Shown: positions 1-64,000 of the stretch, in pieces
Position numbering within the stretch: position 1 is the first letter of the stretch
How the letters are laid out: each line of letters starts with the position of its first letter
Program-made: the position numbers and the translations under genes
The notes under the pieces: model-generated
What the model was told of the DNA's origin: nothing
Database searches by the model: none
Seen by the model: only the letters and a program-made list of their open reading frames with translations
DNA from: Planctomycetota bacterium
Lineage (GTDB): Bacteria > Planctomycetota > SZUA-567 > H5-PLA8
Direction: 5' to 3'
Assembly: GCA_027493525.1 (NCBI GenBank)
Contig: JAOSKN010000002.1
Span: 1,271,326 to 1,335,325 of the forward strand
DNA length: 64,000 nt

Positions 1-211
1 CGATTGGGGCTGCGCACCACCGTCTGAAGCCGGTGGCAAGCAACGGATAACCGGCACGCGGAATATTAGGGGTTGCCTTCGGCTTCAGCGCGCACGGAGC
101 TTACTGTCGGACGGCACACCACTGCGTGGTGTGGCACCCGGAGGAGCGACGCGGCGAAGGTGGCTGCGGCGCGAGACGGTGGAGCAGGAGATCGGGCGGC
201 AGATCGGGAAC

Positions 212-859
212 ATGGCGTCGAAGGAGGCCCGCGAGCGGCTGCTCCAGGTGGCGATCGCCGCGCTGGAGAGCCTCGACACGCCCGGCGCGAACGCGCATAT
301 CAAGAGCGTCTACGCGGCGAGCAGCACCAAGGCGCTGCTGACGCTCTCGAACCTGTACGACGCGCGGATGCTGCTCGGCGACGCGTACAACCGGCTGACG
401 ACGGTGGTTTGCCACAGCGAGGCGTTCAGCGACCTGGTGAAGGACACGATCGGGAATTACAAGGTCGAGAACGTCGGCGGGTTCACGGTGGTGACGGGGC
501 TGCCGCAGGCGTTCGGGATGCGGATCGTGGTGGTGGACGACGCGAACCTGAAGAGCGATCCGGGCGGCGGCGATTACATGAAGTACCGCACGCTGCTCTT
601 CGGGCCCGGCGCGCTGGGGCTGATCTACCACCAGCAGTTGCGGATCGAGGCGGAGCGGCGGCTGGATTTCGAGGCGCCGTACTGGCGCGTGCTGGCGAAC
701 TTCGATTTCGCGCCGCATCTGTTCGGGATGAAGTGGACGAGCGCGACGGCCAACCCGGACAACACGGCGCTGGGCACGGCGAGCAACTGGGACGAGGCGT
801 ACAACGACCACCGCGAGGTGCTCTGCGCGGAGCTGGTCCACAACGCGACGGCGGCGTGA
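212..859 (+). CDS. hypothetical protein, possibly phage capsid-like structural protein; start uncertain (131 or 212)
   Basis: ORF 131..859 has a protein-like, non-Arg-biased translation. Bases upstream of 212 overlap the intergenic GCACACCACTGCGTGGTGTGGCACC hairpin box, so the ATG at 212 is preferred. It heads a phage-like cluster. Confidence 0.45.
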   Translation: MASKEARERLLQVAIAALESLDTPGANAHIKSVYAASSTKALLTLSNLYDARMLLGDAYNRLTTVVCHSEAFSDLVKDTIGNYKVENVGGFTVVTGLPQAFGMRIVVVDDANLKSDPGGGDYMKYRTLLFGPGALGLIYHQQLRIEAERRLDFEAPYWRVLANFDFAPHLFGMKWTSATANPDNTALGTASNWDEAYNDHREVLCAELVHNATAA

Positions 860-919
860 GCCACGGTTGTCGGTTGTCGGTTGCCGGTTGGGGCGGGGCG
901 CGGGGGCGCTCCGCCCCAT

Positions 920-1366
920 TCAGCCTTCAGCTTTCAGATTACAGCCTTTACCCAGCGGCCACAATTGAAGCTGGATTCGGGAGGCGATTTCGAAGACGCC
1001 GGCGAGGAGTCCGAGCAGGACGACGGCGGCGGCGAGGTCGAAGAGCAGGGGTTGCGCGCGCCAGCCTTCGCGCTGGAAGGAGTAGAGCATCGGCCGGTCG
1101 GGGTCCCAGTCCTTCTCGGGATTCGGGAGTTTTTCGACGTAGGCCTGATTCGAGGGCCAGCCGTAGCCGAGGTAGCGGTAGTCGTGGAAATACTGGGCGT
1201 CGGTGGCGAGCTGGCGGCCGCCGGGCGCCGGCGCGAGGACGATCTCGCCGATTTCACCTCCGATTCTGGGGGTTAAATTCAGCCAGCCGAGCGCGACCGC
1301 GCCCAGCGCGACGGCGATGAGCGTGGCGAGGTGGAGGCGGACGGCGCGCGGGGCGGGCTGGGTCAT
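920..1366 (-). CDS. hypothetical membrane protein
   Basis: The protein-like part of ORF 920..1531 begins MTQPAPRAV and has two hydrophobic segments. The earlier Arg-rich part was excluded. Confidence 0.4.
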   Translation of the reverse strand: MTQPAPRAVRLHLATLIAVALGAVALGWLNLTPRIGGEIGEIVLAPAPGGRQLATDAQYFHDYRYLGYGWPSNQAYVEKLPNPEKDWDPDRPMLYSFQREGWRAQPLLFDLAAAVVLLGLLAGVFEIASRIQLQLWPLGKGCNLKAEG

Positions 1367-1524
1367 GCGCCAGGTCCGCCGACGTTCTTCACGGGCAGGG
1401 CGTGGGTCATCGGTCGCTCCTTTATAAGGAAGGCACGGCGACGAAAGCCAGCGTAACCGAAGGGCCGGGGCGGGCAAGGGGACGCGCGGAACGGGCAGGC
1501 GGATGGCCGGAGGACAAAGAACGC

Positions 1525-1932
1525 ATGGCACTCACGGCGGAACAGACGACGCAGATCTTCGAGATGCTGGGGATCCCGGAGGGCGGGAACGGGGCGGTGC
1601 TCTCGAGCGTCGCGACGCTCTTCGGGCCGGCTTACGAGAGTTACGAGATGAGCGGCTTCGTGGATCTGGTCAACGCGCGGCTGGCGGGGTTGAGCGCGAG
1701 CCAGGAGGCGCGGGTCGGCGAGCTGCTGGCGCGCTGGTCGGCGATCGGCGCGACGAGCCCGCTGACGGTCGCGGCCGAGGGCGCGGCGCGCGGCACGCTG
1801 GCGGACCATCCTGCGGAGCGGGCGCATCTGCGGCTCGCGCTGGCGAACGTGATCGGGATCGCGGTGAGCAGCGGCGGGTTCGCGCGGGAGGCGTGGACGG
1901 CGGGAGGCGGCGGGGCGCGGGTGGCGAGGTGA
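1525..1932 (+). CDS. hypothetical protein (phage-like module)
   Basis: The translation turns protein-like from MALTAEQTTQIF onward; the upstream part of the ORF is Arg-rich junk. Confidence 0.5.
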   Translation: MALTAEQTTQIFEMLGIPEGGNGAVLSSVATLFGPAYESYEMSGFVDLVNARLAGLSASQEARVGELLARWSAIGATSPLTVAAEGAARGTLADHPAERAHLRLALANVIGIAVSSGGFAREAWTAGGGGARVAR

Positions 1933-2044
1933 GGCGAGTGAATTAAAACGCAAAATGCGCGGGTATTCCATCCTGGCTTGTGCGTTTTACGTTTTCCGCT
2001 TCTGAATGGTCCAAACTTCTACTTCTCTTTATGAGGCCAACTTC

Positions 2045-2410
2045 ATGAGCATCTGGTCATCCGTACGCGACGCGCGGGCGGAGGCGGCTTGCGCGGTCTT
2101 CGCGGAACTCGGGGTGCGCGTGGATCTGATCCACGAAGGCGCGGCGGCGGAGAATCTGGCGGCGTACCTGGAGCGCGCGGGGCAGGCGTTCGAGGCGACG
2201 CTGACTCGGCACGGCGTGGAGGAGACGCGGACGGTGCATCTGCCGCGGCAGGCCGGCTTCGCGGGGGCGGTGCGCCCGGGCGACGTGCTGGTGGCGCCGG
2301 CCGGATCGGGGACGCGCTACGTCGTTCGCGAGATCGAGAGCGACGCGCACGAGGCGGTTTTCCGGCTGCGCGTATCGCGGGCGGCGGCGCCGGTGGGCGT
2401 GGCGGTGTAG
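2045..2410 (+). CDS. hypothetical protein (phage-like module)
   Basis: ORF 2006..2410, with MSIWSSVRDARAEAA the likely start. A low-GC promoter-like stretch lies upstream. Confidence 0.45.
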   Translation: MSIWSSVRDARAEAACAVFAELGVRVDLIHEGAAAENLAAYLERAGQAFEATLTRHGVEETRTVHLPRQAGFAGAVRPGDVLVAPAGSGTRYVVREIESDAHEAVFRLRVSRAAAPVGVAV

Positions 2411-2465
2411 GTGGGTTCCGGGTTCTGAATGGGCACTTTGAGCGAGGTGCGGGACGTTCAAAAGA

Positions 2466-2634
2466 CTAGTGTCCTGTAAGCGAAATCCGTTGCGCGTTTT
2501 GGGGCGCTTTTGACCGTGCTCTTCGTTGCGCTTCGAGCGTCGTATCTTCTCGATACGGCTATTCTTCGCGCGCCTCGATCACGGCCAAAATCCCTCCCAA
2601 ACCGCATCAACGTATTTCACTTACAGAACACTAG
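2466..2634. mobile_element. MITE-like element (same family, imperfect inverted ends)
   Basis: CTAGTGTCCTGTAAGCGAAAT at the left end and ATTTCACTTACAGAACACTAG at the right. The core carries an 11-bp sub-repeat pair, TTTTGACCGTG and CACGGCCAAAA. Confidence 0.6.
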
Positions 2635-2781
2635 AACGCAGAACAAAAAGCGTAAGGCATGGTTTTGCTTGAATCGCGCGGCTGCGAATGATTGTCCGGA
2701 CTGTTGCGTTCTACGTTTCACGTTTCACGCTTTGCATTTCACGACTCCGCGGTGCTTCAAATGTGCTGGAGATTTTTTCCA

Positions 2782-3396
2782 ATGCCCGCAACCAGTCTGA
2801 TCGGCAAGACGCGCGAACGCTTGAAGGCATTGGCCGAAGGCGTGAGCGGCGGGGGCCTGACGCTGGAGGCTTCGCGCGTGCGGCTCGGCTACGACCGCAT
2901 GCTCGAAACGGGCTCGTTCTTCGCGAGCCTGCTCGAGGACGGCCCGTACCTGAGCGTGGGGAGCGCGTCGCTGGAGTACGCCTCGCAGGCGGAGTACGGG
3001 CCGGCGGAGGTGCGCGCGCTCCTGTACGCGGGCTTCGCGCGCGGGGCGGACGACGATTTCACGGCGGTCGACGATCTGCTGGAGGCGCTGCGCGTGGCGT
3101 GGAACGCGCCGGCGTCGTACGGCGAGGGCGAGGCGGCGCCGATCCGGATCGGCTGGGAGGCCTGGCGGACGGAGACGCGGACCGACCCGGGAGTGATCGT
3201 GGTGCCGCTGCGGGTGCAGTTCCCCGATCCCCCGGCGGAGTTCCGGGCGGGCCGCAACGGCGCGCGCAACCGGCTCGCCGCGCTCGCGCGGGCGCGCGCG
3301 CCTCGAACGAGGTTGACGCATTGGGTGCGGTATTTCGTCCACAAATCGCGCTTCGAAAAGCTGGCGGAGTTCAGCCGCGCGTGGCTGGGCGGGTGA
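2782..3396 (+). CDS. hypothetical protein (phage-like module)
   Basis: The ORF becomes protein-like from MPATSLIGKTRERLKA onward. The upstream part is a MITE copy. Confidence 0.5.
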   Translation: MPATSLIGKTRERLKALAEGVSGGGLTLEASRVRLGYDRMLETGSFFASLLEDGPYLSVGSASLEYASQAEYGPAEVRALLYAGFARGADDDFTAVDDLLEALRVAWNAPASYGEGEAAPIRIGWEAWRTETRTDPGVIVVPLRVQFPDPPAEFRAGRNGARNRLAALARARAPRTRLTHWVRYFVHKSRFEKLAEFSRAWLGG

Positions 3397-3410
3397 CCTG
3401 TGATCTGTGA

Positions 3411-3650
3411 TCTGTGATCTGTGAACTGTGATCTGTGACCTGTGGTCTGTGAACTGTGATCTGTGATCTGTGATCTGTGATCTGTGATCTGTGAACTGTG
3501 AACTGTGAACTGTGATCTGTGATCTGTGATCGTAATCAGTAATCAGTGATCAGTGATCTGTAATCTGTGGTCTGTGAACTGTGATCAGAATACAGAATAC
3601 AGAATACAGATTACAGATTACAGATTACAGGCATCCGAAAGGCGGACTCT
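3411..3650. repeat. tandem heptamer array (CTGTGAT / CTGTGAA / CTGTAAT) followed by inverted (CAGAATA / CAGATTA)n
   Basis: Direct 7-bp periodicity is visible, and the two halves are reverse complements, so the region can fold as a long hairpin. Confidence 0.9.
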
Positions 3651-4043
3651 ATGGGCGCGACCGGGAAGGCGTTCCGAATCGAGTCGGTGGCGCACGGGGA
3701 GACGGTCCTGAGTGGGCCGCTCGAGGTGCGGCTGCGGGAGCGGATCGGATGGACGCCGCTGGCGGCGGGCGAACGCGGCGGCGTGCCGGGCTGGGTGGCG
3801 CGGCGCGAGGGGTACGAGGCGGAGGTGCTCGCCACGGATCTGGCCGACGCGCTGGCCGCGGGCGCCAAGGCGACGCTGACGATCGTGCTGAAGGACGCGG
3901 GCGGCGGGAACGTGACGGTCTCGATCGCGGGAATGCGGCGCGGGCCGGTGGAGTGGCTGATGGAGCGCGGGCCGTTCACGCGGCGGATGGTCTTCCGGCA
4001 CGAGGGCGAGGCCGGCGCGGGGACGCTTACGGTGAGCGCATGA
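3651..4043 (+). CDS. hypothetical protein (possible tail component)
   Basis: A clean 130-aa ORF that begins immediately after the heptamer arrays. Confidence 0.5.
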   Translation: MGATGKAFRIESVAHGETVLSGPLEVRLRERIGWTPLAAGERGGVPGWVARREGYEAEVLATDLADALAAGAKATLTIVLKDAGGGNVTVSIAGMRRGPVEWLMERGPFTRRMVFRHEGEAGAGTLTVSA

Positions 4044-4083
4044 GCGCGCGCCGGCGCGGGGTTCCGAAGAGAGAGGAGCGGAG

Positions 4084-4347
4084 ATGAACGAGCGGAGGCC
4101 CACGACGGCGGCCGAGCGGGCGCTGGCGGCGCTGGCGGAGTTGTTCGCCGCTCCGGCGTCGGGCGAAGCCGAGGCGCGGAGCGAACTCGCGCTGCAGGCG
4201 GGGGAAGAGCGCGAGGCCGAGCCGGCCGGGGCGCGGCGCGCGGCGCGGCCGGAGGGCGCGACCTTCGTGAGCCTGGAGCGGCGGCGGCAGGAGGAGTGGC
4301 TCTTCGGGCGGCGCCGGCGGAGACGGAGCGGGTGGCGGGTGGACTGA
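4084..4347 (+). CDS. hypothetical small protein
   Basis: An 87-aa ORF 41 nt after the preceding gene, with an Ala/Glu-rich N-terminus and an Arg-rich tail. Confidence 0.3.
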   Translation: MNERRPTTAAERALAALAELFAAPASGEAEARSELALQAGEEREAEPAGARRAARPEGATFVSLERRRQEEWLFGRRRRRRSGWRVD

Positions 4348-4535
4348 GCGGGCGGAGCGGCCGGTTGCTGGTTGCCAGTTGCCAGTTGCCGGTTGCCGGT
4401 TGCCGGTTGCTAGGGAGCGCGCTTCGCGCGGATTTTTTCAGGCGCCGCCCCTGCCCCTCCTCAGGGAGGAGGGGAAATCGCGCAAGAACCGGCATGCAAT
4501 TTAGGGCATACCCCTTTGATTCCAGGTGCGAAAGT

Positions 4536-4660
4536 TTAAGCGTTCACTGTTCACTGTTCACTGTTCACTGTTCACTGTTCGCTGTTCACTGTTCACTGTT
4601 CACTGTTCGCTGTTCACTGTTCACTGTTCACTGTTCACTGTTCACTGTTCCTCGGAGCAA
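4536..4660. repeat. (CACTGTT)n, about 17 units
   Basis: Seen in sequence. Confidence 0.9.
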
Positions 4661-4663
4661 CCC

Positions 4664-5083
4664 ATGGCCGATTGGCTGGTTGGCGGCATTACGTACCTCG
4701 ATCCGGTTGGAATTGCAGACGCCGGCGGGCTGGTCTCGGGGCGGTACTGGCTTGGCGAGGTGCGGATTTCACACCCCGAGATCGAGGAACAATTCTACGG
4801 CTTTCCGGGGGTGGATGGGGTGGGCGTCAAGACGTTCGGGTTCCGCGGGCGGCGGCTACGGGGCGGCGTGGCGTATCTGGCGGCCTCCACCTTCGACCTG
4901 CGCGCGGCGCTCGATGCCGACCGCGCCGCGCTGCGCGGGGTCTCCTTTTCGTGCCAGGCGCCGGACGGGTCGGCGTACGCGAACTGCCGGTTGGAGGCGC
5001 TGCCCGACGGCGCGGTGCTGCTGGACGCGGGCGGGCTGTTCGCGATGCGGACGGAGTTGAGGCTCTTTCAGGCGCGGGAGTGA
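4664..5083 (+). CDS. hypothetical protein
   Basis: The translation is protein-like from MADWLVGGITYLDP onward. The upstream ORF portion is the translated (CACTGTT)n array, which is an artefact. Confidence 0.5.
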   Translation: MADWLVGGITYLDPVGIADAGGLVSGRYWLGEVRISHPEIEEQFYGFPGVDGVGVKTFGFRGRRLRGGVAYLAASTFDLRAALDADRAALRGVSFSCQAPDGSAYANCRLEALPDGAVLLDAGGLFAMRTELRLFQARE

Positions 5084-5564
5084 TGCTGTTGTCGGTTGCT
5101 GGTTGCTGGTTGCTGGTTGCTAGGGGGCGCGTTTCGCGCGGATTCATTAGGGCACCGCCCCTGCCCCTCCTCGGGGAGGAGGGGAAACGCATAAGACAGG
5201 CGGGGGCGGGTATCCGTTGCTTGCCACCACCTTCAGGTGGTGGATCGCGGCTCCCATTTATTGCTTATTCCGCCGGCTTAAGCCGGCGGAATGAGGAGCT
5301 GTTGGGGCTGGGCACCACCGGCTGAAGCCGGTGGCAAGCAACGGATAAGGGAGGCGGCACGGCGGGCGAGCAGGATGCTCGCGGACGGGAGAACGAAAAG
5401 ACGCGCGGGCGGGACGCCCACGCGAGCCGGCGAGGACGCCGGCGCTACGGGCGGGGCACGGGGCGGCTTCGCCGACCCGTGGCACGGCGGACTGAAGGAA
5501 ACGCACCTTAGCAACCGGCAACCGACAACAAACAACCAGCAACCCGATCTGCGGAGGCGAGGCG

Positions 5565-7424
5565 ATGGCTCAGTACGTTCCGAATTCCGACGACGCGCAA
5601 TTCGATCAATATGCGGGCCAGGAATTCGAGGATCCGCTGGCCTACGCGAGCGCGCAGCCCAAGCGGATCGACGCAAAATTCTTCCTCAAGCCGGTCCAGG
5701 ATGAATTGCTGCGGCTGATCGAGCTGGCCTTGGAAGGGCTGGCGGCGCTCCCGGTGCGAAATGGGACCGGAAGTCTGCTGGAAAAAGGCGCGCTGGTCCG
5801 CGTCGCCGGCTTCGACTCGGGCGCGTCGCGGTGGCTGGTGGAACCGGCCGACGCGAACGACGCTTCGCGGCCCGCGCAGTTCGTCCTGGACGAGGCGCTG
5901 GCCGACGAGGCCGAGGGCGTGGCGTACGCGCACCGAACGGTGAGCGGGCTGGACACGAGCGGGACGGCGCCGAACGATCCGGTGTATCTGTCGGCGGAGG
6001 AGGGCGTGTACGGCTTCGCGCCGCCGGAAGGCGCGGCGCGGGCGCAGGAGGTCGGGCGCGTCGCGGCGGTTGGGGCGGAGGGCGCGATCTGGTTCAGCGT
6101 GGGCGGCCTTGCGGCGGGGCGCGCCCCGGGCGGGACCGGCACGCCGGGCGCGCTGGCGCGCTGGAGCGGCGCGGGGGAGCTGGGCGACGCGGCGGTGAGC
6201 GACGACGGGAGCGATTTGACGCTGGCGCCGAGCGGGACGGTGTACGCGGCGGCGGCGCTGGTCCCGGACTCAGGAAACGCGCGGGACCTGGGGAGCGCGG
6301 AGGCGGCCTGGCGCGGCGCGTACCTGGGGGAGGACACCGGGAGCGGCGCGCACTTCGGCGCGGACGCGGACTGGCGCTGGTACTACGACGAGGCGGGGCT
6401 CGACGCGCTGATGCTGGCGGAAAGCGACGTTCCGGCGCTGGCGCTGAAGGGCTCGGACCCCGGGAATTTTAACGCGGTTTCGGACACGAATGGGAACGAC
6501 CTGTACTTCAAGACGCAGGGTGGCGGGGCGCACGCGGGCGGCAACCCGCGCGGCGGGCGGCTGATCTTCGTGACGGGCGCGGCCGGATCCGGCGGGTCGG
6601 GCGCCGAGGGCGACGTGCGTTTTCGAAGGAGCGACGGGAGCTACGAGCTGCGGATCGAGACGCGCAATTCACTGGGGCGCGGCGGCTTCGACGTGACGAC
6701 GGGTTCGCTGCTGGATTTTCGCGTCAACGGGACGATCTGCCTGAGCATCTCGAGCGGCGGATTTCAGGTCGCTTCCAGCAAGGAATTCAGCTTCGGGACG
6801 ATCTCCAACGCGGTGCTGCGGCATGCGGCGATCGGGAGCGACGCGGCGACGTACGAGTTCCAGGTCATCGGGCAGAACGCGTTCGCGGCGGCATCGACGA
6901 ACCGCAACGGCGGGAACGTGGTCGTCACGCCCGGGGCGCACGCGACGTCGGGCGGCGCGGCGGGGCGCCTGGTCGTGCGCGACCCGCACGGTTCGGCGGG
7001 CGTCGACGAGGTTCACGTGCAGCACGACGGGACCGACGCGCGGATCGAGCCGAAGAGCGGGGAACTGCGCGTGGCCGGGAGCGGGCTGCGCGTGGAGAAC
7101 GGCTGCGCGCTGGACGCTCAGACGCCGGCGGCGCTGGACTCGGACGCGAACGATTACGATCCGGGCGCGAGGACGTTCACGCGGCTGAGCGCGAGCGCGG
7201 CGCGGAACGTGACCGGCCTGGCCGGCGGGAGCGACGGGCGGCAATTGTGGGTCGCCAACGCGGGGAATTTCGCGATCGTCTTCAAACACGAGGCTGCCGG
7301 ATCGGCGGCGGCCAATCGCCTGATCGGGATCGGCGGGACCGACGTGACGCTGGCCGCGAACGAGACGGCGATTCTGATCTATGACGGGACGACGCAGCGC
7401 TGGCGGTTCATGGCGAGGACGTAG
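5565..7424 (+). CDS. phage tail fibre-like protein (Gly/Ala/Ser-rich, 619 aa)
   Basis: A long clean ORF with Gly-rich beta-strand-like composition typical of tail fibres or spikes. It sits among phage-like neighbours; the assignment is from composition and context only. Confidence 0.6.
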   Translation: MAQYVPNSDDAQFDQYAGQEFEDPLAYASAQPKRIDAKFFLKPVQDELLRLIELALEGLAALPVRNGTGSLLEKGALVRVAGFDSGASRWLVEPADANDASRPAQFVLDEALADEAEGVAYAHRTVSGLDTSGTAPNDPVYLSAEEGVYGFAPPEGAARAQEVGRVAAVGAEGAIWFSVGGLAAGRAPGGTGTPGALARWSGAGELGDAAVSDDGSDLTLAPSGTVYAAAALVPDSGNARDLGSAEAAWRGAYLGEDTGSGAHFGADADWRWYYDEAGLDALMLAESDVPALALKGSDPGNFNAVSDTNGNDLYFKTQGGGAHAGGNPRGGRLIFVTGAAGSGGSGAEGDVRFRRSDGSYELRIETRNSLGRGGFDVTTGSLLDFRVNGTICLSISSGGFQVASSKEFSFGTISNAVLRHAAIGSDAATYEFQVIGQNAFAAASTNRNGGNVVVTPGAHATSGGAAGRLVVRDPHGSAGVDEVHVQHDGTDARIEPKSGELRVAGSGLRVENGCALDAQTPAALDSDANDYDPGARTFTRLSASAARNVTGLAGGSDGRQLWVANAGNFAIVFKHEAAGSAAANRLIGIGGTDVTLAANETAILIYDGTTQRWRFMART

Positions 7425-7574
7425 GCGGTTGCTGGTTGTCGGTTGTCGGTTGCTGGTTGCTGGTTGCTGGTTGCTGGTTGCTGAGGAGTTTTTCTTCTTG
7501 TACTCATGTCACGTCGAAGGTGGTAATTTTACTGCGTGAAAGGATAACATTTACCGAACCATTAGGCGCATTCC

Positions 7575-7937
7575 ATGGGAAATCGCATTACCTACCGCGA
7601 CCTGGAGGCCTGGAAAAAGGCCATGGATTTCGTGGAGCAGGTCTACCGCCTTTCCGCTCAGTTTCCCGAATCCGAACGTTTCGGCTTGAGCGCACAATTG
7701 CGCCGGTCGGCTCTTTCCATTCCTTCTAATATCGCCGAAGGCCAAGCGCGCGCGACGGTCGCCGACTTCAAGCGCATGCTGTACATCGCCCGCGGTTCAC
7801 TGGCCGAGGCAGAGACCCAATTGTTAATAGCGGTCCGTCTTGAATACATTGGCCGAAATGCCCTGAAGCCCGTTTGGCGCCAGGCACAGACCGTTGGCCG
7901 GCTCCTGAATGGCCTGCTTCGGGCGCTGAAGGACTGA
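7575..7937 (+). CDS. four-helix-bundle protein (TIGR02436 / Avd-like family)
   Basis: A 120-aa protein whose sequence resembles the 23S-rRNA-intervening-sequence / Avd four-helix-bundle family. The gene region has markedly lower GC than its flanks. Confidence 0.7.
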   Translation: MGNRITYRDLEAWKKAMDFVEQVYRLSAQFPESERFGLSAQLRRSALSIPSNIAEGQARATVADFKRMLYIARGSLAEAETQLLIAVRLEYIGRNALKPVWRQAQTVGRLLNGLLRALKD

Positions 7938-8064
7938 AGACGCGCGCGTCTGCTGGTTGCCGGCTGTCGGTTACCGGCTGCTATGAGATTCTCTATTTAC
8001 TGCCCTCACCTCGAAGAAAAAGAAAGCACCTCAGCAACCAGCAACCGGCAGGCAAGGAGCAGCC

Positions 8065-9631
8065 ATGTCGCCAGGCATGCGAACGTCGTCGTTTCCGGGT
8101 TCGGTGGAGGAGGCGCTGCTGGATCTGCGCGTGGAGGTTCCGGAATTCGGGGGCTTCGCGCGGGTGGAATTGAAGGCCGCGCCGGGTTACGGCGCGCGGC
8201 ATTACGCGCTGTACGCCAACGCGCGGCGGGCCGGCACGGTCTGGGTTCCGGAAGGGGAAGCGGCGCGCGCGACGGTTCCGGCGCCGGCGGGGGCGGGGGA
8301 TTTGTCGGTGCACGCGGAGGACCTCGGGGATTGGCCGGGGCACGCGTACGATCCGGCGTTCACGGCGCGGGACGCCGAGTCGGGGGAGGCGCGGCAGTTG
8401 ACGCTGGCCTGGCGCGCGCGGCCGGCGTTCGTTTCGAGGGGTGACGCGCTGGGGCAGTTGACGAACTGGAACCTGGAGGGCGTCAAGCGCTTCAGCAATT
8501 CGGCGGCGGTGGAACGGCGGCCGACGCGGGCGGCGTGGAACGTGGAATTGCGCGACGATTCGGGGACGCGGACGGTGCGGCTTTACGCGGGCGCGGCGGC
8601 GGTGGCGGAAGGCTCGCGCGCGGGGGACGGGACGGTCGTCCTGGGCGCGCTGAACGGCTCGGGCCTGAGCGGGAGCGTGGAGCTGGCCTACGCGGCGGAC
8701 GCCGAGCCGGGCGGGATCGGGCTCGAGGCGCGATTTCCCGCGCGGTACGAGATCCATTACGCGCTGGGGAGCCTTGAATTTCCCCGGGAAGCGGAGGCCG
8801 AATGGAGCGACGACGGGCGCTCCAACGCGTTCCGCTGGACGAGCGGGCCGCTGGAAGCGGGGAAGCTACGCCGCGGCGGCGCGGCCGGTTTCGGACACGG
8901 GGATCGCGAGCGCGGCGGTCATAGCGCAAAGCGTAAACGTGCCGGGCGCGCCGGAGCCGCCGGGGATTCCCGAATACGCGAGCGGCGGCGCGGCGGGCAC
9001 GACGATCCGCTGGGCGGCCTCGCCGACGCCCGGCGCGACGTACCGGATCTACGCCGGCGCGGTGGGCGGCGCGATCGACACCACGACGCCCGTGACGACG
9101 GCCGCGGCGGGGAGCGGGACGCTGGAGGCGGCGCTGCCGGCGGCGGCGGGGTATCCCGGGGTGCGGCGCGTGCTGGTGCGCGCGCTTTCAGGCGGCGCGG
9201 AGGAGCGGAACGGCGCGGTGCTGGAGCTCGAGTACGATTCGAGCGGCGCGGCGGTTCCGGCGCGGCCGAATGCGCCGCGGGTGCGGGAGGTCTCGGTGAG
9301 CGGCGGGCGGACGCTGACGGTGGCAGCGGCGTATGAAGAGGCCGGCGAGCGCGCGGAGCCGGCGACGTGCGCGCTGTATCTGAAGCCGCTGGAGGAGGAA
9401 CTCGATTACGCGAGCCCCTACGCGGGCGCGGCGTGGGGCGCGGAAGTTGCGGGCGCGCGCGAGGCGGCGCTGACGGCGAGCCTGGGCGCGGACGGCTGGT
9501 ATCGGCTGGGCGTGCGCGCGCTGACGGCGGGCGGGACGTCGGACGGCAACACGCGCTGGGAGCGGGTGTACGTTTCGAGCGCGGCGCCGGCGGCGGCGGC
9601 GGGGCTGGAGGCTGCGGCGTCGCGAGGGTGA
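8065..9631 (+). CDS. hypothetical protein with apparent +1 frameshift near 8860-8890 (possible tail or baseplate protein)
   Basis: Frame 1 is protein-like for 8065 to about 8880, and frame 2 is protein-like for about 8860 to 9631. Neither frame is plausible on the other side of the junction. Confidence 0.45.
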
Positions 9632-9907
9632 GGGGGTAATATGGTGGAGCGCTGCGCGCGGATTTTTTCAGCACCGTCCCTGCCCCTCCTCGGGGAGGAG
9701 GGGAGACGGCATAGGGCGATGGAACCTAATTGAAGTAAGGCCGCTTAGCAACCCGTTGAAAAAGGGAGCGGGCCATTAAACGGCGCTTTTGCCCAACCCT
9801 TCGTTGCTCCCTCGTCACAGAGCTTCTCTGGATATGCTCCTCGGTCGCGCCTCGGTCAGGACAAAAATCGCTCGTTTACCGACCGCACCCCCATTTTCAA
9901 CGGGCTG

Positions 9908-10075
9908 CTAGTGTCCTGTAAGAGAAATCCATTGCGCATTTTGGGGTGCTTTTGGCCGTGCTCTTCGTTGCGCTCCGATCAGCGTATCTTCTTGATACGA
10001 TGACTCTTCGCGCGCCTCGATCACGGTCAAAATCCCTCCCAAACCGCATCAACGAATTTCTCTTACAGGACACTA
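9908..10075. mobile_element. MITE-like element, 168 bp, with 21-bp inverted ends CTAGTGTCCTGTAAGAGAAAT
   Basis: The inverted ends at 9908-9928 and 10055-10075 match perfectly. Its core matches repeats near 2490, 9780, 30760 and 62050. Confidence 0.7.
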
Positions 10076-10480
10076 GCGGTCGAGCTTGAGGTCGCGGAGG
10101 CGCCAGCGCCCGTTCTTGGCGGTCTGGTACTGGACGCTGCCCGAATAGACTTTGCCGATGACGTAGCGGTCGGCGCCGCCGAAGAGGCTGTCTACTTCGT
10201 TGACGGCGAAATGCTTGGTGTCGCCGGGCTTGAAGGGCGCTTTTTCGTCTTCCAATTCCACGATATTCACGCTCACCACGTAATGCGGATCGGGGGTCAC
10301 GGCGGTGACGACGTAATCGCCGCGGCCGATCGGTTCGATGTTCAGGAGCTTGGCCTTGAACGGCACGGAGTGCTCCTCAAGGAGCGGGAAGCTGGTGACG
10401 CTCTGCTTGACCTGCATGCGCTTCCCGCCGCCGCAGCCAGCGAGGAGAAGGGCGGCGAGGAGCATCGGGGCGGCGCGCAT
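10073..10480 (-). CDS. lipoprotein, hypothetical
   Basis: The mature part begins MRAAPMLLAALLLAGC, which includes a lipobox. The C-terminal part of the ORF looks like a real protein. Confidence 0.6.
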   Translation of the reverse strand: MRAAPMLLAALLLAGCGGGKRMQVKQSVTSFPLLEEHSVPFKAKLLNIEPIGRGDYVVTAVTPDPHYVVSVNIVELEDEKAPFKPGDTKHFAVNEVDSLFGGADRYVIGKVYSGSVQYQTAKNGRWRLRDLKLDR

Positions 10481-10715
10481 GGGGGCTCCGGGGGTTTGTA
10501 ATCTGTAATCTGTAATCTGTGATCTGTGATCGAAACTACGGTAATCGGTGGGCGGTGCACGGTAAACGGTAGAAATGGGGGGTTGCTGGTTACCGGTTTC
10601 CGGTTGCTGAGGTGCTTTCCTTTCTGGTTCAATTGGCAGGCGACGCATCAGAAGTTCCATGGCGACCGGCAACCGGCAACTGACAACCGGCGTGCGTGAC
10701 GAAAGCGGGGGCGCG

Positions 10716-12827
10716 ATGCCGGCATCGGCGGTGGTGAAGCTGCCTACGGGCGCGGATTTTCGGGCGGCGGTGTACGGGGTTTCGTTCGCGGGGTCGGCGG
10801 ACCCGGAAGGCGGGGCGCGGCGCGCGCCGGGGTCGCGCTTCGCGTTCGCGTCGGAGGTGCTCCTGCAGAGCGGGGCGCGGCCCTCGCACGCGCTGGTGGA
10901 GCTGCCGCTGGGGGCGTGGTCGGAGCGCGCGCCGAGGGTGGCGGCGGCGGAAGGCGGGCCGCTGGCGGGCGTAAAGCTGGGCACGCGCGCGAAGGCGCAC
11001 GTGCTGAGCGGGAAGCGGGCGTACACGCTGCTGGTGGGGAGCGTGGCGGCGATCCAGCACGACCTGGGCGCGGACGCGGCGACGCTGACGGTGCTGGACG
11101 ACCGCTGGCTGCTGGAGGGCGTGCCGGTGGCGGGCCAATTCATCCGCGATCCGGCGCGGGAATTGACGCTATACCGAGAGCGGGGGCCGTGCCGTTTCAA
11201 TCCGGACGGGCGGCCGAATTGCCTGGACACGGCGGCGGGCCCGCTCTTCGCGCCGTACCCGGGCTACGGCCGCGCGGACGGGGACGCCGAGCCGGCGCCG
11301 GGCGCGGCGACGGCGGCGGCGCGGCCGTGGCGGCACGCGGACATCGCCGAGTACCTGGCGGCGACGCTGGCGAGCGAGGCGTACGCGGCGGAGACGGCGG
11401 CGTTCCCGCACTTCGCGCGCGCGGACGCTTCGCGGGTGCTCGTGCCCGCGGGCCTGGGGCTGGCGCTGCTGGGGGACGCGGAGCACGAGCCGGAGGACGC
11501 GCGGGGCGCGGGCGGGTTCACGGCGGCCGACCGGGAGGGCGCGGGGCGCGCGCCGGACCTGACGCTGGAGGGGCTGGACCTGCTGGCGGCGCTGAACCGG
11601 GTCGTGGAGAGCGCGGGGGCCTACGCATTGTGGTGCGCGCCGCTGGAGGATTCGTGGCGTTCGGTCCTGCGGATCGTGCCGGCGCGGCACCTCGACGGGG
11701 CCGGGGGCACGGCGCTGGCGCGGCCGGCGGGCGGGGCGCTGGGGGCGCACGGCGGGGCGCTGGGGGCGCGGGCGGGGACGCTGGAGGAGGACGGGACGGA
11801 GCTGTACACGCGCGTGGTGGTGGCGGGGGACGCGGCGGAGCTGGAGCGGCGGCTGGCGTTCGAACCGGAGGGCGGGGGCGGGCTGGCGGCGGCGTGGAGC
11901 GCGGAGGACGAGGAGGCGTTCCGCGCGTACGTGCGCGACCATCCGGAGCATCCGGGCTCGGCCGAGGCGTTCCTGGAGGCGGCGTGGCGCTACCCGCGGG
12001 TCTTCGCGGCCTATCACGTCGACGCGGAATTCGACTGGCTGGAGGGGACGAAATACGCGGGCTTCCCGCGGGCGACGCCGCATCCGCCGATCCTGCCGCG
12101 GCTGCTCTCGGAATTCACGGAGGAAATCGAGGGTCAAATCCGGCGGGTATTCCCGGCCGCGACGACGGTGGAACTGGCCGACGACGAGGGCGAATTCCGG
12201 GCGCGCACGCAACTGGACGGGCTGGAGGTGGACGACGACGGGACGCTGTGGCTGCCGGGACTGCGCGAGGCGGGGCTGTCCGATCCGCAATCGGGGACCT
12301 GGAAGGGGGATCTGGCGGACGCCGGGACGCTGGAGGCGCGCGCGCTGCGGGTGACGCTGGCGCTGCGGCTGGACGCGCGGCTGACGGCGGCGCTGGGGCT
12401 GCACGGCTCGGGCGAAGGAGCGGGCGCCGATCCGAACGCCGAGGCCGGGGCGCTCGCCGAGGGCCTCGCGCGGACCTACCGGGTCGATGCGGAGGGCGCG
12501 TACCGGGAGCATCTGCGCAGGGAGAGTTGGCCGGTTCCGGAGAGCGTGGAGGGGGCGGAGGCGGCGCCGGATCGGGCGGCGGAGGGCGCGGAGCTGCGCG
12601 GCGACGGGGCGCGCGCGCGGGCGCACGCGCAGCGGCGGCTGGCGGAGGTGGCGCGGGCGCGGCGGAGCGGGCGGCTGATCTTCCCCGCGCCGGCGCTGTG
12701 GACGCCGGGGACGGCGATCGAGGAGCTGGTGAACGCGGGCGGGACGGGGCGCTATCCGGTGCGGGGCGTGGTGGCGCGGGTGCGGCATTCGTACGCGCGG
12801 CAGGAGACGGAGGTGGAGCTGGCTTGA
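10716..12827 (+). CDS. large hypothetical protein (phage-like module); start uncertain
   Basis: A 2.1-kb clean ORF. The overlapping long ORFs on other frames and on the minus strand are Arg/Gly-rich artefacts. Confidence 0.55.
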   Translation: MPASAVVKLPTGADFRAAVYGVSFAGSADPEGGARRAPGSRFAFASEVLLQSGARPSHALVELPLGAWSERAPRVAAAEGGPLAGVKLGTRAKAHVLSGKRAYTLLVGSVAAIQHDLGADAATLTVLDDRWLLEGVPVAGQFIRDPARELTLYRERGPCRFNPDGRPNCLDTAAGPLFAPYPGYGRADGDAEPAPGAATAAARPWRHADIAEYLAATLASEAYAAETAAFPHFARADASRVLVPAGLGLALLGDAEHEPEDARGAGGFTAADREGAGRAPDLTLEGLDLLAALNRVVESAGAYALWCAPLEDSWRSVLRIVPARHLDGAGGTALARPAGGALGAHGGALGARAGTLEEDGTELYTRVVVAGDAAELERRLAFEPEGGGGLAAAWSAEDEEAFRAYVRDHPEHPGSAEAFLEAAWRYPRVFAAYHVDAEFDWLEGTKYAGFPRATPHPPILPRLLSEFTEEIEGQIRRVFPAATTVELADDEGEFRARTQLDGLEVDDDGTLWLPGLREAGLSDPQSGTWKGDLADAGTLEARALRVTLALRLDARLTAALGLHGSGEGAGADPNAEAGALAEGLARTYRVDAEGAYREHLRRESWPVPESVEGAEAAPDRAAEGAELRGDGARARAHAQRRLAEVARARRSGRLIFPAPALWTPGTAIEELVNAGGTGRYPVRGVVARVRHSYARQETEVELA

Positions 12828-12851
12828 GGGGGGAAGCTCCAGGGCAAAAAA

Positions 12852-12935
12852 GACAAGTAAACAGTAAACAGTAAACAGTAAACAGTAATCAGTAATCAGT
12901 AATCAGTGAACAGTGAACAGTGAACAGTGAACAAT
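12852..12935. repeat. (AACAGTA)n (AATCAGT)n (GAACAGT)n heptamer arrays; reverse complement of CACTGTT
   Basis: Seen in sequence. Confidence 0.9.
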
Positions 12936-13335
12936 TCGGTGTGGCTCGTTTGCTGTTTTCATTTTGCTGTTTGTTTGAGATTTGGTTCTTGTCGTTTGCC
13001 GTTTTGAGTCCTGAAGGGTCGAATGAGAATAGCCCAGCGATTCATCGCTGGGAAAATGGTTGGGTTCGCTGGGCGCGGGAAGCATCAAATCAAAAGAACC
13101 AAAACCCAAACAAATTTCAAACGGCAAGAACAAAATTCCAAACAATCGGCGAACAGATCGGCGCTCGAACTCATGCCGCCCCTGCGGGGCTCAAACGAGT
13201 CAAGGGCCGAGTACCAGGGGCTTACGCCCTGGCTATAGCATGGCGGCCCCGCGGGCCTGAATGGCGGTATGGGAATTCATGCCGCGATTGTTAAGTTAAG
13301 GAAATGTGACTGCAACAGCCGGTGACCGGCCCCGG

Positions 13336-13648
13336 CACACCACTGGGTGGTGTGGCACCTAAGACTCACGACGCGGCGGAGGGGACGCTGGGCGCGGGCG
13401 AGTGGCGACCGGGAACAGAGAACCGGGAACCGGTGACCGAAAACCGTTGTTCGCGCGGGCGGCACACCACTGCGTGGTGTGGCACCCAAAACTCACGACG
13501 CGGCGGAGGGGACGCTGGGCGCGGGCGAGTGGCGACCGGGAACAGAGAACCGGGAACCGGTGACCGAAAACCGTTGTTCGCGCGGGCGGCACACCACTGC
13601 GTGGTGTGGCACCCAAAACTCACGACGCGGCGGAGGGGATGGTTGGCG
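13336..13648. repeat. 117-bp tandem repeat, about 2.7 copies, each copy containing the hairpin box GCACACCACTGCGTGGTGTGGCACC
   Basis: Copies at 13336-13452, 13453-13569, and a partial copy at 13570-13648. The box also occurs at 108-135. Confidence 0.85.
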
Positions 13649-13715
13649 CGGGCGAGCGCAGATGATAGCGCGATATTTAAGCTCATGTTTTTGAGAAAAA
13701 CTTGGATATGAAATA

Positions 13716-13938
13716 GCTACTGTTCACTGTTCACTGTTCACTGTTCACTGTTCACTGTTCACTGTTCACTGTTCACTGTTCACTGTTCACTGTTCACTGT
13801 TCACTGTTCACTGTTCACTGTTCACTGTTCACTGTTCACTGTTCACTGTTCACTGTTCACTGTTCACTGTTCACTGTTCACTGTTCACTGTTCACTGTTC
13901 ACCGTTCACCGTTCACCGTTCACTGTTCACCGTTCACC
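13716..13938. repeat. (CACTGTT)n, about 30 units, with CACCGTT variants
   Basis: Seen in sequence. Confidence 0.9.
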
Positions 13939-14140
13939 GTTCATTGGCTACCTGGCACACGGTATCCGGCAACCGGCAACCAAGCTGAGGCAGACTCTTG
14001 CATGAATCTCGACCGGACCGGCATCGATCTTTCCATCCTGCGCCGGCTGGCGCTGGCGGAGCGGGCTCGGGCGCGGGAACGGGGCCCGGCGGGGCGGACG
14101 CGGGTGCGTTCGGCGGGCGCGTTGGGGGCAGCCGTACGAC

Positions 14141-14604
14141 GTGCTCGAACTGGATTTCTTCGCCGCCGAGCCGCTTTCGGCGCAGCCGGGCTCGGGCGAG
14201 ACGGCCTTCGCGTACTCGCCGGAGCTCGTCTTCGACCCGCCGTATGGCTTCGCGCCGTACACGCTTTTGTGGGCCGAGCCGCAGCCGCTCGAACTGGACG
14301 ACGCGGCCCTGGGGGACTCTTCCGGGCTTACTTCGAACTGCGCTTCGACGACGAGCGGGTCGAGAACCTGAACGTCTTCGAGGTCTACGCGCCCGGGGAC
14401 GGGAGCGTCGCGGCGATCCCGCCGTTCATCGACAGCGCACAGGAGGCCGGGGAAGGGCGGCGGCTGGTGGGCGCGCGGCTGGCGCTTTCGGCGGACGGGC
14501 CGGGGACGGCGACGGCCACGCTGTATCCGGGCGTCTCGTGGCTGCTTTTCTTCCGTTCGCGGGAGGGTCAATACCGGCATGAGGAATTGACGATTGACGA
14601 TTGA
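14141..14604 (+). CDS. hypothetical protein with apparent frameshift near 14320
   Basis: Frame 2 is protein-like for 14141 to about 14320, then frame 1 is protein-like to 14604. Confidence 0.35.
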
Positions 14605-14684
14605 CGATTGCGGAATGCGGAATGCGGAATGCGGAATGCGGAATGCGGAATGCGGAATGCGGAATGCGGAATGCGGTTGGATGG
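14596..14684. repeat. (GAATGCG)n, about 11 units
   Basis: Seen in sequence. Confidence 0.9.
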
Positions 14685-14910
14685 GGTGACGCGACGATGC
14701 TGCGATGAAATTTAGTATGTGTTCAAATGAGGATGCAAATGCGCGGGCTGAGGCTCGCGTTTTTTTTTGCTCCATGCCTGCCGGCGGGGACGCAAGCGTA
14801 TGCGGGCGGCTCGTTGCGCTGAGGCGCGGCCCGGCCGGGTATGCATAAAAAAATGCGGAGGATACCGGTCAGGGCGTCCTCCGCATTCGATCGGGTGTGG
14901 AGGATTCCGG

Positions 14911-15144
14911 TTACTCGGCCTTCTTCTCCTCGGTCTTCGCTTCGCCGGTCTTTTCGCCGGTCTTTTCCGTCTTCTCTTCGGTCTTGCCTTCGCCGGTCTT
15001 CGCTTCTTCGCCGGTCTTGGCCTCGGTCTTGGCCTCGTCTTCCGCGTGCCCCATCGGAGCAGCGGCCATCAACCCCAGACCCAACAGCAACGCCAATGCG
15101 AAACGCACAGCACGCCCCCTTTCAATCGGGTTTCTTGCGACCAT
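14911..15144 (-). CDS. small secreted protein with KTE/KTG repeats
   Basis: Signal-peptide-like ALALLLGLGLMAAAPMGHA, followed by a charged repeat. Confidence 0.35.
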   Translation of the reverse strand: MVARNPIERGRAVRFALALLLGLGLMAAAPMGHAEDEAKTEAKTGEEAKTGEGKTEEKTEKTGEKTGEAKTEEKKAE

Positions 15145-15345
15145 CGCGAACCATTCGCGAAGCCGCTATCTTTACCATAACCTGACGAAACCATGTAGCT
15201 TATCTTCAAAGAAGCGGCTTATGTAACATTTGTCCACAAAAGGGATTATGGAATTGCGTGCCGAAATTTCCCACATCGCCTGCCCCGAATCCCTACCTTC
15301 TTATGCCGCGGCGCGAGAATTCTGGCCTGAAATCGGGCGGGTGAA

Positions 15346-15625
15346 CGGCGGTTGCCGGTTGTTGGGGTGCTTTCTTTTTTGTTTGAGGTGCTGGCGATAG
15401 ATCGAGAATTCCGAAGCAACCGAGAACCGATAACTGGCGGGCGGCGCACCTCTGCGCGGTGTGGCGCCAGGGAGGAGGCGACGCGGTTGTCGGTTGCTGA
15501 AGTGCTTGCTATTTGGATTGGAAGTGCAGGCCACAAGAAAAGAGTTCCAAAGCAGCCGGGAACCGGTGGCCGGCGGGGGGCACGGGGCAGCTTCGCTGAC
15601 CCGTGGCACGGCGGGGTGCGAGACG
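15346..15625. repeat. composite repeat element: GTTGCYG array + AT-rich core (GGTGCTTTCTTTTTTGTTTGAGGTGC...AAGAGTTCCAAAGCAACC) + inverted GAACCGG array + CGGCACGGGGCAGCTTCGCTGACCCGTGGCACGG box
   Basis: Related copies lie at 26327-26565, 27686-27885, 29093-29262, and at 20125-20188 joined to 21662-21790 (split by the IS66 element). Confidence 0.8.
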
Positions 15626-15723
15626 GTTGGCGGGGGCGCGCCGGGCGCATGCGCTTTACCGGCGCGCCGCGCCGGATAAAAGAGGGAGGAACGCAACCCC
15701 GCTTAAACCCCAGGAGCCCCGCC

Positions 15724-15954
15724 ATGGCCAAGACCACGTGCCCCATCAGCCGCGAGGAGTTCCGCGCGCACGCGAAGGCGATCAAGATCGAGATCAACGG
15801 GATCCCGATGATGGCCGAGGTGAAGGAATTCTCGACGGGTTCCTTCGGCTGGTATCTGAGCGGGAAGACGGCGCTCGAAATCGGCGGCAAGACGGTCTCG
15901 GTGCAGGTCGGCGCGAACCTGACGGTGATTGGGAGCAAGGAGTTGCCGAAGTAG
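15724..15954 (+). CDS. small hypothetical protein (76 aa)
   Basis: MAKTTCPISREEF follows a purine-rich stretch (AAGAGGGAGGAACG). The remainder of the translation is protein-like. Confidence 0.4.
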   Translation: MAKTTCPISREEFRAHAKAIKIEINGIPMMAEVKEFSTGSFGWYLSGKTALEIGGKTVSVQVGANLTVIGSKELPK

Positions 15955-15956
15955 GG

Positions 15957-16195
15957 CCGGGGGTTGGGGAAAGTATGAAGTATGAAGTATGAAGTATGAA
16001 GAAAGAGAAAGTATGAAGTATGAAATATGAAATATGAAATATGAAGTAAGAGGCTTGAGGCTTGAGGCTTGAGGCTTGAGGCTTGAGGCTTGAGGCTTGA
16101 GGCTTGAGGCTTGAGGCTTGGCAAGAGTGCTTTGGATTTCGTACTTCTTCTTTTTCATACTTCATACTTCATACTTCATACTTCATATTTCATCC
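15957..16195. repeat. nested heptamer arrays: (GTATGAA)n, then (GCTTGAG)n, then inverted (TTCATAC)n
   Basis: Seen in sequence. The outer arrays are reverse complements of each other. Confidence 0.9.
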
Positions 16196-16411
16196 TTTCC
16201 CAAACAAACGGCAAACGGCAAATGGAAAACGGCGCGGGACGGGCGGCTGAATTCGGGAGCATGGAAACATATGGGCTTGGAATTCGGAAGACAGGACAGG
16301 CGGCGAACCGCGGCCGGAGCAGGGGCGCCGGCGGCGTGGGGCGCTTGCCAGGTTCGGGACCTTCCTTTAAGTTAGCTGGATTGAAAGCCTTCAACTCAAA
16401 AGGAGCGCGCC

Positions 16412-16903
16412 ATGGCCAACCCGATCGTCGTTTTCACCACGTCGCAGGGGAGCTTTGAGGTGGAACTGTACGCGGACAAGACGCCGGCGACGGTGCAGAA
16501 CTTCGTCCAGTACGTGAGCGACAAGCACTACGACGGGACGATCTTCCATCGCGTGATCGACGGGTTCATGATCCAGGGCGGCGGTTTCGGGGCGGACGGG
16601 AAGCAGAAGCCGACGCGCGCGCCGATCAAGAACGAGTCGGGGAAGGGCCCGAAGAACTGCAACTACGGGATCGCGATGGCGCGGACGAGCGACCTGAACA
16701 GCGCGACGGCGCAATTCTACATCAACGTGGCCGACAACGCGTTCCTCGACGACGGCCAATACTGCGCCTTCGGGAAGGTGACGCAGGGGACGCAGACGAT
16801 CGACAAGATCAAGAAGGTCGCGGTGGACAAGCCGGGGCGGCTGAGCGAGGCGCAGCCGAAGACGCCGGTGGTGATCGAGTCGGCGACCGTCAAACCGCAG
16901 TAA
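16412..16903 (+). CDS. ppiB: peptidyl-prolyl cis-trans isomerase, cyclophilin type
   Basis: Cyclophilin hallmark motifs are present: FHRVIDGFMIQGGGF and NCNYGIAMAR. Confidence 0.9.
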   Translation: MANPIVVFTTSQGSFEVELYADKTPATVQNFVQYVSDKHYDGTIFHRVIDGFMIQGGGFGADGKQKPTRAPIKNESGKGPKNCNYGIAMARTSDLNSATAQFYINVADNAFLDDGQYCAFGKVTQGTQTIDKIKKVAVDKPGRLSEAQPKTPVVIESATVKPQ

Positions 16904-17095
16904 TCTGTAATCTGTGATCTGTGATCTGTGATCTGTGATCTGTGATCTGTGAGCTGTGGTCTGTGATCTGTGGTCTGTGATCTGTGGTCTGTGAGCTGTG
17001 GTCTGCAATACGTAACGGCGAACGGTAACTGCTGACGCCGCTGGCTAGTGAGGGATTTTTTACAGATTACAGATTACAGATTACAGATCACAGTC
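16903..17095. repeat. (CTGTGAT / CTGTGGT)n, then inverted (CAGATTA)n
   Basis: Seen in sequence. Confidence 0.85.
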
Positions 17096-17102
17096 TTCCC
17101 CC

Positions 17103-17981
17103 ATGCCCATACTCAAAGACCTGGCCGTCGTGCTGCGGACGTACGAGGTCTCGAACACGAGCCTCGTGCTGGTGCTCTTGGGCCGGCGGCTGGGTCAGGT
17201 GCGGGTGCTGGCGAAGGGCGCGCGGCGCTTCCACAAAAAAGGATTCGAGGGCGGCTTCGACCTGCTGGCGCAGGGCGAGGTGGTGGCGTATCCGCGGCGC
17301 GGGGAGGCGCTGTGGATATTGAAGGAGTGGGACGAGCGATCGCGCGCGGCGGGGCTGGGACGCGGGGCGCGGGAGCTGTGGGCGGCCAGTTACCTGTGCG
17401 AACTGGCGGAGGCGCTGACGCGCGAAGGCGCGGGGAGTTCGGGGGAGGACGGCGCGGGCGGGGACGAGGCGCCGGCGCGGCTGCACGGGTTGCTCGGCCG
17501 GGCCGCGCGGGCGCTGGAGTCCGGGGCATCGCCCGGCGCGACGCTGCTCTGGTTCACGCTCCACGCGCTGGAGTCGGCGGGGCTGCTGCCGGAGCTGGGG
17601 GCGTGTTCGCGCTGCGGGAAGGAGCTGGCGCGGAGCCGGCGGCCGGCGCGGCTGAACGCGGAGGGGCTGGTCTGCGAGGGGTGCCTGGCGGGGGAGGCGC
17701 TGGAGCGGCTGCCGGTGGGGGCGGCGCCGCCGGGGACGGTGGCGGAACTGGCGCGGCTGCTGGAGGCCGCGCCGGGGACGCGGCGCGCCGGGGCGGTGTG
17801 GCTGACGCCGGAGCTGCTCGGGGCGCTGCGGCATATCCAGCGCACGGGGAAGCCGGTGAAGCTGAGCGCGGGCGCGGCGCGGGCCGGGGCGCGGGCGCTG
17901 CTGGCGCTGGTCCACAACGCGCTGGAGCGCGACCTGCGCACGCTGCGGGCGGCGGCGAAGATGGTGGTGGAGATGAAGTGA
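17103..17981 (+). CDS. recO: DNA repair protein RecO
   Basis: An N-terminal OB-fold-like region (VVLRTYEVSNTSLVLVLLGRRLGQVRVLAKGARR) plus a CxxC...CxxC zinc finger. Confidence 0.85.
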   Translation: MPILKDLAVVLRTYEVSNTSLVLVLLGRRLGQVRVLAKGARRFHKKGFEGGFDLLAQGEVVAYPRRGEALWILKEWDERSRAAGLGRGARELWAASYLCELAEALTREGAGSSGEDGAGGDEAPARLHGLLGRAARALESGASPGATLLWFTLHALESAGLLPELGACSRCGKELARSRRPARLNAEGLVCEGCLAGEALERLPVGAAPPGTVAELARLLEAAPGTRRAGAVWLTPELLGALRHIQRTGKPVKLSAGAARAGARALLALVHNALERDLRTLRAAAKMVVEMK

Positions 17982-17984
17982 GAC

Positions 17985-18250
17985 CGTCATTGGTCATTGG
18001 TCATTGGTCATTGGTCATTGGTCATTGGTCATTGGTCATTGATGCGTGAAGAAACTAATTCCTGGACGATTTCAAGACATATTTAATGAATATAATGAAC
18101 TATTTAATGATTAATGATTAATGATTAATGATTAATGATTAATGATTAATGATTAATGATTAATGATTAATGATTAATGCTCAATGCTCAATGCTCAATG
18201 CTCAATGCTCAATGCTCAATGCTCAATGCTCAATGCTCAATGCTCAATGC
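17985..18250. repeat. (GGTCATT)n, (TAATGAT)n and (CTCAATG)n heptamer arrays
   Basis: Seen in sequence. Confidence 0.9.
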
Positions 18251-19330
18251 TCAGGCTTCTTCTCGCTTCCCATTCAAATTCCGGCCGATCGCTTCCAGGG
18301 TCGCGTGGTTTCCGTCGAGTTTTCCCCGGTCGATGCGGGCCTGATAGAAGTCGAGGCGGCCGAGGAACCCGCGGAGGCGGGCGGCTTCGACGGCGTGAAA
18401 GTCGGTCCAGTCTCCGGCGCCGGAGGCTTTGAGGAAATGCGCGTTGATGTACTGTTCGTAATTGCGGGGCTCGGGGAGCGCGAAGACGGGCTTGCCGAGG
18501 TAGAGGGCCTCGCCGACGAGCTGGTTGCCGGCGGTGGAGACGAGGGCGCGGCAGGCGGCGAGGTCGTCGAGGAATTGGCGGTCGTCGACGGGGAGGAATT
18601 GGAGCGCGCCGTCGGGGGGCGCGGCGCCGAGGCCGTAGACGCGGACGGGCAGGCCGCAGGCCTTGAGCGCGCCGAGGACGCGCGGGCCTCCGAAGCGGCG
18701 GAGGTAGACGAGCAGGTGGCCGGCGTCGCGGGGCCTGGCGTCGCGGACGGCGGGGCGCAGGAGCACGCCGACCTGCGTGACCGGGCCGTTGCCGCGCTTG
18801 AGCGGCGGGAAGTAGAACGAAGAGACGACGGTCTCGCGCTGCCCGCGGTAGTAGCCCTTGACGATGAGGCTCATGAAGCGCGCGTGGGCGCGCAGGTGGA
18901 AGGGCAGGGCGGAGAGGTCGCAGCAGACGAGGAAGTGCTGGTGCGAGACGCTGACGAAGGGCAGCCCGCTGGCGCGCGCGGCGCGGGGCAGCGCGGGTTC
19001 GAAATCGACGATGGCGAGGTCGGGCGCGTCGGCGTCGATGCGCCGGCGCAGGCCGGCGACGAGCGCGTTCAGATTCCAGAGGTAGCGCGCGCCGGCGGCG
19101 CCGGTCTTGAGGAAGGCGACTTCCTGGCGGCGGTTGTAGCGGAAGCGCAGGCCCGGCAGTTCGACGACCTCGACGTCGGTGCCGGCGTAGAGCGGGGCGA
19201 GGAGCGCGTGGGCGTCGCCGGGGGTGAAGAGGGTGATGCGGTGGCGCGGGCGCAGGAGCTCGACCAGCGTCCGCGCGCGCGCGGCGTGCCCGCGCCCTTC
19301 CCCCGCCATGCTGTAGAAGAGCCGGGCCAT
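18251..19330 (-). CDS. glycosyltransferase (MGT / GT1-GT28-like)
   Basis: MARLFYSMAGEGRGHAARA is a G-rich N-terminal motif typical of UDP-glycosyltransferases. The protein is 359 aa. Confidence 0.75.
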   Translation of the reverse strand: MARLFYSMAGEGRGHAARARTLVELLRPRHRITLFTPGDAHALLAPLYAGTDVEVVELPGLRFRYNRRQEVAFLKTGAAGARYLWNLNALVAGLRRRIDADAPDLAIVDFEPALPRAARASGLPFVSVSHQHFLVCCDLSALPFHLRAHARFMSLIVKGYYRGQRETVVSSFYFPPLKRGNGPVTQVGVLLRPAVRDARPRDAGHLLVYLRRFGGPRVLGALKACGLPVRVYGLGAAPPDGALQFLPVDDRQFLDDLAACRALVSTAGNQLVGEALYLGKPVFALPEPRNYEQYINAHFLKASGAGDWTDFHAVEAARLRGFLGRLDFYQARIDRGKLDGNHATLEAIGRNLNGKREEA

Positions 19331-19802
19331 GGGCGCGGGTGGGGTCCTCGGGCGAAGGAGGCGAAGTACGAACGGCAAACTGCAAACGGCAAGAACCAAA
19401 TTCCAAACAAACGGCAAACGGCAGACTGCGAACGGCTGATTGCAGACGGCAAGTGGACTATCGGTGAGGGGTGTGGGGAGGGGATGAAGGGCAGGGAAAG
19501 ATGCGGGGAAGGGGGTATTCAGTTCCGAGTTCCGAGTTCCGAGTTCCGAGTTCCGAGTGCCGGGGAAACTGCTTCTAACCACAGAGAACACAGAGATCAC
19601 GGAGGAAGAAAGTCTAGAAAAATTTTTCTCCGTGTCCTCTGTGCTCTCTGTGGTTCCATTCCGAGTGCCGGGTTCTGAGCGGCGCCGCTTGCTGCTGCAA
19701 CCCTTTCAGGGTTGGTGAGCAATGGGGCGGCGGACCCAGGGTAGGCGCGGCGCGCCAACCCTGGGCTGGGATATGCAAGCCCTTCGGGCTTGGGCGGCGG
19801 GA

Positions 19803-20093
19803 TCAGGAGGGGCTGGCGTCTTCGTCCTTCTTGCGCAGGCGGAGGCGGATGAGGATGCGGTTGCGCAGGCGGATCGCGGCGGGGAGTTCGGAGCCGAGGA
19901 TGGTGAGGCCGAGGAGGATGATCGGGGTGCCGGTCGGTCCGGGGAGCGGGAGGATCACGATCCCGGCGAGGAGGACCGTGGACCCGGCGACGCAGACGAT
20001 GACGCGGCGCGGCCACTTGAGGAGTCCGGCGCGCGGGGTTTTTCCCGGCGCGGCGCCGGGTGCGCGGTCGCGGTCGGTGGCGTCGGAGGCCAT
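19803..20093 (-). CDS. small membrane protein (PGPGW-like)
   Basis: Two hydrophobic helices with a PLPGPTGTPIILLG motif. Confidence 0.4.
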   Translation of the reverse strand: MASDATDRDRAPGAAPGKTPRAGLLKWPRRVIVCVAGSTVLLAGIVILPLPGPTGTPIILLGLTILGSELPAAIRLRNRILIRLRLRKKDEDASPS

Positions 20094-20188
20094 GGGGGCA
20101 TGATAGTCGGTCGGGGCGGGGATGCCATGGGTCTTGGTTGCCGGTTGTCGGTTGCTGGTTGCTGGTTGCTGAGGTGCTTTCTTTTCTG

Positions 20189-21661
20189 GTAACCGTTCAG
20201 TTCCCTACCGCTGCAAGGAATGCCGGAGCCTTTGCGCCGGTGCGGTGAGCAGCCAAGGCCCTGCGCAGATAGTCAAGGATGGGACGCTTTTGCAAACGCA
20301 AGGTCTGCACGGTGGTCAAGATCCGTTCGGTGAAACGGCAGCCTGCGGTACTGTGATTGCCGAAGCTCCCTTTGCGCCACAGCACCGCCGGACGCAACAT
20401 CCGTTCGGCGTGGTTGTTGGTCGGTTCGATGCCTTCGACGGCCGCGAAGGTCCACAGCGCGTCGTAGACTTTCAGCACGCGTCTGCAAAAGCGCTTGGTT
20501 TTGGGGTCCGCGCCCCTGCTTCCGAGCCGGAGCGTTCTCTGGAAACGCAGGCGTATCGGTTGCAACCGCACGTGTAGCGCGGCACGGTCGCAACGCCGGT
20601 CTTTGAAATCCTTCCAGGCCGCAAAGACCGCTCGGGCGGTCTTGCGGCCCGCTCGGCCGAGCGGTTGTGTCGCGGATCCCAGGTCGATCAACTTCTGAAA
20701 ATCGCGCTTGAGGTGCGCCCAGCAAATTTGCCGCTGCCGCGGCGGCAGGTGCGCGTAGGCGCCCCAGCGGTCGGAGCCGAGGATGCCGCAACACGCCCCC
20801 AGCAACGCCTTCAGGCCGTCCTTACCCCGGTGGGCGTGAATTTGAAAGGCTGCGACGCTCCGCGTGGCTGCCACCCACAGCCAACACAGCTTGCCACCCT
20901 TCGCCCAGCCGGTTTCATCCACGTTTTTGAAAGCCGCCCCACGCACGGCCGCCAGCGCCTGCGCGTGAGGCCCTTCCAGCGCGCCGCTCATCTCGTGTTC
21001 GAGCTTGATCACCGTGCCCAGGGATAGCGGGACCCCAAAGACGGTCTCGGCGAGTTCCTGGACGTTGCGCTTGCTGGCGTGGCCACGCCCACTCAGATAC
21101 GACAACGCCGCCGCCAGGTTGGGACCCAGCGCATGGGCTTGAATCTCCGGCGGAATCTCCGCGCGGGTGCGGCAGCCGCAGCACGGACAGGTGCGTGCGT
21201 GCCCCTGGTATTCGGTGATTTCGGCCGGCTGCGGCGGCAACTCCGCGACTTGATGCCAAGTCGGAGGCGGATCGTGTGGCCCTGGCCGCTTAGACAAGGG
21301 GGCTTGGCATTCCGCACATACGTGCGGCACGTAATGGACCACGTGCGTGACCCGTTCGGGCGGCAAACGTACACGGTGATGGCCCGGATGTCCGGGTTGT
21401 CCGCCGGGTTTGCGGCCGCTCGGCTTCTTGGCGGCTGGAGGCTTCTGCCAGGGCGCATCGGACGACGGTGGTTTGGAAGAGTTCGAGGAATTCTGGTTCA
21501 AGCGCTCGGAAAGCCGCTCCAGCTTGGCTTCCAATTCTTCGATCCGCGCCAGGAGCACCGCGCAATTCGGACAAGCCGGGTTGGGTTTAAGCTCGCGCAC
21601 ACATACAGTATCGGATGGCGTGACGTAAAAAATGAGCCTTCATAGGGGACTGAACGGTTAC
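20189..21661. mobile_element. IS66-family insertion sequence with a single transposase gene, about 20-bp inverted ends, and 8-bp TSD CTTTTCTG
   Basis: Left inverted end is GTAACCGTTCAGTTCCCTAC; the right end reverse-complements to GTAACCGTTCAGTCCCCTATG. The direct repeat CTTTTCTG sits at 20181-20188 and 21662-21669. Confidence 0.8.
20197..21600 (-). CDS. IS66 family transposase
   Basis: The N-terminal CPNC zinc finger, leucine zipper and NSSNSSKPPSSD motif are characteristic of IS66 transposases (TnpC). The protein is 467 aa. Confidence 0.85.
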   Translation of the reverse strand: MRELKPNPACPNCAVLLARIEELEAKLERLSERLNQNSSNSSKPPSSDAPWQKPPAAKKPSGRKPGGQPGHPGHHRVRLPPERVTHVVHYVPHVCAECQAPLSKRPGPHDPPPTWHQVAELPPQPAEITEYQGHARTCPCCGCRTRAEIPPEIQAHALGPNLAAALSYLSGRGHASKRNVQELAETVFGVPLSLGTVIKLEHEMSGALEGPHAQALAAVRGAAFKNVDETGWAKGGKLCWLWVAATRSVAAFQIHAHRGKDGLKALLGACCGILGSDRWGAYAHLPPRQRQICWAHLKRDFQKLIDLGSATQPLGRAGRKTARAVFAAWKDFKDRRCDRAALHVRLQPIRLRFQRTLRLGSRGADPKTKRFCRRVLKVYDALWTFAAVEGIEPTNNHAERMLRPAVLWRKGSFGNHSTAGCRFTERILTTVQTLRLQKRPILDYLRRALAAHRTGAKAPAFLAAVGN

Positions 21662-21868
21662 CTTTTCTGTTTGAGGGGCAGGCAACAGGAAGAGAGTTCC
21701 ATAGCAACCGGGAACTGACAACCGAGAACTGGCAACTGGCGGGCGGCACGGGGCAGCTTCGCTGACCCGTGGTACGGAGGGGAAAAAAACCGCCCAGGCC
21801 GGGGGCTGGCGGCCTGGGCGGGGGCGGCCTTCGGACTCCTCCTGGGGGAGAGGAGCGGAAGGGCCGGG

Positions 21869-23479
21869 TTACTTGGCGCTGCCGGTGCGGCCGAGGCGGG
21901 CGGTGTAGAGGAGGCTCGCGGCGGCCTGGTACTCCCGCGCGCCGAGGCGGAGCTGGAGGTCCACGCCGACCGGGACGCGGCGGACGGTCGCGTTGAGGAG
22001 CCCTTCGTCGTCCCAGTTGGCGCCGAGGTCGCCCTTGAGGGCGAGGGTGAAGGCGCCGGTGCGCGCGGCGAGGCGGAAGAGGCTCGCGCCGTTGCGGCCG
22101 AGGCCGCGGCGGTCGAGGGTGAACGTGAGCGCCGCGCCGCCGAGGTCCACTTCGACGAGGGCGCCTTCGGGGGCGAAGCCGGCGGGGAGGGCGAGAAGGC
22201 CGCGGACGGTCGCGGCGTCGCGGCCGGGCCGGGCGAAGTTGCGGGCGAGGCTCGCGCGGAGGCGTTCCACGGCCAGGGGTTCGGCGGGCTCGGCGGGGGC
22301 GGCTTCGATCACGACCTGGAAGCTGGCGCTGTCGGTCCCGCCTTTGCCGTCGCCGACTTCGACGTTCACGGTGTAGGTTCCGGGCGCGGCGTAGGCGTGA
22401 ACGGCGTTGGCGCCGGAGCCGCTCGCGCCGTCGCCGAAGGTCCAGGCGAAGGAGAGCGGGTCGCCGTCGGCGTCGGAGGCGCTGGCGCTGAAGAGGATCT
22501 CGTCGCCGGGGCGCGCGGGGAGCGAAGCGGCGTCCCAGGCGAGCAGTTGGGGCGCGGCGTTGGCGGGCGGCGGGGGCGGCGGGGCGAGCGGGCCGTCGAG
22601 GACATCGCCGAGGAAGGCGAGGAGCTGCGCGTCGGAGACCTGCGCGGGGTTGGCGAGGTCCAGGCCGGCGAGGGCGGCGGGAACGTCGGGGCGGCGGTAG
22701 CGGATGTAATCGAAGAAGGCGACGAGGTCGGGGTTGCCGCCGGCGATGACGCTGGTGTTGTAGGCGTAGGGGTCGGCGCCGCTCATGGAGGCCCAGTCGG
22801 TGTAGGCGGTGAGGCCGACCTGGAGGCTGGCGGGGAAGTCGGGGCGGTGGTAGCGGCGGTGGACGGCCCAGGCGCCGCCGGGGAAGCGGCGGAGGACGAG
22901 GACGACCGCGCCGATGCGCGCGACGCGGATCTCGGCGCGCGGCGCGGCGTCGTCGATCTCGAGGAAGGAGTCGCTGGCGATGGTGGACTTGACCTCGAAC
23001 TGGAACGTGCCGGGGGCGTTGGCCGAGCCGATGGAGAGGAAGATGTAGTTCTCGCCGCCGGGGGCCCAGGTCTGCGGGGTGACGTCGCGGGGGGCGCGGA
23101 TCATGATCCCGGCGAGGGAGTAGTAGGCCTGCGGGGCGCCGGCGCCGGCGCGGCGGCGCGGTTCGACGTCGGTGGTGACGACGAAGTCGCCGGCGACGGG
23201 CTTGAAGGCGAGGACGCCGCGGTAATCCCGATACCAGCCGCTGGCGTAGGGCATCAGCATCAAGCGTCCGGGAGAGGACTGCCCGACGTCGGCGGCTTCG
23301 AGTTGGTCGGCGTTCCACTGCTCCACCGTGTTGACGCGCTGGAAGCGCGCGAAGGCGTCCGGGTCGTCGAACTCCTCGGAGAGCGGGGCCAGGTCGTCCT
23401 GGGCGAGGGCGGGCGCGGCGGCGGCGAGCGCGAGGATGCAGGCCGCGGCCAGGCGCCGGAAGGGGAGGGATCGGGTCAT
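21869..23479 (-). CDS. secreted protein with PKD domain
   Basis: A signal peptide, and a PKD motif: LSFAWTFGDG...HAYAAPGTYTVNVEVGDGKGG. Confidence 0.7.
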   Translation of the reverse strand: MTRSLPFRRLAAACILALAAAAPALAQDDLAPLSEEFDDPDAFARFQRVNTVEQWNADQLEAADVGQSSPGRLMLMPYASGWYRDYRGVLAFKPVAGDFVVTTDVEPRRRAGAGAPQAYYSLAGIMIRAPRDVTPQTWAPGGENYIFLSIGSANAPGTFQFEVKSTIASDSFLEIDDAAPRAEIRVARIGAVVLVLRRFPGGAWAVHRRYHRPDFPASLQVGLTAYTDWASMSGADPYAYNTSVIAGGNPDLVAFFDYIRYRRPDVPAALAGLDLANPAQVSDAQLLAFLGDVLDGPLAPPPPPPANAAPQLLAWDAASLPARPGDEILFSASASDADGDPLSFAWTFGDGASGSGANAVHAYAAPGTYTVNVEVGDGKGGTDSASFQVVIEAAPAEPAEPLAVERLRASLARNFARPGRDAATVRGLLALPAGFAPEGALVEVDLGGAALTFTLDRRGLGRNGASLFRLAARTGAFTLALKGDLGANWDDEGLLNATVRRVPVGVDLQLRLGAREYQAAASLLYTARLGRTGSAK

Positions 23480-23825
23480 CTCGAGGCTCCTTTAAGAAGG
23501 GAGGGCGCTGCGCCCTCGTGGTTCGAAGGGCGCTAGGGCAAATGGGAGTCCTGGGGGATGCTGGGTTGGTGAATTCGTGCATCATATTATATATGAATAG
23601 GTTGTAATAATAGAGGTATGTTGTTTAATACAACATCTTGTCTCATCTCTAATTCGGGCCGGATCGCGGGAGCGGCTTGGGCCGCCGCGGGCGTTCAAAA
23701 AACTTACGGCGTATGAGATTCGAATGAGGTGTTTGCACGTGCGGGGCGAATCCAACAACGCCGCATCTAAACCGCAGAGCCCGCAGAGAGCGCAAAGGCA
23801 GTAAGGGTAAGGATGAAGGGCCGCG

Positions 23826-23995
23826 GCCTTAAAGTGCGTCCTAAATCGTCTCGCAGTCGTCTTCGGGCGGCGGGCTTCGCGATGCGTCGTTGGCCTCCTC
23901 GCCGGATGCTCGTCCCGATACGGCTCGTTCGGCCGCCTCGCCTCGCTTGCCCGGCGCTCCGAAGCCGCCTCGCGATCCGGTTTTAGGGCGCACTC
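23826..23995. repeat. about 165-bp dispersed repeat (copy 1 of 2)
   Basis: Near-identical to 33846..34015, on the same strand. Confidence 0.7.
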
Positions 23996-24213
23996 TTAGA
24001 ACACGCGCAGGGTTTTCCTGCCCGACATGCTTGAAATCGCGAGAAGACTTCTCCGCGCACTCTGCGGTTCATGCCGCGTGGCGGTGTTCGAGAGGGCCGG
24101 CGGGGGCGGTGGAGAAGGGTACGAGTCGAGGCGGCGGATCGAGTAGGATTGTACGAGTGTCCCAGCGTATCCATCCCGGGAAGCGGACGGATCAACCCCA
24201 GGGAGAACGGACG

Positions 24214-26313
24214 ATGAACGGGAACGGGAAACTGCGGAAGCGGATGCTGGCGGCGCTGCTCGTGTGCGCGGCCGGGGCGTGGCCGGCGCGCGGTGCGGAG
24301 TGGCACGTGGACCAGCGTCACGCGGGGGCGAGCGACGCGAACGCGGGCGGGGCGGAGGCGCCGTTCAAGACGCTCGCGAAGGGGGTCGCTTCGGCGCGGG
24401 CGGGGGACACGATCCGGGTGAAGCCGGGCATGTACCGCGAGGAGCTGGTCTTCAAGGCCTCGGGCGCGCCGGGGAAGCGGATCGTGCTGAAGGCGGAGGC
24501 GGGCCCGGGCGAGCGGGTGATCCTGAGTGGGTCGGAGGAGCTGAAGGGCTGGCGTCCGAGCACTCGGGAGGAGGCGCGCGGGAACCCGCATTTCGAGCGG
24601 ATCTACGTGGCGGAGACGGACGTGAAGCCCTTCGGGATCTTCGTGGACGGGGTGGCGGCGAAGCTGGCGCGGATGCCGCGGAACGAGAAGTCGTGGTTCG
24701 CGGCGGAGTCGAGCGCGGGGACGTCGATCCGCGACGCGCAGCACCTGACGCAGCCGGCGGGCTTTTACGAAGGCGGGACGATCGTGGTGCGGCATCCGAG
24801 CACCAACCGGTTCCGCGACACGATCGTGCGCTACGACGCGGAGGCGCGCGAGCTGCATTTCGCCTCGAAGATGACCGAGTCGGTCTCGGGGAAGGACCAG
24901 TACTGCGTGCAGAACCTCCCGAACCTGATCGAGGGGCCGGGGCAGTTCGCATGGGAGGCGCGCGGGGAGCGCTTCCGGATTTTCCTCTGGCCGCCGGAGG
25001 GCGGAGCGCTGGAAAAGCGGTTGGTCGAGCAGCCGGTGCGCGGGGCGAGCGGGTTTCTGGCGAGCTGGGATCCCGGGGTGGGGCACCTGACGCTGGACGG
25101 GCTGGAGATACAGCACGGCGTCTCGGGCGCGATCGGGGGCTCGGGCGGGAAGGACCTGGAGATCGTGAACTGCATCCTGCACCACAACCTGGGCGGGGGG
25201 AGCCGGCATGCGATCGCGCTGAACCGGCAGGAGGGCGCGCTGATCCGGCACAACATCGTGATGCATAACAACCACAGCGGGATCGGGCTCTCGTACGGCC
25301 GGGAGCTGCGGATCGAGGAGAACTGGATCTTCAAGAACCGCGTCGACGGAATGGCGATGGGCTGGGAGACGCGGAAGGTGACGGTGGCGCGGAACCTGAT
25401 TCAGGACCAGTGGGACGGCGGGCATCCGGACGGGTTCCAGACCTTCCGGCAGGTGAGCGAGCTGACGCTGGACAGCAACCTGATCTTCAACACGGGGCAG
25501 ATGTGGCAGTGCGGGAGCACCTCGAACAGCCGGATGGTGAACAACATGTTCGTGGGCTCGCACGACAACGGGCTGAGCATCACTTCGCGGATCATCTTCG
25601 ACAAGTACGGCAACGAAGGGCAGACGTGGGCGTTCAACACGCTGGCGTTCTTCAAGCTGGGAGGCATGAGCCTGGTGAAGGACTTCAAGGTGCACGACAG
25701 CGTGATCGCGCCGGGGACGCGGATGGCGCTGATGAGTTCGTTCCTGAAGTACGAGTGGACGAGCGACCGGAACCTGTACTGGGCGCCGGGGGCGAAGGAG
25801 GCGACGTTCCACTGGAAAGGGGAGTCGCTGAACTTCGAGAAGTACCGCGAGGCCTCGGGGCAGGACCGGCATTCGAAGTACGGCGCGCCGTGCTTCCGCC
25901 GCGCGCCGGCGCACTACAGCGGCGGGACGGACGGGGCGCACGAGCGGGGCAAACTGTTCCTTTCGAACATGAGCCCGAGCGAGTGGGAGGCCGGGGACCA
26001 CGTCGAGGTGAACTGGGACGGGATCGCGCGAAAGATCAAGGCCTCGGGCGAGGGCTGGATCGAGTTTGAGCCGGCGCTGGCCGAGGCGCCGGACGGCCCG
26101 CGCTTCGTGGCCGCCAACTGGAAGAAGGAGACGAACTTCGAGCTGGACCTGCGCGTGACGGACGAGAGCCCGGCGAAGGGGCTGGGCGAGGGCGGCAAGG
26201 ACGCCGGCTCGAGCGTGGACATCCAGGCGTACCTGCGGCTGGATTTCGACGGCGACGGCAAGCGCGATGTACCCGAACTGCCGAAGGCGCTGGAGCACCT
26301 GAAGCCGCGCTAG
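24214..26313 (+). CDS. right-handed parallel beta-helix repeat protein (putative polysaccharide lyase or hydrolase), secreted
   Basis: The ORF is protein-like from MNGNGKLRKRMLAALLVCAAG (signal peptide) onward. The GDTIRVKPGMY motif and NxxG repeats suggest a pectin-lyase fold. Confidence 0.75.
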   Translation: MNGNGKLRKRMLAALLVCAAGAWPARGAEWHVDQRHAGASDANAGGAEAPFKTLAKGVASARAGDTIRVKPGMYREELVFKASGAPGKRIVLKAEAGPGERVILSGSEELKGWRPSTREEARGNPHFERIYVAETDVKPFGIFVDGVAAKLARMPRNEKSWFAAESSAGTSIRDAQHLTQPAGFYEGGTIVVRHPSTNRFRDTIVRYDAEARELHFASKMTESVSGKDQYCVQNLPNLIEGPGQFAWEARGERFRIFLWPPEGGALEKRLVEQPVRGASGFLASWDPGVGHLTLDGLEIQHGVSGAIGGSGGKDLEIVNCILHHNLGGGSRHAIALNRQEGALIRHNIVMHNNHSGIGLSYGRELRIEENWIFKNRVDGMAMGWETRKVTVARNLIQDQWDGGHPDGFQTFRQVSELTLDSNLIFNTGQMWQCGSTSNSRMVNNMFVGSHDNGLSITSRIIFDKYGNEGQTWAFNTLAFFKLGGMSLVKDFKVHDSVIAPGTRMALMSSFLKYEWTSDRNLYWAPGAKEATFHWKGESLNFEKYREASGQDRHSKYGAPCFRRAPAHYSGGTDGAHERGKLFLSNMSPSEWEAGDHVEVNWDGIARKIKASGEGWIEFEPALAEAPDGPRFVAANWKKETNFELDLRVTDESPAKGLGEGGKDAGSSVDIQAYLRLDFDGDGKRDVPELPKALEHLKPR

Positions 26314-26326
26314 GCGGCGGCCGGGG

Positions 26327-26565
26327 GAGCGACGCGGTTGCTGGTTGTCGGTTGTCGGTTGTCGGTTGCCGGTTGCTGGTTGCTGGTTGCTGAGGTGCTT
26401 TCTATTTTGGTTCGAGGTGGAGGCGGTACATCAAGAGGTTCGAAGGAACCGGAAACCAAGACTTGAGAACCGACACCTGACACCCGGCACCCAGGAACCA
26501 GGAACCAGGAACCGGGAACCGGTGACCGGCAACTGGCAACCAGCAACTGGCAACTGATTTCGGCT
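26327..26565. repeat. composite GTTGCYG/GAACCGG repeat element
   Basis: Seen in sequence. Confidence 0.8.
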
Positions 26566-26573
26566 GGCGTTTT

Positions 26574-27626
26574 TCAGTGCCGGAAGAGGCGCTCGCATTC
26601 CGCGGGCGAGAGGGCGCGGTCGTAGAGGCGCAGTTCGTCGAGGGCGCCGACGAAGCCGTTCTCCTGGTCCCTGTCGCCGCCGACGACGAGAATGCCGACA
26701 TTGGCCTGGCTCAGGCGCTCCAACAACGGATCGGAGCACGCCAGGGGCGCGCCGTCCAGGCGGGCCGTGACGCGCTCGCCGTCCCAGACCAGGACCGCGT
26801 GGCGCCAGCGCCCGTCGAAGAGTTCGGGGGCGGGAAAGACCAGGCGCTTCCGGCCTGCGCGCAGGCAGAGCGCGTCATCGGCCAGTTCCAGGGAGGCGAA
26901 GGGATAGATCTTGAAGACCGTGAACTGGGCGCGTTCCGTTCGCGCCGGGCTGATCCAGAACGAAATGGTGAACGCGCGCAAGTTGCTCCACGGGGGCGCG
27001 GCGCGGACGAGGAGCTTGGGCACGGGCGAGCGCGCGGGCTGGGCGGCAAAGCGCAGGGCGCGGCCGAAGGGCCCGGCGTCGAAGGCGGCCTGCCCGTCCT
27101 GCCAGGAGACCTCCTGAGCCAGCGGGCTGGCGTCTTGGACGCGGTCGTTGAAGTCGAGGTGCAGGATCAGGCCCCGCGCGGGCGCGGATTCCTCCGCGGG
27201 GCCGCCGGGAGGCGCATCCGCGGCACGGTCCGGCTGGCGCATCGGCGCGGCGGGGCCGCGCGAGGCGCTGGCCATGAAGAGGACGGTGGCGGAGAAGACG
27301 GCGGCGGCGAGGGCGCTGGCGAGGCCGAGGGCCCACTTCGTGGCGCGCGGCGCAGGATGTGGCGCGGGTTGCGCGCGCGGCGCGGGGGCGGGGCGGTGCG
27401 GCATGCGCGGGGTGGGCGGCTGGGCCTGGGCGGCGTCGGCTTGCTGGACGAGCTTGCGGGCCTGGGATTCGTTGAGGGGCAGGGTCTCGAGGGTCACGAT
27501 GCCGGCGGCGCAGTCGGCGCAGAAGACCCCGCGGAGTTTCTTGTCGCGCGCGGCGCCGGCCTCGAGGTCGTGCTCGGTCAGGCGCGCGCCGCACTTTTCG
27601 CAGTAATAGAATTTCAAGCCATCCAA
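26574..27626 (-). CDS. LamG-like jellyroll (concanavalin A-like) domain protein with N-terminal zinc ribbon and TM helix
   Basis: Cys pairs at YYCEKCG and FCADC form a zinc ribbon, followed by a hydrophobic helix. The C-terminal domain is LamG-like. Confidence 0.65.
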   Translation of the reverse strand: MDGLKFYYCEKCGARLTEHDLEAGAARDKKLRGVFCADCAAGIVTLETLPLNESQARKLVQQADAAQAQPPTPRMPHRPAPAPRAQPAPHPAPRATKWALGLASALAAAVFSATVLFMASASRGPAAPMRQPDRAADAPPGGPAEESAPARGLILHLDFNDRVQDASPLAQEVSWQDGQAAFDAGPFGRALRFAAQPARSPVPKLLVRAAPPWSNLRAFTISFWISPARTERAQFTVFKIYPFASLELADDALCLRAGRKRLVFPAPELFDGRWRHAVLVWDGERVTARLDGAPLACSDPLLERLSQANVGILVVGGDRDQENGFVGALDELRLYDRALSPAECERLFRH

Positions 27627-27685
27627 GCCCCGCGCGGCCCATGGCGATGCTATGCATTCGGCGCGGCGAATTCAAGACGGGCGGG

Positions 27686-27885
27686 GGCGGGATGGTTGCC
27701 GGTTGCCGGTTGTCGGTTGCTGGTTGCTGGTTGCCGGTTGCTGAGGTGCTTTATTTTTTGTTTGGTGGTGCAGGCAACACAAAAAGAGTTCCAAAGCAAC
27801 CGGCAACCGGCAACCGAGAACCGGCAACCGCTGAGCGGCACGGGGCGGCTTCGCTGACCCGTGGCACGGCGGGGTGGGCGGGATG
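27686..27885. repeat. composite GTTGCYG/GAACCGG repeat element with CGGCACGGGGCGGCTTCGCTGACCCGTGGCACGG box
   Basis: Seen in sequence. Confidence 0.8.
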
Positions 27886-28009
27886 CTCGCGGTAACCGGA
27901 GAACGAAAAGACGCGCGGGCGGGACGCCCACGCGAGCCGGCGAGGACGCCGGCGCTACGGCGGCTGCGCCGACCCATGGCACGGCATGTGGGATGCCGGC
28001 GCTACGGGG

Positions 28010-29007
28010 TTACTTCAGGGCGTCGACGCCGGCTTGGGCGACTTCGTGATCCTTGGCGATGGAGTCGCCGCTGACGCCGATGGCTCCGACGAAGCGGCCC
28101 TGGGCGTCGAAGATGGGGAGTCCGCCGGGGAAGGTGATCAGTCCGCCGTTGCTGTGCTCGATGCGGTAAAGCGGGGCCTTGGCTTCCTTGTCGAGGCGCG
28201 AGAGGTCGCCGATGACGCCGGTGGGGAGCTTGAAGCACCAGGAGGTGCGGGCCTTGCGGTGCGCGATGTCGGCGCTGCCGGGCCAGGCGTCGTCCTGCTG
28301 GCCGGCGGCGAGGACGGTGCCTTCGGCGCCCAGGACGTAGATGTGCATCTTGACCTTGGTCTTGGTGACGTCGCTGTCGGTCGCGGCGGCCTTCTTGAGC
28401 GCGGCGTGGAGCGCGACGCCGGCGCCGTAACTGGAGAGGGTGGGGACGGCCTGGGCGGCGTTCTTGCCGAGGTCCTTGGCCTTCTCGACGCCGGCCTGGG
28501 CGACGGCTTCGTCGTTGTCGACGGTGTCGCCGCTGACGCCGATCGAGCCGATGAGCGCGCCGGCCTCGTTGACGATGGGCAGGCCGCCGGGGAAGGTGAT
28601 CAGTTCGCCGTTGCTGTGCTCGATGCCGTACAGCGGGGCGCCGGCCTTCCCGTCGGTGCGGGAGAGTTCGCCGAGGGCGCGGGTGGCGAGATTGAAGCAC
28701 CAGCTCGTGCGGGCCTTCTTCATCGCGATGTCGGCGCTGCCGGGCCACGCGCCGACGGCCTGGGAGCCGGCGAGGAGCGTGCCTTCGCGGCCCAGGACGT
28801 AGACGTGCATCTTGCACTTTTGGCCCTTGTAGACGCCGCTCTCGGTCTTCTCGGCCTTCTTCTGGGCTTCCTCGACGATCTTCTCGGCGGCCTCGCGCGT
28901 GAGCGTGGAGACCTGGGTGAAGAGCGGCGGTTTGGGCTCTTCGCCCGCGCGGAGGGCCGGGGCGCAGAGCAGCAGCAGGGCGGCGAGGGCGGCGAGGCGG
29001 CGGGGCA
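28010..29007 (-). CDS. tandem GlcG/DUF336 (heme-binding HbpS-like) domain protein, secreted
   Basis: The ORF is protein-like from MPRRLAALAALLLLCAPALRA (signal peptide). The GSIGVSGD motif appears twice, in two GlcG-like halves. Confidence 0.65.
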
Positions 29008-29092
29008 TGGGAAGCTCCTTTACCTGTCCGGGTTCGGGTGACAAGGGGGCGGTTGTATAGAGTTGCGCGGAGGGAGGCAACTGAAGTTCCGG

Positions 29093-29262
29093 GTGGCGGT
29101 TGCCGGTTGCCGGTTGCTGGTTGCCGGTTGCTGAGGTGCGTTCTTTTTTGTTGGAGGTGCAGGCAACAAGAAAAGAGTTCCAAAGCAACCGCGAACCGGC
29201 AACCGAGAACCGGGAACCGGCGGTCGGCACGGGGCAGCTTCGCTGACCCGTGGCACGCGTGC
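29093..29262. repeat. composite GTTGCYG/GAACCGG repeat element with conserved box
   Basis: Seen in sequence. Confidence 0.8.
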
Positions 29263-29346
29263 CCCTCCTCGAAGAGGAGGGGAAAGTGCGCACAGCGAAG
29301 TTAACTACCTTAGGCAGAACTGTTTTGCACTCACGCATTGGGAAAC

Positions 29347-29434
29347 TGGAGGAGGACAGAGGACTCGAACCCCACTCCCGAAGGAGCGATCCGTTTTCGA
29401 GACGGTCCCGGCACGCCTGTCCGGTTTATCCTCC
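29347..29434 (-). tRNA. tRNA-Ser(CGA)
   Basis: Manual cloverleaf: GGAGGAT/GTCCTCC acceptor stem, long variable arm, CCA encoded. Confidence 0.8.
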
Positions 29435-29446
29435 CGGTGCGGGCGC

Positions 29447-30022
29447 CTATCCGACGCCCTGCATCCGCTGGCCTAGTACGAACGGCGCCCAACGCGGCTC
29501 GTGATGGACGATTCGCGGCGGGAGCTGTTCGGGGCGCGCGGGCCGGCTGCGCAGCGCCATGCCCGCCGTCTCCGGCGTGCGGTCGCGCTTGCGCCGGTTG
29601 CACGGCACGCAGGCGGCGACGCAGTTGGCCCAGACTGAGCAGCCCCCCTGTGCGCGCGGCAGGACGTGGTCCACGGTCAGCTTGTGCGCCGGCAGATGCG
29701 CGCCGCAGTACTGGCACGTGTAGCCGTCCCGGCGGAGCACGTTGTACCGGGAGAACGCCGGCTTGCGCTCGGGCACGCGGTCGTAGAAGGTCAGCACGAT
29801 CACCTCGGGCGCGAGGAGGTCGCACGTCGCCGTGCGCACCCGCGGCGAATCGGGCGCGCAGGCCACGCGGGTCCAGGACGCGAAATCGTGCGTGGAGTAG
29901 TCCTCCAGCCGCACGGCGCGCGCGTGGCCGTCCACGAGCTTGCAGAGCGCGCGGAGCACCGACGTCACGTCGATCGGCGTCCAGTGCTTGTTGAGGACCA
30001 GCGTCGGCCGTTCCAGTACCAC
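29447..30022 (-). CDS. HNH endonuclease
   Basis: The HNH motif is present: YTCQYCGAHLPAHKLTVDHVLPRAQGG...NCVAACVPCNRRK. Confidence 0.8.
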   Translation of the reverse strand: MVLERPTLVLNKHWTPIDVTSVLRALCKLVDGHARAVRLEDYSTHDFASWTRVACAPDSPRVRTATCDLLAPEVIVLTFYDRVPERKPAFSRYNVLRRDGYTCQYCGAHLPAHKLTVDHVLPRAQGGCSVWANCVAACVPCNRRKRDRTPETAGMALRSRPARPEQLPPRIVHHEPRWAPFVLGQRMQGVG

Positions 30023-30044
30023 CAGCGTGTCCTTTCCGTTGCGT

Positions 30045-30118
30045 TGGCAAGGCGCCGAGGAGTCGAACCCCGCCGGGCGGTTTTGGAGACCGCTCAGGTC
30101 CCCGGACCATCGCGCCTT
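30045..30118 (-). tRNA. tRNA-Trp(CCA)
   Basis: Manual cloverleaf; anticodon loop CTCCAAA. Confidence 0.8.
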
Positions 30119-30138
30119 GTCGTATCCGCCTCTCGAAC

Positions 30139-30213
30139 TGGCTCGCCCGCCGGGAGTCGCACCCGGACCTCGACCTTCGCAAAGTCGTGTGCGGTCTGTT
30201 ACACCACGGGCGG
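30139..30213 (-). tRNA. tRNA-Arg(GCG) candidate, with C1xA72 mismatch
   Basis: A full cloverleaf with anticodon loop TTGCGAA. It is a paralog of the tRNA at 36302..36377. Confidence 0.55.
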
Positions 30214-30225
30214 ATTGGGCTCTCC

Positions 30226-30300
30226 TGGCGCCTCCGCGAGGACTCGAACCCCGATCGGCCGGTTAGAAGCCGGCTGCTCTGTCCCTTGAGCTACGAAGGC
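30226..30300 (-). tRNA. tRNA-Arg(TCT)
   Basis: Manual cloverleaf; anticodon loop CTTCTAA. Confidence 0.8.
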
Positions 30301-30309
30301 GCTGCGGAT

Positions 30310-30383
30310 TGGCGCTCCCGGGAGGATTTACACCCCCAACTCCCGGTTCGAAGCCGGGTATGATTCTGTTTCACCACGGGAGT
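30310..30383 (-). tRNA. tRNA-Arg(TCG) candidate, with A1xC72 mismatch
   Basis: Cloverleaf with anticodon loop CTTCGAA. Confidence 0.6.
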
Positions 30384-30422
30384 CCGAATTTCATGCTCAT
30401 TCTTCAACCTTAATTCCACATG

Positions 30423-30496
30423 ATGGTGTCCCGGGAGGGACTTGCCCCCCCAACTTCCTGACCCTGAATCGGGCGCCTCTGCTTGGGCTACCGGGA
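30423..30496 (-). tRNA. atypical tRNA-like gene (anticodon CAG, short variable arm, T-loop GGCAAGT, 3-bp D stem)
   Basis: The acceptor GTCCCGG/CCGGGAC pairs perfectly and CCA is encoded. The anticodon stem carries a C/A mismatch, and there is no long variable arm, so it is not a canonical tRNA-Leu. Confidence 0.4.
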
Positions 30497-30597
30497 CACA
30501 ACGCCTCGCCTCCATGCGGGGGCCGGAGAGCCGCGCGCCGGACGGCGCGCGGTTCTGCGAACTCCGCGTTCCCGCGCGCATGGCCTCGCGCGCAACA

Positions 30598-30683
30598 TGG
30601 TCGGGGCGGGGAGAGTCGAACTCCCATGGGCGAACCCGCCGGCCTCTCGAACCGGTGCGTATGCCTAGTTCCGCCACGTCCCG
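30598..30683 (-). tRNA. tRNA-Leu(GAG) (type II), with one acceptor mismatch
   Basis: 86 nt, with a long variable arm and A73. The anticodon loop is TCGAGAG. Confidence 0.6.
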
Positions 30684-30690
30684 AATGTCA

Positions 30691-30930
30691 TGGTGTCGCG
30701 GGCAGGACTTGCACCTGCACTAAGTACCGCGCCGCGAAAGTTCCTGACCCACTGCTGGAGCCTTTTGTCCCGGCTCTTCGTTGCGCCTTGGTCTCAGATC
30801 TTCGTCCCGATATGCTCCCTCGGCGCGCCTCGACCCGGGACAAAATGCCCGGCGCATTGGGCCAGCTACTTTCGCGGCGCGGTACCAAGCCGGGTTTGAG
30901 CCGGCCGCCTCTGCATTGGGCTACCGCGAC
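30691..30930 (-). pseudogene. tRNA-like gene (paralog of 30423..30496, anticodon CAA) split by a 162-bp insertion
   Basis: The 3' half at 30691-30723 carries the T-arm, CCGCGAC and CCA. The 5' half at 30886-30930 reads GTCGCGGTAGCCCAATGCAGAGGCGGCCGGCTCAAACCCGGC. The halves are separated by the element at 30724..30885. Confidence 0.5.
30724..30885. mobile_element. 162-bp MITE-like insertion with perfect 18-bp inverted ends GTACCGCGCCGCGAAAGT
   Basis: The inverted ends sit at 30724-30741 and 30868-30885. The core matches the roughly 105-bp unit (TTTTGNCCNGG ... CCGGGACAAAA) seen near 2490, 9780, 9940 and 62050. Confidence 0.65.
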
Positions 30931-30952
30931 ACGATTCAAGTTCCATGCAATG

Positions 30953-31036
30953 AGGAGCGCGGAGGAGTCGAACCCCATGCCTCGCGGCACGCGCGGTCTT
31001 CCAAACCGTCTCGAGCACCGGCTCGAATCACACTCC
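30953..31036 (-). tRNA. tRNA-Ser(GGA) (type II, CCA not encoded)
   Basis: GGAGTGT acceptor stem, anticodon loop TTGGAAG, and a long variable arm. Confidence 0.65.
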
Positions 31037-31065
31037 GGATCAAGTTTTCCTTTCACGTCTCAAAT

Positions 31066-31152
31066 TGGAGGAGGGCGGAGGACTTGAACCTCATGCCCGC
31101 AGGCACGCCCTGTGTAGCAGACAGGCCCGGAAACCCATCCGGGTCACCCTCC
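31066..31152 (-). tRNA. tRNA-Ser(GCT) (type II)
   Basis: 87 nt; anticodon loop CTGCTAC; CCA encoded. Confidence 0.75.
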
Positions 31153-31164
31153 GCACCTAGAAAA

Positions 31165-31253
31165 TGGTCGCCCCGGAGGGAGTCGAACCCTCACGTCCTA
31201 AACGGACACGAGCTTCTGAGGCTCGCGCGTCTTCCAGATTCCGCCACAGGGCG
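31165..31253 (-). tRNA. tRNA-Leu(CAG) (type II)
   Basis: 89 nt; anticodon loop CTCAGAA; A73; CCA encoded. Confidence 0.8.
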
Positions 31254-31346
31254 AAGGAATTGGGACCGCGGAGGCGGCGCGCTCCAGGGGTGGAGCCGCC
31301 TGGGAGAGGGCGCGCACCGCGCTCCGCAATCCGGTTCCTTATTCAG

Positions 31347-32654
31347 CTACAGGAGCTTGACCACACGGTCGGCCAAGCCCTTCTCACCCAACATCACGGT
31401 CAGGTTGGCCTTCTGCGTGACCTTCTCCAGGACCTCCAGCTCGCGCAGGCGCATCAGCGTCGGGTTGTGCTCCAGCACCTTCGCCGTGTTGGCCTGCATG
31501 CGCATGGCCGCGGTCTCCTCGCGGCGCGTGATCAGAGCCGCCTCGGCCGCCTTCTTGGCCTCGGTGACCTTGTTCAACAGGTCCTTCATCTCGCCCGGCA
31601 GGATCACGTCACGGATGCCGAGCGCGATCACTTCCAGGCCGAACGCCGTGGCGCGGTCCTTCAACTGCCCTTCCAGCTCGCGCGCCACTTCGTCCTTGGC
31701 CGCCAGCAGCGCATCGAGATCGCGCGTGCCGATCGCTGCCCGCAGGCTCAACTGCGCCTCGCGGTACAGCGCCTGGCGGTAGTCGTCGGTGACCGTCGCC
31801 GCCTTCACGGCGTCGGCCACGCGGAAGTTCACGACCGCGTTGAGGCGCAGCGTCACCTTGTCGGCGGTCATGATCTCCTGGCCCTGGATGTCCACGACCT
31901 GCTCGCGCAGGTCCACCGTGAACAGCCGCACCTGGCCCACGTCCTTCCAGAACGCGTGCTTTCCGGCGCCCAGCGTGGCCTGGTGCGCGCCGTCCTTGAA
32001 GAAGACGGCGGCGTGGCCCGGCTCGACCGCCAGCCACTCGAGCGCCTCCTGCGCGCCGGCGGCCTTCTGGATGGCCGCCAGTTCGCCGTGCTCGAAGCGT
32101 CCCTTGCCCGCGTCCACGACCTCGACCTTGACGTCGTGGTACTTGGTCGGGATCAGGTGCAGGCCGCGCCCGAGCACGCGCTCGAAGCGCCCGTCGCGCC
32201 AGACGAGCGCGCGCTCGCGGTCCTTCAGGTCCACGGCGCGGGCCTCGCCGTCGAAGGCGCCCGTGGCGAGCACTTCCGCCAGGTCGCGGTGCGCGAAGAC
32301 CGCGGCGCGCAGGTCCACGACGTCCACGCGGACGTCGCGGAAGACCGTCCAGAGGACGTAGCGGCCTGGCTTCAGGACGCGCTCCAGGCGCCCGTCGAGC
32401 CACACGATGCCGCGTTCGTGCGCCTTCAGCTCGACTACGCGGGCGTCCTTGCCCAGGCGGCCGCTCTTCACGATCACGTCCAACTGGGCGTGCTCGAACC
32501 AGGCCTCGCGCACGTTGACCTTCTCGACGCGGACCCGGAAGAACGGGTCGGCAAAGCGGTGCTTGCCCGGCTGCAGCAGCCCCTCGAACTGGCCCTCGCG
32601 GAAGAGCAGGCCGCGCTCGTGCGGCAGGATCTTGAACGTACGCATCAGCAGCAT
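31347..32654 (-). CDS. SPFH/band-7 (stomatin/slipin-like) domain protein
   Basis: The ORF is protein-like from MLLMRTFKILPHERG onward. The SPFH core is recognisable (VVNFRVADAVKAATVTDDYRQAL), followed by a coiled-coil C-terminus. Confidence 0.8.
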   Translation of the reverse strand: MLLMRTFKILPHERGLLFREGQFEGLLQPGKHRFADPFFRVRVEKVNVREAWFEHAQLDVIVKSGRLGKDARVVELKAHERGIVWLDGRLERVLKPGRYVLWTVFRDVRVDVVDLRAAVFAHRDLAEVLATGAFDGEARAVDLKDRERALVWRDGRFERVLGRGLHLIPTKYHDVKVEVVDAGKGRFEHGELAAIQKAAGAQEALEWLAVEPGHAAVFFKDGAHQATLGAGKHAFWKDVGQVRLFTVDLREQVVDIQGQEIMTADKVTLRLNAVVNFRVADAVKAATVTDDYRQALYREAQLSLRAAIGTRDLDALLAAKDEVARELEGQLKDRATAFGLEVIALGIRDVILPGEMKDLLNKVTEAKKAAEAALITRREETAAMRMQANTAKVLEHNPTLMRLRELEVLEKVTQKANLTVMLGEKGLADRVVKLL

Positions 32655-33050
32655 GCTGCACCTCGCCTTCTCGGGTGGCGGCCACAGGGCCGCCTTCAAC
32701 CCGCTGCCCTCTTGGTTCGTGCCCCGGTCGGGCCAGGGCAGAGCTTGTTCGCGACGCCGGCGGCGAAACGACCTTTGGGAGGCGGACCGCCGGTCCGCCA
32801 CACCTTCGGCACGGAGCACCGCTTGAGCCCCGCGCTACTCCCGGATTCGAGCCCCGGCTTGCGCGCGCGAACCCTACGGGCTTCACGCGCGCGCCCCGGA
32901 ACCGTCTCCCGGTTTGGCGCAGGACGGTATCCGCGCGCTTCAGGGCGCCGTCGCGTGCTGCCGAATTCCGAGCTGGAACGAGCCTCGAAATCCGGCGGGC
33001 CGAGCGCGACGACCGCCCCCCTCGGGCCTCACGGTTACGCTTTTGCAAGC

Positions 33051-33122
33051 GTGTTGGCGCAGGATTCGAACCTGCAACTCACGGATTAAAAATCCGCTGC
33101 TCTTCCCTTGAGCTAGCCATGG
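33051..33122 (-). tRNA. tRNA-Lys(TTT)-like; acceptor 5' strand poorly paired (possible pseudogene)
   Basis: The D-arm (TAGCTCAAGGGAAGAGC), anticodon loop (TTTTTAA) and T-arm (GCAGGTTCGAATCCTGC) are canonical, but only 4 bp of the acceptor stem pair. Confidence 0.5.
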
Positions 33123-33205
33123 TCGGATGGCGGGAGTCGAACCCGCGTTCCCCTTGCGAGGAACCAGTTCCAAGCTGGCGCGCCTTCCCCGGCGCGTCAT
33201 CCGTG
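33120..33205 (-). tRNA. atypical tRNA-like gene (Pro-TGG-like anticodon hairpin CTTGGAA, extended variable region)
   Basis: A T-arm (GCGGGTTCGACTCCCGC) and a CCA end are present. The acceptor has one mismatch and the structure is irregular. Confidence 0.35.
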
Positions 33206-33214
33206 GTGCGCGGC

Positions 33215-33287
33215 AAGCCGGGCGAGATTCGAACTCGCGTCCTCCGGGGCAACCGCCCCGGCGCTCTGCCACTGAGCTACCCGCCTC
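33215..33287 (-). tRNA. tRNA-like gene, identity undetermined (6-nt anticodon loop, acceptor mismatch)
   Basis: The D-arm (TAGCTCAGTGGCAGAGC) and T-arm (GCGAGTTCGAATCTCGC) are canonical. The anticodon hairpin CCGGGG CGGTTG CCCCGG is irregular. Confidence 0.4.
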
Positions 33288-33452
33288 CGCGCGCGACTGA
33301 CATTTCGCCTTCGTCAGATCCCATGTCCGGAACACGCGCGGGCGATCACGGTGTGAGCCCGCACGCGCCGCTGGCCCGGCGTCGGTCAGTATTCGGTTTT
33401 GTCATCGAACCACCCGGTCTCCTTGTTTTTCCCGGTCTGCGATACTGCCTCA

Positions 33453-33526
33453 TGGCGCCCGCTGGAGGAGTCGAGCCTCCGTCTCCACCGCGTCGAGGTG
33501 GCGCTCTCCCGTTGAGCTAAGCGGGC
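33453..33526 (-). tRNA. tRNA-Val(GAC)
   Basis: Perfect acceptor GCCCGCT/AGCGGGC; anticodon loop TCGACGC; CCA encoded. Confidence 0.75.
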
Positions 33527-33531
33527 CGAGC

Positions 33532-33605
33532 TGGTAGCCGCTGAAGGAGTCGAACCTTCGTCTCCAGCGTGTGAAGCTGGCGCCCTGCCCTTAGGCGAAG
33601 CGGCT
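33532..33605 (-). tRNA. tRNA-Val(CAC)
   Basis: Acceptor AGCCGCT/AGCGGCT; anticodon loop TTCACAC; CCA encoded. Confidence 0.75.
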
Positions 33606-33606
33606 A

Positions 33607-33692
33607 TGGGGGCCTCGACGGGATTTGAACCCGCACCACGCGAGCGAGCGGCCTTTGGGAAACGCGCTTCCCAGTCACGGCGGTTTGCGGCC
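33607..33692 (-). tRNA. tRNA-like element (T-arm + acceptor + CCA), probable pseudogene
   Basis: The 3' end reads GCGGGTTCAAATCCCGT CGAGGCC C CCA. The 5' partner GGCCGCA leaves 2 mismatches, and no clean anticodon arm is visible. Confidence 0.3.
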
Positions 33693-33845
33693 AGGTCCCG
33701 TACGGTTACCCGTACGGGCGTGACACGGTGCATCCTCAACCCTTGCCGCGCCCCACACCCGATCAGGCCCCACGGGCCTTCGCGATCGGTAGCAGGTCTC
33801 GCGTGCCCTGTTACGGGGCCGGTTCTACGTTTTCCGGCAGGCTGC

Positions 33846-34015
33846 CTTGTGAGCGCGTCCTAAAACGCCTCGCGATCGTCTTGGGGCGGCGGGCCGCGCG
33901 ATGCTTCGTTGGCCTGCTCGCCGTATGCTCGTTCCGATACGGCTTGCGCGGCCGCCTCGCCTCGCTTGCCCGGCGCTCCCAAGCCGCCTCGCGATCCGAT
34001 TTCAGGACGCACTCA
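33846..34015. repeat. about 165-bp dispersed repeat (copy 2 of 2)
   Basis: Matches 23826..23995. Confidence 0.7.
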
Positions 34016-34046
34016 TTGCCTCACGAGGCCCAGCGTTATTCGGTTT

Positions 34047-34122
34047 TGGTAGCGAGCCGTGGAATCGGACCACGCTTGCAGGCTTATGAGACCCGCCAGA
34101 CCCCCAGGCCTTGCCACTCGCT
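34047..34122 (-). tRNA. tRNA-Met(CAT)-like (elongator Met or Ile-lysidine type)
   Basis: Acceptor AGCGAGT/GCTCGCT; anticodon hairpin CGGGT CTCATAA GCCTG; T-loop TCCGATT; CCA encoded. Confidence 0.55.
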
Positions 34123-34181
34123 ATCGAACGCTTTTCCTCCTTTGCTCGGTCCTCAGTCCTCGGTGCTCCGTCCTGCCGTAA

Positions 34182-34265
34182 TGGTGGGGTCGTAAGGAAT
34201 CGAACCTCCCAGCCTCGCGGCGCAGGGGTTACGGCCCTGCCCTGATCCCACTCAGCAGCGACCCC
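34182..34265 (-). tRNA. tRNA-Tyr(GTA) (type II)
   Basis: Perfect acceptor GGGGTCG/CGACCCC; anticodon loop CCGTAAC; long variable arm; CCA encoded. Confidence 0.75.
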
Positions 34266-34352
34266 GATCCAAATACGGAATGTCGAATTCGGAATGCGGA
34301 ATAATGAAAGAATCCGCAGGCCATTTTCGTTTCATTCCGGAGCCTTAATTCA

Positions 34353-34430
34353 TGGTCGGGATGGAGGGATTCGAACCCCCGATCTCCTGGCCCCCAGCCA
34401 GGCGCGCTGGCCATGCTGCGCTACATCCCG
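34353..34430 (-). tRNA. tRNA-Pro(GGG)
   Basis: Acceptor CGGGATG/CATCCCG; anticodon loop CTGGGGG; CCA encoded. Confidence 0.8.
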
Positions 34431-34450
34431 ATGCGGCCCTCCTTCGAGTT

Positions 34451-34528
34451 TGGTCGGGGTGGCAGGATTCGAACCTGCGACCTCTGCAATCCGAATGCAG
34501 CGCGCTCGCCAAACTGCGCTACACCCCG
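34451..34528 (-). tRNA. tRNA-Pro(CGG)
   Basis: Acceptor CGGGGTG/CACCCCG; anticodon loop TTCGGAT; CCA encoded. Confidence 0.8.
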
Positions 34529-34631
34529 GGGAACGGCTGTGATCTGTAATCTGTAATCTGAGGCTCCACCTTTCATTCTGGTACCGACTCGTACCTTATT
34601 CACTGTTCACAGATCACAGACCACAGATCTC

Positions 34632-34707
34632 TTGGCGGGGCCCCCGGGAATCGAACCCGGTTCTCCTGCGCTTCAGGCAGGCGCAATGACCACACCTGCT
34701 CAAGCCC
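34632..34707 (-). tRNA. tRNA-Phe(GAA)
   Basis: Anticodon loop CTGAAGC; CCA encoded. Confidence 0.75.
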
Positions 34708-34709
34708 CA

Positions 34710-34786
34710 CTGGCGCCCGCGGCCGGAGTCGCACCGGCTTACTCCACCGTGACAAGGTGGCGGCTCCACTGTTTCGCCTTCGCGGG
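34710..34786 (-). tRNA. tRNA-Asp(GTC)
   Basis: Acceptor GCCCGCG/CGCGGGC; anticodon loop TTGTCAC; CCA encoded. Confidence 0.8.
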
Positions 34787-34803
34787 CCCTGCTCCTTTGC
34801 GTA

Positions 34804-34877
34804 TGGAGGCCGCGGAGGGCTTCGCACCCCCGTGGACGGCTTTGCAGGCCGCCGCCTTGCTCCTCGGCCACGCGGCC
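34804..34877 (-). tRNA. tRNA-Cys(GCA)
   Basis: Acceptor GGCCGCG/CGCGGCC; anticodon loop CTGCAAA; CCA encoded. Confidence 0.8.
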
Positions 34878-34892
34878 GAATCTCCGCCGGCA

Positions 34893-34967
34893 TGGGGTGA
34901 CTTGCGGGAGTTGAACCCGCTCTGCGAGCCTCACAAGCTCGCGTGCGCCCGGCACACTCAAGCCACC
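34893..34967 (-). tRNA. tRNA-His(GTG) with encoded G-1
   Basis: Anticodon loop TTGTGAG. An extra 5' G pairs with C73, which is a His identity element. Confidence 0.8.
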
Positions 34968-34977
34968 ATCCAAGTCC

Positions 34978-35051
34978 TGGTCGGACGGGGAGGAATCGAA
35001 CCTCCGCCGGCTGCTCATCAGACAGCCGTGCTCCCGTTACACCACCGTCCG
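34978..35051 (-). tRNA. tRNA-Ile(GAT)
   Basis: Acceptor CGGACGG/CCGTCCG; anticodon loop CTGATGA; CCA encoded. Confidence 0.8.
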
Positions 35052-35056
35052 CCCGT

Positions 35057-35611
35057 TCACTGCTTCTCGGCGCCCTGCGCCAGCCACTCTTCGCGCAGCA
35101 GGCCCATGACCAGCGTGTCCTGGTACCGGCCTTCGAAGTAGGCGTTCTGGCGCAGCACGCCTTCCTTGATAAAGCCGGCCTTCTCGTAGGCCCGGATCCC
35201 GCCGCGATTGCAGGCGAAGACGTGCAGGTAGATGCGGTTCAGGTTCAGCGTTTCGAACCCGTATCCGACGATCAACCGGGTCGCTTCGGTCCCGTAGCCT
35301 TTGTTCCATTCCTCTTTCGCACCGATGTAGATGCCGAACTCGGCGCGGCGGTCCTTTTCGAGCCCCGGGCGGAGCCCGGTTCCGCCGAGGAAACGGTCGT
35401 TCTCCTTCAAGGCGATCGCGAGGACGGTCTGGCGCTCGTCGACCAGGACCTTGTCCAGCCACTGCTCTTCGGCTTCCTTCGTCAGCGGCCGATGCCAGTT
35501 CAGTGTTCGCGCGACTTCGCCGTCGTTGAGGTACGTCAGGATCTGCGGCACGTCCTCCTTGCTCAGTGGCCGCAGGTAGATCCGCTCGCCGATCAGGAAT
35601 GCGTTGTGCAT
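35057..35611 (-). CDS. GNAT family N-acetyltransferase (RimJ/RimL-like)
   Basis: Begins MHNAFLIGERIYLRPLSKEDV. An acetyl-CoA-binding motif is present (RNAYFEGRYQDTLVMGLL). The gene is embedded in the tRNA array. Confidence 0.8.
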   Translation of the reverse strand: MHNAFLIGERIYLRPLSKEDVPQILTYLNDGEVARTLNWHRPLTKEAEEQWLDKVLVDERQTVLAIALKENDRFLGGTGLRPGLEKDRRAEFGIYIGAKEEWNKGYGTEATRLIVGYGFETLNLNRIYLHVFACNRGGIRAYEKAGFIKEGVLRQNAYFEGRYQDTLVMGLLREEWLAQGAEKQ

Positions 35612-35628
35612 GGCCCACTTTCCTTTCC

Positions 35629-35702
35629 TGGTTGGCCCGCGAGGATTCGAACCTCGGCCTGCGGAGCCAAAGTCCGCCGTCCTGCCTCTAGACGACGGGC
35701 CA
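35629..35702 (-). tRNA. tRNA-Gln(TTG)
   Basis: U1:A72; anticodon loop CTTTGGC; CCA encoded. Confidence 0.8.
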
Positions 35703-35709
35703 TTCGATC

Positions 35710-35785
35710 TGGCGTCCCCGGCGGGATTCGAACCCGCGTCGCCAGGCTGAGAACCTGGCATCCTCAACCGCTAGACGACAGGGAC
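35710..35785 (-). tRNA. tRNA-Glu(CTC)
   Basis: Anticodon loop TTCTCAG; CCA encoded. Confidence 0.8.
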
Positions 35786-35795
35786 ACTGCTGCAT

Positions 35796-35870
35796 TGGAA
35801 CGGCCGGCGGGAATCGAACCCGCCCTTCGACGTTGGAAGCGTCGCGTGCGCCCGCTCACACTTCGACCGC
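35796..35870 (-). tRNA. tRNA-Gly(TCC)
   Basis: Anticodon loop CTTCCAA; CCA encoded. Confidence 0.7.
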
Positions 35871-35910
35871 CTGCGCTTTGATCCTCCCAAGAACCTCGCA
35901 CCTGCCGTCT

Positions 35911-35984
35911 TGGCTGCGGGGCAAGGATTCGAACCTCGCTTTCCTGGTTCAGAGCCAGGCGTCCTGCCGCTAGACGACCCCGCA
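35911..35984 (-). tRNA. tRNA-Gln(CTG)
   Basis: U1:A72; anticodon loop CTCTGAA; CCA encoded. Confidence 0.8.
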
Positions 35985-35988
35985 ACGT

Positions 35989-36064
35989 TGGTGCGTCCGG
36001 TGGGGCTCGAACCCACACGCACCCGGGTAAGAACCGGGCTCTCTGCCACTCGAGTTCCAGACGC
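35989..36064 (-). tRNA. tRNA-Lys(CTT)
   Basis: Anticodon loop TTCTTAC; CCA encoded. Confidence 0.8.
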
Positions 36065-36074
36065 GACCTGTACG

Positions 36075-36147
36075 TGCCTCCGGGAGGATTCGAACCTCCA
36101 CCCCTCGGCTTAAAAGGCCGGTATGCTGCCGTTGACACCACGGAGGC
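36075..36147 (-). tRNA. tRNA-Lys(TTT) (CCA not encoded)
   Basis: Perfect acceptor GCCTCCG/CGGAGGC; anticodon loop CTTTTAA. Confidence 0.75.
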
Positions 36148-36202
36148 GCACGTTTGATTGCTTTTCGTTTCACGCTCGCCTCCAAGTCCCGCTCCTCCCG
36201 TT

Positions 36203-36276
36203 TGGCAGCCCCACGGGGATTTGAACCCCGACCTCCGGATTGAAACTCCGGCATCCTCCCCTTAGACGATGGAGCC
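36203..36276 (-). tRNA. tRNA-Glu(TTC)
   Basis: Anticodon loop GTTTCAA; CCA encoded. Confidence 0.75.
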
Positions 36277-36301
36277 GCTTTGCGTTTCATGCTCCCTGCA
36301 T

Positions 36302-36377
36302 TGGTGGAGCGGCCGGGACTCGCACCCGGAACTCGACCGTGCGAAAGTCGTGTGTTGCTGGTTAGCACCACCGCCCC
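36302..36377 (-). tRNA. tRNA-Ala(CGC) with G3:U70
   Basis: Acceptor GGGGCGG/CCGCTCC carries the G3:U70 Ala identity pair. Anticodon loop TTCGCAC. Confidence 0.7.
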
Positions 36378-36396
36378 ACGCTGCGTACGCCTCCTT

Positions 36397-36470
36397 TGGC
36401 TCCGGCGGGAGGATTCGAACCTCCGTCTCCTGATTAACAGTCAGGGATGTTGCCCTTACACCACACCGAA
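36397..36470 (-). tRNA. tRNA-Asn(GTT)
   Basis: Anticodon loop CTGTTAA; CCA encoded. Confidence 0.8.
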
Positions 36471-36476
36471 CCGCGT

Positions 36477-36550
36477 TGGTGGAGCGTGCGGGACTTGAAC
36501 CCGCATCCCGAGGCTGCCGGCCTCGCATCCTTCCGTTGAACGAACGCCCC
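36477..36550 (-). tRNA. tRNA-Ala(GGC) with G3:U70
   Basis: Acceptor GGGGCGT/ACGCTCC; anticodon loop CCGGCAG. Confidence 0.75.
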
Positions 36551-36567
36551 ACGGGTACTTCACAAGC

Positions 36568-36638
36568 TGGAGCCGCAGGCAGGAGTCGAACCCGCCAGGC
36601 CTCTTTACGAAAGAGGCGCGTGCCCGGCACACCGCGGC
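36568..36638 (-). tRNA. tRNA-Thr(CGT)
   Basis: Anticodon loop TTCGTAA; short D arm; CCA encoded. Confidence 0.7.
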
Positions 36639-36649
36639 AGAGCACGAAC

Positions 36650-36723
36650 TGGAGCCGCCCGAGGGAATCGACCCCCCCTGCTCGCCACCAGGGAGCCGTG
36701 CGAACCATCGGCGCCGGAGCGGC
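36650..36723 (-). tRNA. tRNA-Thr(GGT)
   Basis: Anticodon loop CTGGTGG; CCA encoded. Confidence 0.65.
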
Positions 36724-36733
36724 CCGTCGAAAC

Positions 36734-36806
36734 TGGAGCGGGGGCGGGAATCGAACCCGCGTCTCGAGCTCGGCATGCTCGCGCTCTCCCGTTGAGCTAC
36801 ACCCGC
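36734..36806 (-). tRNA. tRNA-Gly(GCC)
   Basis: D-arm TAGCTCAACGGGAGAGC; anticodon loop ATGCCGA; CCA encoded. Confidence 0.75.
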
Positions 36807-37454
36807 TTTGCGTACGTTCCTCCGCGGCGAGACAACAAGGCCCCGGCGAAGAACCGTGGGTTCTTCGAAAATCTGCCTTGTGGTTTTGCGGCGGGCGCGC
36901 GACGCCTCATCCGAAAATTAAGTCTTAGAATCCGACCCAATTCCCTCGCGCGCCCGTCGTTCGCGGCCTGCGCCGCCGGCACGTCCTCAACGCAAAACAA
37001 AAAAGCCTTCCCGGGTCGTCCCCAGGAAGGCTCTGGCCTTGCGGCAGTTAGAAGCTCTTCCTAGGGTGTGGAGCCTCCGTTGAAGCTCCGCTCGCCGTTG
37101 GCGTACGGCATATCGCCATGGGCGAGGCTCGATTCCGTTGAGCCGCCTTTGGCGCATGGGCCGCCCGCGACGCGCCACGCTTGGGGCGCGTATGCGGCGG
37201 ATAGGAAGAAGGTTCGCTGCGTCATCGTACGTTCCGTCCCTTTCAAACGACTTGCCTCAACCAACCGCACAAAGCCGGATTCGTCAAGAGGCGCCGGGAC
37301 ATATTTCGAACAAAAATGCGTTCAAAATGCTGCCAATCGAGGCGCGCGATCCGGGAGGGCGGGGACGGCACTGGCAGCCCGGGGGCGGCGCGCTAGGCTT
37401 GTAACATCCTTGGAACGGCTTGTTACCAGGCGCCACGACGCAAGGAACGCCCGC

Positions 37455-38288
37455 ATGCCCGCCGCCGCGTTGACCGACACCTCGAAACTCTGCGTCCATA
37501 CGATCACGACCAAGCCGCTGAGCCTGGACGAAGCGCTGGAGGCCTATCCACGCGCGGGGGTACGGGGGATCACGGTCTGGCGGCAGGCCTTGGAAGGCCG
37601 GAATCCGGCGGCCTCGGGCAAGCGCATTCGCGAGGCGGGGCTTTCGATCGTGAGCCTCTGCCGCGGCGGCTTTTTTCCCGCGCGCGAAGCCTCGAGGCGG
37701 CAGGCCGCGATCGACGAGAATCGGCGGATCGTGGACGAAGCTGCGGCGCTGGGCGCGCCGCTGGTCGTGCTGGTCTGCGGCGCCGTGCCGGGTCAGCCGC
37801 TTGGCGAAAGCCGCGCCCAGATCCGGGACGGGATCGCGGCGGTCGCCGACCATGCCAGGGCATGCGGGGTGAAGCTGGCCGTCGAACCGCTGCATCCGAT
37901 GTACGCCGACGACCGCTCCGCCATCAACACGCTGCGCCAGGCCAACGACCTGTGCGAGGCCCTGGACCATCCGGCGGTCGGCGTGGCGGCGGACGTGTAC
38001 CATTTATGGTGGGATCCCGAACTCGAGGCGCAGATCGCGCGCTGCGGGCGCGCGGGCCGGCTCTGGGCCTTCCATATCTGCGACTGGAAGACTCCGACCG
38101 AAGACCTGCTCAACGACCGCGGCCTGATGGGCGAGGGCTGCATCGACCTGCGCGGGATCCGCGGCTGGGTCGAGGCGGCGGGCTTCGGCGGCTTCAACGA
38201 AGTGGAGGTCTTTTCCAACCGGCGCTGGAAGCTGGACCAGCGGGCGTACCTCGAGGAGATCCGGAAGGCGTACCTGGAACGCGCGTGA
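37455..38288 (+). CDS. sugar phosphate isomerase/epimerase (xylose isomerase-like TIM barrel)
   Basis: Protein-like from MPAAALTDTSKLCVHTITT onward. The pattern of conserved His/Glu/Asp residues fits the AP-endonuclease-2 / xylose-isomerase-like TIM-barrel family. Confidence 0.8.
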   Translation: MPAAALTDTSKLCVHTITTKPLSLDEALEAYPRAGVRGITVWRQALEGRNPAASGKRIREAGLSIVSLCRGGFFPAREASRRQAAIDENRRIVDEAAALGAPLVVLVCGAVPGQPLGESRAQIRDGIAAVADHARACGVKLAVEPLHPMYADDRSAINTLRQANDLCEALDHPAVGVAADVYHLWWDPELEAQIARCGRAGRLWAFHICDWKTPTEDLLNDRGLMGEGCIDLRGIRGWVEAAGFGGFNEVEVFSNRRWKLDQRAYLEEIRKAYLERA

Positions 38289-38327
38289 GGGCAGGCCCGG
38301 ACGAGCAGACCCTAAAAGGAGCGGCGC

Positions 38328-39476
38328 ATGAAGGAGCATCGAGTCGGCATCATCATGAACGGCGTCACCGGGCGCATGGGCACCAACCAGCACCTGATCC
38401 GTTCGATCCTCGCCATCCGGCAACAGGGCGGGGTGAAGCTGGGTCCGGGCGAGACGATCGTCCCCGAGCCGCTGCTGGTCGGGCGCAACACGGACAAGCT
38501 TCGCGCGCTGGCCGCGGCCAACGGCGTGGAGCGCTACACGACCGATCTCGACGCGGCGTTGAAGGACGCCAAGTACCAGATCTATTTCGACGCCGGCATG
38601 ACGCAGCACCGGGTCGAGAACCTGCGCAAGGCGCTGGCGGCGAAGAAGCACATTTACTGCGAGAAGCCCACGGCGATCGACACGGCGGGCGCGCTGGCGA
38701 TCTACAAGGAGGCGCAGCGCTCGGGGCTCAAGCACGGCGTGGTGCAGGACAAGCTCTGGCTGCCTGGGCTGCTGAAGCTGAAGTACCTGCTCGACACCGG
38801 CGCGCTCGGCGACGTGCTCTCCGCGCGCGGCGAATTCGGCTACTGGGTCTTCGACGGCTACGCGCAGGCGTGCCAGCGGCCAAGTTGGAATTACCGCAAG
38901 GAGGACGGCGGCGGGATCATCGTGGACATGCTCTGCCACTGGCGCTACGTGATCGACAACCTCTTTGGCAACGTGAAGGCGGTGAGCTGCCTTGGCGCGA
39001 CGCACGTGCCGAAGCGAGTGGACGAGAACGGCAAGGAGTTCGCCTGCACGACCGACGACGCCGCGTACGCGACGTTCCTGACCGAGCGGGGCGTCATCTG
39101 CCATTTCAATTCCTCATGGTGCGTGCGCGTGCGGCGCGACGACCTGCTGACGGTCCAGGTGGACGGTACGAAGGGCAGCGCCGTGGCCGGGCTGCGGCGC
39201 TGCTTCGTGCAGCACGACAGTTACACGCCGAAGCCGGTCTGGAATCCGGACATCGACCAGCCGATCAACTTCTTTTCGAACTGGGAAGAGGTGCCGAACA
39301 ACCGTCCGTACGACAACGCGTTCAAGATCCAGTGGGAGCTGTTCCTGCGGCATGTCGTAAAGGACGAACCGTTCCGCTGGGGCCTGCTCGAGGGCGCCAA
39401 GGGTGTACAATTGGCCGAAAAGGGCCTGGAGAGCTGGGCCAAGCGGGCCTGGGTGGACCTGCCGAGCCTGGATTGA
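38328..39476 (+). CDS. Gfo/Idh/MocA family oxidoreductase
   Basis: An N-terminal Rossmann motif (IGIIMNGVTGRMG) and an EKP motif; 382 aa. Confidence 0.85.
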   Translation: MKEHRVGIIMNGVTGRMGTNQHLIRSILAIRQQGGVKLGPGETIVPEPLLVGRNTDKLRALAAANGVERYTTDLDAALKDAKYQIYFDAGMTQHRVENLRKALAAKKHIYCEKPTAIDTAGALAIYKEAQRSGLKHGVVQDKLWLPGLLKLKYLLDTGALGDVLSARGEFGYWVFDGYAQACQRPSWNYRKEDGGGIIVDMLCHWRYVIDNLFGNVKAVSCLGATHVPKRVDENGKEFACTTDDAAYATFLTERGVICHFNSSWCVRVRRDDLLTVQVDGTKGSAVAGLRRCFVQHDSYTPKPVWNPDIDQPINFFSNWEEVPNNRPYDNAFKIQWELFLRHVVKDEPFRWGLLEGAKGVQLAEKGLESWAKRAWVDLPSLD

Positions 39477-39496
39477 GGCCGCGTCGCGAGGCGCCC

Positions 39497-39823
39497 ATGG
39501 CCAAGCACGAACGGAAGCCGCCCCCGCTGCCGTCCTTTCCCGCGGGCCGCACGCCCGAGGCGCTCGTACCGCTGCTGGGCGAGACGGTCGTCGTCGATAT
39601 CGACGCCCATATGCTGTACTTGGGCAAGCTCGAATACGCCGACGACGCGTTCCTCGCGCTGAGCGAAGTGGACGTCCACGAGGACAAGGCCGAGGCGCTG
39701 AGCAAGGAAGCCTACGTCCACGAGGCGCGGAACATCGGCGTGCGCGCGAACCGGCATCTGACCTGGGTGCGCATGGCGCGGGTCGTCTCGATCTCCAGGC
39801 TCGCCGATATCAAGAACTTCTGA
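39497..39823 (+). CDS. hypothetical small protein (108 aa)
   Basis: Begins MAKHERKPPPL, 20 nt after the preceding gene's stop. Confidence 0.5.
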   Translation: MAKHERKPPPLPSFPAGRTPEALVPLLGETVVVDIDAHMLYLGKLEYADDAFLALSEVDVHEDKAEALSKEAYVHEARNIGVRANRHLTWVRMARVVSISRLADIKNF

Positions 39824-39861
39824 AGGCTGACGAAGGGCCGGCGCGCGGTAGAATGCCGCGC

Positions 39862-41945
39862 ATGGCACGTCCCGCCGTCGCGCTCCTGGTCCTGCTCGCG
39901 GCCCTTGGCCGCTGGGCCTGCGCGGGCATCGCGGAGGTCGTGCCCGAAGAGGGTCCCGCCGACGGGCGGCCCGCGGCCATTCCCATCCTCGACGGCGTGG
40001 CCCCGGACCGGGCGCTGGGTCTGTCTGAGCGGCGTGAATACGCGAGCGGGCGCCGCGCCGGTGGACGCCTACGAGTGGCGGCAGCTCAAGGGCCCCCCGC
40101 TGCGCTTCTTTGCCGAGCAGAAGGAGAGCGTCCGCGTCTGGGCGTTCCTCGAGATGCCCGGCGCCTACCATCTTATTCTGCGCGCCCGGAACGAACGCGG
40201 CTGGTGCCCGTTCGCGCCGCTGGAATTCGAAGTCGAGGAGGATCCCGAACGGCGCGCCGGGCCGGACTTCCTGATGCCCGTGGGCTTCGGGGAGAAGCTC
40301 GTGCTCAGCGGCGAAGGCTGGAAGCAGGTCTACGGCGAAGCGGTCGAATTGCGGCGCGCGGAGGACGGCAGCGAGACGGTGGTGCGGCTGGTCAAGCCCG
40401 GGCTGTTTCTGTTCGAGGCGCTGCACGCGGGCGACATCCCCGAACGGCACGGCTACTGGCTGCCCTCGGACAAGGACGGCGTGCTCGGCGACCGCCGTCC
40501 GGAGGCCAAGGTCCCGGCCACGCTGTGGGGCGTGGTCGGGCAGCCGCTGACGGTGGACGGCGGCCTGAGCCGCGATCCCGACGGCGACCCGCTCACCGCG
40601 CGCTGGATTCGTTCCGAAGAGGAAGACCTGAAGCAGACCGACGAGAAGGGCCTCGCGGCGGTCTTCGTCGCCAGCAAGCCCGGCAACTACCGGCTGCAAC
40701 TGGTGGTCTCGGACGGGCGCCTGGAAGCGCTCGCCGAGTGCTACGTCGAGTTTCGCGAGGCGGGCGATCAGGATCCCGCCTACCCGGCCCTGCCGGACCT
40801 GCCGCAGGCCGAGGCGTGGCCCGCGGAGGCAACGGTGGGGTTGTACGAGTCGGATCTGGACCGCGCCGTGCAGGTGCTCCCCGCGCGCGGCGGGGTGACG
40901 CTGCGCGTGGCGCAGGAATTTCACGACGCGGCGCGCCTGTCGGACATACCGCTGCACCTGGCGGTGCGCGACGGGCCGACGCGGCTCGCGCTGGACTGGA
41001 TCGCGCGGCAGGCCGGCGGCTGGTACGTGCGCGACGGAGAGCGCGACGTGTGGCTCGTGGGCGCGGGCCGCACGGTCCGCGAAGACCCGCTTACGAACGT
41101 CGTGCTGCCCGTCGACGCGTTGTACGCCGAAGGCAAGGACGACGAATTCCTCAAGCTGCTGCTCGACTGCTTCGCGGGCGTGCTGAAGCAGCGCCGGGAT
41201 AGCAGCATCACCGTGGAATCCAAGACCAAGCAGGTCATCGCGTTCCTGCCTCGAACGGCCAGCGACCGGCTGAAGGAGGTGCTCTTCCACCTGCGCACGC
41301 CGAAGGGCCTGGGTCTCCCGCCGCCCCTGCCGCTCGACGTCGAGGCGCGCCGCATGCGGCTGGTGCTGGAGCAGAAAAAGCTCACCCTGGAGCGGACGAG
41401 CCGGCGGCTGGATCTGCTCTTGCGCGACCTGGGCGATCTTGCGGGCGTGCAGGTCGGCTTCGATCCGCGCGAGTTCGGAGTCAAGGTCTACTCGAGCGCG
41501 GCCTTTACGGGCAAGTTGCCGCGCCTGACGGTGAAGTTCGAAGGGCCGCTGCGGCAAGTGGTGCGCGACCTCTGCGCGGCGGCGGGCTTCGACGGCTGCC
41601 AGGTTGAGGCCGGGGGCGGGCTCTGGTTCTACAAGGGGGCGGCGCCGTACCCGTACGGGGGAGTCGCTCTGGGAGACGGCGATCGTGCACAGCTACGAAC
41701 TCTCCACGGTGCTGCGGCGTTTGCCGCTGCTGAGCGGCGAGGCGGTGGCGCACGAGGTCCGGAGGCGCGTCTATCCGGGCTCCTGGAAGGACCCGGCCGT
41801 GGCGTGCATCTACCACAAGGCCAGCGAGCGGCTGATCGTGATCCACGGGGCCGTGGCGCAGGAGCAGGCGCTTAAGGTCCTGCTCGACCTGCAGGACCGG
41901 GGCGAGTGGGCGCTGGGCCCGGTGGCCGCGCCAGAGGAAAAGTGA
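39862..41945 (+). CDS. hypothetical secreted protein; reading frame broken by 2 apparent frameshifts (near 40020 and 41660)
   Basis: The signal peptide MARPAVALLVLLAALG is in frame 1, the body is in frame 2 (ORF 39905..41875), and the C-terminus is in frame 3 (ORF 41604..41945). The shifts fall at G/C runs. Confidence 0.45.
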
Positions 41946-42041
41946 ACCCGATTCGGCTGAAGGTTTCGGCGCCGCGCCAGTCCCTTGGTTGGACTCGGGT
42001 TTGCTGATAGGCTCCTTCAGGACTTTTAACGGGAAGCGCGG

Positions 42042-43337
42042 ATGGCGCCTGAACAATCCACCGCCACGGCGGGTTCACCGGATGTACAGTCGCCGGCCAA
42101 ACGGCTGCCGCGGTGGGCGCGTGTGCTGTGCTGGACCGGCGGCGTTCTGGCGGTGCTGGCGCTTGCGGGCTACCTCTCGCTTCCTTACCTGATGCCGCAT
42201 CACAGCGCGCCGCGCGAAGCGATGCGCGAGATCGCCCCAAGCGACGACAAGGCGCTGGACGCGATCCGGCGCGGTTTCGAATACCTGCGCGTACACCAGG
42301 AGACCAACGGGCACTTCTCGACGGGTCTGCTCGACCCCAAGCCGGGCTTCACGGCGCTGGTGGTGGACGCGCTGGCGCGGCTGCCGGTGGACCTGCGCCC
42401 CGAGGACAAGCTGATGCTTGAGAAGGCCGCGCAGGCGATCGTCTCCTGCCAGCGCGAGAACGGCTCGATCTGCACGCCGGGCCTGGGGGTGGAGGTCTAC
42501 ACGACGGCCGTCAGCATGATGGCGCTCAAGGCGCTGAACGATCCGCGCTTCGACGAGGCGATCAAGCGCGCCCAGGCGTACATGGTTAAGGCGCAGCGCG
42601 GCGAGAGCGCGGGGGACCTGAACTCGGGAGGCGTCGGCTACAACCCGGGTTCGCGCCCCGACGGCAGCGTCTCGGCGATGTGGGTGGAGGCCATGAAGGA
42701 GACCGGGGTGGACGAAAACAGCGAGGCCTTCGAGAACGCCAAGAAGTTCTTCACCCGCCTGCAGAACAACCCCGAAACGAACACCGCCCCGCCGCCCGAG
42801 GGCGCCGCGCTCTCGAACGACGGCGGCTTCATCTACCGGCCCGGCGAATCCAAACCGCCCGACGAGATCAATCGCGAAGGCAAGCGCGTGCCGCAGAGCT
42901 ACGGCTTGATGAGTTACGCGGGGCTCAAAAGTTTCCTCTACATGAACGTGAGCAAGGACGACGACCGCGTGAAGTCGGCGTGGCGCTGGGTGCAGCAGAA
43001 TTACACCCTCGAAGAGAACCGCAACATCGGCTCCGATGGCCTGTACTACTATTACATGACCATGGCCAAGGCGCTTGCGGCCTACGGCGAGCCGGCGATC
43101 GAGACGCCGGATGGAAAGCAACACGCCTGGGCGCGGGAACTGACCGAGAAGGTGCTCTCGCTTCAGCGGCGGGACGGCTCCTGGCAGAATACGGTCAGCC
43201 CCAAGTGGATGGAAAACGACAGCGTGCTCGTGAGCGCCTACGCCTTGCGTACGCTGGCGATCTGCCGCAAGTTCCTCTCCGAGCATCCCGTGCGGGCGGC
43301 GCCCGACGAGGTGAAGCCGGAAGCGAAGACCGAATAG
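42042..43337 (+). CDS. prenyltransferase/squalene oxidase repeat (terpenoid cyclase-like) protein with N-terminal TM
   Basis: An N-terminal TM helix, then repeated aromatic/Gly-rich segments suggestive of squalene-hopene-cyclase-like repeats. Confidence 0.6.
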   Translation: MAPEQSTATAGSPDVQSPAKRLPRWARVLCWTGGVLAVLALAGYLSLPYLMPHHSAPREAMREIAPSDDKALDAIRRGFEYLRVHQETNGHFSTGLLDPKPGFTALVVDALARLPVDLRPEDKLMLEKAAQAIVSCQRENGSICTPGLGVEVYTTAVSMMALKALNDPRFDEAIKRAQAYMVKAQRGESAGDLNSGGVGYNPGSRPDGSVSAMWVEAMKETGVDENSEAFENAKKFFTRLQNNPETNTAPPPEGAALSNDGGFIYRPGESKPPDEINREGKRVPQSYGLMSYAGLKSFLYMNVSKDDDRVKSAWRWVQQNYTLEENRNIGSDGLYYYYMTMAKALAAYGEPAIETPDGKQHAWARELTEKVLSLQRRDGSWQNTVSPKWMENDSVLVSAYALRTLAICRKFLSEHPVRAAPDEVKPEAKTE

Positions 43338-43665
43338 CCGTGCTGGCTGTCTTGTAATCCATTGGTGTAAAATGAGTTGAGTGATCGGACCTGCGGCATC
43401 CGATTGCTGGAATTAAGCCTTGCACGTCCGAATGTTTCGGGTCGTGCACCTCCGGATTCTCCGTTGTGAATTCATGCCTTCCCCGGTCCTCTACACCTAT
43501 CCCATTTCCGCCCTTCCGGTTGCGCAAGCGAGCGCGAATTAGGGAACGCATTGGACCGGAAATTGTTTTTCAGCGGTCTCAAGCGGTTCTTGGCTGCTGG
43601 TGGAGCGCGAGTGCCTCCCGTGCGGCCAAGGGGTCCGCGAGATCCCTCTCCTCGGAGACCCGCGC

Positions 43666-43818
43666 ATGTCGGACAAGGGAAAGAAGTCTCCGGCGAAACC
43701 GAAGGCCAAGAAGCAGACCCAGGCCGCTCCGGCGCCCATCGCGCCGCAGACGGCCAGGCCTGTCCCGAAGCCTGCGGTCCCCCCGCCGCCCGCCGACGAG
43801 TCGCTCGGCAGGCGATAG
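43666..43818 (+). CDS. small basic Lys/Pro/Ala-rich protein
   Basis: MSDKGKKSPAKPKAKKQTQAAP... Confidence 0.3.
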   Translation: MSDKGKKSPAKPKAKKQTQAAPAPIAPQTARPVPKPAVPPPPADESLGRR

Positions 43819-43882
43819 CCGTACCGCCATGCCGCGGACTTTGTGTGTCAGGGACCAGGAAGGAAACGAAGGAGGAAGCAGC

Positions 43883-44191
43883 ATGAAGTCCAAGTACCAC
43901 GCGCCGGCGATGCTGGCGGCTTGTCTGGTGGCGCTGTGCCTGGTGAACGCCGCTCCGGTTCTGGCCGGCGACGCGACGGTCACGGGCGCCGTGAGCGTGA
44001 CCCAGGATGGCGACAACGTGACGGCCGTCACGATCAAGACCGAGGACGGCAAGAGCTACAGCGTCACGCTGGACGAGAAGGGCAAGGAAGTCGCCAAGCA
44101 CAATGGGAAGAAGGTCACCGTCACCGGCGAAGTCGCCGAGAAGGATGGGGCGCACTGGATCACGGTGAAGGAAGCCAAGGCCGCCGAATAG
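43883..44191 (+). CDS. small secreted protein (tandem paralog 1)
   Basis: A signal peptide, and the motif ATVTGAVSVTQDGDNVTAVTIKTEDGK...KKVTVTGEVAEKDGAHWITVK. Confidence 0.55.
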   Translation: MKSKYHAPAMLAACLVALCLVNAAPVLAGDATVTGAVSVTQDGDNVTAVTIKTEDGKSYSVTLDEKGKEVAKHNGKKVTVTGEVAEKDGAHWITVKEAKAAE

Positions 44192-44313
44192 CACCCGCCG
44201 GCCAAGCGTTCCAAGCGGGCGGGCGCGGCGCCGAGAAGGCGCGCGCCCGCCCCATGTTTCTCCCGAGTCGCAGCTTCACTCTTGCAAGCAACTCATTTTT
44301 GGAGCGATAACCC

Positions 44314-44670
44314 ATGAAGAACTTTGCTGCCATGACGTTGGCGTTCGCCCTGGTCCTGGCCCTACAGGCCGGCCGGGTTTGCGCCGAAGACGCCACCGTG
44401 ACGGGCACCGTGAGCGTGACCGAGGAAAACAACGAGGTCAAGGCGATCACGATCACCGACGAGGCCGGCAAGGCCTTCAGTGTCGTGATCGACGAGAAAG
44501 CCAAGAAGCTGGCCGCGCACAAGGAAAAGAAGGTCACGGTGACCGGCGCGACGGAAGAGAAGGAAGGCGTCACCTGGATTACCGTGAAGGGCGTCAAGCC
44601 TGCCGGCGCGCAGAAGACGGGCGGGGGCAAGAAGACGGGGAAGAAGACCGAGGCGCCGGCTGGCGAGTAA
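44314..44670 (+). CDS. small secreted protein (tandem paralog 2)
   Basis: Same architecture as 43883..44191: ATVTGTVSVTEENNEVKAITITDEAGK...KKVTVTGATEEKEGVTWITVK. Confidence 0.55.
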   Translation: MKNFAAMTLAFALVLALQAGRVCAEDATVTGTVSVTEENNEVKAITITDEAGKAFSVVIDEKAKKLAAHKEKKVTVTGATEEKEGVTWITVKGVKPAGAQKTGGGKKTGKKTEAPAGE

Positions 44671-44745
44671 TCCGCATCCGGGAACACCGTACCGCAGTTC
44701 AGGGGCAGGCCGGTTCGGCCTGCCCTTTTTTTTCTCGGGCGCAGG

Positions 44746-46246
44746 CTACTCGGCAGGAACTGCTTTGAGCACGTCCAGGGCGGCGCCGGCCGCCGGGTCG
44801 GGGCCCGCGGCGAGGTCTTCCAAGGGCTTGCGCGAGGCGGATTCGGCGGCCTTGGCCAGCGCGGCGACCAGGGCCTGGAGCGGCGCCTCTTCGAGCTTCG
44901 CCAGCGCATCGTCGAGGGTCTCGCGCTGCCGGACGGAGAGCGTTTGGCCCTTGCCGCGCAGGGCCGCGCCGAGTGCCGCGAGACGCTCTTCGTTCCAGAC
45001 CCGCGAGCGCGCCGTGCAGGTCATGTCCTTGAGGAAGAAGTCGAGCGCGGAGAAGTTCCAGCGCAGCGAGCCGTCCTGGAGCTTCTGGCCCAGCGGGCCG
45101 ACGGAAGCCAGCTCGCCGGGGAGTTTGAGCCGCACCAGGTAAATGTGCTCGATGGGCGCGAAATTGGCCTCGACGTGGGCGCCGAGCATCCTCGCGAGGG
45201 CCGCTTCGCGCTGAGGCCTCGCGTCTTCCGCGGGCTTCAGGTTGCGCTCCTCGATGCCTTTGCCCAGGCTCTCGACGAGGCCCTGCATGCGCTTCTCGAG
45301 CGCGTCGGCGATCGTCTTGTGGGTCTCTTCGAGGCGCGTGGCCGCGCCGCTCTGCTCGGTAGCGGCCTCCGCGGCCTTCTGGACGGCCCGCAGCGCGAGC
45401 GGGCCCAGCTCGACGAGGGCCTTGCGCGCGTGTTCCTGCTCGTCCACGCTCCCTCCGGCGAGCTGTTCGATAAGGCGCTTGATGGCGGCGTCGTCGCGAG
45501 GGAGCTGGCGGTCGGGCTTCAACTGCGCGCGGTTGAGGCAGTGCCGGATCAGTACGCGCACGACCTCGCGCGGGTCGCTCGCCATCAACTGGTTGACGTT
45601 CTTGATCGGGAAGCCGCCCAGGGCCAGACGGAAGGCGACGGAGCCGAGGGTCGCGATCACCCCGCTCTTGGGCAGCCGCTCGGCCGAATCGGCGACGAGT
45701 TTCTGCAGGTCCTTCTCGAGGTAGCGCTTGACGGGTTCGAGGTCGTGCGTGGCTCCGAATTCGCGCTCGGCGTCCTTCAGCAGCGCCTCGCGGAAGTTGG
45801 CGTATTCGCCGAGCAGGGTCTGCTCGAACTCCTCCGGCTGCACGGTGTCGCGGTAGACTTCCTCGTACGTGTACGAAGTGGAGATGAAATGGTCGCGCAC
45901 CTTCAAGGCGGCCGTGCAGCCGGCGACGCGCTTGAGCGCCTTCACTTCGCATGCGTAGCCCGGCGGGATGGGCTGCCCCGGCTTGAGCTTCGCGACGGCG
46001 CGGAAGCGCGCGGGCTCGTCCGCCTCCACCGTCCATTCCGGCGCCGCGGGCACGTGAAAGCGCTTGGCCGGGTACAGCTCCCCTTCCTTGGAGCGCTCGG
46101 CGTCCTGGAGCGTCACCTCGATCTCGCGCCTGCCCGAGCCGTCGGCCTCGATGGTTGTCGCGATCTGCGTATCGACGGTGCAGCCGGCCAGGAGCAGCGC
46201 CGCCAGCAGGACCAGGGTGCGTGAAGTGAAGCTTTGAACGCGCATG
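44746..46246 (-). CDS. lipoprotein, hypothetical (500 aa)
   Basis: Begins MRVQSFTSRTLVLLAALLLAGC, which includes a lipobox. Confidence 0.6.
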
Positions 46247-46641
46247 CCGTTTCCAGGGCCTTCCATCAAGACGACGAGCCGGGCGAATGCTTCATGACGT
46301 CCGTTCCGGCATTTCAGCGCCGCTTGTCGTGGAGGCGGCCAACGGGTCGCCGGCAGATAGTGAAGGGCCAGTGGGAATCGAATTACGAGAAAAGCGGCTC
46401 GGTCACCGGCGCGCCCTCGCCTCATCCCGCGGATGCCGTGGAGAGTATAGGCCGCGTCGCCTGGATGTCTGCCTTGAAGAACGATTCTTTAACCTCTTGC
46501 CATTCTGGGGCCTGCGGGGGCGATCGGGCCGACCGGCGCGCAGGGGTGGCCGCTTGCCGCATGTATAGCGCCCAAATAGCAGCCAATCCTCATTCGGGTC
46601 CCGCGAACAGGGTACAAGACCTGGTGAAGGAGGACGAAATC

Positions 46642-48573
46642 ATGCTCACGCTCAAGTCGTTCCGGATGCCGGGGTTGATGCTGCTGCTGGCCTGCGCGGC
46701 GGCCCGCGCGGAATACGCGCCCACCGCGCCGCGCACGACGCTGAAGGACGGCGAGATCGGCGTGAGCGCACCGGGCGTCTGCGCTCAGCGAGGCGCGACC
46801 TATGTACTCACACAAGACATCACGAGCCCCACGAGCGGGCTGTTCCTGGCCCAGAACGTCACGCTCGACCTGAACGGGCATACGCTCAGCTTCGCCAGCG
46901 GCCCGTACGAGCGCGTCCCGAACCACGGCTTCGAGGAGGGGCTCGCGCACTGGGATACTTCGCAGGCTCCTCGCGCGGAGGCCGTCGAGACCGCCCGGAC
47001 TCGGCCGTTCGTCGGGAAGTACGTCTGCCGGCTTCCTCGCGGCGAGGAGCTGGTCTCGCCTTACGTCACGCTTCCGGTTGCCCGGCGGAGCTACTATGCG
47101 ATGGTGGGCGTGCTGGCGAAGGAGATGCGCGTCAGCGTATCCGTCGACGATGCGCAGGGCCGGCCGGTCTCGTGCGCCTTTCAGTTCGGGACCAATACGC
47201 GGCAGAGCTGCCCGGAGCCGAATCGCGAGCCGAAGCTGGGCGGCGGGTTCGTCTTCGCGCACCTGCATGGGCTGCCGGCCGGGAAGTACCGGATTCGCGT
47301 GAAGGCCGAGACCGACTGCCTGATCGACGAGGTGGACCTCCAGCCGGCGCTGGACGTGGGCGTGGGGATCGTCGAACAGGTCCTGCCGTGGGCGTACTAC
47401 AAGTGCATCCTGGACGGTGACAGTACGGCCTTCTTCGACTGGCACGGGCGCGAGAAGGAAGTGCCGCTGGTCAAAGGCCCAGGGACGATCACGATCATGA
47501 ACGGCGTGATTCGGGGCGGCGCGGCCGGCGTGCGCAATTGGGGCATTCAGTCCACCGCGAAGCAGGCGAAACTGGTGGTGAAGAACGTGAAGTTCGTCTG
47601 CACCGGCGTGAACGCCTTCGCGCTCGAAGGGGGCGACGCGGACGTGCTGGACTGCCGCATCGAGAGCGAGACGCCTTTTCTCATCGACCGGCACCGCCAG
47701 GCGGATTACCCGGTCAGCGTGCGCGGGGCGAAGCGGAGCGTCATTGCGGGGAACGAGTGGATCGGCGGGCAGGGCGGGCTGAACATCGACGGCCAGGACG
47801 CCGAGATCCACCACAACGTCTTCCGCGTACAGCAGACCGTGACCAACCACTACTGCATCGGGCCGGGCGGGGATGGGCACAAGATCCACGACAACGTCTT
47901 CGAGCCGCAGCAGGGCTCCGGCATCTACATCGGGCGCAGCAAGGGCGTGGAGGTCCACGACAACGTCTTCCGCATCGCGGCCTCCCCGCCGATCTGCGAA
48001 TACGCGCACACCGACTACAGCGTCAGCGCGGTGCGGTTGAGCGATTACAACGCCAAGCCCGGCGACGCCAAGGGCGTCTGCGCGGGCAACAGCGTTTATC
48101 GCAACAAGATCTTCATCGCGGGCCGGGACTATCCCGAATTCCGCGCCTCGAGCCCGACGATGAAGGGCTACGAGCCCCGGGCGTACGGTTTCTTCATCTC
48201 CGTGGGCGGCGGCGTGAACCGGATCTACGAAAACGAGATCGTGGTGGAGCATCAGGCGCCGGATTCGGCCATGGCCGGCGCGTACGCGTTCTTCATCGGC
48301 GGGTCGGACAATGGCGGGGAGATCTTCCGCAACCGGATCACGACCAACGTGCCGGCCTTCTGGATCGCCAGCAGCTACGGCCCGGCCGCGAACGCGAAGA
48401 TCCACGAAAACACGGTCACGAAGCCCGCCGGCGTGGCGCGCGCCTTCAAGCCCGTGCGCATGGGCTGTTCGAGCTTCACGGCCACGAACATCGAATTCAA
48501 GGGCAACACGTTCGTGAACCTGGCCTTCGGCGTGGACGCCACCGACCGGCCGCACACCTATACCAACAATTGA
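46642..48573 (+). CDS. right-handed parallel beta-helix repeat protein, secreted
   Basis: A signal peptide (MLTLKSFRMPGLMLLLACAAARA), and repeated NxIxG / HDNVF motifs. Confidence 0.7.
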   Translation: MLTLKSFRMPGLMLLLACAAARAEYAPTAPRTTLKDGEIGVSAPGVCAQRGATYVLTQDITSPTSGLFLAQNVTLDLNGHTLSFASGPYERVPNHGFEEGLAHWDTSQAPRAEAVETARTRPFVGKYVCRLPRGEELVSPYVTLPVARRSYYAMVGVLAKEMRVSVSVDDAQGRPVSCAFQFGTNTRQSCPEPNREPKLGGGFVFAHLHGLPAGKYRIRVKAETDCLIDEVDLQPALDVGVGIVEQVLPWAYYKCILDGDSTAFFDWHGREKEVPLVKGPGTITIMNGVIRGGAAGVRNWGIQSTAKQAKLVVKNVKFVCTGVNAFALEGGDADVLDCRIESETPFLIDRHRQADYPVSVRGAKRSVIAGNEWIGGQGGLNIDGQDAEIHHNVFRVQQTVTNHYCIGPGGDGHKIHDNVFEPQQGSGIYIGRSKGVEVHDNVFRIAASPPICEYAHTDYSVSAVRLSDYNAKPGDAKGVCAGNSVYRNKIFIAGRDYPEFRASSPTMKGYEPRAYGFFISVGGGVNRIYENEIVVEHQAPDSAMAGAYAFFIGGSDNGGEIFRNRITTNVPAFWIASSYGPAANAKIHENTVTKPAGVARAFKPVRMGCSSFTATNIEFKGNTFVNLAFGVDATDRPHTYTNN

Positions 48574-48585
48574 CGGCGGGCTTCT

Positions 48586-49650
48586 TCAAGCCTTGCCCAG
48601 CACGCGCGCGGCGGCGCGTAGGGCTTCGTCGATCTGTGCGCCCGAGACGTCGCGATGGGTGACCATGCGCAGGCGCGCGCCCAGGGCGAGGCAGCGGACG
48701 CCTTCGGCCTCCAGCGCGCGCTGAAGCCAGGCCGCGTCGCCCTTGGGACCCCGGTACTCGAAGAACAGGATGTTGGTCCGCACGGCGGCGGGGTCGGCCG
48801 AGATGCCGGGCAGGGCGGCGAGGCCTTCGGCCAGGCGGCGCGCGTGCGCGTGATCCTCGGCGAGCCGCGCTACGTTATCCTCTTCGAGGGCCAGTAGCCC
48901 GCAGGCGGCCAGGACGCCCGCCTGCCGCATCCCGCCGCCCAGCATCTTGCGGAGCGCATGCGCCTGGACGATCAGGTCCCGCGAGCCGCAGACGAGCGAG
49001 CCGACCGGCGCGCCGAGCCCCTTCGAGAGGCAGAAACTGACCGAGTCGGCGGCCTCGGCCAGCGACTTGGAACTCACCCCGAGCGCTACGGCGGCGTTGA
49101 AGAGGCGCGCGCCATCGAGGTGGACCTTGATCCATGGCGCGCGTGACCTGGCCGCATCGGCGGCGGCGCGCATGTCGGCGGCGTTCTGCACGGCGCCGCC
49201 GCAGAAGTTGTGCGTGTTTTCCAGGCAGAGCAGGGAGGTCGTGGGCAGGTGGCTGTTTCCGCCTGGAAGGCCGTACCCGACGTGGATCGCCGCGCGTACG
49301 GCATCCGGATCCAGGCGTCCCTGCGCGTCCTCGGCCAGCGGCCACTTATTGACCTGCGCCAAGCGCGCGTAGGCGCCGGCCTCGGCGGTGTGGATGTGCG
49401 AGCGCGAACCGACGAGGATTTCGCTGCCCGCGGGGGCTTGCGCCATCACGGCGATCAGGTTGGCCATGCAGCCGCTGGGGACGAAGAGGGCCGCGGGCTT
49501 TCCGATTCGTTCGGCCGCCCGCTCCTCCAGCCGCCGGACGGTGGGGTCGTCGCCGAAGACGTCGTCGCCGACTTCGGCGGCGGCCATGGCCTTGCGCATG
49601 GTTGCGTCGGGCGCGGTGACGGTGTCGGAGCGAAGGTCGATGGGGGTCAT
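48586..49650 (-). CDS. ltaE: low-specificity L-threonine aldolase
   Basis: Beta-eliminating-lyase family motifs are present (RSDTVT, SGCMANL, FCLSKGLGAPVGS). Confidence 0.8.
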   Translation of the reverse strand: MTPIDLRSDTVTAPDATMRKAMAAAEVGDDVFGDDPTVRRLEERAAERIGKPAALFVPSGCMANLIAVMAQAPAGSEILVGSRSHIHTAEAGAYARLAQVNKWPLAEDAQGRLDPDAVRAAIHVGYGLPGGNSHLPTTSLLCLENTHNFCGGAVQNAADMRAAADAARSRAPWIKVHLDGARLFNAAVALGVSSKSLAEAADSVSFCLSKGLGAPVGSLVCGSRDLIVQAHALRKMLGGGMRQAGVLAACGLLALEEDNVARLAEDHAHARRLAEGLAALPGISADPAAVRTNILFFEYRGPKGDAAWLQRALEAEGVRCLALGARLRMVTHRDVSGAQIDEALRAAARVLGKA

Positions 49651-51518
49651 GGGGCGGCGCCTTCCGTAGCGTCGGGCCTCGGGGCCGGATCGCCGAGCGA
49701 GGCGGGCTTGGGCGCGTCCGGCGCATCCGCTGCGTCCGGAGCGTCCGGTGTACTGGGAATCGGTTTCGTGCTCCGGCGGGGGCGCGGCGCGGCGGACATG
49801 ACCATGGTGAAGCCCGAGCGCAGGGCGACTTCGCGGCGGATCCGCCGGACGTGCTTGCGGATCTCCTCTTCGGGCACGGCCAGGTCCTCGAGCAGCGCGC
49901 GCGCCAGGCCCATCGAGACTTCGATCTCCTCGAAGCTCACGTGTTGCGCGCCGGCGGCTTCCAACTTGACCTTCTCCGTCAGGTAGCGCGCGCGGGAGAT
50001 GATGACCAGCTCGGGATTGAGCAGCCGGGCGGTGGCGACGATGGCGCTGCGGCTTTCCAGGTCGGGCAGGGTGACGAGCAGGAAATCGGCGTGGTGCGCG
50101 CCCGCGGCCTCGAGGATCTCGCGCCGGCTCGCGTCGCCGTAGATCGAGGCGATTCCGAGGTTCTTGAGGCGCTTGACGGTCTCGAGGTTGAGGTCGATCA
50201 CGAAAGGCCGCACCCCGAACTCGTTGAGCAGGCGCGTCAGGGTTTTCCCGACCGGCCCGTAGCCGACCACGATCGCCCGCGCGTGCTCGTGGTCCATGTC
50301 CCCGCCGTCCTCCGCGGCGCCCGCGGGCGCGGAGCCTCGCGCGAAGAGCCGACCCGCCAGTGCGCCCATCCGGCCGCTGAGGCTGACCTCGAACGGCGCC
50401 AAGACCATCGAGAGCACGGCCAGGGCGAGCACGAATTTATACGCATCGCCGTCCAGGAGCCCGACCCCCTGAGCCTGCCGGCCCAGCACGAAGCTGAACT
50501 CGCCGATGTGCGCGAGCGCCAGGCCCGTCCCGGTTGCCAGCGTCGCCGGCACCTTCAGCACGAGCAGGCTCCCCGCGGCGACGCTGAGCTTGAGGACGAG
50601 CATTCCCGCCATGGCACCGGCCAGGTAATGCAGGTTCGCGCCGACGAAGGACAGGTCCACCAGCAGCCCCACGCTGACGAAGAAGAACGCCAGGGCGAGG
50701 TTCCGCAGCGTGCTCAGGTCCGCCAGGATCTGCGAGGAGAAAGGCGTGTCGGCGAGGACCAGGCCCCCGAGGAACGCGCCCAGGGCCAGCGAGGCGCCGG
50801 CGTGCTCCGCGGCCAGCGCGACGCTGAGGCATGCGCCAAGCGAGAGGAGCGAGAAGGCTTCAGGCAGGCGCGCGATCGCGGTGCGCTCGAAGAGCCGCGG
50901 GAGCACGTAGCGCGAGCCCAGGAAGAGCAGCGGCAGGACCACGAAGAGGAAGCCCATCTGCTTGATCGCGTCCCATGCCGAGCCCTCGCCGCCTTCGCCC
51001 AGCAGCCCGGCCAGCAGGGGTAGGAAGGCGACGGCCAGGATCGCGGCGATGTCCTGGAACAGGAGCACCGCCAGGCAGAGCTTTGCGCGCGCCGAGTCGG
51101 CCTCGCGGCGGTCGGCGAAGGTCTTCATCACCAGCGCGGTGGAACTGAAAGCGACCATCATTCCGACCACGATCGCCGCAGCGACCGGCGCGCCCAGCAA
51201 CCAGGCGATGCCGCCCGCCGCAAGTGCTGTAAGCCCGACCTGCAGGCCGCCGCCGACCAGGCATCTGGAGAGCATGCTCTTCAGGTGCTCAAGGTGGAAT
51301 TCGAGGCCGATGAAGAACATCAGCAGGATGACGCCGAACTCGGCCCAGACCTCCGTGTCCTCGTGGTGCTCCAGGAGCAGGTTCTTCACGGGCGCGGCGA
51401 AGATACCGATCGCGAGGTAGCCAAGGATGGGCGAAAGTCCGACGCGCTGCAGCAGCCAGGCCAGGCCCGCGGCGCCCAAGGTAAGCGCGGTGAGGACGAT
51501 AAACGGTCCGTGTTCCAT
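49647..51518 (-). CDS. monovalent cation:proton antiporter-2 (CPA2) family protein with C-terminal TrkA-N/RCK domain (KefB-like)
   Basis: Multiple TM helices plus a Rossmann-like segment (IVVGYGPVGKTLTRLL). Confidence 0.8.
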   Translation of the reverse strand: MEHGPFIVLTALTLGAAGLAWLLQRVGLSPILGYLAIGIFAAPVKNLLLEHHEDTEVWAEFGVILLMFFIGLEFHLEHLKSMLSRCLVGGGLQVGLTALAAGGIAWLLGAPVAAAIVVGMMVAFSSTALVMKTFADRREADSARAKLCLAVLLFQDIAAILAVAFLPLLAGLLGEGGEGSAWDAIKQMGFLFVVLPLLFLGSRYVLPRLFERTAIARLPEAFSLLSLGACLSVALAAEHAGASLALGAFLGGLVLADTPFSSQILADLSTLRNLALAFFFVSVGLLVDLSFVGANLHYLAGAMAGMLVLKLSVAAGSLLVLKVPATLATGTGLALAHIGEFSFVLGRQAQGVGLLDGDAYKFVLALAVLSMVLAPFEVSLSGRMGALAGRLFARGSAPAGAAEDGGDMDHEHARAIVVGYGPVGKTLTRLLNEFGVRPFVIDLNLETVKRLKNLGIASIYGDASRREILEAAGAHHADFLLVTLPDLESRSAIVATARLLNPELVIISRARYLTEKVKLEAAGAQHVSFEEIEVSMGLARALLEDLAVPEEEIRKHVRRIRREVALRSGFTMVMSAAPRPRRSTKPIPSTPDAPDAADAPDAPKPASLGDPAPRPDATEGAAP

Positions 51519-51533
51519 GGAGGGTCAATCCAG

Positions 51534-52604
51534 TTACGCGGGGGCCTCGCCGGCGCCGGGCGAAAGAAACCGCTGGCGCAGGGCGCCCAGGTTTTCCGAA
51601 GGTCCGAGCACGACGATCGTGCAGCCCAGGTCCAGCTTGAACTCGGCGGTGGGATTGTAGCTGAGGTGTTCCTGGCCCTGCGGCAGCGCGGCGACGACGA
51701 GGATGCCCTCCTTGTGGAGCCCCGAAGTGGCGAGGGTGAGGTTCTCCATGGCGCTGCCGGCCTGCACGGTCAGTTCCTCGAAGCGATAGTCCCCCGCGCG
51801 GTCGCGGAGCATGCGGTCGAGGAATCCGACGGCCGTGGGCCGGACGAGTTCGCTGACCAGGCGCATGCCGCCGATCTCCGTTGGGTTGATCACACGGTCG
51901 GCTCCCGCGGCGCGGAGCTTGGCGGCGGCGAAGACGTCCACGACCTTGCTGACGATCCGCAGCTTGGGGTTGAGCCGTCTGGCGGAGAGGACGAGGAAGA
52001 GGTTCTCCTTGTCGTCGGACAAACAGGCGATCAGCCCGCTCGCGCGGTCGATGCCGGCTTTTTTAAGGGTGTCGTCGTTATCGGCGTCGTCGGCCAGGTA
52101 GAGGAACTCGCCCAGCTCCTCGGTGGCCCGGGCGAGCGCCTCGGGATCGCGGTCGATCGCGACGAAGGGGCGCTTGGTTTTGAGCAGCTCGTCGATGGCG
52201 TGGAGCCCCGTGATCCCCGCGCCGCAGACGATGATGTGCCCGGCGAGCTTGGCCATGCGCTTTTCCATGCGCCGCCTCCTGAGGATGTCGCTGAAGAGGC
52301 CCTCGACGATCAAGGCCAGTATGTTGGAGAGGACGAACGCGGGCACCCCGACGCCCACCATCGCCAGAACCATGGTGAAGTACAACGCCACCGCGGGCCC
52401 GTGCTCCAGCTCCAGGATGTCGCCGTAGCCGATGGTGCTGAGCGTGATCACGACCATGAAGAGGCATTTGTTGAAAGTCCAGTCCGGACGGTCGTAGTAG
52501 TGGCCCAGGCCCCAGTAGACGAAGGTACTGATGACGGTGATCCCGACGAGCGCGATGGCGCCGCCAACGAGCCAGCGAATGGGGTCGTAGCTGGATTGGG
52601 CCAA
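51534..52604 (-). CDS. potassium channel protein with RCK/TrkA-N domain
   Basis: The K+ selectivity filter TIGYGD is present, with a Rossmann segment (IIVCGAGITG). Confidence 0.8.
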   Translation of the reverse strand: MAQSSYDPIRWLVGGAIALVGITVISTFVYWGLGHYYDRPDWTFNKCLFMVVITLSTIGYGDILELEHGPAVALYFTMVLAMVGVGVPAFVLSNILALIVEGLFSDILRRRRMEKRMAKLAGHIIVCGAGITGLHAIDELLKTKRPFVAIDRDPEALARATEELGEFLYLADDADNDDTLKKAGIDRASGLIACLSDDKENLFLVLSARRLNPKLRIVSKVVDVFAAAKLRAAGADRVINPTEIGGMRLVSELVRPTAVGFLDRMLRDRAGDYRFEELTVQAGSAMENLTLATSGLHKEGILVVAALPQGQEHLSYNPTAEFKLDLGCTIVVLGPSENLGALRQRFLSPGAGEAPA

Positions 52605-52623
52605 AGCGTGCGAGCTCCCCTGG

Positions 52624-53841
52624 CTACGCCGGTGTGATCTGGCCCAGTATGCGCGGCCCGAAGGCGCCGGTCGCCGAGCGCAGGTTGCCGGGCCGCCCGC
52701 GGAGGGTTTCGCGCGCGAGCACCGCGAAGCCGATCGCCTCCTTGGCCTTCACCGGCAGGCCGAAATCGTCGGAAAGGTGGAATTCGACCTTGCCGAATTC
52801 CTTTTTCACTCGCGCCATCAGCGTGGCGTTCAGCGCCCCGCCGCCGGAGACGATGATCTCGCCGATCCGCCCCTTGGGCTCGATCCAGTTCTTGTACGCC
52901 TCGCTCAGTGCGATGGCCGTGAAGTCCGTCACGGTGCGCAGGGTGTCCTTGGGCTTCACCGCGCGCTTGATGCCCCACTCGTAGAGCTGCTTGGCGTAGG
53001 CCAGCCCAAACTCCTCCCGGCCGGTGGATTTGGGCGGCTTGCGCTTGAGGAACTCGTGCTTGAGCAACTCGGAGAGAATGTACCCATCCACCTCGCCCTG
53101 CGCGGCCAGCTCGCCGTCCTTGTCGTAGCCCTGCTTGCCCAGGGTCATGAGCTGGATCATCGCGTCGATGAGCATGTTGCCCGGGCCGGTGTCGAAGGCG
53201 AGCACCTCTTCTTCCTGGGCCCCGGCGGGCAGGTAAGTGAAGTTGGTGATGCCGCCGATGTTGACCGCCAGGCGCGCGTGCTCGGGATGGGTCAGCAGCA
53301 AGTAGTCGATGTAGGGGATCAGCGGCGCGCCCTGGCCGCCGGCGGCCATGTCGCGCGTGCGGAAGTTGCTCACCACCGGCACCTCGAGCTGTTCGGCGAT
53401 CATCGCGGCCTCGCCGAGCTGCAGCGTCGAGCCGATGCGCTCGGAGATGCCCGTGGCCATGATCCCCGAGTCGAAGCGCGGCGGCAGGTGCGCGACCGTC
53501 TGCCCATGGCTGCCGACGGCGTGGATGTCGGAAGGCTTGAGCCCGGCTTTCATGAGCACCGACATGGCCGCGCGCGCGAAGGTCGCCCCGAGCCGGAAAT
53601 TGAGCCGGCAGACCTCTTCGGTTCGCGACTCCCCGCGCGAGACCTTCAGCACGTCCTGCTGGATTTTTTTGGAGTACGGCTCGGTCACGAAATCCAGCAG
53701 CTTGATCTGGACATGCCCCTGGCCTTCGCCGCCGATCTCGCAGAGCGCGGCGTCGACGCCGTCGCAACTGGTGCCAGAGATGAGGCCGATCACGCGCATC
53801 GGATCGGGCGGATTGAGCTGCTCGTGCAGCGACTTGGGCAT
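52624..53841 (-). CDS. anmK: anhydro-N-acetylmuramic acid kinase
   Basis: The AnmK N-terminus is recognisable (IGLISGTSCDGVDAAL) and the length fits, about 400 aa. Confidence 0.8.
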   Translation of the reverse strand: MPKSLHEQLNPPDPMRVIGLISGTSCDGVDAALCEIGGEGQGHVQIKLLDFVTEPYSKKIQQDVLKVSRGESRTEEVCRLNFRLGATFARAAMSVLMKAGLKPSDIHAVGSHGQTVAHLPPRFDSGIMATGISERIGSTLQLGEAAMIAEQLEVPVVSNFRTRDMAAGGQGAPLIPYIDYLLLTHPEHARLAVNIGGITNFTYLPAGAQEEEVLAFDTGPGNMLIDAMIQLMTLGKQGYDKDGELAAQGEVDGYILSELLKHEFLKRKPPKSTGREEFGLAYAKQLYEWGIKRAVKPKDTLRTVTDFTAIALSEAYKNWIEPKGRIGEIIVSGGGALNATLMARVKKEFGKVEFHLSDDFGLPVKAKEAIGFAVLARETLRGRPGNLRSATGAFGPRILGQITPA

Positions 53842-54043
53842 CGATCACCATCCTTCCATGCATAAGGCGCATGCGGCCCGGATCCCGCGGCGCGGCGGTC
53901 CCGACAAAAGGCCCGCGCATTCTAGCCGGACGCCTGCCGCGCTCCAGTGGCTTGAGCCCCGCGCGGCGACTTTCGGAAAGGCTGCGCCTTCACTTGAGCG
54001 CGCAGGGGATTCGGCTATCTTGCTGCCTCGCCCTTACGGGCGT

Positions 54044-54130
54044 GCCCAGGTGGCGGAATTGGCAGACGCGCTGGCTTCAGGTGCCAGTGGCCGCAAGGCC
54101 GTGGAGGTTCAACTCCTCTCCTGGGCACCA
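54044..54130 (+). tRNA. tRNA-Leu(CAG) (type II)
   Basis: Acceptor GCCCAGG/CCTGGGC; anticodon loop TTCAGGT; long variable arm; A73; CCA encoded. Confidence 0.8.
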
Positions 54131-54836
54131 AAATAACAAGTTACGTGAACGGGCGTCCGTGTCGTGAAAGCGGACGCCCGCCTGCCGAAGTTGGCGTCCC
54201 TCAAGAAGTTCAAAAGATGTCCACCTGCAATGCCGGTCATGAAGTGGGAACGGCATCGGACGATGGCAGGCCAAGTTTCGAGCACAATAAGAGCACAACG
54301 GATATCGCTTGCGGCCCGCCACTGGGCCGTAGAAACGTGTCCCCAGCTTCCCGAGGCGATCCGTGCGGGGATTCTTGCCATGCTCGCTAGGGTGAAAAAA
54401 CCGGCAACGCCGGTTCTGAATCGCTTGCGCGAACTGCATCGCCTGGGCATCCGTTTAACGAAGACGTTGCCGTGTGATCGGTAAGTTGCGTTGTAGTGCT
54501 AAGGGCCAGTCTGTGAATTGCTTGGGACGATCTGCTGGCGGCGGCCTGCGCGGGACTTCAGCAGGACTTCGGCGAGCTCCGTCGAGCCGCTCACGCGCCT
54601 GATCTCCTCTCGGATAGGGCTTGTTCGCCTTCTTCGTCCCGCTTGGCCGGCGCGGCGCATCTCGCCCCAATTAATTTCCAGACTGGCCCTAAGTACAGAC
54701 TGACCAGGATCGAGAGATTCCACAGTTCCCCCAAGATCTGGTCGGGAGTGTCGATTTCAGAGTGTTTATGGTGCAGGATTCTGTGTATAAGATAACCGCG
54801 GCAGTGGATGAGCTGTTGGGATGTTGGTTTGAGGTT

Positions 54837-55715
54837 ATGAGTACGTTGCTCAGGAACGATTTTATCGTTCTTTCTTTGGCAGTCATAGCGACAAGTTTTC
54901 AGTTGAACGCGGTTGAGATATTCCCATCGGCGCCAGACCCCGTCTCTTCCGAACAGCTTTGTTCTACGACGCTCAGGTTACGGCTTCGCCGCCAAGTAGG
55001 CGAGATCATCTATACCGAGCACGGTTCGGCGTTCGGAGTGGACTTAAGCACGTTCGGCGTGGCGAGTCCGCGATACATGCTGACGGCAGCCCATTGCGTT
55101 TTGTCCGACGATGGCAAGTTGACCACTGGCGAGTTACTTGTGGAAATCGCACCGCCGGCACGGGCCGTTCAGGAGCGCGGCATCAAGTCCGCGGAGACGT
55201 ACGACGAAGCCAGGCAGGGCGGTTCAGAAAAAACGGCGCCCACGTTGGTCGGCAGCACGCAAGATCACGCAGCCGCATTGAACGAATTGGCGCGGTACGA
55301 CGGCATCTGGGCCAAGTGCGAGGTGATCGCGCTTGATCGTGAACACGACCTGTGTCTGCTGCGATGTGCAGCCGATGTCCCGGTCCTTTCCAAGCTGGAT
55401 CCGCAGGCCGACGAGCCCGCGCCGGGCGCGGAGCTCATGGTCGTCGGGTGTCCGCGTGGCGTGTCGCCCAAGGCCAGCAGTGGGACGCTGAAGCAGAAGG
55501 AAACGCCCGAATGCAGCCGGTTCTGGAGGGCCGAGGCCGACTTCGACCACGGCAATTCCGGCGGCCCGGTGTACCGGAAGGACGATGGCCGGTTCCTGGG
55601 CGTCGCGGTGGCGGGCGTGCCCGACACGCAGGGGCGCTTCGACCCCCACGTCGCGCTCTTCGTCCCGCAACGAACCGTATTCGAGTTCGTGAAGCGGAAC
55701 TTGCCTCGGCCCTGA
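54837..55715 (+). CDS. trypsin-like (S1/chymotrypsin family) serine protease; start uncertain
   Basis: The motifs TAAHCV and GNSGGPV are present. The gene's 5' region is low in GC. Confidence 0.6.
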   Translation: MSTLLRNDFIVLSLAVIATSFQLNAVEIFPSAPDPVSSEQLCSTTLRLRLRRQVGEIIYTEHGSAFGVDLSTFGVASPRYMLTAAHCVLSDDGKLTTGELLVEIAPPARAVQERGIKSAETYDEARQGGSEKTAPTLVGSTQDHAAALNELARYDGIWAKCEVIALDREHDLCLLRCAADVPVLSKLDPQADEPAPGAELMVVGCPRGVSPKASSGTLKQKETPECSRFWRAEADFDHGNSGGPVYRKDDGRFLGVAVAGVPDTQGRFDPHVALFVPQRTVFEFVKRNLPRP

Positions 55716-55725
55716 AACCGCTTCG

Positions 55726-56256
55726 TCACAGGATTCCAGGCGTCTTCTTGGCTTCGCCTTCGGGCGCGTCGGGAGTCTTCATCGGCTCATCGGCTTGCAT
55801 GGCTTCGAGGGCGGCGTTGTACAGGTCGTCGAGGTCGTGCAGCGCTTCCTTCAGGTGCGCGCGGAAGGCGGTCCACTCATCTTGGGTGGAAGCTTGGACA
55901 TACGCGATCCTGTCGTCGAGGCGCTGGATGCCCAACTTGAGTTCCGCGATAATGCGCTCGTATTGCGCCTTGGCATGGGCCTTGGAATCCTCGATCGAGG
56001 GTTTGAGTTCGTCGACCTTGCGCTTGAGTTCCTTCAGGCGCTCTTTGGCCGCGCCGATCACCTCGTCGTACTCTTCGCCGGCAAAGTCCGAGGTGGCATC
56101 CCAGGCCTCGCGGACCTCCTCCTTCATTCGATCGCCGGCACTCGTTTTCTCGCCGACCTTCTCGTCGGTTTTTTCCTTATCAGGTCCGACCGCACAGCCG
56201 GCCAGGAACAGGCCAAGCGCGGCGAGCGAGAGCGTGGCGCGTTGCTTGCATACCAT
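55726..56256 (-). CDS. lipoprotein, coiled-coil, hypothetical
   Basis: MVCKQRATLSLAALGLFLAGC includes a lipobox. Confidence 0.5.
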   Translation of the reverse strand: MVCKQRATLSLAALGLFLAGCAVGPDKEKTDEKVGEKTSAGDRMKEEVREAWDATSDFAGEEYDEVIGAAKERLKELKRKVDELKPSIEDSKAHAKAQYERIIAELKLGIQRLDDRIAYVQASTQDEWTAFRAHLKEALHDLDDLYNAALEAMQADEPMKTPDAPEGEAKKTPGIL

Positions 56257-56382
56257 GGCGTAGTCCTCCCCATCGTGAGTTCGGGACGGATTGGCGTGGC
56301 GCAAGGCCGGGGGCGAAGCGTTGCACTTCGCCCCCGGCGCCGCGGCACCAGCTGCCTTCGGCGCCGCGGGTGCGGAATGCGC

Positions 56383-57360
56383 CTACTTTCCGTCCGGCGG
56401 CGGCGACGGCATGCCGGGTACGTCGCCATATTTGTCCATGCATTCGGCGATGCCGGAATAATCGCCTTTGGCGCGCTTCACCCACACCAATCGCTCCGGC
56501 TGCTCCAGTTCCTGCCGCGTCACGGTCTCGAACTTGGCTGGAATGGTACGTTGGATCGTCTTCTCCGGCTCGACCATGATCATCTTGTCGACGTTCTCGA
56601 AGCGCGCCGGTATCGTGGTCCACTCATAGTGTTCCGGCTCGGTGCAGACGACCTGCTCGACCGTCTTGAACTCCGCCGGGATCGCCACCTTCTCGGTTCG
56701 CGCCGGTTCGGTGCATTGTTGGACGCAGACGATCTTCTTCTCGGCCGGCACCTGTTCCTCCTCGAGGCGCGCTTCTTCGACGAGGACGCGTTTGGTAACC
56801 GTCGCGAACTTGGCAGGGATCAGGATCGTCTCGTAGCACTTGTGAATGCCTTCGCTGTGCACTTCGCGGACCTCGGCGCGTTCTGGGCATATTTCGATCT
56901 GCTCGGTCCGGGTTTCATAGCGAGCGGGAATCAGCCGTTGCTTCGTATAGGCTTCCTTCACCACGACTTCCTTCTCGACCGTCTCGTACCTGGCCGGGAT
57001 CTGCCGATAGGCGAAGGACGCTTCCTTTTCGCATACGGTCACTTGCCGGGTCTCAAATTTCGCTGGGACCAGTTGGGCGACCTTTTTCTCAGGCTCGATC
57101 TGAATCTGCTGGGCCTGCGCTTCGAATTTCGCCGGGACGATCTCCGCGTAGGTCGATTCCGGACGCACCTCAACCTGCTCCGTGACCGTCTTGATGACCG
57201 CGGGACGGCACTCGAGGCACCAGACCTCGCCGGGCTTCGCCGGCGGCGGCTCCCCTTCCTGGAACGGCACCTCCTGCGCCGATGCCTCCGCAGCCATGAG
57301 GAAGGCCGACAAGAGGACGACCCAGGCGACGAAGGCGGCGCAGTGTCGTATTGCTCGCAT
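56383..57360 (-). CDS. secreted repeat protein (IPAKFETV-type repeats)
   Basis: A signal peptide, then 8 or more degenerate repeats of the type IPA(K/R)(F/Y)ETV. Confidence 0.5.
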   Translation of the reverse strand: MRAIRHCAAFVAWVVLLSAFLMAAEASAQEVPFQEGEPPPAKPGEVWCLECRPAVIKTVTEQVEVRPESTYAEIVPAKFEAQAQQIQIEPEKKVAQLVPAKFETRQVTVCEKEASFAYRQIPARYETVEKEVVVKEAYTKQRLIPARYETRTEQIEICPERAEVREVHSEGIHKCYETILIPAKFATVTKRVLVEEARLEEEQVPAEKKIVCVQQCTEPARTEKVAIPAEFKTVEQVVCTEPEHYEWTTIPARFENVDKMIMVEPEKTIQRTIPAKFETVTRQELEQPERLVWVKRAKGDYSGIAECMDKYGDVPGMPSPPPDGK

Positions 57361-57597
57361 GTCTTGATCCTCCAATGCTAGGTTTCGTGACCTCAAGACT
57401 TCCGTCTGCCGGTCAACGTTCGACCGGCCGGCTGCCAGCGTGCATGGTCACCTCCTGTTCAACGGCCGGGAGAAAGCGCCCGTTCTCGGCTCCCGCATTC
57501 AACGGCAAGAGGCCCCTCTACTTCATGCGTCAGGCTTCAAGCCACGAAAGCGCGTGCCCGGGCGGATGCAGGCGGTCCTGCCGCGGCAAACCCAGGA

Positions 57598-57900
57598 TCA
57601 CTTTTCTTGTGTCAAGGCGTCTCGCAGCGGCTTGAGTTCCGAGCCTGGACGATGAGTCAGCATCCGGACGATGGCCGAATCGGGAACGCCGGCTTCGTGC
57701 AGTTCGATGATCTCGTCGGCGGTCAGGTCGAAACGGCCCGGTTCCTGGTCAATCTCGTCGATCAAGCGCGATTCGACGGCGCCGCCGCGGGCGAGCCTGG
57801 CGATGCGGTCTTCGGGTTCGGCCGACCAGTACGCCCAGCCCAGGCCCAGGGCGGCAAGCAGGCACGCGGCCCAGAAAAGTACGACGGCGCGACTGGACAT
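57598..57900 (-). CDS. small membrane protein
   Basis: MSSRAVVLFWAACLLAALGLGWAYW forms a TM helix. Confidence 0.35.
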   Translation of the reverse strand: MSSRAVVLFWAACLLAALGLGWAYWSAEPEDRIARLARGGAVESRLIDEIDQEPGRFDLTADEIIELHEAGVPDSAIVRMLTHRPGSELKPLRDALTQEK

Positions 57901-58004
57901 GAGTGGCTCCTTTCCCATCCGAGCTGAAGACAGATCGCTTGTGAAGCGAGGCGCCGTCTCCGGCAGGCCGCGGCCCGCGGAGGCGCCCGCCTCGCTAACG
58001 TGCT

Positions 58005-59831
58005 TCACGGCTGGAGCGCGCGGCGATTCTCGCGCCGTTGCTTGCGCGCTTCCTGGCGCCGCCGCTGTTCCGCTTGCCGCTCCGCGCGGCGCTGCTGTAC
58101 CGCCTCGTGGCGTTCCTGCCGGCGTTGCTGGCGCACGGCTTGGCGCTGGCGCTGCCGGCGTTTGCGTTCCTGCCGGCGCTGAAGGGCGCCTTCCTGCGGC
58201 TCCGTCTTCTCCTGCCGCTGCTGTTGCTGGCGCACGCGGGCATCCTGCAGGCGTTGCTGCCGGCGCTCTTGCTCCTGATTCTGGCGTTTTCGAGCGTCCT
58301 CGCGCCGCGCCTCACGCTGGGATTGCCGACGCTGCCGGTTCTCCTGCCGCTGCTCTTGGCGTTCCTCGCGGCGTTCCTGAACGTCCTCGCGCCGCGTCTC
58401 GCGCTGGGATTGCCGACGCTGCCGGTTCTCCTGCCGCTGCTCTTGGCGTTCCTCGCGGCGTTCCTGAGCGTCCTCGCGCCGCGTCTCGCGCTGGGATTGC
58501 CGACGCTGCCGGTTCTCCTGCCGCTGCTCCTGGCGTTCCTCGCGGCGTTCCGCGCGAGTAGCCTGCGCCTGCTCCCAGCGCGCCCTGCGGGCCGCGGCGC
58601 CTTCAACCTGGCGCACGCGGCCATCGCGGATCGCCCGCTCGATGCGCGCCTGCCTCGCGGTGGCGGCCTGCGTGGGGTCTGCCGGCGCGCTGTTGCGCAC
58701 ACGCGGCCTGAAGACCGACACCGATCCGCCCTGCCGGACCTCGCCCGCGGCCAGCGCTTCGTTGGAGGATGCCTCCAGGTTGCGGATCCGGACCGTTTCG
58801 ATGTTGCCCCGCGTCGAACGGCGCACGTGGTCAATCGAGACGCCGCGGTTGATGACCTGGTTGTTGTCTCCCACGATGTAGGTGTTGTTCACTACGGTTG
58901 TGCGGTTGTAGACGTCGCGCCTGCGGTGTCTCGGCACGGCGACGCGGCGCAGGTCGGCCGCGAAGAACGAGCCGGACGGTACGAACGCGTAGCGGTCCTC
59001 GTGCAGCCCGAAATGGAAGCCAAACCCGACGTGGTCTCCGTGGAACGAGAAGCCCACGCCGGCCTCGAAGCGCGCTTCCGGAGGCAACGGCGCCCAGCCG
59101 TAATACTCGTCGGAGACCCGCCAATCCACCCAGGCCGGCGCCCAGACGGTGTCGGGCACCCAGACCCAATGGTAGCCCGGATCGTAGTGCCACCGGCCGT
59201 AGTGGAACGGGATCCAGCCCCACGAGTAATCCGAGTACCAGTACCAGCCTTGGTCTGAATGGAGCCAATGCCCGTGGTCGCAATACGGCCTCCAGTCGGC
59301 ATGGCCCACGGCGACCGTGGGCGTCCATACGTATCCGTAAGGCGCCAGGTGTCGCCATTGCCCGTGGGGCGCCAGTTCGCCGTAGAAGAAGCTGAAGTTC
59401 ACCTCGCTGCCCGGAGGGGCCACCGTCAAGCCGGCTGCCACCTGCACGTCGCCATCGGTCCGGACCGGTCCGGGGTCGGTGTACGTGTAGCGCTGAGCGT
59501 CTCCGGGCTCGCCCGCTTCGCCCGGCGCGCGGGGCGCGGCCTGGCGGTCGGCAAGCGGCTCCTGCCTGGGCGCGTCGTCCGCCGCGTCCGGATGGCGCTC
59601 GAGCATCGCGTCGATCACCTCAGGTGAGACGCCCGCGTCTTCCAGCGCGTCCAGTTCCTGGTCGTCCAGGTCATAGGTCCGTTCGGAATGCCGGACGTAA
59701 GCCAGGACGACCTCGTCGGACAGGCCGTGCTGGCGGAGCTTCACGATCTCGCTCGTGTCGTCCGCGGCGCTCGCCGCCGTGCCGACCAGCAACAGCGGGG
59801 TCCATACGTACCACGGTATGCGCCCAATCAT
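58005..59831 (-). CDS. secreted Trp/Tyr-rich protein with C-terminal tandem charged (RQEQRQENRQRRQSQRE) repeats
   Basis: Signal peptide MIGRIPWYVWTPLLLVGTAASA. The DNA at 58240-58560 contains 3 near-identical 75-bp repeats. Confidence 0.55.
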   Translation of the reverse strand: MIGRIPWYVWTPLLLVGTAASAADDTSEIVKLRQHGLSDEVVLAYVRHSERTYDLDDQELDALEDAGVSPEVIDAMLERHPDAADDAPRQEPLADRQAAPRAPGEAGEPGDAQRYTYTDPGPVRTDGDVQVAAGLTVAPPGSEVNFSFFYGELAPHGQWRHLAPYGYVWTPTVAVGHADWRPYCDHGHWLHSDQGWYWYSDYSWGWIPFHYGRWHYDPGYHWVWVPDTVWAPAWVDWRVSDEYYGWAPLPPEARFEAGVGFSFHGDHVGFGFHFGLHEDRYAFVPSGSFFAADLRRVAVPRHRRRDVYNRTTVVNNTYIVGDNNQVINRGVSIDHVRRSTRGNIETVRIRNLEASSNEALAAGEVRQGGSVSVFRPRVRNSAPADPTQAATARQARIERAIRDGRVRQVEGAAARRARWEQAQATRAERREERQEQRQENRQRRQSQRETRREDAQERREERQEQRQENRQRRQSQRETRREDVQERREERQEQRQENRQRRQSQREARREDARKRQNQEQERRQQRLQDARVRQQQQRQEKTEPQEGALQRRQERKRRQRQRQAVRQQRRQERHEAVQQRRAERQAEQRRRQEARKQRRENRRALQP

Positions 59832-60167
59832 GAGGTGACCTCCTCGAGTAGCGTCTCGGCGAAAGCAACGGGCGGTGCGAGACCGCCGTGACCAGCTCAA
59901 GGCATACAAGAGGCCAATTCGGTGGCTTACTCCTAACTTGCTGGCTGGATGGGGGTTCGCTATGCGTATGGCCGGAGGCACGAACGATGCGACCCTCCGG
60001 AAATCGGACGTTCGATTGAATCTCGCGCAGCGCGCGCGAGGGCCGGCGAAACGGCGCGCATAGTGGAAGACCTGAGTACAGGGCTGTATAGTTCGCTTGC
60101 CGGGCTATTGAGCGGGAACCCAGGAGCGATTCGGTACGTGTTCATCCTGCACGTGCTCTACAAAGGC

Positions 60168-62015
60168 ATGAGTTCCCGGTTCCCCTTGCAGGACCAGGGG
60201 CGCTGGCGTCTGGGCCGCAAAGAACCCTGCGAGATCGTCGTTCCGGATCCACGCATCTCCGCCGAGCACGCCGAATTGCAATACGAAGACGAGAACCTGG
60301 TGCTGCGGAGGACCAAGGGCCGCAACGCGATCGTCTACGACGGCCGCGCCGTAACGGAGGCCGTATTGCGCGAGGGCTCGAGCTTCGACATCGGCGACAC
60401 GAATTTTACCTTGGCCGCAGAGCAGGACGGCTTGAACGTCCTGGATACGCGCACGGTGCTCGCGGGCACCTGGAGCAGTTTCTCGGTCCTCGAACACGCG
60501 CCGCCCGACGAAGAGGACGATGAGCAAACGCGCGCGCTGAACCGGCGCAAGAGCCCGTCGGCGGCGGTGCCCGGACGCCTGGTGGCGCAGGTCGGCTACT
60601 TGTTGAAGAACGCCCAGGACCGCCAGACGCTGGCCGAACTGGTCCTGGACCTGGCGTGCCAGCGCATGGACGCCCAGCGGGCGCTGTTGGCGCGAGTCGA
60701 AGGCGCGGAGCATCTCGATCTGGAGGCCTCGCGGGGGTTTCCCGAGCACACCACCGTCGCAGAACTCATCTCCAAATCCGCCCTGCGGCAACTCGTCGAC
60801 GGGCAACGCGCGGTTCTCATCGCGGACACCGAGCGCAGCGCCTCCAAGATCGCTTCGCAGCAGAGCGTGCTCCGAAACCACATCCGCACCATCGCCTGCA
60901 CGCCGATCTTCGATTCCGAAGGCGCGCTGCGCAGCTTGCTCTACGTAGACAATCCGGACCGGCCTTCCGCGTTCACCATCCAGGACGCCGAACTGCTGAT
61001 CTGGCTGGGGCAGGTGTACGGGCTGCTGAGCGAAAACCTGGAGATGGGCCGGCAACTCGACACGGAACTCGCCGTGCTCAAGGCGGCGGCCGTGCGCGAA
61101 GCCCATGTGGTCGCCGAATCCCCGACGATGGTCAAGCTGCTGGGCAAGGTGAAAAAGGCCGCCGCCAGCGAAGCCAACGTCCTGTTGATGGGGGAGAGCG
61201 GCACCGGAAAGGAGTGCATCGCGCGCTTGCTGCACGTCCAGTCGCCGCGCGCGCAGAAGGCGATCGTGGCGCGAAACTGCGCCGCGATTCCCGAGAATCT
61301 GTTCGAGTCCGAGATGTTCGGCCATAAGAAGGGCGCGTTCACCGGCGCCGACCGGGATCGTCAGGGCGCCTTCGTCGAAGCCGATGGCGGTACTCTGTTC
61401 CTCGACGAAATCGGCGACCTCGACCTCGCGCTACAGACGAAACTCCTTCGCGCGATTCAGGAAGGCCGCGTCCAGCCGGTCGGCAGCGACAAGGAGGTCG
61501 AGGTCGACGTGCGCCTGATCTGCGCGACAAACCGCAACCTGCCCGACCTTGTGCAAAGCAAGGAGTTTCGCGACGACCTGTATTACCGGGTCGCCACGGT
61601 CGTGCTCGAAATCCCGCCGCTTCGCGAGCGCGTCGAGGATATCCCGGCGCTCTCGACTTATTTCATCGAACGTTTGAGCGACAATGGACGCCGGCTCTCC
61701 GGGGCGGCCATGCAGAAGCTCAAAGACTACGCCTGGCCCGGCAACGTCCGCGAACTGCTCTCGGTCCTCGAGGAAGCCGTCATCTTCTCCGCCAGCGACG
61801 AACTCACGCCCGACGACCTGAACCTGCGCATGGACGGCGGGCAGCAGATCCACCTCCGCGACGACGCCCTCGCCGAGGTCGAACGCCGGCATATCCTTCA
61901 GGTCCTCCAGAAGGTTGACGGCAACAAGACCGAGGCGGCCAAGATCCTGGGCATTGCCCGCAGCACCATGGTTTTGAAGCTCAAGAGTTACGAGCAGGGC
62001 GAAAGAAAAGACTGA
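60168..62015 (+). CDS. sigma-54-dependent Fis-family transcriptional regulator (FHA + GAF + AAA+ + HTH)
   Basis: Walker A (GESGTGKE), the GAFTGA motif and an ESELFGH-like motif are present, with a C-terminal Fis-type HTH. Confidence 0.85.
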   Translation: MSSRFPLQDQGRWRLGRKEPCEIVVPDPRISAEHAELQYEDENLVLRRTKGRNAIVYDGRAVTEAVLREGSSFDIGDTNFTLAAEQDGLNVLDTRTVLAGTWSSFSVLEHAPPDEEDDEQTRALNRRKSPSAAVPGRLVAQVGYLLKNAQDRQTLAELVLDLACQRMDAQRALLARVEGAEHLDLEASRGFPEHTTVAELISKSALRQLVDGQRAVLIADTERSASKIASQQSVLRNHIRTIACTPIFDSEGALRSLLYVDNPDRPSAFTIQDAELLIWLGQVYGLLSENLEMGRQLDTELAVLKAAAVREAHVVAESPTMVKLLGKVKKAAASEANVLLMGESGTGKECIARLLHVQSPRAQKAIVARNCAAIPENLFESEMFGHKKGAFTGADRDRQGAFVEADGGTLFLDEIGDLDLALQTKLLRAIQEGRVQPVGSDKEVEVDVRLICATNRNLPDLVQSKEFRDDLYYRVATVVLEIPPLRERVEDIPALSTYFIERLSDNGRRLSGAAMQKLKDYAWPGNVRELLSVLEEAVIFSASDELTPDDLNLRMDGGQQIHLRDDALAEVERRHILQVLQKVDGNKTEAAKILGIARSTMVLKLKSYEQGERKD

Positions 62016-62418
62016 ATCGCCGCCTAAGTGGCCTTTCGGTGCGCGTTCAAGAATCTGCTTGGCCCTTTTGACCGTGCTCTTCGTCGTTCGTTCGTTGCAG
62101 ATGTTCTCCGAATATGCTCCTCGCTCACTCCTCGATCACGGTCAAAATGGCCGGCGCATATTCCTTGAATTCGCACCGCAAGGCCGCTTAGCCGCGGCGA
62201 CGTATGAGACTCGCTTTGCCCACCGATAATCGGACGTTCCACTCCGACGCGCCTTGGCCAAGCGGCCCGCGCGTTTTCCGCAACCTTAGCGACCTTCAAG
62301 ACTTGAAGCGTCAAGCGGCGCCCGCTGCGTCATTGGCATGTGGTTCGCCTGGAATCTCCGCGCACGATGTCCGGAACCGGTATCGGTGCGCATTCGCACT
62401 TTGAAAAGGAGACCGAAC

Positions 62419-63114
62419 ATGTCGAACAAGATGCTGAGCCTCGCGCTTTCCTTGGCAGTACTGTTGGCCTTGGGCGTGGCGGCCACGGAGTTCGCGCCGC
62501 AGCCCGCCGGCCCGGAAGCGCCAGTGAAGAAGGAACAGCGCAACGCCCTGGAAGTGCTGAAGGCGGACGTGAACTACAGCATCCTTGTCGCTGCCGTTCA
62601 GGGGACGGAGGTGGAGCACATCCTCCAGGACCGGAAGGGCATCACCTTTTTCGCGCCGCTGAACGAGGCGTTCGAGCGCGTCCCGAAGCTCGCGGAACTG
62701 CTCGCCGACAAGCCGCGGCTCACCGCGGTGCTCAAGCGCCACGTGATACCCAACTACGTGATTGCGTTGAACCGGCTGCGCGAGTTGGAGGCGGTCCAGC
62801 CTCTCGAAGGCGAGATCCTCGAGATCGAGCAAGGCGACAAGCACCTTGAAATCAACGATGCCAAGATCCTCGTGCCGGACGTCCCCGCCGCGAACGGGAT
62901 CGTGCACGGCATCGACCACGTCCTGATGAAGAATAACGACTCGATGCTCCGCGAGGCGGGCGCGGCCATCGAACGCAGCCTCAAGCACGCGGCCGAAGAG
63001 GTCGGGGACGCCTTCGGCGACACGGAGAATGCAGAAACGTCCAAGCCGGACGGCGCATCGGCCAAGACGCCGGACGAGCCGCAGGCCGGCGAAATGGACG
63101 GCGCACGCAAGTAA
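62419..63114 (+). CDS. fasciclin (FAS1) domain protein, secreted
   Basis: A signal peptide, and the FAS1 motifs TFFAPLNEAF and NGIVHGIDHVL. Confidence 0.7.
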   Translation: MSNKMLSLALSLAVLLALGVAATEFAPQPAGPEAPVKKEQRNALEVLKADVNYSILVAAVQGTEVEHILQDRKGITFFAPLNEAFERVPKLAELLADKPRLTAVLKRHVIPNYVIALNRLRELEAVQPLEGEILEIEQGDKHLEINDAKILVPDVPAANGIVHGIDHVLMKNNDSMLREAGAAIERSLKHAAEEVGDAFGDTENAETSKPDGASAKTPDEPQAGEMDGARK

Positions 63115-63186
63115 CCGGTCATCCCGCGGCCGGCCACCGGCGCCGGCCGCGGGGCGGCGGGCGCACCCATTCCAGGAGACGACGAC

Positions 63187-63684
63187 ATGCGCCGCATCGC
63201 GATCAGGGAAGTCTTGACGGAAGGCGTGCATGACTCCGCGCCCCGCGCGAAAAACTGGACGCCGCATCTAGTGGATGTGATGAGGTGCGAAGGCTGCTAC
63301 GAGCTGTTTCTGGCCGCCCTGGAGGCCTGCGACCTGGATGAACGGCTCAAGCAGGACGGTCCATTTACGGTCTTCGCGCCCATGGATCGGGCATTCAGGC
63401 GAACCGCCGACCTGCGCGAGATGGTGCGGCACGGCGGCGACCTCCGGTCGGTCCTTACGCGCCACGTCGTCCGGGGCCGGATGAGCACCGACGCCCTGCT
63501 TGCGTGCAGGGAAGTCTCGCCGCTCTTCGGCGCGAGCCTGCCTGTCGGCCTGGCTGGGCGCCTTCCGGCGGTCGGCGGTGCGCGAATCGAGCAGCCGGAC
63601 ATCTTCGCGGGTAATGGCGTTCTGCACGGGATCGATCGCATCGTGCTCGGGGCCGAAGCGGCGGTGCACGCCGTCGGCGCGTGA
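63187..63684 (+). CDS. fasciclin (FAS1) domain protein
   Basis: The motifs TVFAPMDRAF and NGVLHGIDRIV are present. Confidence 0.6.
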   Translation: MRRIAIREVLTEGVHDSAPRAKNWTPHLVDVMRCEGCYELFLAALEACDLDERLKQDGPFTVFAPMDRAFRRTADLREMVRHGGDLRSVLTRHVVRGRMSTDALLACREVSPLFGASLPVGLAGRLPAVGGARIEQPDIFAGNGVLHGIDRIVLGAEAAVHAVGA

Positions 63685-63723
63685 TGCGCTCGTCATGCGA
63701 AGGCCTGAAAACGGAGAACGATC

Positions 63724-64000
63724 ATGACGGTACAAGCGCTGGAGCACGAAGCCCTCGCCTCGATGCGGGTCGCCGCGAGGGTGGCCGAGGCCGATGGCGT
63801 CCTGCACGAACGCGAACGCAGTTCCCTTCGCCGCATGCTCGACGGTTCCGCCGTCCCGCAGGACTTTACGCTCGAATGGTGCCTGCATCCGGCCGAGAGT
63901 CTGGACACGCTGCTGGAGGAGATTCACAGCCCCGAAATGCGCCAGCGAACCTACGAGATGGCGTGTCTGGTCGCCCAGGCCGACGGGCGCTTCAGCGACG
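63724..64000 (+). CDS. TerB-like (tellurite-resistance / DjlA N-terminal-like) protein, partial at window end
   Basis: Begins MTVQALEHEALASMRVAARVAEADGVLHERE. Confidence 0.4.
   Translation, partial: MTVQALEHEALASMRVAARVAEADGVLHERERSSLRRMLDGSAVPQDFTLEWCLHPAESLDTLLEEIHSPEMRQRTYEMACLVAQADGRFSD

Follow-up and report, generated by a model that had tools for sequence, protein, structure and literature searches.

A MITE inside a tRNA-Leu(CAA)-type gene of a Planctomycetota genome, and the structured core that it shares with elements of other phyla

The usual definition of a MITE rests on its ends, the interior being regarded as dispensable. Genes, RNA genes included, are known to tolerate Rickettsia palindromic elements within them. 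For these elements, and for Correia, ERIC and RUP elements, we know of no report of a core that crosses phyla or of a copy in the variable loop of a tRNA. Within the PIF/Harbinger-IS5 superfamily, insertion at C-TNA-G that duplicates 3 bp has been documented (PMC4482050). REP units are species-specific, 20-40 bp long and linked to a RAYT gene, with GTAG or CGTC heads and no target duplications (PMC3733652). The superfamily described below reverses the MITE norm, in that its interior is constant across ~12 phyla and its arms drift or are exchanged. We came to it from one copy in a stretch of 64,000 nucleotides of a Planctomycetota genome; this whole stretch is called the window throughout.

The element at 30724-30885 and its host tRNA gene

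The features of the focal element and of its host gene are the following.

30724-30885, minus strand (the strand that folds better, transcribed together with the tRNA): focal MITE, 162 bp, delimited by the limits of homology to four metagenome copies and by the hairpin fold
30724-30741, plus strand: left terminal inverted repeat GTACCGCGCCGCGAAAGT, with an imperfect extension to 30755
30868-30885, minus strand: right terminal inverted repeat, perfect complement of the left one
30763-30773, plus strand: P1 arm TTTTGTCCCGG, pairing with 30835-30845
30835-30845, plus strand: other P1 arm, CCGGGACAAAA
30750-30857, minus strand: conserved structured core (P1, internal loop, P2, purine-rich loop, P3 hairpin), from covariance model R1 and covariation
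30776-30782, minus strand: invariant loop strand, CTTCGTT on the plus strand and AACGAAG on the folded strand, from (nearly) invariant alignment columns
30827-30832, minus strand: invariant loop strand, GCCTCG on the plus strand and CGAGGC on the folded strand, from (nearly) invariant alignment columns
30721-30723, no strand: TAA flank, reading TTA on the strand of the tRNA; first copy of the putative target-site duplication, within C-TNA-G
30886-30888, no strand: CAA flank, reading TTG on the strand of the tRNA; second copy of the putative target-site duplication, differing from the first at one base
30691-30930, minus strand: host tRNA-Leu(CAA)-type gene, 5' part 30886-30930 and 3' part 30691-30723 including the encoded CCA, from ARAGORN, the fold and the alignment with a second genome, L148

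The element is hairpin over all of its 162 bp and has no coding capacity. Its terminal repeats are perfect over 18 of 18 bp and continue imperfectly to 32 nt, at 88% identity. GTACCGCGCCGCGAAAGT was found at two sites in the window (30724-30741 on the plus strand, 30868-30885 on the minus strand) and nowhere else at up to three mismatches, the chance expectation for the window with three mismatches allowed being 0.21. The first-pass annotation had described a 162-bp element with perfect 18-bp inverted ends and an 11-bp inner inverted pair, inserted into a tRNA-like gene, and the analysis bore out all three points: the repeats stand at both ends and nowhere else in the window, the inner pair lies at 30763-30773 and 30835-30845, and the interrupted gene is a tRNA gene with same-end copies of its insert elsewhere.

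Indeed, ARAGORN called a tRNA-Leu(caa) solely after deletion of 30724-30885. Read on the minus strand from 30930 to 30691, the gene presents its acceptor stem, its D arm, the anticodon arm GCCGG-CUCAAAC-CCGGC, the insert, the T arm and ACCA, in that order. The insert occupies the variable loop, between the anticodon arm and the T arm, at the site C-TTA-G (variable loop context CCGGC-TTA-GT). The surrounding array is dense, lies on the minus strand (29347-36806) and comprises ~38 tRNA genes, of which ARAGORN called 31 and Rfam supplied several more; embedded in it is a slipin gene, 100% identical to a protein from a Planctomycetota MAG.

A second Planctomycetota genome (L148, GCA_026692735.1) was found to carry a syntenic array of 30 tRNAs, likewise around a slipin gene. 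Just past that gene lies a MITE-free homologue, a tRNA-Leu(CAA) at L148:11240-11325, which aligned end to end with the host gene once the insert was left out. The two have identical anticodon arms, and their D loops and odd UGCRAxU T loops are closely similar. Since the homologue aligns over its full length without the insert, the 162 nt are an addition to the host tRNA lineage. The pre-insertion state was not exactly recovered: the L148 tRNA has an ordinary 16-nt variable arm, and the host without the MITE has 5 nt.

Folding the tRNA together with its insert (246 nt) gave a minimum-free-energy structure of -145.9 kcal/mol (z = -10) that is a cloverleaf with the element as its variable arm. 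As the element forms a single long hairpin and occupies the place where class II tRNAs have their extra arm, a cloverleaf is still possible for the precursor. In the predicted fold, the tRNA precursor can keep its cloverleaf and bear a 164-nt extra arm. The tRNA array is redundant, and a hairpin in the variable loop is structurally tolerable.

This position, which is exactly that of a class II extra arm, and the preserved cloverleaf are also what one would quote for a non-mobile origin, as a lineage-specific giant variable arm or intron of the tRNA, or as a one-off local palindromic rearrangement. Yet the homologous tRNA of L148 carries an ordinary arm, the core is present in intergenic copies within the window and in many phyla, and the same element stands at four unrelated loci. 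As for an intron, 162 nt are too few for group I, and the insert lies outside the anticodon loop. Group I and bulge-helix-bulge introns were both rejected on the variable-loop position, on junctions flush with the helix and on Rfam, a search of which at E <= 10 around the focal copy returned nothing meaningful and no intron match. The non-mobile reading is thus largely refuted, and we find it hardly credible.

The four unrelated loci came from a search of public metagenomes with the 18-mer. It returned 27 loci, mostly chance or coding matches, among which one soil metagenome contributed five matches representing four independent copies (L120, L140, L143, with which L136 coincides, and L129, which is truncated). 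The first-pass annotation had proposed that a single local rearrangement would be the better explanation if no further copies shared these ends; four were found. They are the same ~161-bp element with the same ends at unrelated sites, and in the alignment of same-end copies identity spans GTACC to GGTAC precisely, with unrelated flanks on either side. Two of these sisters are flanked by TCA/TCA and one by AAA/TCA. The focal flanks are not identical (TAA vs CAA, two of three bases the same), and we infer that the focal target was C-TNA-G with a 3-bp duplication. Same-end copies at unrelated loci, TCA/TCA flanks and a homologous tRNA free of the MITE together establish that the focal element is a real MITE; its putative target duplication is of the T(N)A kind seen in IS5/PIF-Harbinger elements.

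Other copies in the window and in other genomes

Five more copies were found in the window.

2466-2634, minus strand: copy whose ends are of the GTGTCCTGTAAG type, flanked by TA within CTAG; R1 score 70 bits
9908-10076, minus strand: copy sharing its end type with 2466-2634, flanked by TA within CTAG; R1 score 74.7 bits
9746-9910, minus strand: copy with different arms (TAGCAACCCGTTGAAAA...), adjoining the 9908 copy; R1 score 80.9 bits
62021-62194, minus strand: copy with a third arm type (CTAAGTGGCCTTTCGGTGCG...); R1 score 87.8 bits
33850-34015 (approximate), minus strand: divergent sixth copy, lying between tRNA genes of the array; R1 score 17.5 bits, E = 0.015 (weak)

With the covariance model, the five strong copies of the window scored 70-88 bits, the focal core reaching 87.3 bits (E = 4e-22). 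A degenerate core pattern, CTTTTGNCC..CTTCG..CCTCG..AAAA, matched the same five, always on the plus strand (2507-2590, 9786-9867, 9949-10032, 30762-30845 and 62065-62147), where none is expected by chance. The divergent copy at 33850-34015 forms a long hairpin (z = -8.5) with 16-nt outer arms and retains CGAGGC...GAGCAUA...AACGAAG. Incidentally, the copy at 62021-62194 starts a few bases past the stop codon of a sigma-54 activator gene.

What the first-pass annotation had said of these copies fared unevenly. The 15-bp ends that it gave to two MITEs are present (CTAGTGTCCTGTAAG at 2466/2634 and at 9908/10076). The copies near 9780 and 62050, which it took to be without outer ends, proved to have inverted arms of their own and of different sequence, namely, 9746-9766/9890-9910 (21 nt, 90%) and 62021-62051/62164-62194 (31 nt, 84%). 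Its claim of a core shared between elements with different ends not only stood but extended well beyond the window, to at least 116 loci in ~12 phyla with lineage-specific arms.

This count was obtained with the core pattern on one genome per species. Part of one arm is fixed in the pattern by which the loci were found, and by our own estimate ~4 of the at least 116 are chance matches, L071 and probably L049 looking like such. Among the matches listed, and judging by record titles, the carriers belong to Planctomycetota, Verrucomicrobiota, Ca. Eremiobacterota, Bacteroidota, Elusimicrobiota and Chloroflexota (Limnocylindria), and further to Acidobacteriota, Desulfobacterota, Bdellovibrionota, Pseudomonadota, Campylobacterota and Bacillota. 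One of the loci, L047, belongs to Nitratidesulfovibrio oxamicus NCIMB 9442. Some carrier genomes are multi-copy, and within such a genome the whole hairpin of 145-185 bp is conserved; between lineages the arms differ and the core persists. The core itself exists in two versions, a short one of ~80-86 nt, which is the window type, and a long one of ~98-103 nt in which the inner hairpin is placed differently. The UUUUG/CAAAA part of P1 is absent from the metagenome sisters of the focal copy, from the sixth window copy and from a copy at another locus, L146, all of which keep CGAGGC...AACGAAG. Indeed, both invariant loop strands, AACGAAG and CGAGGC, were retained in copies found without the core pattern. 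Copies that lack UUUUG/CAAAA and still carry CGAGGC...AACGAAG indicate that the family is broader than the search pattern.

Searches of plasmid and phage collections with three different family members gave no match, and IMG/VR gave two matches only. At the gathering threshold, Rfam 15 matched none of the window copies and nothing in 18 diverse loci. In the literature searched, we found no description of it, and a review of prokaryotic MITEs from 2024 says nothing of tRNA or of families that span phyla. The core is, apparently, uncatalogued.

Structure and strand asymmetry of the core

Covariation was evaluated on 21 diverse short-type cores, taken on the reverse-complement strand and aligned to a hand-drawn structure. 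Paired cells amounted to 79.9%, as compared with 62.8% after shuffling, and 22 of the 29 pairs showed compensatory changes. The covariation score was 0.414, against 0.135 in shuffles (none of 500 reached the observed value) and 0.055-0.092 in slid controls. It should be kept in mind that the arms of a DNA palindrome can stay complementary through processes other than RNA selection.

The structure is an irregular helix of ~85-100 nt, made up of P1, an internal loop with 5'-CGAGGC opposite 5'-AACGAAG, P2, a loop containing GAGCAU and a variable P3 hairpin. The two strands of the internal loop are unpaired and invariant, and they lie between stems that covary freely. One conserved pair in the GAGCAU-containing loop is G.U in 15 of the 21 sequences, and in many lineages P2 consists of GAGC-type repeats that can pair solely as tandem G.A/A.G.

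The two strands do not fold equally well. In 37 of 38 families, stability was greater for the strand complementary to the search pattern, by 13 kcal/mol on average. The pattern fixed CC on one arm, and part of the excess of C.A is therefore an ascertainment artefact. Two tests avoid this artefact: in the inner segment, which the pattern does not constrain, the same strand was the more stable in 31 of 38 families (p = 1.6e-5), and it was so in all five of the copies detected by means other than the pattern. Purifying selection on specific unpaired nucleotides, together with a strand-specific fold, shows that the core is not inert cargo. Being optimised on one strand alone, it would act as a single-stranded nucleic acid, and most likely it is a selected single-strand structural module, made of RNA or of single-stranded DNA. 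Both can accommodate G.T and sheared G.A pairs.

The evidence from the orientation of the copies is mixed. The folding strand is the minus strand in all six window copies, that is, the transcribed strand of the tRNA array, and the copies are also co-oriented at four other two-copy loci. Over 104 loci, orientation showed no correlation with GC skew; with respect to neighbouring genes it was weakly biased (42:24, on crude ORF calls). Four of the six window copies, all intergenic, have their folding strand antisense to the flanking genes. Inside tRNA arrays the folding strand is in the tRNA sense for three of three copies, namely, the focal one, that at 33850-34015 and that at L146:12824-12928, which lies directly upstream of a tRNA-Asp that it adjoins, and is near RtcB. 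The general association with tRNA genes is low, 3-4 of ~120 elements lying within 400 nt of one.

In our judgement, the core comes near to an even chance of acting as RNA in read-through transcripts, for instance as a protein-binding or a processing/stability element. Action as single-stranded DNA in transposition seems rather unlikely, and a set of double-stranded protein-binding sites unlikely; these gradings are rough, and the three readings subdivide or compete with one another. A wider proposal, which we regard as speculative and rather doubtful as a whole, is that the core is an undescribed and widespread structured RNA, working in one orientation only, which MITEs with IS5/PIF-like ends have spread between phyla and which Planctomycete arrays express within tRNA precursors. 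On this proposal, the gene that holds the focal copy would not be dead, but either an RNA with a natural tRNA scaffold or a working tRNA with a 164-nt arm.

A related possibility, to be entertained tentatively and on the unlikely side, is that the core is a functional non-coding RNA in its own right, a module for protein binding or for processing, conceivably even a ribozyme, for which MITEs are the vehicles, and that the copies in tRNA arrays are expressed and stabilised by their tRNA context as a natural "tRNA scaffold". This possibility partly overlaps our best explanation. It would account for invariant unpaired nucleotides beside freely covarying stems, for the strand-specific fold with its conserved G.U and tandem G.A steps, for the tRNA sense of the three array copies and for the cloverleaf retained in the predicted fold. 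However, the four intergenic copies of the window are antisense to their neighbours, three out of three in the same sense corresponds to p = 1/8, G.T and sheared G.A pairs are stable in single-stranded DNA too, and the core has no likeness to any Rfam family or known ribozyme core. In a comparison by eye with consensus sequences, none of the hammerhead, hairpin, twister, pistol, k-turn, 11-nt receptor, sarcin-ricin loop, SRP or Y RNA motifs fits; for the k-turn, C30-G92 is an invariant Watson-Crick pair, and the register of a C-helix is unpaired. Two other identities were discarded. An integron attC would show the boxes RYYYAAC ... GTTRRRY (R''/L'', L'/R'), which are absent by inspection, and in the core sequence is strongly conserved, not structure alone. 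A coding core was suggested by an ATG conserved in a fixed frame in some copies, which is absent from 2466-2634 and from the Eremiobacterota family.

The core might instead be a pair of double-stranded DNA sites, that is, asymmetric subterminal binding sites for a transposase or a host factor, the remains of a parent insertion sequence whose inverted repeats were very long and imperfect, P3 being the deletion junction. It is true that P3 varies more than any other part and is not alike in the short and long versions, and that many copies have, on the folding strand, GGAG before P3 and UAA/UGA after it, which fits a lost ORF. Against this, P3 covaries (pairs 53-68, 54-67 and 55-66), no half-cores separated by a gene were found, and a G.U/G.A bias on one strand is not expected of double-stranded sites. 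We consider such an origin quite unlikely and retain a selected single-strand module as the best account of the core.

Transposition and relation to known systems

Target-site duplications were evaluated in three multi-copy families, in which they are real. In the Planctomycetota family, 13 of 14 copies have identical flanks (TAA in five, TTA in five, TTG in two and TAT in one); in the Bacteroidota family 8 of 12 do, with 3 bp of varied sequence and no TNA preference; in the Eremiobacterota family 8 of 10 do, with TA within CTAG. The copies of the window with 15-bp ends likewise have the target context C-TA-G...C-TA-G. Many family ends share the motif G-N2-3-CCTGT, which the ends of Tourist and PIF, GGCCTTGT and GGGCCTGT, resemble. 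The first-pass annotation had raised the possibility of two transposases that recognise one passenger. Because so many ends have in common this G-N2-3-CCTGT start and T(N)A duplications of 2-3 bp, the "different" ends look like variants within one transposase superfamily, and not like unrelated systems.

The MITE is probably mobilised in trans by an IS5/PIF-like DDE transposase, the family of which is suggested here by the target-site duplications and the end motif. A transposase encoded elsewhere would recognise the inverted ends and insert the element at a T(N)A site (C-TTA-G in this case), and the insertion would duplicate 2-3 bp in the manner of IS5/PIF-Harbinger-type DDE enzymes. On this scheme, the C-TTA-G target would, by chance, have been the variable loop, 5 nt long, of the host tRNA gene. 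An autonomous element with matching ends was not found in the window, in 149 loci (~1 Mb) or among the 18-mer matches, nor did a search for half-cores flanking a gene, for ends lacking a core and for pairs of ends spaced by 0.5-4 kb reveal one. No transposase recurred as a neighbour in the ~1 Mb of loci, where clustering of neighbouring ORFs yielded only spurious ORFs overlapping the repeats. The window encodes a single transposase, of the IS66 type, and the duplications made by IS66 elements are 8 bp long.

The asymmetry of the fold raises the alternative that an HUH/tyrosine transposase moves the element as single-stranded DNA, as with REPINs and RAYT or PATEs and IS200/IS605, the mismatched hairpin being the recognition structure. 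Besides the strand-specific fold, the co-orientation of six of six window copies and of the copies at four of four two-copy loci would agree with this, as would the CGAG/GAGC tetranucleotide repeats on the folding strand, which recall Rep-binding repeats. But the target-site duplications are clear, 2-3 bp long and of varying sequence, and to our knowledge Y1/HUH transposases of the IS200/IS605 or RAYT type make none such. Moreover, the long inverted repeats reach the termini, no RAYT or TnpA gene recurs nearby, and orientation was uncorrelated with GC skew over the 104 loci. This mode of movement appears to us very unlikely. On similar grounds, we rejected an identity with RAYT-mobilised REP/REPIN elements (target duplications are present, the inverted-repeat ends are 18-30 bp long without a conserved GTAG head, and there is no recurrent neighbour gene) and with IS200/IS605-derived palindrome-associated elements, the focal family consisting instead of single hairpins with terminal inverted repeats and target duplications.

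Among known systems, the closest are the Tourist-like MITEs of the IS5/PIF-Harbinger (PHIS) superfamily. Like them, the elements described here are small, non-coding and hairpin-forming, with terminal inverted repeats and T(N)A duplications of 2-3 bp, and the focal family prefers C-TNA-G. They differ in that the centre, and not the ends, is conserved, as a strand-specific structure found across ~12 phyla, and in that the related Bacteroidota family makes 3-bp duplications without a TNA preference. Correia (NEMIS), ERIC, RUP and Rickettsia palindromic elements resemble them as bacterial MITE-like hairpins co-transcribed with genes; in contrast, each of those is confined to a genus or family and is defined by its ends. 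REPINs, too, are long imperfect hairpins with many intergenic copies and are thought to act as single strands, whereas the present elements have target duplications, a core that crosses phyla and no RAYT nearby. The core points to a cis-acting function of a single strand, RNA or single-stranded DNA, that is listed neither in the MITE literature nor in Rfam; it is a candidate for a new class of structured RNA, or for a new requirement in IS5/PIF-type transposition.

For the tRNA gene itself, two comparisons apply. Archaeal non-canonical tRNA introns of the bulge-helix-bulge type are also intervening sequences outside the anticodon loop whose ends are joined by a helix; here, however, the host is a bacterium, the insert is a DNA transposon, the helix is flush and no such motif occurs at the junctions, and we know of no splicing endonuclease in bacteria. 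The long arm of class II tRNAs and the engineered "tRNA scaffolds" likewise place an extra helix between the anticodon and T arms and leave the cloverleaf unbroken, but the helix here is 164 nt long, replaces a 5-nt loop and is a transposon with copies elsewhere. In this respect, the locus is a natural experiment on the size of extra arm that a bacterial tRNA gene can carry.

The tRNA array and its counterparts

The interrupted tRNA-Leu(CAA)-type gene lies in a dense tRNA array that has syntenic counterparts in other Planctomycetota genomes.

29347-36806, minus strand: tRNA array of ~38 genes in 7.5 kb, with nearly all amino acids represented
31347-32819: slipin/SPFH gene embedded in the array

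The counterpart in L148, the Planctomycetota locus that carries a MITE-free homologue of the host tRNA, comprises 30 tRNAs and an HNH gene. The spacer that follows this tRNA-Leu(CAA), L148:11326-11430, contains a palindrome of a different kind (GATTGCGGATTGG...CCAATCCGCAATC). These genomes may commonly carry hairpin repeats in the spacers of their tRNA arrays.

Element copies in the window

A sixth, divergent copy of the element was found within the array itself.

33850-34015, minus strand: sixth, divergent element copy, in a 440-bp spacer of the array
20197-21600, minus strand: IS66-family transposase ORF (DDE_Tnp_IS66, E = 1e-30)

The sixth copy forms a long hairpin (z = -8.5) with outer arms of 16 nt and retains CGAGGC...GAGCAUA...AACGAAG, its match to the core model being weak (E = 0.015). 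All six window copies are co-oriented, as are both copies within each of the two-copy loci from other genomes (L027, L030, L060 and L083), an agreement expected about once in 500 under random orientation. Copy orientation bore no relation to GC skew across 104 loci, nor to the direction of flanking genes in the window.

At 9735-10076, two element copies adjoin each other, with one TA common to both, and the stretch immediately left of 9746, GGCCGCTTAG, resembles the right end of the element at 62021-62194. As read from the sequence, this layout suggests repeated insertion beside earlier copies, because the inferred target, C-T(N)A-G, would be recreated by each insertion.

The IS66-family ORF was the sole transposase seen in the window. 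IS66 elements generate 8-bp duplications, and for this reason the encoded enzyme is an unlikely partner of the MITEs. Incidentally, an Acido-Lenti-1 RNA motif was matched at 13007-13052 on the minus strand (49.6 bits, threshold 37), that is, in a Planctomycete, outside both phyla behind the motif's name.

Copies beside tRNA genes in other genomes

Family members also lie next to tRNA genes elsewhere.

L146:12796-12957, plus strand: element copy ending ≤3 nt from the 5' end of a tRNA-Asp gene, in the tRNA sense

The array around this copy is a smaller counterpart of the window array and adjoins an RtcB RNA-ligase gene. CGGTCC stands on either side of the copy, a possible 6-bp duplication that takes in the tRNA start. 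Two long-type cores, L028:68-167 and L039:606-706, directly abut the 3' end of a tRNA gene, with their folding strand antisense to the tRNA, and in L039 the ACCA of the tRNA forms part of the outer stem.

Unusual tRNA genes of the array

Several tRNAs of the array depart from the usual form. A variable loop of just 5 nt, a D loop without GG and a T loop reading UGCAAGU, with G at the conserved U55 position, characterise both the host gene at 30691-30930 and the Leu-anticodon tRNA at 30427-30497 (minus strand). The odd T loop is also present in the L148 homologue of the host tRNA, and these genes appear to represent a conserved non-canonical tRNA lineage. For 33212-33286 (minus strand), ARAGORN returned an undetermined tRNA type with a two-base 'anticodon' (gt), and Rfam a tRNA at 50 bits. 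As tRNA-Asp is otherwise missing from the window array, this gene possibly encodes an Asp(GUC) tRNA whose anticodon loop is unusual.

30953-31037 and 31069-31153, minus strand: pair of tRNA genes bearing serine anticodons GGA and GCU

With 43.4 and 42.6 bits (threshold 47), both matched the selenocysteine-tRNA model better than they did the general tRNA model. In combining a fit to the Sec-tRNA model with Ser anticodons, they resemble the 'allo-tRNAs' of PMC5389517.
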